Assembly (NCBI GenBank): GCA_002794465.1
Contig: MTSL01000219.1
Coordinates: 41,459 to 73,458 of the forward strand
DNA: 32,000 nt
Origin: Paramicrosporidium saccamoebae KSL3
Lineage: Eukaryota; Fungi; Cryptomycota
Direction of reading: 5' to 3'
Part shown: piece after piece, positions 1 to 32,000 of the stretch
Numbering within the stretch: the first letter of the stretch is position 1
How the letters are laid out: each line of letters begins with the position of its first letter
Position numbers and translations under genes: made by a program
The notes under the pieces: model-generated
Databases searched by the model: none
The model's input: only the letters and a program-made list of their open reading frames with translations
Told to the model about the DNA's origin: nothing

Positions 1-3000
1 GGACTACATTTTGGAAAATTCAAAAAGCAGCAACACAAAGGTACGCTCATGAACTAGTGACATTGATGTGCAAGTACTTGGCGCTGCAAATCTTAGAAAA
101 ACTTATACAGACACGATGGAACGCGCTCCCCAGGGAGCAATGCGAAGGTATGAGGCTTAAACGTGGCTTTGACAGTAGGAATTAAGAATTACATTGTGAC
201 TCTGGTCATTCGCTACTCTTCAGACGAGGCGACAATGAAGCAGGAACGGATTCTTATTAGTAAGCTCAATTTAATTCTTGTCCAAGTGCTTAAGCAAGAG
301 TGGCCAAAGAATTGGCCCACGTTTGTTTCAGAGCTTGTATCTTCCAGTAGAACCAGCATCTCTCTCTGTGAAAACAACATGGCAATTTTAAAGTTGCTGA
401 GTGAAGAGGTGTTTGACTACTCGGCTGAGCAAATGACAACTGTGAAGGCAAAGAACTTGAAAAGCCAGCTGTGTGGAGAGTTTGCCGAAGTATTCCAACT
501 TTGTACAGAAGTATTGGAAAAGGCACAGAAGCCGTCCTTGATTTCGTCCACGCTGGAAGCGCTCCTACGTTTTTTGAAATGGATTCCATTGGGTTACATC
601 TTTGAGACTGCTCTGATTGAAAACTTGAAAAGTCGTTTTCTCACAGTGCCACTATTCAGAAATGTGACCTTGAAGTGTCTGACAGAGATCAGCGCACTGA
701 CAATCGGGTCGGAATACGACAACAAGTTTGTCGCTTTGTTCCAGAGTGTTATGGACTCGCTGTCTCTGATGATCCAATATTCCCAAGATTTAGACTTGGC
801 AAAAGCATACCAGAATAGCTCTGATGAAGAACAGAAGCTCATTCAAAATTTGTCGCTCTTTTTTGCTACTTGCCTTGGGAATCATCTAAAGGTCCTTGAG
901 ACACATGTGAACCGCGAGGTTCTTTTGTTGGCGCACATGTATCTGTTAAAAATATCCCTCGTGGATGACCGCGAAGTGTTCAAAGTCTGTCTTGAATATT
1001 GGACTAAGCTTGTGAGTGATCTTTATAATGAGTATCCTTTTGTCGCAATGGAGTCTAGTGGTCTTTTCCTCGGGTCTATTGCCCATACCAACTCTCGCCG
1101 TGCTCTCTATGGAGATGTGCTCTCTTCACTTAGACTCGTCATGATTGAACGCATGGTGAAGCCTGAAGAAGTTTTGATTGTGGAGGATGAAAATGGCGAG
1201 ATTGTTCGTGAATCGATCAAGGAGACTGACACGATAACCTTGTACAAGAGCATGCGCGAGGTTCTTGTCTTTCTAACTCATTTGGACTATGAAGATACTG
1301 AAAATATCATGACCGAAAAGCTGTCTCGTCAATTTGACGGTTCCGAATGGAGTTGGAACAATTTAAACAAGCTCTGTTGGGCAATCGGTTCCATCAGCGG
1401 GGCCATGAACGAGGAGGTGGAGAAGGGATTTTTAGTTAATATTATTCGCGACTTGCTAGGCTTGACGGAGATGAAGAGAGGAAAGGATAACAAGGCTGTT
1501 GTCGCTTCAAACATTATGTATATTGTTGGACAATATCCAAGGTTCCTCAAGGCCCACTGGAAGTTTTTAAAGACTGTCATCAACAAGCTCTTTGAATTTA
1601 TGCACGAACTGCACGAAGGAGTCCAGGACATGGCGTGTGATACGTTTATAAAGATATCGAAAAAGTGCCGTCGACACTTTGTTGTCCTCCAGGTTGGGAG
1701 CACTACACCTTTTGTGGATGAAATACTTGCCAAGTTGCCATCAATTATTTGCGATCTTCAGCCCTCTCAAGTACATACATTTTACGAAGCCATTGGATAC
1801 ATGATCCAGAGTCAAACAGACACTACCCTTCAAGGAGCTGAGATTAGCCAGCTAATGTCCCTTCCAAATGGATCGTGGGATACGGTTATTTCGGCTGCAG
1901 CACAAAACGTTGAAATCTTGAAGAGTACCGAGACTTTAAAGAGTCTTTCAAACATTCTTCGGTCCAACGTCCGAGCATGTGAGTCTATTGGACCCGCTTT
2001 CTCGGTCCAAATGAGCCGAATCTACATGGATATGCTGTCGCTATATCGTGCCGTGAGTGGCATCATTTCCGACTCGGTTGCCCATCAGGGTGTCATAGCA
2101 ACAAAGACTCCGGTCGTTCGCGCTATGAGAGCAGTTAAAAAGGACGTCCTTCGCCTTGTTGAAGTGTTCATAAGCAAAGTTGAGGACCCCCAGGCTGTAG
2201 CCCAGAGCTTCATCCCTCCGCTTTTCGATGCAATTCTTGGTGATTATAGTCGGAATGTCGAGCAAGCTCGAGACGCCGAGGTTCTCAGCGTTACTGCGGC
2301 TACAATCAATAAGCTGACTATTCATATGGAAGACAAGATTCTGCCCATTCTGTCGGCCGTCTTTGAGTGCACGCTAAATATGATCAACAAAGACTTTGCA
2401 GAGTATCCCGAGCATCGCGTAAACTTTTTCAAGCTCCTCTCCGTCATCAACAGTCATTGCTTTACTGCACTGTTACGTCTACCGCCCATGCAATTCAAGC
2501 TGATTGTGGACAGCATTCTCTGGTCAATCAAGCACACACATCGAGACATCTCCGACACTGGCCTGAACATGCTTCTTCAACTACTTCAGAACATGTCGCA
2601 GGCGGATCCCTCAGTGTCCTCGACCTTTTACCGCGACTACTTCCTCAATCTCCTGCAGGACATTTTCTATGTGCTTACGGATACTGATCACAAGGCCGGT
2701 TTTAAATTCCAGTCTGCCATTCTGGCCAACATGTTCCAGGCCGTGTCTTCTGGGTCAATCCCATCGCCAATTTTCGATACCTCCAAGCACCCGAACATGG
2801 ACAACCAAACATATTTGAAGAGTCACATGTTGAACCTTTTATCCAACGCATTCCCACATCTTCAGAGGACGCAAATTGAGACGTTTGTCTGTGGCCTGTT
2901 TGACCTGAATCAGGACTTGACAACATTCAAAGCCCATCTCCGTGACTTTTTGATCTCGCTGAAAGAATTTGCCGGAGACAATCAGGAATTGTATCTTGAA

Positions 3001-3108
3001 GAGCAGGAGCTGGAACAGGAACGGAAGAGAAAGGCGGACATGGAGGCTGCTATGAAGATTCCTGGTCTTGTTAAGCCAATTGACCGACCTGACGATCTGT
3101 CGGACTAA
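1..3108 (+). CDS. CRM1: Exportin-1 (CRM1/XPO1), 5' end outside the window; introns at 41-74 and 148-178
   Basis: Long ORF 163-3108 with CRM1 motifs (LKQEWPKNWPTF, WSWNNLNKLCWAIGSISGAM, KRGKDNKAVVASNIMYIVGQYPRFLKAHWKFL, EGVQDMACDTF). Removing two GT-AG introns restores the N-terminal TKYLALQILEKLIQTRWNALP in frame. Confidence 0.97.
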
Positions 3109-3528
3109 GTCGTCTTGGATCACCTCTGTAAGAGAGTATGTCTACAAACCGGGATAAATAGTCTTTACTACAAGTATAAGCCTTATGAGTATATCCACGG
3201 GTTAAAAACCCCCCCAATAAAGGGTCTTCTTTACTACAAATATCTCCACCGACCAGATGTCCCTTTGGTGAAATCATGGAGCGATTAGCTATGTATCTGT
3301 TGTTACATGACTGAATGTGGAAAAGAGGTCAGAGATGAGGAGCAGACAGATTGATCCTCCAATACGCCTATGTTTTAGCATATTGGCACTATACTGGAGA
3401 GTCCACACCAGCTGATAATAAACCGTCTCCTGTCGCCCATCTATATTGATATCATGGTCATACTCCCCACCATGCAACACTTCCGATCAGCCGTTTGATG
3501 TACCTTGGGCTTAAAATTCTAATAATAA

Positions 3529-4602
3529 ATGATTTCATTGTTGCACGCAATGCTCAGGTTCTCTTCAGTAAAGCTCGGAAGTGCGAGGTTTCTAAAGGAA
3601 CTCAGGAGCCTCCACACGGAGGCTCTTGTGAGTCCTATCAACAAAATTTTGAAAGACGAACAAATTAATATTGAAGAGGGACAGCCAAAGCAAAGCTGGA
3701 AGAATTATGAAAAAATGTCTCGTCTTCCGTACGTTCGATTTAATGCGCTCGAACCAATCGTTCGAAAGGAGATAGAACGATCACAGACAGAGAAAAAATT
3801 GCACCTGTCCACTTTGCCTCGCTTCTCCTCCCTCTTGAATGGACTACGACCAAACGAGCTGACAATATTTACAGGACCCACTGGCTGCGGCAAGACAACA
3901 GCACTTGTACAAATGAGCCTGGACTATTGTCTTCAGGGTGTGCGTGTATTATGGGGAAGTTTTGAGATACGAAATCCTCGGTTGGCTCAGGTCATGCTGC
4001 AGCAGCTTGCAATGACTCCACTCGTTAACGAGGAGACTAACACTTTTGCCGAAAAAGAGTATAGCGCTGCTTCGCAGAGGCTTGGGGAAATTCCAATGCA
4101 TTTCATGAATCTCTTTGGTTCTACAGGATTGGATACAGTTTTGGACACTATGGAAATGAGTATGAGGATAGATGGTCCCAAACCACAGCTTATTATCCTC
4201 GACAATTTGCAGTTTATGCTTAGCGGTCAAGGATCTTCGTCGTTGGACCGGTGGGAGTTGATGGATCGGGCTATTATTAATCTTCGAGCTTTTTGTAGTG
4301 CTTACCCTGTTCATGTGATACTCGTTGTGCATCCGAGAAAGGAATTGGACGACACATACTTGGGAATCGCCAGTGTCGCGGGAACTGCAAAAGCTACTCA
4401 AGAAGCTGACAACGTCTTTATCTTGCAGAAACTTCCAGACAAGCGATATCTAGAGATCAAAAAGAATCGATTCCATGGAGAACTTGGTAGAGTAAGGATA
4501 GGATTTGTTCCATCATCTAGAATGATTGTTGAGCAACGCGAGGAGGAAGAGCCTTCAGCCGCAGCGCACAGCTCGGCTGATGACCAAGGAGTTGATTTTT
4601 AG
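3529..4602 (+). CDS. TWNK: Twinkle-like mitochondrial DnaB/SF4 helicase, helicase domain only (357 aa)
   Basis: GLRPNELTIFTGPTGCGKT (Walker A), VLWGSFEI, LIILDNLQFM (Walker B), HVILVVHPRKE, GTAKATQEADNV and KKNRFHG match Twinkle motifs. The N-terminus is Arg/Ser/Leu-rich, like a mitochondrial presequence. Confidence 0.88.
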   Translation: MISLLHAMLRFSSVKLGSARFLKELRSLHTEALVSPINKILKDEQINIEEGQPKQSWKNYEKMSRLPYVRFNALEPIVRKEIERSQTEKKLHLSTLPRFSSLLNGLRPNELTIFTGPTGCGKTTALVQMSLDYCLQGVRVLWGSFEIRNPRLAQVMLQQLAMTPLVNEETNTFAEKEYSAASQRLGEIPMHFMNLFGSTGLDTVLDTMEMSMRIDGPKPQLIILDNLQFMLSGQGSSSLDRWELMDRAIINLRAFCSAYPVHVILVVHPRKELDDTYLGIASVAGTAKATQEADNVFILQKLPDKRYLEIKKNRFHGELGRVRIGFVPSSRMIVEQREEEEPSAAAHSSADDQGVDF

Positions 4603-4851
4603 AAAAACGACAAAGTAAGGTTTTATTATAGATGTGGGAGTAGGACTATAGCATTGGTACGACGTAATGCGTGACCTTTATATGCTGGTTCTTAACACTA
4701 GTTGTGGGTCATAAAGTCCTGTTATCTGCTCGGGCACTTTTTACAATAGTCATATGGTCGGGCATTTCTCACAATATAGCGGCTTTTATTGAAAACTCTT
4801 GTCCATTATATACCAACTTTCACAGAATGTCTCACCATCTTGACAGTCAAT

Positions 4852-7353
4852 TTAGGACGTCATCATCATGCGAACAAGACGCATCACAGTCTTGACTTTC
4901 TTATTGACTGGAGAGTTCGACGGTGTTTCAGCAAAAATTACTCGTAGATTTGAAAAGAGCTCGTCCAACACGGTGGAACAGGTGTCAGCGAGTTTAGGGT
5001 CCAAGGATATGCTTGGATCCATGACGGTAAATAGCTCGGCCAGCCAATCCAGCTTTACCTCGGTCAGCGTTGCCAGATCAAAGCTGAGCTGCTGGATGAG
5101 AGACAGCATCACTGGAGGCCGCATATCTGGCGATTCGAGAAGACTGGCAGCATCTAAACGAGGAAGGATCCAATTCAGCATTGGGATGTCGCCAACCTCT
5201 AACAATTGAATCAACGCCATGCACCCATCTCCGGCACGGATCTGGCTGTCCAACTCCTCAGCCCGAGTTAGTTGCGGGGCCGCAACCGGAGAAAACGACT
5301 GTCTAATCTCATTACTGACACTCTGCGCCAGCTCCTGGGCAGATGGGAGCTTAAAAGCACAATGTTGCAATTCAACTACCGTTCCGCGTAGCTGCGTCAA
5401 CTCAGACATGATGACTTTATATTGCTCGATCGTAGAGTCAACAATGGCTTGTGACAAATTAGCAGACAATTGTCCAACCAAGTCTGTCATTATAGCCTGG
5501 AGTCCAGGGAGAAGACTATTTTCTACCGCCTCCTTCACAGACTTATCCAGAGAACTCCGAAGAGACTGGCCGATTTGATTTGCAACAGCAGCGGCTAGCT
5601 TATCAGGCTTCCCAACTGACCGATTAAGGACATCTTCGCACTTTTGCACAATTTTTTGCTCAAGATTGTTCATGTTGCTTTCAACCGCAGGCAAAATACG
5701 CGAATTCAATAATTGGGATAGTTCCTGTTGGTAATTTGGTGTGACCGTTTTCTGAGTATCTTGAACTGAAGTGGTTGAGGAATTGGATCTCAAGGAGTCT
5801 TCATTCGGCCGTGGCTTCGTCTTGATATTCTGCTTTCCTGGAGCGATGCCAATGTCAGTGCTGGCAATTGCGAGTGGGGTAGGAGTAGCTCCTCCACTGG
5901 CACTGCTTCGGCTAGACTTTCTAAGAATGTCTTGGGAGGGAGAAGGCAAATGAGCTGGCTCTGTCGCCGACTTGGTGCTCTCCCAATCAATACTAAGACG
6001 ATGCATCTTCACCGAATCCTTGTGATAGGCATACAAAAACATGTCTGCATCATTTCCTACCTTTGAGAATACACTATGAAGCTGGCTAGTCGCAAACACA
6101 CTGACAGAAGTGCTATCGTTTGCCCAGGAGCCCGCAGACACAATGGGCTCTGAGAAGCTTGAAAGGCAAACACAGATGATCCGAGACGAATCTAAGGATC
6201 CCACACAAAGGGTAGAGGATATTTGATCAAATACGGCAAATTGTTGATCAGGACTGCCAGGCAAGGGCATGGAAATGATAACTTCGGCCGTCGGGTCATA
6301 CAAAGGAATTATATGAAGTTGCTCATTCTCAATAGCAGCTACGGCTATCATCCCCAGACAATGGGACAATAGCCAAACACGCCGTGCACCTTGCATTAAA
6401 GAGATCGTCTGTGCCGAAAATGTCTTGTCAAATGACTGCACAGATAAAATTGCAATCTTTTCCAGACTGGCAACATAGAGGAAGCCCCCGTCGTCACCAA
6501 ATTTGGCAGCATGAATAGAGTCCAAATCCGTCATTAGAGTTGCGACACGGCTTCCAGCTCCCACTGAGAGGAGGAAGAGTTCGGGACCAGCTCCATACAC
6601 TACCAGTAATGGCGTAGCATTGCTGTCATTCCAAACGACTCCGCGAGCCGGCTGAAGCTCTGGAAATGTGGTTGCCGAAATCGGCTCATAAACCAAAGTT
6701 GAATTTGATTCTGCGTAAACTGCCCCGATGCAAACTTCTCCACCTTGAGACACACTGGCGAGGAGCTGTTGAGAGGGATGTGCATGAAGACCCGCGCCTG
6801 AATCAACAGCAGATTCCTGCATGCTCCAGGCTATATCAACTATTGGGACGCGGGTGGCATCGTGAAGGTCCATAAGTCCCATGGCAGCATTCTCCTGGGC
6901 AATTAGTCGAATCTTACGGTCGTTGAGGACATAGGCAATGCAGTGCCGAGTGGCAGTAATTAAATTCCCAAAGGGATTGGCACGATGGCTCGGATGCTTC
7001 ACTTGAGATATGGCTGTGGAATCGCATTTTACCGCATCCAAATGAAGCTCTTGTAGGGACTCTGCTGCGCTTTGCACCTGAGACGCATATCCTGAGGCTG
7101 GCCGAAGCAGTTCCATTAAATGAGAGCCAGCGTCGAGGGGAGAAGGGCTCTTGGACACGGCGCTCAGTTTCTTGGCTACAATGGGAGGTCCCTCTCTGGA
7201 GGGATTGGGTAGAAGCGTTGCTAGGAGAGAATTCTGTAGAGGAGATGCAGAAATAAAGTTGTCTCTGTCATTTAGTCTCGTAGCTGAGCCCTGCAAAGAC
7301 CGACCAGTGGTGGCGCTCTGCAAAAGTTCTAAAAGTCCCTCGTTATCTTCCAT
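4852..7353 (-). CDS. EDC4: Enhancer of mRNA decapping 4 (EDC4/Ge-1/VARICOSE-like)
   Basis: 833-aa ORF with an N-terminal WD40-like region (GNLITATRHCIAYVLNDRKIRLI), a Ser-rich linker, a helical coiled-coil region, and a Ge-1-type C-terminal domain (PPVMLSLIQQLSFDL...KLDWLAELFTVMDP). Confidence 0.8.
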   Translation of the reverse strand: MEDNEGLLELLQSATTGRSLQGSATRLNDRDNFISASPLQNSLLATLLPNPSREGPPIVAKKLSAVSKSPSPLDAGSHLMELLRPASGYASQVQSAAESLQELHLDAVKCDSTAISQVKHPSHRANPFGNLITATRHCIAYVLNDRKIRLIAQENAAMGLMDLHDATRVPIVDIAWSMQESAVDSGAGLHAHPSQQLLASVSQGGEVCIGAVYAESNSTLVYEPISATTFPELQPARGVVWNDSNATPLLVVYGAGPELFLLSVGAGSRVATLMTDLDSIHAAKFGDDGGFLYVASLEKIAILSVQSFDKTFSAQTISLMQGARRVWLLSHCLGMIAVAAIENEQLHIIPLYDPTAEVIISMPLPGSPDQQFAVFDQISSTLCVGSLDSSRIICVCLSSFSEPIVSAGSWANDSTSVSVFATSQLHSVFSKVGNDADMFLYAYHKDSVKMHRLSIDWESTKSATEPAHLPSPSQDILRKSSRSSASGGATPTPLAIASTDIGIAPGKQNIKTKPRPNEDSLRSNSSTTSVQDTQKTVTPNYQQELSQLLNSRILPAVESNMNNLEQKIVQKCEDVLNRSVGKPDKLAAAVANQIGQSLRSSLDKSVKEAVENSLLPGLQAIMTDLVGQLSANLSQAIVDSTIEQYKVIMSELTQLRGTVVELQHCAFKLPSAQELAQSVSNEIRQSFSPVAAPQLTRAEELDSQIRAGDGCMALIQLLEVGDIPMLNWILPRLDAASLLESPDMRPPVMLSLIQQLSFDLATLTEVKLDWLAELFTVMDPSISLDPKLADTCSTVLDELFSNLRVIFAETPSNSPVNKKVKTVMRLVRMMMTS

Positions 7354-7472
7354 GTGGATTTAAATATTTAATTTCCTTGATTAAACTAGTTATTGCGATC
7401 AATCGGCCATCCTCGCAGCAGTGCCAGACTATATCGATGGTTTTCATTTAGATGCTACTACAAAGTACTTTA

Positions 7473-10400
7473 TCAGGAAGAAGAGAGATTGGAACTGCTC
7501 AGACAGCTACGGGAGATTGCCTCAAAAACTCTCTCGATATCAGGGGTTGCTCGTGTAAAGGAAAGTTCCCAAAATCTAAATTGCGGGTTCTTCACCAGTT
7601 CAATAAAAGTCACCATTACCCCCCATGGATGTGGTCTATGCACAATGAGGCGCTCCAACAAGACACGGGTGATTGATTCTTTAACAGACTCGGTCAAGGA
7701 GAAGAGACAAATCACGACTGAATAAAACAAACTCGTCGTCATGCAAGGAAAAGTCAACTGATCGACTACTGAACAGATTACAAGATACCGACCATAGCTG
7801 TCGCATTCTTGATAGGCGTGTCGGATAAATTCCACGATTGGGCTGTTCTTACTAATGTAATCACTCAATTCGGTGCCCTCTGGAACACTCGCGAGAGTTG
7901 ACAGCCCCAAATAGGCAATTAGACAGTCAATACTCCTTAAGCTCCATCCGTGGAATGATTGCGGCGAGGCGTCCCGGCAAAGTGCCAGCATTTGGCTTCC
8001 AACCTGTAGATTTTTCGAGTTCTGTACGTACTCTTCGGCCAGCGCCTTCATGTTTGAGGAGAGCCGGCTAGCCATTTCAGCTAGACGTGACAAAGTATCA
8101 GCCTCCTTGGACATGACAGTGGATACTGAAGCTGTCAATGGATCCGGTAGCGACGAGGTATCCGAAATTATTTCTGGAACTGCAGACAAAAGAGTGTTAC
8201 GAAGCTGCACGGCAGAAGGTGGGATCATTGCACTCATTCGTGCGCCGTAGATTACGAAAAAGTCTTGACAGTCGTGAAGGATGACAAGGAAGCTACGAAG
8301 AATCCCACGATACAAGGCACGGGTGGAATCTTGCGCATCAAAGTCAACCAGAAGCGGATAGGAAAACTCCAAGTATTCGGAAAGCAACTGTGCCAATATG
8401 GGCCACCCACGACGTTCCGGCGAGGTGAGCAGGCGAGGCAGAAATTCTCGATTGATAATGAGCTCAAACCAGCCAAAAGCAAAACTTGGATACACTGAAG
8501 GACTGATCATGGCGTAAAATGTGCTTAGATTTTCGATAACTGGCCAAGTTTCCTCATAATTCCTCAAAATCTCAGCAGCCAAGGAGACGTACAGACGAGC
8601 AAACGGACGCTGCAGATAGTCCAGGCCCTGTTCCAGACCCTGAATTAAAATGAGACCAGAGACACTGTGCACAATGGTAACAATTCTTAAAGGGTCAATC
8701 CCAACACCACCTTCTGCTCCCGGATGGAATCTTAGAATCTGCCCAACAAGACGAGCAAAGGCATCAATGCTTCTGTAGGCGAGGATGGCAGGTGCACGGC
8801 GTTGCCTGACATACAGCTCAATGCAAAGCTCAGTACAGATTTGGAAGAAGGGACGGGCAGAGGCTTCGTCGGACAGGAAACGTCTTTGAAATAGCTGAGC
8901 AACAAATGACGAGATGAGCTTGTCCGAGATGGATGGATACTGGCAGAGTCGGAACCAATCAGTAAAGCAAAACGTTATTTGGTCACGAAGTAATTGCGAT
9001 TCTGGCTGTGGTGCTTTGACCATGACCGCAATATCTTGGAGAAGGCATGATATTTGTGATCGGCTAGAGTCTTCCTGCACCAACTTTCCAAGAGATTCTA
9101 GTGAATAGACAAAGTCGTACGGTGCAGCAACTGGAGGATCGCCAAAAACGCACTTCCTAATCAACTCGACTGCAAAAGAAGTTGCGAGTTCACGACCAGC
9201 ATCAATCTGTTTAGCCAGTTGGCCGTCAAAGTCCAGGACGTATATTAGCCCAGATCCAAAGAGAGCGGCCGTTGCCAAAACACTATATTTTCGTTCGTCA
9301 GTCGAGTGTACAACCCAGGTGGTCACTTCTTTGGCTGCTTTCGACGAAAATTCGAAAATTTTGATGAGAAGCAAGATTATAACGTCTACATAGAGCGGTG
9401 ACTCGGTCTTGTATAGGCCTTGCATCAGGCGCTGGGACATTAGCAGACACAACTCGTCACGGTGAATTGGTGAAGACGAAGCCAGCAGTACAATTTGTTT
9501 CATCAAAGATCTAATTTCATGAGAAGGAGGCAATTTTGAGACAGTGTCTTCGGGCAAGGGGACAGATGGTGTAATCTTTTCAATTGCAGCAACGAGATCG
9601 ACAAACTTTAGACAGACCGACTCGAAATACGCATCTAAACTTCCATCCACTGCAGGCACCCCAGGGCTCAACAAGCCGCCATCAGATTTTCCTTGAATGC
9701 TAGTACCAATGTTCGAAGCCGATGACAGCAGTTGCGCCAGTCGTTCAAGTTCTTCAGGTGATGCCGGCTCTGATTCTACAAACGGCAATGCAGCCAAATG
9801 AGCTGGCCGTGACTTTCTAGCAAATTCGTCGTAGGCACGTAGCTGCTCAGCTGAAATTTTTGCCGTACCTGACGAGCGTGGCCGTGAGTCAATTTCCGAC
9901 AATATAACAGCCTCAATCTGTGGTCGAGATCTCTCGAGAGCAATCTTTTCAATGTATGCGCTGGCCAAGTCCATGTTATCGTCGGCAATGTCTTCCAAAG
10001 CCATGTCAGGGATCAAATGCCCCATGCTAGCCCACTGGGAGAATAGTCTCAAATTGTTAATTAGATTGCCTTTCAGCGATTCACGCCCAAGAACAACCGC
10101 CATACTCGATGTCAATGCTGAAGCCATGTTGGATGCAGCCTGCTTGTAAACTATATTGTCAACTTCTCCCGAAAAGTCTTTCCCTGCGACAGCACGCGTC
10201 GTGGCCAATGCATTCTGCAAGGATCGTTGAGTAACAGATAGCACGACATCTCGAATTGCATACTCTACAGCAATAGCAGTGAGTCTTCTTAGGACATTAT
10301 TGATACGGGGGCTTCCAAGTCGGCTATTTAACACAACAAGAGACACAAGCGGACTATCAGGCCCCGAGAGCAAAATTGTGTCCTCCGCAGTGTCTGTAAG

Positions 10401-13106
10401 ATTCACCCCGGGGCGAAGCAAAACTGATGATTTCTGCTTGAGTAAACTGCTCGGCTCGAGTGAATGAAGCTCAACCTGAAGGTTCTTGCATAACACTTCA
10501 ATCTCAAACTTGAGATTCAACTTCAAGTCGGCAAAATTATAAAGCTCGGCAAGAAGCTTGAGGATTGCCATTAGCCATGGATTTTCGGGCTGGAATGCAC
10601 GGCTGTGGATACACTGCTCGGTAACCTTGCACACAAACGGAACGATAGCAATGAGCCGATCGCTTGTAAATGCTTCAATTAAGAGCTCCTTCATATTAAG
10701 ATCTTTGTGCAATATGGGCTGATCACGCGCGAGGGTAAGCCCACCCAGCCAAATCCCAAGGTTCTTGAGAAGGGACCGTTCCGATGTGCTGGCTATAATC
10801 TTTGAAGAGTGGAGCAAAATGTAGATATTGGAGTAGGTCTGGCTGAGAACTTGCTGGGTCAGCGTGCTGATTTGAAGGATACCAAGAAGCTCCAGGTATA
10901 GTGAATGATAATTAGGTTCCAAACTAGCACGGCGAACTACGAGATACTGTGCAAGCCAAGCAAAATGAACTTCTTCCAACACCTTTACTAGGTCGTTCGC
11001 CTTGTGCTCCAGGTTGTTGATTGACAAATTATTCAATATAAAAAGGATACGGTCGCGCACTCCTTCAGAAGGTGCGGGGTATTTTTGCTTCTCGGCAGCT
11101 TCAATGAGCGGATTCCCAGACTCGGGCGGCACCTGACTGGGTGGAGGAACAACCACCGGTTGCACGGGAGACGCCGGCGCAGGGGGGGAAATTGGTGGTG
11201 TTGATAACGCTGGTGGTGCTTGGCCACCCGAAAGACAGGATCTGATATAGACATACAATTCAGGGTATACTTGCTGGAGATGAGGTATCTGCATTAAATG
11301 AGCACAATATTGAGGCCATTCCGCCAGGCGAGTGTGGAATTGCATGATTGCCTGCACACCAAATCGAAACAACTTTTGTCCAGGTGGCTTCCGCAGAGCG
11401 TCGAGAACGCAGCGCAGAGCAAGTCCCAACGGAACATATGCAACGAGCCCGCAATTAATCAGCTGTCCAAATAGAACGGCCGTCAAATTCAACTCGTTAT
11501 CGGGGTACTTTCCAAAAAAGCGATACTCATCGAAAATGTTGTGAAGGAAGCACGCAAACACTTGTTGATCACGAATACTGGCAGAGCCTTTCAAACGTCG
11601 CAAAACTTCAATAACATCATTTGCTGCCACTTCCCGAGCAAAAATCCGGTCGAAAAAGTTGTTCACCTCTTCCTCAATATCGGATGCAAAGGTCATCTCG
11701 GGAAGACTTCCGTTTTCAATATTGCCGCCCCTCTCAGTCATAGATATTCCCGAAATCGCTCCAGGGTTTCCTGATTCCTGTGCGCTAAGCCTGTGAATTT
11801 CCCGAAACTGCTCGGCAACGTCTGGGGCCATCATTGCGAAAACGCCATGAAGCTGTTTGATAAATAATGTGATGACTTCTGGAGACGCTGGCATCCCAGA
11901 AACAGGACCAGAAGTGCCGGAGCGCGGACGATTATACTGCAGTGCAATCTTGTCGGCGATAAAATCCACAGCCGCCCGCAAAAACAAATCTCCCTTGTCT
12001 TTGATTGATTCAGCGAGCCATTTTTCAATGTTCAGGTGCTGTCTCCTCGACGCCAAACAGGCCAAATCCAAGGTGAAAGAGTATGGCTTTGCATCCAATA
12101 TGATAGGCAGAATTTTCAATTCCTGGGCAACATCTAAAAGTCTGGAAAGACAGGTAGAGTCTCGACGGTGCATTTCGACCATGCAAAACAGTAGGACATT
12201 AGGATTCAACGACCAGACCCGAGGTAAGACAACCGTTGAACTAGGCTGTCCCAGAATGAAGCCGCATGTTAGCTTTACCAAGATTTCCTTGTTAATTGAA
12301 TTCCACGTGGGATCCATCGACGCCAAAGCAATGCATAAAAGCTCGGGACACTGACGAGATGCAAGCTCAAAAATCGGTTTGGCCTCTTCAAAGTTATCAG
12401 TATCGATTACTTGAGCGGTGAACTCGAACAGTTCAGCGCAGTTCCAGGTCTGAGATCCCAAAGTGGCTGCAATGTTGCGAGCAGCCGGCGACAAATTTGT
12501 AAAATCTTCAGTAGCAATGACCTTTTTGCCCACGAGCATCGAAAGATTCAAGATATCGGGGGGGAGAAGCAAGCAATTGAAGATTAGATTCAGCTGCCCT
12601 TTGATGTTACTCCATGACTTCATCAGGTGCTTGACTTGGACCTGGCTGTAAAAATCTTTGGTAATCGCCCGAAGAGCACGAACTAAAAGCTCGGCTCCTC
12701 GAGGATCAACAATATTGAAATGCGGCTTGTCTAAGCAGCAGATAACAGCATTGATATCTATTTTGGGGAATGATTCGAAGACTGCTGACCCAAATACACT
12801 CGTATTCCATGCACCCAATGGGGATCTTGCCAAATTCCCTGGATGGTTTGGCTGGCACATGTATATCAATGCGAGGGCGACGGGATTCTCGACCCCACCT
12901 TGCAGCATTGGCTTCAACTGTTGCAAAATATCAAGAAACATGTTCCGGTCACAGCTTTCTGGCCCCAAATCGGCAAGTACTTTGGCAAGATATCCTGGCT
13001 CCATGTCAGGAGAATTGGCCGTGAACGAATCCATTCTAGAGTGACACTCGGCTTGATAATGACTTTCTGTGGCTAACTTTTGAATATCTCTTCGGCTCTC
13101 TTCCAC
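7473..13106 (-). CDS. NOT1: CCR4-NOT scaffold subunit NOT1/CNOT1; 5' start uncertain (first in-frame ATG at 13034; open frame continues across an intron at 13146-13179)
   Basis: 1877-aa ORF with Not1 motifs: [79 protein letters not shown], and C-terminal [22 protein letters not shown]. Confidence 0.96.
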   Translation of the reverse strand: [1877 protein letters not shown]

Positions 13107-13145
13107 CGCTATTTGGATATGCTCTTCAGAAAAGTCGCGCTTGGC

Positions 13146-13179
13146 CTACAACCATAATTGAGCACCATTGCCAGCATAC
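13146..13179 (-). other. Putative 34-nt phase-0 intron upstream of the NOT1 ORF
   Basis: GTATGC...TTGTAG on the minus strand, with the same donor and size class as other introns here. It joins the 13180-13371 frame to the NOT1 frame. Confidence 0.6.
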
Positions 13180-13388
13180 CCTAATAATCTCCTTTTCTAC
13201 CTCTTCGAGACTCAAAGGCGAGTAGTAATAAAGCAAATTTTTGAAAAAAGTCCCCAAGACAGAAACTGACTCGCGGGAATGTTTCTCCAGTTTGCAATTA
13301 GAGCAATCGCAAGTGCGCCTTAAAGGTCGAGCTTGCAGTACCAGGGTTGTGAAGGGACTAAATCTACTCAAAATTAAATAGCCTTAAA

Positions 13389-13976
13389 ATGGTCGATGTC
13401 ACGGCTCGGGCAATTACTAGCGGAAACAAGGTCTTTGAGGAATGTCTCGATTGTGGACCATCCAAAATGTTGGACAGAGTAACCTCGTTGGAAGAGCTGG
13501 AATGTTTGCTTGAAGAGACATCAAAAGGCCTTGACAGAATTGAAACGGAGCTTATTGAAGAGGTGAGTGCCAAATCGGACTCATTCTTCGAAGCAATATC
13601 AGCAGTAGATAATCTTTCAGATCAGACAGCATCACTCCACAACGCCTCAAGGAATCTTTTATTGATTATGAATGATTTACAGGATAAAAATCACGGCGAG
13701 ATGCAAAAATTGGAGAAACTCGCAGAGGAACAAGAGATTCTACTAAAAGCAGAGAGCATCTTAGAGAAGGCCGTTGAGTTTACACAAAGCCAAGGCACTA
13801 TTCAGGCAATGCTAGACACACATGCTTTCAACGATGCCCTCCGAATCGTCACAGACAAAATCAAGATAATGGATGAAGATCTCCTTGGTATTAAAGTATT
13901 CCAGCCGATTCTAGTAGAGTTGCGTGAAATGAAGGTCGCACTTGAGAAAATGATAAGGGCAAATGTAATCGACTAG
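13389..13976 (+). CDS. Vps54_N-like helical protein (GARP/EARP subunit N-terminal domain only, 195 aa)
   Basis: LDRIETELIEEVSAKSDSFFEAISAVDNL resembles the Vps54/Vps50 N-terminal motif (LDxVExxLxxEISxxSxxFFxA). The rest looks coiled-coil. AATAAA follows the stop. Confidence 0.6.
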   Translation: MVDVTARAITSGNKVFEECLDCGPSKMLDRVTSLEELECLLEETSKGLDRIETELIEEVSAKSDSFFEAISAVDNLSDQTASLHNASRNLLLIMNDLQDKNHGEMQKLEKLAEEQEILLKAESILEKAVEFTQSQGTIQAMLDTHAFNDALRIVTDKIKIMDEDLLGIKVFQPILVELREMKVALEKMIRANVID

Positions 13977-14119
13977 CCTGTACGGATTAGAGATTTTAAT
14001 AAAAAATCTTGGCTTCCAACCCCGCGGTTCGCTATGTTACCGGCAAACATTCATTAGCATATAAACATTATAATGTCGTGTCTATATTGTCCGCTCGATT
14101 TTTCCAGGGAGCTGCTGAG

Positions 14120-15134
14120 ATGACTGGCAAGGTGTTTGCCGTCGTGGATACGAGCTTCATTGTTGATAACGTGCCAATCGTTCGCCAAATTTTGGAGTAT
14201 CTGAGTTCCTTTACATACACTGCCCGTGTGCACTTGATTGTCCCGTTTATCGTGGTGCAAGAATTGGACAACCTTAAAGTTGAAGTATGCATTTTTCTCA
14301 ACTTTTAGAAGCGAAGCGAGTCTAAAGTCAGTCGTGCTGCCTCGGCTGCTACATCGCTCATACAAGAGTTTCTCAAGCAAGATGGCCATCTTATTTGCCA
14401 GACCATGGTAGAGACTTATTTGACAGACGCCTCTTTGCTAAAGGTACTGCTTACTACTGTTTACACTTTATAGTGCAATGATGATCTTATACTAGACTGC
14501 GCTCTATTTTTTGGTCATTCTCGTGCTGCTAAAGTTGTGTTGCTTACTCGTGATGTTAATTTGACACTGAAAGTTACTATTCATGGGATTGAGTCTGTCC
14601 GACAGCTCCCGTCCAGCGCTGCCGAATGTATTGAGACCCTCATAGGAGCTGCTGGTGTTATCAGCTCAGACTCAATGATGGTTAACCTGACCGAATTTAC
14701 GATCTGACTATTAGGATTGGGATCCTTGTTCGGAAGATTCGGTTGATGGCAAGATGAGGCCCGAATCGCTCGGACCGATGTGTATATTAGGTCGTGTTTA
14801 TAATTTGGTGGAGTTGTCATCTTTGGAACAGACCATGCGGCAAACCTTGGACCACAACATTGGTCCTAGCTGGCATTCGTTGCTCCGCGCACCTTGTTCT
14901 CCGTGGAAGGCGTCCTTTATGATTCAAACACTAGATCGATATTGGAGCCCTTGTTTTTTCAATCTTTTCTCCAGATCAAGTCGGAACTTGGTATCTTCTT
15001 GCGCAAATTTTGTGTCAAGTCCACAGCTAGATGTCCAATCCGTACAAGATTTTGCAAAAAGGTTGAGAAGGCTTCTTCTACTTGTAAATGTGGATATCTC
15101 AATGCAGCTAACCACAGTTCCTGGGCTATTTTAG
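14120..15134 (+). CDS. SWT1: SWT1-like PIN-domain RNA endonuclease (about 308 aa; introns 14285-14308, 14444-14473, 14681-14714)
   Basis: PIN motifs FAVVDTSFIV, LIVPFIVVQELDNLK, CNDDLILDCAL and VVLLTRDVNL join in frame across the introns. The last exon has a Swt1 C-terminal-like segment (IGPSWHSLLRAPCSPWKASFMIQTLDRYW). Confidence 0.8.
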
Positions 15135-16069
15135 ATGCCTATTCATGCTAATTGCTGCCCCCACCGATCCGACGAATGTTGACGATTTAATGAAAGCAAC
15201 CTTCACCGACCCTCCAGACCAGTATTGTAGCGCCTCTTGTAAAATTCCCTGAGCCGTGTCTAAATCAAGATCAGCCACATTTGAATATACATACCATTAC
15301 CATCGACAAATCCTCCTGCCAGAAGGATGCGCTGTACGTTATGAAGTTGAGAATTCAGAAAGGATATATGGGCCAGATTATTACAAATCATCAGCATGAG
15401 ACTATAAACCAAGTCCTCTGGCTTACAATTTGGTGGAATGCTACTCGACAATCCTGCTTTGCCGAAAGAACTGGCAGGAACAGTAGCTTTTAATCCGCAA
15501 TTAGAATAGTCAGAACCGTAAATATCGCCCACGAGTAAATCAACCCCTTGGCTTGAGCCTCGTGCAGCTAGCTCTAGTAGTTCTTTAAAATCCGACACTC
15601 CGGCCAACAATGCAGCCATCCCTCGGAATGTTCCACCACCAAGGGAGGTACCAGACACCCGTCTATATACCTCGGCCGATTCCACTTTGACTATGCTTAC
15701 CCCTGACCCAATATTCATCAAAATAAACGGATATTCCATCTCAGAATCGTGCAGAGCTACCGCACCAAGCACCAAGGCCTCCATTTCATCAATTATTTGG
15801 TAGTTACACGGCAAGTAGTTGTCCATCTCTCTTGAAAGTCGATACGATCCTCCTCCCGTTGCACTTATGGTTAATTCTGCATCATGGGCCACCAGTTGTT
15901 TCAAAAATATCAAGGCATCGTCGTATCTTTCCGTGCTGAATATTTTGTGATTCCATTGACAATTCCGACATTCGGAAATTTTGAAAAGCGACCCACCGAT
16001 ATCAATGCCAATAAAGTGATGCTTGCGCTCATTGTCAATACTTTCCGACTCACTGGGAGTATGCTTCAT
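15126..16069 (-). CDS. CAB1: Type II pantothenate kinase (about 302 aa; intron 15260-15294)
   Basis: GIDIGGSL, ATGGGS, DEMEAL, YPFILMNIGSGVS, SGTSLGGGTF, VDLLVGDIYG and ASSFGK motifs. Splicing restores the C-terminal ALQYWSGG...FVGSVGA. Start placed at MKHTP (16069) because the longer ORF extension lies antisense to SGF73 exons. Confidence 0.93.
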
Positions 16070-16135
16070 ATTAACGCTAATTGGTTTCTGGTTTATTTTT
16101 GAGCATAGCGCTGCAGTCGACGCCCTATATATTCC

Positions 16136-16964
16136 ATGGCTAGTAGTAACACGAGTAGTAATCATGTCCCTCTTGGCGACTAATTTATGCAGCAGCAAAT
16201 ACAAAGCATTATCAAGATCTGGCTGTGATAAGCAACTGTGCCTCTTGCCGGCGTCCATTTTATGTGAGTGATATCGCCCATAGTGCCCGTTTCTTATTGA
16301 CCTAAAATAATTAGACTGCAAGGCCGATACTTTTGAAGAGGCTTCTGTTGTCTGGTCAAAGCAAAGCGTTGTATTCTCGCTGAATTATTAACTTGTTGTA
16401 TTGTAGTCGACTCTAAGTAAGACTACAACAACCCGCAAGGGAAATAATGCCCAGAAAAAAATCAAAAAAAGTATACTGCGGGATCTGCTAACTTTCAAGA
16501 TCAGCTTGATTTGGACCGGCATTGTGGAGTAATTATTGCACCTTCTGGTGTGCCATGCATGCGTTCCCTTACTTGTAAATCTCATGCGGCTGCGTCGAAA
16601 CGAGCAGTAATTGGCCGGTCAAGGGAATTTGACACTCTGCTGTCTGATTATTTGGTGAACAACCCGTCGAAGGCAGTGAGTACTCTATTGGTACTTTCCG
16701 TCATCCTCTCTAGATTTATCAAAGAATTCGGAAAAAGTGATGACAGCGGTAGCCAGTTCCATGACCGGAACAACTGTCGCCGCATTTGACATCACTTGTC
16801 CGCTGGATAAACCTTTCATGAAATACACTGTTTCTCCCCCTAGCGCATCACATCATGCTTGGCTTTGCCGCAGCGTGAAGATATGGGTGTCTGAGCCCTT
16901 GAGGCTTTTTTCTCTTTCACGCAAGACCCAATCGGAGTCGATTGGACAAATAAAGCAGTCTTAA
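16136..16964 (+). CDS. SGF73: SAGA DUB-module subunit Sgf73/ataxin-7-like (about 222 aa, 6 exons: 16136-16157, 16193-16288, 16315-16370, 16407-16470, 16500-16679, 16714-16964)
   Basis: Clear SCA7 zinc finger (LDRHCGVIIAPSGVPCMRSLTCKSHAAASKRAVIGRSREFDTLL). An N-terminal CASC...HSAHC zinc finger appears after splicing. Exon lengths sum to 669 nt, a multiple of 3. Exact splice sites are inferred. Confidence 0.78.
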
Positions 16965-17018
16965 TGTTTGTTGACAGTCTCTAAGCGACTTTTTGCGACG
17001 GTCTCCTCACTACCTGCC

Positions 17019-17897
17019 ATGAGATCGTTAATATGCGTGAGTCTCGTGTCGTCTCTTTTTTTGGTGTCCGAAGCCGTGGTGTCAACCTGCCTCTCTGAAG
17101 GCCAAATTGCAATCAGCTTCGATGGTGGCCCAAGTCCTACAACCCCTTTTCTTCTTGAAGAACTTAAGAAGAACAACGTCAGCGCACTCTTCAACATAGA
17201 CTCTGAAAAACTTACTCTTGGTGGCACAGCAGCTATGATGAATGGGATATATAAAGACGGCCATGTTCTGGGACTGATGCTTAGTCAAAGTTTGGACTTG
17301 AATTCAATGTCCAATGATGGTCTTCGGGCGACTGTGCAGAGACGAGCTGGTGAATTTTTTAACGCATTCGGGAAATGGCCGCTATTTTTGCGAGTACCTG
17401 CTGACCTATCAAGCGAAAAGCAACAGTACCTCGAATCCGGTGGGTATCTGATTACCAATCCTGGGCTTGATCTATCCAAAGTGTGGAGCGGAAATTGCGA
17501 GGTTAGATTTAATGCCTCCGTTGGAAAGTCATTGACCTCGGCCTCTAGCTCTCTTATCCTCTCCATGGCTGATACGGAGACTGGCTGTGCCGTCTCTGAA
17601 GATCTTAAAATGATACAGACTGCTAGGTTTTATGGATTTACTCCCGTTCGCATGGATAAATGTATAAACTTGGAGTCCCCTTATCGTCGCAATCCGTCAG
17701 AGGTCTCAGATGTTCACTTTTCGTTCTTCGATCCTGCTCCAGCTCCAACTAATGTGTCCTCAGTGGTGACAGATGATGCAAACATTGGGAAAGCAGCAAT
17801 CAACTCCAACTCTTCTAAATCCAGGTCATATCCGAGTCTGACTTTACTGGGCTCATTTTTGATACTGACACTCTGTATATTAGTTTCGAATCTTTGA
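17019..17897 (+). CDS. Secreted, probably GPI-anchored NodB/CE4 polysaccharide (chitin) deacetylase-like protein, predicted catalytically inactive
   Basis: Signal peptide (MRSLICVSLVSSLFLVSEA), CE4-like segments (IAISFDGGP, LLEELKKNNVSALF, GHVLG, PLFLRVP), a Ser/Thr-rich stalk and a hydrophobic C-terminus (LTLLGSFLILTLCILVSNL). The ORF-track start at 16968 is TTG; the first ATG is at 17019. Confidence 0.8.
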   Translation: MRSLICVSLVSSLFLVSEAVVSTCLSEGQIAISFDGGPSPTTPFLLEELKKNNVSALFNIDSEKLTLGGTAAMMNGIYKDGHVLGLMLSQSLDLNSMSNDGLRATVQRRAGEFFNAFGKWPLFLRVPADLSSEKQQYLESGGYLITNPGLDLSKVWSGNCEVRFNASVGKSLTSASSSLILSMADTETGCAVSEDLKMIQTARFYGFTPVRMDKCINLESPYRRNPSEVSDVHFSFFDPAPAPTNVSSVVTDDANIGKAAINSNSSKSRSYPSLTLLGSFLILTLCILVSNL

Positions 17898-18123
17898 GAT
17901 TATTGAGCCGAATAATCAATTAAAACACAATAATTTGCAAATCATGTTCCACTCGGTCATGAGCTAGTTGTTTTAACTATCAAAGATAATATAGCACCAT
18001 TCTGTGTCGCAAATCTCTAGCTGATAATATTCAGAGTACGCAGGACCACAGCTAGCTAAAATTTACGTACTCTTCGGCATGTGCGACGACGATTTTAATT
18101 AATAATGGTACAGCATGGCATTT

Positions 18124-18725
18124 TCACCCCGAGCGACTAAAAATGTTTTTGATAACATCCTCATCTTCAATTAGTTCAGAGGATTCGCACTAAAATCAAG
18201 AAATTCCACCAAGCTACTGAATATTGTAAAAGGTCTTTGATTTCTTCGGGAGTAGCTGGGCCTGCCTCAAAGTCCTCGCCTACATCCAAAAGGGATATCT
18301 AATATTCGGAACCTGCATCAACTAAATTACCGAGATTGAAGCATTCACCTTCGAATCGGTAAGCAGCAAGGATGTAGTTGCTTGGTGCAAACTCTCTGCA
18401 CCGCACGATGCACTTCCAATTTTTACAATCCCGTCGCCTTCCTAAGAACGTCAAACCCGTATTACCAGCATACTAATAATATGGAAAGTGATAGTGTGAA
18501 TTGCTCTCGCGAAAACTGTGTATTGTCTATCGGAAAGACCTCATTCCACAATACACGGTAGTTGTACACCAAGGAACTAACAAACCAAAATGGAATGCTT
18601 CAAAGCTACCTTGCTGTTCTGCCTCTCATCGATGGCTTTCCCTGACAAGAACATGTCCATTTGCAAAAAAAAGATCCCGATACCAACGGCAAATTGTTCA
18701 GTTCAATAATTTTCAACTGAAGCAT
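18124..18725 (-). CDS. NT-C2 domain protein (EEIG1/FAM102-like, about 158 aa, 4 introns of 28-33 nt); missed by the ORF track
   Basis: Spliced translation MLQLKIIELNNLPLVSGSFFCKW...GRTARSLVYNYRVLWNE...KIGSA...LLLTDSKVNASISISL...EDVIKNIF fits the NT-C2 pattern. All four GT-AG junctions keep frame (477 nt). Confidence 0.72.
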
Positions 18726-18780
18726 ATATCTCTATATTATATTATTTTAATGTGTACACATAAATAAATCAGGAAGATGA

Positions 18781-23994
<5,214 letters not shown>

Positions 23995-24133
23995 TTGGAA
24001 AACAGCCCCGCCGACACGGAAAGTAATTTCTTTGAATCAAAAAGACTCACGTGGACAGTTGTATTTCTACTGACTACTTATAAAAGTTTCATGGAATGAC
24101 TAGATGCTACACAAAAGATTGATTCTGCTGTTT

Positions 24134-25285
24134 TTAAGAGTTTTTTGGTTTCTGTGAGTAGACCTTGATAGGACGACCTGCGGAAGTTCCAAAGTTAGTA
24201 GCGCCTGCGCCGCCATTTCCAGATTGGCGTAAATTGGCCTTATAAGTCTCCTTGAATGTTTCAATAAAGGAAGCTGGTCTATGATTGGGAACGGATGAGT
24301 ATACAATATCAGGAATCCTGAAAAATCTTCGAGCTATTTTGGTTGCCCACAGTCCCTGAACCGCACAGGTAATTAGGTTCGAGGTGCAGAAATACAGAAC
24401 AAGGGCCTAAAAGTTGATGGCGAGACTGAATGGGTGTACAGATGGCATGAATGAGAGTACGGGAAAAGAGGCGGCGGCAAAGACACGAAGGCCGATTCGC
24501 ATACCTGCGCTGAGATTTTGATTCGGCGAGGAAAATTTTGATAGCTACAGGTTAGTGATGAAAGAAAATGCATTTACCTCCATGGTCAGTAAAAGGGTGG
24601 CCGTGGATAATGCAGGTAGAATGTAATAGGGATCAGCCGCAGTCAGATCTTGAAACCAGAGGACTCCTCCGTTGACCAGCGATGCCATCGGTTGACTGGC
24701 CATGTTCCTTATTGCAAAGAACGTTGCCATGAAGAAAGGTAGCGGAAACAGGGATAGTCCGAGAATTTTTACTGGATTGATATCGTTTTTGGACATGTAA
24801 GCTGCTAAATCTCTAATCTTCTGACGACTTTCCTCTTGCTTCCCCTGATTACGCAGCGCTTCTGATTCTGCCTGCAATTCTTGCACGCGAGGTTTCAAAT
24901 TGTTTGCCATAATGGTTGAGCGTGTTTGCTTGATTGAAAGAGGAAAGAGCAAAGCCCGTAGACCGATTGTGTAGACGACCAGTGTGGCAGTCCAAGTCAG
25001 TCCTGTTGATAGATGGATCGTTTCAATTAATCTCTCAGTAATATTTGCGGGCCAAAGCACAGACCCGTTAAGAATGTATTCCCATTTTCCAGAAGTCGAG
25101 ATAGATGTCTCTGATAATCCTGAAAACTGCGTATTCAATACCGGGCTGGTCTCAGCTACCGACTGAACAATTTTGGAGTCTGAGAATGCATCAGGGGCGG
25201 TGGAGTATGGGAGCCTCTTGATGCGGCGAATATAGTGAAGAGAAGGGATTAGTCGATTCGAGCAACTTTGCTTAAAGGTCATCAT
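24134..25285 (-). CDS. OXA1: Mitochondrial inner-membrane insertase Oxa1/YidC family (about 361 aa, two 33-nt introns)
   Basis: IHLSTGLTWTATLVVYTIGLRALLFPL, LWFQDLTAADPYYILP and LYFCTSN after splicing; presequence-like N-terminus and basic C-terminal tail. Cox18 is not fully excluded. Confidence 0.88.
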
Positions 25286-25313
25286 GATTGAATAAAGCCC
25301 TGGAAACTGTACT
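25286..25313. promoter_or_regulatory. Putative bidirectional promoter (28 nt) between OXA1 and POL31
   Basis: Head-to-head ATGs at 25285 (minus) and 25314 (plus). Confidence 0.5.
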
Positions 25314-26782
25314 ATGCCCGAAATTCGCAGTTTTCGACAAAATTCAGTGGAAAGTTCAGCGTCTCAAAGTGAGGATGTTAAGAAAGTATACACACACCAG
25401 TTCTCGCAAATATATTTCTGCCGCCTGAAAGCCCTATTGCCAATTCTGAAGAATCGGGCAGCGTCGTCGTGGTGCACTAATCAGAAGGGTTCTCCGAAAT
25501 TGGTCGAACGTATCCTTGAACTGCATCCAGGCGAGGATTCCATAGTTTTCGGGACTATTTATGCAGAGTTACCAAACAAGCCCAATATCCTAAAGGACTT
25601 AGAGGGTGACGTACGCTACTTTCATTAGTCTGACTTTGACAGTTAGGTTTTCCCGTCCTGCAAACCCCATCCTCGTATCTGGGGGGCGACCACCTGTATT
25701 ATATCGAAGATGAATCTGGAAGATTGGAATTGTCATTTTCAGAATTTGGTCGCGAGCTGAGCCCTGTTACTGGCACTTGCATGGCCATTAGAGGATTTGA
25801 GAGACCTGATGGTAAATTTGAATTCAAAGACTATCTGCTACCGGGACTTGCCCCATCGTCTAGTAGGACTATTCCCAGTAAGAAATCTAGCGTCTTTTAG
25901 AACTGTCCGTTTAGGAGTGGCCACGTACGCAGCCATTGTCTCGGGACTCCAATTTGGGCATGACGAGCAAGATGATCTTTCCATTGATCTATTATTTGAC
26001 TTTTTGATGGGAAATCACCAGTTGGAAACTCAAATCCCGGCCTGTCAAATCTCTTCTGTAGTGTTTGCCGGAAATAATTGCTGCATCGCAAAAAGGACAG
26101 ACGAGTCGATCAAGGTGCCTGATTCTTGGCATCCAGTCTTTACTTGTTAGAAACGATATGGGCATGACCATGTACGGTACGACCTTGGCCCACTGCAGGA
26201 ATTCGATAGCCGGTTATCACTACTGAGCCAATCTGTTTCAGTGGTTGTGATTCCTGGCTCTACGGATCCTGTTGGCTGTGCGCTGCCGCAGCATCCGTTC
26301 AAACGAGGTATTCTACCATCTAGTGCCAAGTCGCCCAACACTGTTCTTCTTGCGAATCCGTCAGTAGTGTCCTTGGAAGGAGGAAGTTTTCTCTTAACTT
26401 CGGGACAAAACATTGAAGACATGCTGCGTTATACCAATGACAAGGATCCTCTTAAAATGGCCGAGCTTGTCTTGAATTCTCGCCATATAGCTCCCTCAGC
26501 ACCTGATACGCTATGTAGGTTGTGACAACATTCATTTACATGTTTTTAGGGTGCTACCCATTTTGTGAAAAGGATCCATTCATTTTGAGCCAAAGTCCTC
26601 ATTGCTTGGTCATTGGCAACCAAGAAAGCTATGCCGCATCAACCGTCTCGGGAGTTTCCATAGAGACTGGAGAGATGTCGTCGGTTCATGTGATCCTCTC
26701 TCCGTCCTTTCATGCTTCAAAGACAATAGTCCTTGTAGATCTTTGTGACCTTACCTGTCACCCGCTTTCTTTTGGAGTGTAG
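25314..26782 (+). CDS. POL31: DNA polymerase delta small (B) subunit, Pol31/POLD2 (4 introns)
   Basis: YTHQFSQIYFCRL, GTIYAELPNKPNILKD, YIEDESGRLEL, IVSGL, VIPGSTDPVGCALPQHPF, RHIAPSAPDTLWCYPF (after splicing) and PHCLVIGNQ motifs. Confidence 0.93.
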
Positions 26783-27030
26783 TTAGCATAATAAAGGCGT
26801 CATCGAGATGATGGTTGCTATTGTAATAAATCCAATTTCGACTTCTCGCCCATCGAAACAATAAGTTTGTAAAGTAGTGGAATGTTTAGCCGGGTATTTG
26901 TCCAAGCAGGGAAGGGAGTCAGAGGCGAGGAGTGGAATGAGAATATTGACTCCAATATTTGGACATTGACGCCATGCCGGCGAGTCGCAAGTTCTAATAA
27001 AAAGGCTTTTACTGCCAGTCTTGCGACTTG

Positions 27031-27623
27031 TTAGTCTAATTTTATGACTTCCAGTTCAATGGGGCACAGGACTTTTCGCATTGCATATGCATCTTCGCCG
27101 TCAGCGTAATATTTTTCCTCAATTCCAGAATTTAGGAAACCCAGAGTTTCTTTGTAAAGATGAAGCGCGGCTTTGTTGCTTTTCCGTACATGGAGAGTGA
27201 CATGTGCTGCATCGTACACTTGGCACATGGCCCTTTCTAAACCATGCATTAGTTAGGATAAGGTGGATGGTACGGGATTGGCGCATCAATCTTTCTGCAA
27301 GTCCAAGCCGCCGATAATTCCTCATGACTGCTACCGATGTGATGTGCCCATGGGGCTTGGACGAAGAGCCCTCTTCTTCCCTAAAGGTTCAGATACACAG
27401 GTGATATACTACATTTTGGCCAAGACATACCCGACTATGGTGCCTGAATCGTCTTCTGCCACCCATGAGCACTGGGGCCAAGAGAGTATGTGATAGATGT
27501 AATATTTCAGCTGGTAGTTTTCGGGGAGATTGTGAAGGTTACAATTCTGAACCTGAATCAGGTCTTCAACCTATACATTCAGTAGGATGGATACTAGCCC
27601 ACTTTGCACGGCCTAATGTTCAT
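27031..27623 (-). CDS. NAA10: NatA catalytic subunit Naa10/Ard1 (about 163 aa, 3 introns)
   Basis: Spliced [85 protein letters not shown] and [12 protein letters not shown]. Confidence 0.95.
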
Positions 27624-27661
27624 AGTGTGTTTGAGACGAAAAGAAAGACAATTTTCTTTTT
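27624..27661. promoter_or_regulatory. Putative bidirectional promoter (38 nt) between NAA10 and COQ10
   Basis: Head-to-head ATGs at 27623 (minus) and 27662 (plus). Confidence 0.5.
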
Positions 27662-28287
27662 ATGATAATACATAGGAGGCATGCAATCCAATCTTTTTTG
27701 TCGAAAGTCTTTATCCATACAATGCCCCTCCCAAAAAGTCACCGTGACCAAAAACTTATCCCGTAGCCAGAGATTGTAGGCTAATATTAGATTCACAGTT
27801 GAGCAGGTATACTCTGTAATCTCAGATGTGGACAAGTATCCCGAATTCGTTCCTTGGTGTGTTGGCACACAGGAGACTGAAAGATTCTTGACGGATGCCG
27901 ACCAAAAGTTTGTTGAGGCGGGCGGAATATCTGCGGCAAACACAGTTAGATACATTGAGATGGCGGTTGGATTCAAAGCTCTCAATGACAAGTATGTTTC
28001 CCGGGTTCTAAGCACTGCAAACGAGAGCGTCTACGTATGCTCCATTGAACTTTTTCTCAAAACCATAGGCAGAGGCCATTGATGCGCGTCTCTTTAAGCA
28101 TCTCGTTTCAGAGTGGCGCTTTTCTCCTGCAGGAAGCTCATGTCTGGTCAATTTCAAAATCGACTTTGAGTTCCGATCATATCTGTATGCGTATTTTGCA
28201 AACATGTTCTTTGCAGAGGTTGCGCTTAGAATGGTGGATGCATTCGAAAAGAGATGCCACGAGCTCTTTGATTCCAAGTCTAGTTAG
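27662..28287 (+). CDS. COQ10: Coenzyme Q-binding START-domain protein Coq10 (about 187 aa, 2 introns)
   Basis: Spliced KLIPFTVEQVYSVISDVDKYPEFVPWC, MAVGF, YVSRV, LFKHLVSEWRF, VNFKIDFEFRS and MVDAFEKR. The N-terminus is presequence-like. Confidence 0.9.
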
Positions 28288-28320
28288 ATTTTTGACCAAA
28301 GTTGCAAGTATTTTGTGTAT

Positions 28321-30058
28321 TTAGAGTTTTGAATAATCATTAACTATACTACTGGAGTGCTCTCGCCGTCTACAACAAAGCGCCTTACCAATCAGTGTCA
28401 GTATGTGTCTTCTGAAGAAGAATATGAGCAGCAATGCCGGGAGAGAGCCAAGAAGGACTCCAACGAGCAGGGTAGTCTTTCGAGACTGGAATGGCGAAGG
28501 AATGGTTTTGGAGATGGGGTTTTCGTCGACTGGACCATCGCTATAGTCTAGTATCATCCGGCTTCCAAATTCTTCTGGGAATACAGCAGCACTCTAGAAA
28601 TTTAGTGGTGTGAAAGCCAAGAACCTCCAAAGTTATAATCACAGAATCAACAGTCTTGCAATCTTCACAAAATGGACGTATAAACTTCCAGGAAACATTG
28701 ACGATTCCCGCTCCCAGTCGAATGGCTGGCATGGGGATTTCTGGAAGGGATGCATGATCATCGTGATCTGCCGTCCATGAGTAGCTCTCGATACCATTTA
28801 TGGACACGGTCAAACGATCTTGATCAGCAAGCGGCCCGTCGGTGCTCCAGCGGAAAGCCAGCACAGGGTTCTGAACTTGATGGCTCTATGAAGGGTAAGA
28901 TTTTCCTAAAGAGAGTACAATATTTAGCCGGACGGTGTAGTCAGACTCTCCCGAATCCATCTGAGGCAATAGCCGCACAGAATCGCGCGTTATTAACCAC
29001 GGGTTGCAATTTGTTACATTTCTCATGGCGCAGTCACGAAATATGTATCGATCGAAACTTCCAGACTCGGGACGTTCATTCTCCAGACAGCGTAACGGCT
29101 CACATGACGTGGTGCTTTGCAGAACTGTGATTCCCGTGGCATGCACCGTTCTTGCCTGGACGTTCACCCAATCAGACATGAACAGGATCTCTTTTGCAGC
29201 TCTCCTGGCACCTGGGCATAAGTATGTTGAATTATATGGTGGAAAGGAGCCAAGGCTAGAACAATCTGGATCACTCTTAATGTAAATGATTCTTTGGCAT
29301 CGGCCAAGCCCAATCGGAACAGATAGATCTCTTAAATCTTCTAACGTGCAATCACATGGAACCATATATGTCGAGTTTTTTTGCACCAAAAGTCTTGGCT
29401 TGATGCATATTCTACCATCCAGGACCTCATATGTCATGGATCGTCGACGGAGCCCGTTTGGAAAATGTTGACAGTGCCCAAATCTGACGAAATAGTCATC
29501 GTTTCGACATTCTATACGATCACCACTGGCCACTATGATTTTACCTACTTTGGGTGCATTCAAATTGTAATTAAAGTCTTCATCGATGCATTGGGTGTCC
29601 TTGAGGTTGGATGAAAAAAGTACATCGCTGGTAGATCCAATGTTCTCATTTGTACACTGATCCATTAGCAAATGTCTATGGTGAGCGCATAGCATGGCAG
29701 AACCTGACAGAGTGGCAAATCCCAACATGTTCTCCAAAGGAACCACAGTCACGAGCGCTCATCAAGCACGAGGCCTTCATGAGTGCCTCTAGACACTGGG
29801 CGTCCTTGGCTGTTGCTGCTATCTCTTTGGATTATGACGCAATAATTACCATGTACTTTGGACGTAGTCAAAGTCAATTTTTGCAAGATTCCTCCTACTC
29901 AATGCCGAAATTTTGTTGAAATATTTCCCACACAACTCTGAGTCCTTGCTGAAGGACTGACAACTGTCGGATCTACTAGCGAAGCTATTACTGGTGAACA
30001 GTCCTCCACGCACAAAATGGAGCAAAACCAATAGGGCAATGCTCATGCCCAAAACCAT
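28321..30058 (-). CDS. Cys-rich type I membrane protein (535 aa; introns 29819-29856, 29676-29703, 28886-28918, 28594-28624): Frizzled-like CRD, ELAPOR/KIAA1324-like modules, TM helix, YSKL tail
   Basis: Four ORF fragments join in frame via GT-AG introns (1608 nt). Signal peptide MVLGMSIALLVLLHFVRG, Cys-rich ectodomain, TM LLVGVLLGSLPALLLIFFF followed by RRH, and C-terminal DYSKL. Domain assignments come from cysteine spacing and remembered motifs only. Confidence 0.7.
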
Positions 30059-30113
30059 TGTGCCCGGTTGTAAACAAAAAAGTGTATTTATCCAAGTCGA
30101 CACGAGTCTAAGA

Positions 30114-30532
30114 TTAACCAAACGTATTCTCACCAGAATAAACAACGTAGAGGAATCCATCCGGGTCATGCTTTTGAATGTAAACGGTGGAAATTGACTG
30201 GTGAGCGGGAAGAAGTGAATTATTCACAAACAGAAATATCGAGGTCTGTGATGAGACTTTTATGCGATTTCGGATAATTGTGGTCAGATTCCCAATAGTA
30301 AATTCCCCAGGAACCAAGAGCCTTTCGGAGGCCAAGTCCGGAAGATCGCTACTGGAAAGTTTTTCGCAAATTACCTAAACATTGGGCACATTTGACCTTG
30401 CTACTGGGATTCTGTCAGGATATTGCCCCCGAAGGTTGTCCGATTTACTTTTTCTTTCTTCTATAAATAAGATAAAGACGCCAAGTTAAGCATGCTACTT
30501 TGGTCGTACTGAAGTTTGAAACTGGTAGACAT
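30114..30532 (-). CDS. ATG8: Divergent Atg8-family ubiquitin-like protein (116 aa; introns of 38 and 30 nt)
   Basis: Spliced MSTSFKLQY...YPDRIPVICEK...LLVP...IFLFVNN...DGFLYVVYSGENTFG*, collinear with yeast Atg8 residues 1-116. Confidence 0.93.
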
Positions 30533-30597
30533 GGCTGCACCTTGCACAAAGCTATCGAACAGGGGGCGACCGTCCATTTAGCCAAGATAAAATGTAT

Positions 30598-30942
30598 TCA
30601 CATAGGCTCTATAAATACTGTTGTAGTCTTTAGGGAATCGCCATCGTGCTCTGTAATACACGTACTTGTAGGTTCATCGGGAACATCTTGTTCTTCTATT
30701 TCAGCTACCACCATCTGAACGGCCTTTGATATCCGCTGCCGACGCTGTCGGTTTCGGTCTCTACGGATTTCGTCTACGAATTTTTGCTGCTTTTCCTTGG
30801 CCTTTTGCTTTTTGAGCTTGTTGCGCTTTTCAAATCCAGTCAAAAATTCATGTCTGGCTTTGGTGTCAAATATAACCTTTGTCTGTTGCTTTGTCCTGCC
30901 GTTCTTCTTTGGTACTGCGGAGCCGTTCAAATCTTCCGCCAT
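30598..30942 (-). CDS. RRP17: Nucleolar Rrp17/NOL12 (Nop25 domain) protein, about 114 aa
   Basis: VIFDTKARHEFLTGFEKRNKLKKQKAKE matches the Nop25 signature (FDxxAR-EYLTGFHKRK). First ATG at 30942; the ORF-track start is TTG. Confidence 0.8.
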   Translation of the reverse strand: MAEDLNGSAVPKKNGRTKQQTKVIFDTKARHEFLTGFEKRNKLKKQKAKEKQQKFVDEIRRDRNRQRRQRISKAVQMVVAEIEEQDVPDEPTSTCITEHDGDSLKTTTVFIEPM

Positions 30943-31115
30943 GGATATACCTGGATATAGCCCCGGCAACAGTTGCCTTATTCTCCAGCATTGTGAATAA
31001 TGCGAGGCCTGTAGTAGCGATCCTGCTTAATTTTGAGTGAAAGGCGGTGTTGAAGAGCGAACTGGTTCTTACAAAAGTATGTGGCATATAGGAAGCCATC
31101 CTTAAGGAGACGGGA

Positions 31116-31553
31116 ATGGCTTGTGGGATCGCTATCAGGGCCGAACTCGCCAATGATAAGCGTGTGACATAGAGGTAGAGGATTGATTAGTTGGGTATTT
31201 GTGTGCTAGAGTGGATCGCTTTGCTGGGTATTTGAGGACAGTGAGATGTGGATCCATACTATTATAGGATTAGCAGTAAACAGACCCCCTTCCTGTCCAT
31301 ACTATTTATCCCCACTACGCGACAAGCGGAAGAGGTTTGATAGGTTGCTTTTACTAAAGAGTGCATCTCCTTTTTAGATGATACCCACCCATTGTTAACA
31401 GCCCTGATAATGAGTGGATACTGTTCTACAAATCCTTTATCTCTGGCTTGTATATATGCTATATCATCTCACAATTACGACTATAAAGCGACGATTGGGC
31501 TCTTTGCATCCGCGTACTTTCTAACAGATGGCTGTTATCGACTTTGTATCTGA
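31116..31553 (+). CDS. Possible uncharacterised spliced small protein (low-confidence model)
   Basis: An open frame can be assembled with three short GT-AG introns (MACGIAIRAELANDK-LGYLCARVDRFAG-ISSKQTPFLSILFIPTTRQAEE-CISFLDDTHPLL...RLCI*). No family was recognised, and the model overlaps the ALDH 3' end by 33 nt. Confidence 0.2.
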
Positions 31554-32000
31554 GAAGAACTCCAACGCATATGTACCACCTTCTCTCCCATAACCACTGG
31601 ATTTCACCCCACCGAAGGGAGTGGCCAGGTCACGTACCATCCAGCAGTTGATCCAGACCACACCGCTCTTTATTCCACGAGCGACGCGCTGGCCTCGCTT
31701 TCCGTCAGAAGTCCAGACCGAGGCTGCCAAGCCATATTCAACGTCATTGGCAAGCATAACAGCTTCCTCTTCGGTATCAAATGGCATGACACAGACAACA
31801 GGACCAAAGATTTCCTCTTGAATAACTCGTGACTTTTGCGAAACACCGGTGATGATTGTCGGAGAGACAAAGAACCCACCCTCACAGCCAGACACTGACA
31901 CTGCCGAGCCACCGCATAGAATCTGGGCTTTTTCGCCGCGGGCAAGATCAATATATGAAAGCACCTTTTCCTGATGGGCCTTGCTTACCAAGGCGCCCAT
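31521..32000 (-). CDS. Aldehyde dehydrogenase C-terminus, ALDH8A1 / 2-aminomuconate semialdehyde dehydrogenase-like; 5' end outside the window
   Basis: GFFVSPTII, IQEEIFGPVVC, ANDVEYGLAASVWT and WINCWMVRDLATPFGGVKSSGYGREGG. The NCWxxRDL motif is typical of the ALDH8/HMS dehydrogenase group. Confidence 0.88.
   Translation of the reverse strand: MGALVSKAHQEKVLSYIDLARGEKAQILCGGSAVSVSGCEGGFFVSPTIITGVSQKSRVIQEEIFGPVVCVMPFDTEEEAVMLANDVEYGLAASVWTSDGKRGQRVARGIKSGVVWINCWMVRDLATPFGGVKSSGYGREGGTYALEFFSDTKSITAIC

Follow-up and report, generated by a model that had tools for sequence, protein, structure and literature searches.

Background

Lysosomal membrane proteins of the LAMP1/2 and CD63 class carry a C-terminal YxxPhi signal. 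ELAPOR1 is an AP-1/2/3-associated receptor of the TGN-endolysosomal system (PMC11659164), in which disulfide-stapled hairpins flank beta-rich domains (PMC12337314). The Frizzled (FZ) superfamily of cysteine-rich domains (CRDs), in the passage of PMC3945613 that cites Pei & Grishin 2012, also takes in fungal Mid1/FAM155 and RECK.

Features of the last two systems had been proposed, in a first-pass annotation, for a gene of Paramicrosporidium saccamoebae KSL3, an obligate intranuclear parasite (PMC5701793). This organism parasitizes amoebae, and its lineage is sister to Microsporidia. The window analysed here is a 32,000-nt stretch of contig MTSL01000219.1 (forward-strand positions 41,459 to 73,458), and all coordinates below are those of the window. 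The best explanation, at a rough probability of 0.45 and thus slightly short of even odds, is a real gene for a type I glycoprotein with a divergent FZ-type CRD as its head and a tail read by adaptors, which would act as a trafficking receptor.

Gene model and GenBank annotation

The gene occupies 28321..30058 on the minus strand, with its ATG at 30058 and a stop codon that ends at 28321. Five exons (30058-29857, 29818-29704, 29675-28919, 28885-28625, and 28593-28321) give, once spliced, a single open frame of 535 codons plus stop. The introns, likewise on the minus strand, are short: intron 1 at 29819..29856 (38 nt, GTACAT...GATAG, phase 1), intron 2 at 29676..29703 (28 nt, GTTCTG...CATAG, phase 2), intron 3 at 28886..28918 (33 nt, GTACTC...CATAG, phase 0, with a stop inside), and intron 4 at 28594..28624 (31 nt, GTTCTT...TCTAG, phase 0). 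No start codon is available within exon 2, and at intron 2 the unspliced frame runs into a stop.

Three of the four junctions are backed by intronless relatives. At intron 2 the relative P0007 reads through as 'CNSVRHLILDHC', and at introns 3 and 4 P0003 and P0006 read through as 'LNISSEISRPVA' and 'YLESLAIIP'. Intron 1 is the sole one without such a witness; its donor GTAC is kept in the orthologous locus L001 (~89% nucleotide identity), where the competing donor GTAATT is lost. A second possible acceptor, in frame and 3 nt further downstream, would change the cysteine spacing from x32 to x31. The only indels in the comparison with L001 are single bases inside introns 3 (one deleted in L001) and 4 (one inserted there), and intron 2 differs at 8 of 28 bases. 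Mismatches across the exons number 40, 30, and 135 at codon positions 1, 2, and 3; each exon shows the third-position bias, and the L001 orthologue is free of stops once spliced. Against L001, dN/dS is 0.105 for the whole gene and 0.06-0.12 in the ectodomain, being low in each of its segments (0.076 in the N-terminal domain). In a third species, represented by L002, introns 3 and 4 occupy identical sites but measure 28 and 33 nt. The interval 28321-30058 is one real P. saccamoebae gene under purifying selection, and the five-exon model proposed for it holds.

The gene had also been called hidden, correctly so. The deposited GenBank model, PSACC_03686 (P0001 below), is wrong: it is a truncated, partly frameshifted version of the same gene, frameshifted at its end, which misses the signal peptide, exons 1-2, 33 internal conserved codons, the TM helix, and the tail. 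Introns of 28-38 nt are easily overlooked in P. saccamoebae, and therefore other membrane proteins may be similarly hidden in the genome. The upstream neighbour is ATG8 (30114..30532, minus strand; three exons, with introns 30498-30461 and 30442-30413; Pfam ATG8 115 bits), whose stop codon at 30116-30114 leaves the 55-nt gap to the receptor-like gene's ATG that the first-pass annotation had given. This adjacency is context only.

Protein architecture and family range

From its N- to its C-terminus, the 535-aa product comprises a signal peptide, a domain with eight cysteines, a pair of small disulfide modules, a further domain of ~180 aa, a stalk, one TM helix, and a 30-aa tail, all coordinates again being on the minus strand. 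Hydropathy peaks at aa 2-20 and aa 485-505. The second-highest peak corresponds to the signal peptide (MVLGMSIALLVLLHFVRGG; aa 1-19, 30002..30058), with a predicted cleavage site, and the highest to the TM helix (TTLLVGVLLGSLPALLLIFFF; aa 485-505, 21 residues, 28414..28476). The 8-Cys domain, a candidate Frizzled-type CRD, lies at aa 33-135 (29588..29962) and spans introns 1 and 2. Module A (aa 162-196, 29405..29509) is a hairpin-like disulfide module of pattern C-x3-DY-x6-C...NG...Y...C, and module B (aa 213-259, 29216..29356) is a disulfide module of pattern CDC...C...C...C. The membrane-proximal domain (aa 265-446, 28591..29200) spans introns 3 and 4 and is probably all-beta. The cytosolic tail (aa 506-535, 28324..28413) includes a juxtamembrane CC (aa 518-519, 28377-28372) and ends in YSKL (aa 532-535, 28335-28324). 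Every motif string listed in the first-pass annotation is present, i.e. CRNDDYFVRFGHC, CTLEDL, ILFMSDW, NCNPW, RLGAGIVNVSWK, the TM helix, and the terminal DYSKL.

The ectodomain holds 22 cysteines in even-numbered groups, together with five predicted N-x-S/T glycosylation sites: N206 in the linker between modules A and B, N254 in module B, and N325, N357, and N421 in the membrane-proximal domain. Because of this even disulfide parity and these five sites, the protein is predicted to be a type I membrane glycoprotein with a luminal or extracellular ectodomain. The receptor-like layout first proposed survives in that form, as a type I membrane protein with a Cys-rich ectodomain and a C-terminal YxxL.

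Conservation within the family differs from part to part. Module A is conserved in P0003 (the sequence of which starts at this module), P0004, P0008, and P0011. The module B cysteines are conserved across the family, and the module has no Pfam match. The membrane-proximal domain, with four conserved cysteines and a CLENERPES motif, is conserved more strongly across the family than any other part; an AF2 model of low confidence shows strands in it, and Pfam, PDB, and ELAPOR profile comparisons gave no match for it. The TM helix and its LP motif are kept in L002, P0003, and P0006. AF2 models of exon 3 alone and of P0001 with a 4-row alignment reached pLDDT values of 30.7 and 33.5; ELAPOR sequences were kept out of the alignment, since their inclusion would have been circular. 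Foldseek comparison of such low-pLDDT models with the PDB returned generic beta-sandwiches (best E=0.16) and not ELAPOR1, the models being too poor for a conclusion either way. Searched against the PDB by sequence and by profile, protein, family, and CRD alike yielded chance matches only.

The family is small, lacks a Pfam model, and is confined to Paramicrosporidium-like environmental sequences. Thirteen matches were obtained among 1.84 billion representatives, all of them environmental ORFs apart from the P0001 query and the bacterial P0013. The latter, a 1134-aa repeat protein, was rejected as a relative, its match to 'SYSWT' being spurious. Word-indexed searching for homologues, whether the query was the protein or the family alignment, recovered only P0001, P0002, and P0005, and metagenome contig scans with family patterns and with P0009 gave no match. 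The Pfam cut-off is reached by no family in any member.

The N-terminal domain and Frizzled-type CRDs

The N-terminal domain shows, in the spliced sequence (window 29962-29588), exactly the spacing first described for it: C-x9-C-x32-C-x8-C-x6-C-x9-C-x10-C-x21-C. Its core spacing is conserved in L001 and P0007. Aligned with a home-made Fz HMM built from eight Pfam-verified CRDs, C76-x8-C85-x6-C92-x9-C102-x10-C113 falls in register with C3, C4, C5, C6, and C8. The position of C7 is taken by Arg and C9 has no counterpart, giving eight cysteines rather than the canonical ten, in agreement with the earlier statement that these two are the missing ones. C7 and C9 are said, on a 2001 report by Dann et al., to be disulfide partners in the Fz8 CRD.

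Evidence beyond the cysteine register is mixed. The isolated domain has only two matches in Pfam, FZ_RECK at 16.0 bits (E=0.012) and Fz at 13.4 bits (E=0.12), which belong to one FZ clan and fall below the gathering cut-offs of 27 and 32.1 bits, respectively. The L001 orthologue of the domain matches FZ_RECK at E=0.019, a more divergent copy in P0007 has no Pfam match, and none of ten controls (nine cysteine-fixed shuffles and the reversed sequence) gives such a match. The Fz HMM score was reached by 11 of 1000 full shuffles and by 122 of 1000 (12%) cysteine-fixed shuffles, and because of the latter its signal is mostly one of cysteine spacing. Comparison of the CRD with Fz by hhalign was not significant (P=0.2-0.25), and a PDB profile search with the domain found no match. 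What stands of the Frizzled claim is the register and the restriction of weak Pfam matches to the Fz clan; the scores below cut-off, the hhalign result, and the empty PDB search speak against it. The N-terminal domain is a plausible but unproven case of a divergent Frizzled-type (FZ/HFN superfamily) CRD. CFEM, WSC, and Mid1 identities were rejected for the 8-Cys domain because it has no Pfam match to them and their cysteine spacings differ from its own. If the FZ-type identity were confirmed, a non-GPCR, non-Mid1 FZ-CRD protein would be added to the fungal side of the opisthokonts, and this Microsporidia-related, obligately intranuclear parasite would offer a candidate receptor that is tractable.

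The cytosolic tail and proposed trafficking role

The sorting-type motif that had been pointed out in the tail is present at the extreme C-terminus, and the C-terminal Yx-KL is conserved, as YSKL in the window and as YLKL in L002 (which ends SSSAIIDYLKL), in tails that otherwise differ. The P0006 tail has DDDDELL, and that of P0003 has neither a YxxL nor a dileucine motif. All four known tails keep juxtamembrane cysteines. Both kinds of motif, YxxL and dileucine, are short and occur frequently. Dilysine-type ER retrieval was rejected as a reading of the tail, since Lys stands at position -2 only. With its short tail and conserved YxxPhi or [DE]xxxL[LI] signal, the protein is predicted to be of the adaptor-sorted receptor class.

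In the trafficking-receptor model, the FZ-type N-terminal domain would keep four of the five canonical disulfides, the C7-C9 pair having been lost together, and would form the head that binds the ligand, which may, as for other domains of FZ type, be hydrophobic or lipidated. The juxtamembrane cysteines would probably be palmitoylated, and the tail, with its conserved C-terminal Yx-KL (in a related lineage an acidic dileucine), would be recognized by the mu and sigma subunits of clathrin adaptors. Cycling between the Golgi, the plasma membrane, and endolysosomes, the protein would then serve as a receptor for cargo or ligands.

Alternative readings

The strongest competitor, less probable than the trafficking receptor, is that the gene encodes a surface protein specific to the parasite's lineage, for instance an adhesin, a factor in host interaction, or a membrane protein of the spore or sporoplasm. 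The Cys-rich domains would then be folds of their own, their likeness to Frizzled and ELAPOR would be due to chance or convergence, and the tail motif would have no sorting role. The restriction of the family to Paramicrosporidium-like sequences (13 matches in 1.84 billion representatives) in an obligate intranuclear parasite (PMC5701793) is what might be expected of such a protein, as are the lack of any Pfam family at cut-off in any member, ELAPOR HMMs and beta-domain profiles that perform at chance, and the non-significant hhalign comparison with Fz. However, the ectodomain dN/dS of 0.06-0.12 is low for a protein in an arms race at the host interface. Both weak Pfam matches also fall in one FZ clan with none among the controls, the similarity of module A to ELAPOR persists in divergent relatives, and Yx-KL is kept at the very end of the tail.

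That the protein is a genuine, pared-down ELAPOR homologue is rather improbable. Such a homologue would combine a hairpin module, a second one in degenerate form, a single MAM/galactose-binding-like sandwich, a TM helix, and a YSKL tail, having gained an FZ-CRD and lost the MRH domain. The order of hairpin, Cys linker, beta domain, and TM helix is the same as in ELAPOR1, and the ELAPOR1/2 strings given in the first-pass annotation are accurate, among them YKYSKL, which adjoins the TM helix of mouse ELAPOR1 (9vqm). The segments that hhalign aligns best locally are also the ones named there. For module A, comparison with the ELAPOR hairpin by hhalign gave P=0.0033 and 0.0029, values for a short module chosen after the first-pass annotation had pointed to it, in one of nine comparisons; when the two sequences nearest the P. 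saccamoebae one were removed P was 0.0023, so that the similarity is seen in divergent relatives as well. Column shuffles reached the real score of module A against the ELAPOR hairpin in 0 of 150 and 2 of 200 cases. Module B gave P=0.019 against an ELAPOR mini-domain, a weak result over 12 columns only, and P=0.85 against the ELAPOR TNFR-like region.

Against ELAPOR homology are results that cover the rest of the protein. None of the four families GBD_ELAPOR1, GBD_ELAPOR1-like_3rd, TNFR_ELAPOR1, and MRH_ELAPOR1 is matched in Pfam by any of 12 family members, a result that covers the galactose-binding-like/MAM domains (PF23031, PF23032). TNFR/ephrin-receptor-like cysteine repeats (PF23091, PF07699) likewise had no Pfam match. 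The MRH domain (PF23087), already described as absent, is indeed unmatched, and the stretch from the beta domain to the TM helix is too short to hold it. With ELAPOR HMMs, real family sequences score at or below shuffled decoys. For the beta domain against ELAPOR MAM1 and MAM2, the hhalign P values were 0.15 and 0.31 and did not improve on block shuffles or reversal. Aligned over its whole length with two ELAPOR alignments, the family reached P=0.3 and 0.41 in hhalign, and a phmmer search of 1.84 billion proteins with P0001 returned no ELAPOR. Of the ELAPOR-like modules first claimed, only the module A hairpin is significantly similar (P~0.003); for the remainder, Pfam families are unmatched, HMM scores are no better than those of shuffles, and the beta domain is at chance level. 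ELAPOR kinship of the whole is mostly not supported: it appears limited to one module of ~35 residues, and the protein would not be an ELAPOR. In the favoured trafficking-receptor reading, module A itself may share ancestry with the disulfide hairpins that flank ELAPOR globular domains. If that link proved true by structure, the origin of the hairpin module would be pushed well outside animals; at present it is a lead and not a finding.

More doubtful yet is the novel receptor architecture in its full form, a Frizzled-type lipid- or ligand-binding CRD joined to an ELAPOR-derived hairpin and beta-sandwich and an adaptor-sorted tail. Were it true, FZ-CRDs and ELAPOR-type endolysosomal receptors would both belong to an early opisthokont toolkit that was recombined in Rozellomycota.

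The suggestion that the spliced model is an artefact, joining separate short genes or describing a decaying pseudogene, could draw on the different, shorter GenBank model, on the unusually short introns (28-38 nt) with their weak donor consensus, and on the unwitnessed intron 1, but is essentially already refuted by the third-position bias in all exons, the stop-free spliced L001 and its dN/dS of 0.105, the three junctions read through in intronless relatives, the intron sites kept in L002 though lengths differ, and the same-class introns (38 and 30 nt) of the adjoining ATG8.

Comparison with known systems

The trafficking-receptor reading can be set beside three described systems. Like Frizzled CRDs, the N-terminal domain follows directly on the signal peptide, measures ~105 aa, and has a C1-x9-C2-x32-C3-x8-C4-x6-C5-x9-C6-x10-C8 spacing that lies within or exactly on Frizzled values. 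Unlike those of Pfam Fz (PF01392) and FZ_RECK (PF23298), it has eight and not ten cysteines and scores under every curated cut-off; unlike Mid1, it has no PF12929 match. Known Frizzled CRD partners are 7TM, kinase, netrin, and Kazal domains, whereas here the putative CRD sits on a single-pass receptor with unrelated modules.

ELAPOR1/2 (KIAA1324, inceptor; 9VQM, 9VQL) differ in that the P. saccamoebae protein is half their size, is without TNFR-like repeats and MRH, has an extra N-terminal 8-Cys domain, and shows nothing detectably like MAM1/MAM2 (GBD_ELAPOR1 families in Pfam), whether by sequence or by profile. YSKL is at the extreme C-terminus in the P. saccamoebae protein and membrane-adjoining in ELAPOR1. 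In common with ELAPOR1/2 it has the predicted type I topology, putative disulfide-stapled hairpin modules of pattern C-x3-[DE]Y-x6-C...C that precede a probably beta-rich domain, a single TM helix, and YSKL within its tail. The TGN-endolysosomal receptor role of ELAPOR1 is also the function that would be expected of the P. saccamoebae protein.

LAMP1/2 and CD63 have an unrelated ectodomain, a tail of ~10 aa as opposed to 30 aa, and a Gly before the Tyr that the P. saccamoebae tail lacks. As in these proteins, however, a short cytosolic tail carries Y-x-x-hydrophobic at its free C-terminus, and this arrangement is conserved between species.

Gene model and splicing

Excision of four introns (29856-29819, 29703-29676, 28918-28886 and 28624-28594, minus strand) joins five exons into a single 535-codon frame, which opens with an ATG at 30058 and whose stop ends at 28321, in a window of eukaryotic DNA with a G+C content of about 45%. 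The hidden gene proposed in the first-pass annotation was borne out, and its interpretation was supported in part. The spliced product contains every quoted peptide string, the terminal DYSKL and the hydrophobic helix, and its N-terminal cysteine spacing is as stated.

Comparative data agree with this structure. L001 is a metagenomic contig of 1432 nt (JGI 3300042203) with a DNA identity of about 89% to the window gene; the indels between them are of single bases and confined to introns 3 and 4. Mismatches at codon positions 1/2/3 number 40/30/135, a pattern seen in every exon under the proposed frame, and the spliced orthologue is free of stops and 87% identical in protein. The dN/dS ratio against L001 (Nei-Gojobori) is 0.105 overall; by region it is lowest in the cysteine modules (0.057) and the N-terminal domain (0.076), reaches 0.12 in the beta domain and is highest in the stalk (0.35). 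Intronless relatives read directly across three junctions: P0007 gives 'CNSVRHLILDHC' across junction 2, while at junctions 3 and 4 the uninterrupted reading in P0003 and P0006 is 'LNISSEISRPVA' and 'YLESLAIIP'. In a third species (L002, JGI contig 3300063079) introns 3 and 4 occupy identical sites, with lengths of 28 and 33 nt.

Junction 1 is the only one that no intronless relative covers. Exon 2 lacks its own start codon, and the intron 1 donor GTAC is kept in L001, where the rival GTAATT is lost. At its acceptor, intron 1 has two AGs in tandem (GATAG|CAG, 29816-29818), both in frame and 3 nt, or one residue, apart; the choice sets the C2-C3 spacing at x32 or x31.

Tiny TAG-ending introns are normal here, as the two in the adjoining ATG8 gene, 38 and 30 nt long, show. 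All six introns of the two genes (28594-30498) are 28-38 nt long and end in TAG, and their donors (GTACAT, GTTCTG, GTACTC, GTTCTT and, twice, GTAGCA) begin with GTA or GTT and have little further consensus. Introns so short and so weakly marked at the donor are easily missed by gene finders.

The GenBank model of this gene is wrong. The top database match, 'hypothetical protein PSACC_03686 [Paramicrosporidium saccamoebae]' (375 aa; 28321-29752), begins out of frame within exon 2, reads through intron 2, drops together with intron 3 a run of 33 codons that five relatives conserve, and finishes by reading exon 5 in a shifted frame. As a result, neither the signal peptide nor the transmembrane helix is present in the deposited protein.

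Family and distribution

When PSACC_03686 was compared by HMMER with 1.84 billion representative proteins, 13 matches resulted, including the query itself and a spurious bacterial hit (P0013). All others are unnamed ORFs, several of them without the introns, that come from metagenome or Logan assemblies. Two pairs of ORF fragments, P0004 with P0006 and P0009 with P0010, each lie on one contig and probably derive in each case from a single gene that has been split. The window gene, real but annotated wrongly, belongs to a small orphan family with a restricted distribution. P. saccamoebae, which is sister to Microsporidia, lives as a parasite within the nuclei of amoebae (PMC5701793).

Protein anatomy

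The protein comprises a signal peptide (aa 1-19), an eight-cysteine domain (33-135), module A (162-196; C-x3-DY-x6-C...NG...Y...C), module B (213-259; CDC...C...C...C), a membrane-proximal, probably all-beta domain with four conserved cysteines and a CLENERPES motif (265-446), a stalk (447-484), a transmembrane helix (485-505) and a tail (506-535) with CC at 518-519 and a C-terminal YSKL. There are five N-x-S/T sites, and ectodomain cysteines fall in even-numbered groups. Within the beta domain the pair C431/C434 (CEDC, aa 431-434; 28630-28641) is not conserved, being HEDR in L001 and IADK in L002, and may form a species-specific disulfide or metal site.

Juxtamembrane cysteines are present in all four known tails, and the tail signals vary between lineages. 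The window protein ends in ...SSSIVNDYSKL and that of L002 in ...SSSAIIDYLKL; P0006 has an acidic dileucine, DDDDELL, in place of YxxL, and the tail of P0003 has no recognisable sorting signal.

Partial structure predictions were of low confidence (pLDDT 30.7 for exon 3 alone and 33.5 for PSACC_03686 with a 4-row alignment). The exon 4 region was modelled as beta strands at a pLDDT around 50, and Foldseek searches of the PDB with these models returned generic sandwiches only (E of 0.16 or worse).

Neighbouring genes

The reported ATG8 neighbour, 55 nt upstream on the same minus strand (30114-30532), was confirmed (Pfam ATG8, 115 bits). Its C-terminus, ...SGENTFG, is followed immediately by a stop, so that the lipidation glycine is already exposed and priming cleavage by Atg4 would not be needed. 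The adjacency has no demonstrated meaning; the L001 and L002 contigs end short of the ATG8 side. Downstream and convergent, a COQ10/START-like gene with its own short intron (about 27800-28287, plus strand; Polyketide_cyc E=0.0035, below cut-off) ends 33 nt from the stop of the studied gene. Further downstream L002 carries genes for an acetyltransferase and for DNA polymerase epsilon B; an ORF at 27031-27249, assigned by eye as acetyltransferase-like, matches the former in position and orientation, which suggests conserved downstream synteny.

The N-terminal domain

The whole protein gave a single weak Pfam match, to FZ_RECK (E=0.082). The isolated eight-cysteine domain matched FZ_RECK (E=0.012) and Fz (E=0.12) and no other of 24,736 models, and its L001 orthologue matched FZ_RECK (E=0.019); the more divergent copy in P0007 matched none. 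Nine cysteine-fixed shuffles and the reversed sequence gave no FZ-type match. An Fz HMM was also built from eight CRDs, each verified by Pfam as Fz at 56-127 bits. It places C76, C85, C92, C102 and C113 on C3, C4, C5, C6 and C8, with an arginine at C7, in agreement with the register first proposed. Its score of 7.0 bits was equalled by 11 of 1000 full shuffles and by 122 of 1000 cysteine-fixed shuffles; most of the signal in this small HMM is therefore the cysteine spacing itself.

In further tests of the Frizzled-type CRD of the first-pass annotation, hhalign against Fz was not significant (P=0.2-0.25) and a PDB profile search with the domain gave no match. A head of Frizzled type is plausible. 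Of the hypotheses at hand, a divergent FZ-type domain is the strongest, with a probability put at roughly 0.55-0.6, which falls short of established membership. FZ-type CRDs outside animals, e.g. fungal Mid1/FAM155 and others, have been described before (Pei & Grishin 2012, cited in PMC3945613); the head, if real, would be a variation on these and not the first of its kind outside animals.

Possible function and comparison with ELAPOR

The gene itself, the segments that define its topology, its conservation and its limited distribution are established; what follows is inferred. Most likely the protein is a type I glycoprotein whose N-terminal FZ-like head would bind a ligand. Its tail would bear palmitoylated cysteines and, in Yx-KL, a putative adaptor-read signal, for which the acidic dileucine may substitute in a sister lineage; such signals would make the protein cycle between the Golgi, the endolysosomal system and the plasma membrane. 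The chief alternative is that it acts at the surface of the parasite or at the interface with the host, and resembles known domains by chance. The low dN/dS speaks somewhat against an arms-race protein.

The ELAPOR-like modules were assessed against real ELAPOR fragments from the database, which carry the Pfam families GBD_ELAPOR1, GBD_ELAPOR1-like_3rd, TNFR_ELAPOR1_6th and MRH_ELAPOR1_9th; ELAPOR1 structures are 9VQM and 9VQL. The ELAPOR strings given in the first-pass annotation were all correct, including the membrane-adjacent YKYSKL. ELAPOR Pfam models matched no family member, and with HMMs of two ELAPOR units the scores of real sequences did not exceed those of shuffled decoys. Whole-length hhalign gave P=0.3 and 0.41, and comparison of the beta domain with MAM1 and MAM2 gave P=0.15 and 0.31, equalled or bettered by block-shuffled and reversed controls. 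The protein is not an ELAPOR: the domains that define the family were tested for and not found, and a relationship is largely unsupported.

What stands of the proposal is a suggestive likeness in one short module and a tail string of four residues, YSKL, in common. The module A profile scored 17.8-18.0 against the ELAPOR hairpin mini-domain (P about 0.003), equalled by 0 of 150 and 2 of 200 column shuffles, and the similarity held without the window and L001 sequences (P=0.0023). It was the best of nine cross-comparisons of cysteine-rich profiles, module B against the hairpin being second (P=0.019). In ELAPOR1 the hairpins flank globular domains and make dimer contacts (PMC12337314). ELAPOR1/inceptor cycles through the same compartments with AP-1/2/3 (PMC11659164); for the trafficking proposed here it serves as an analogy and carries no weight as to homology.
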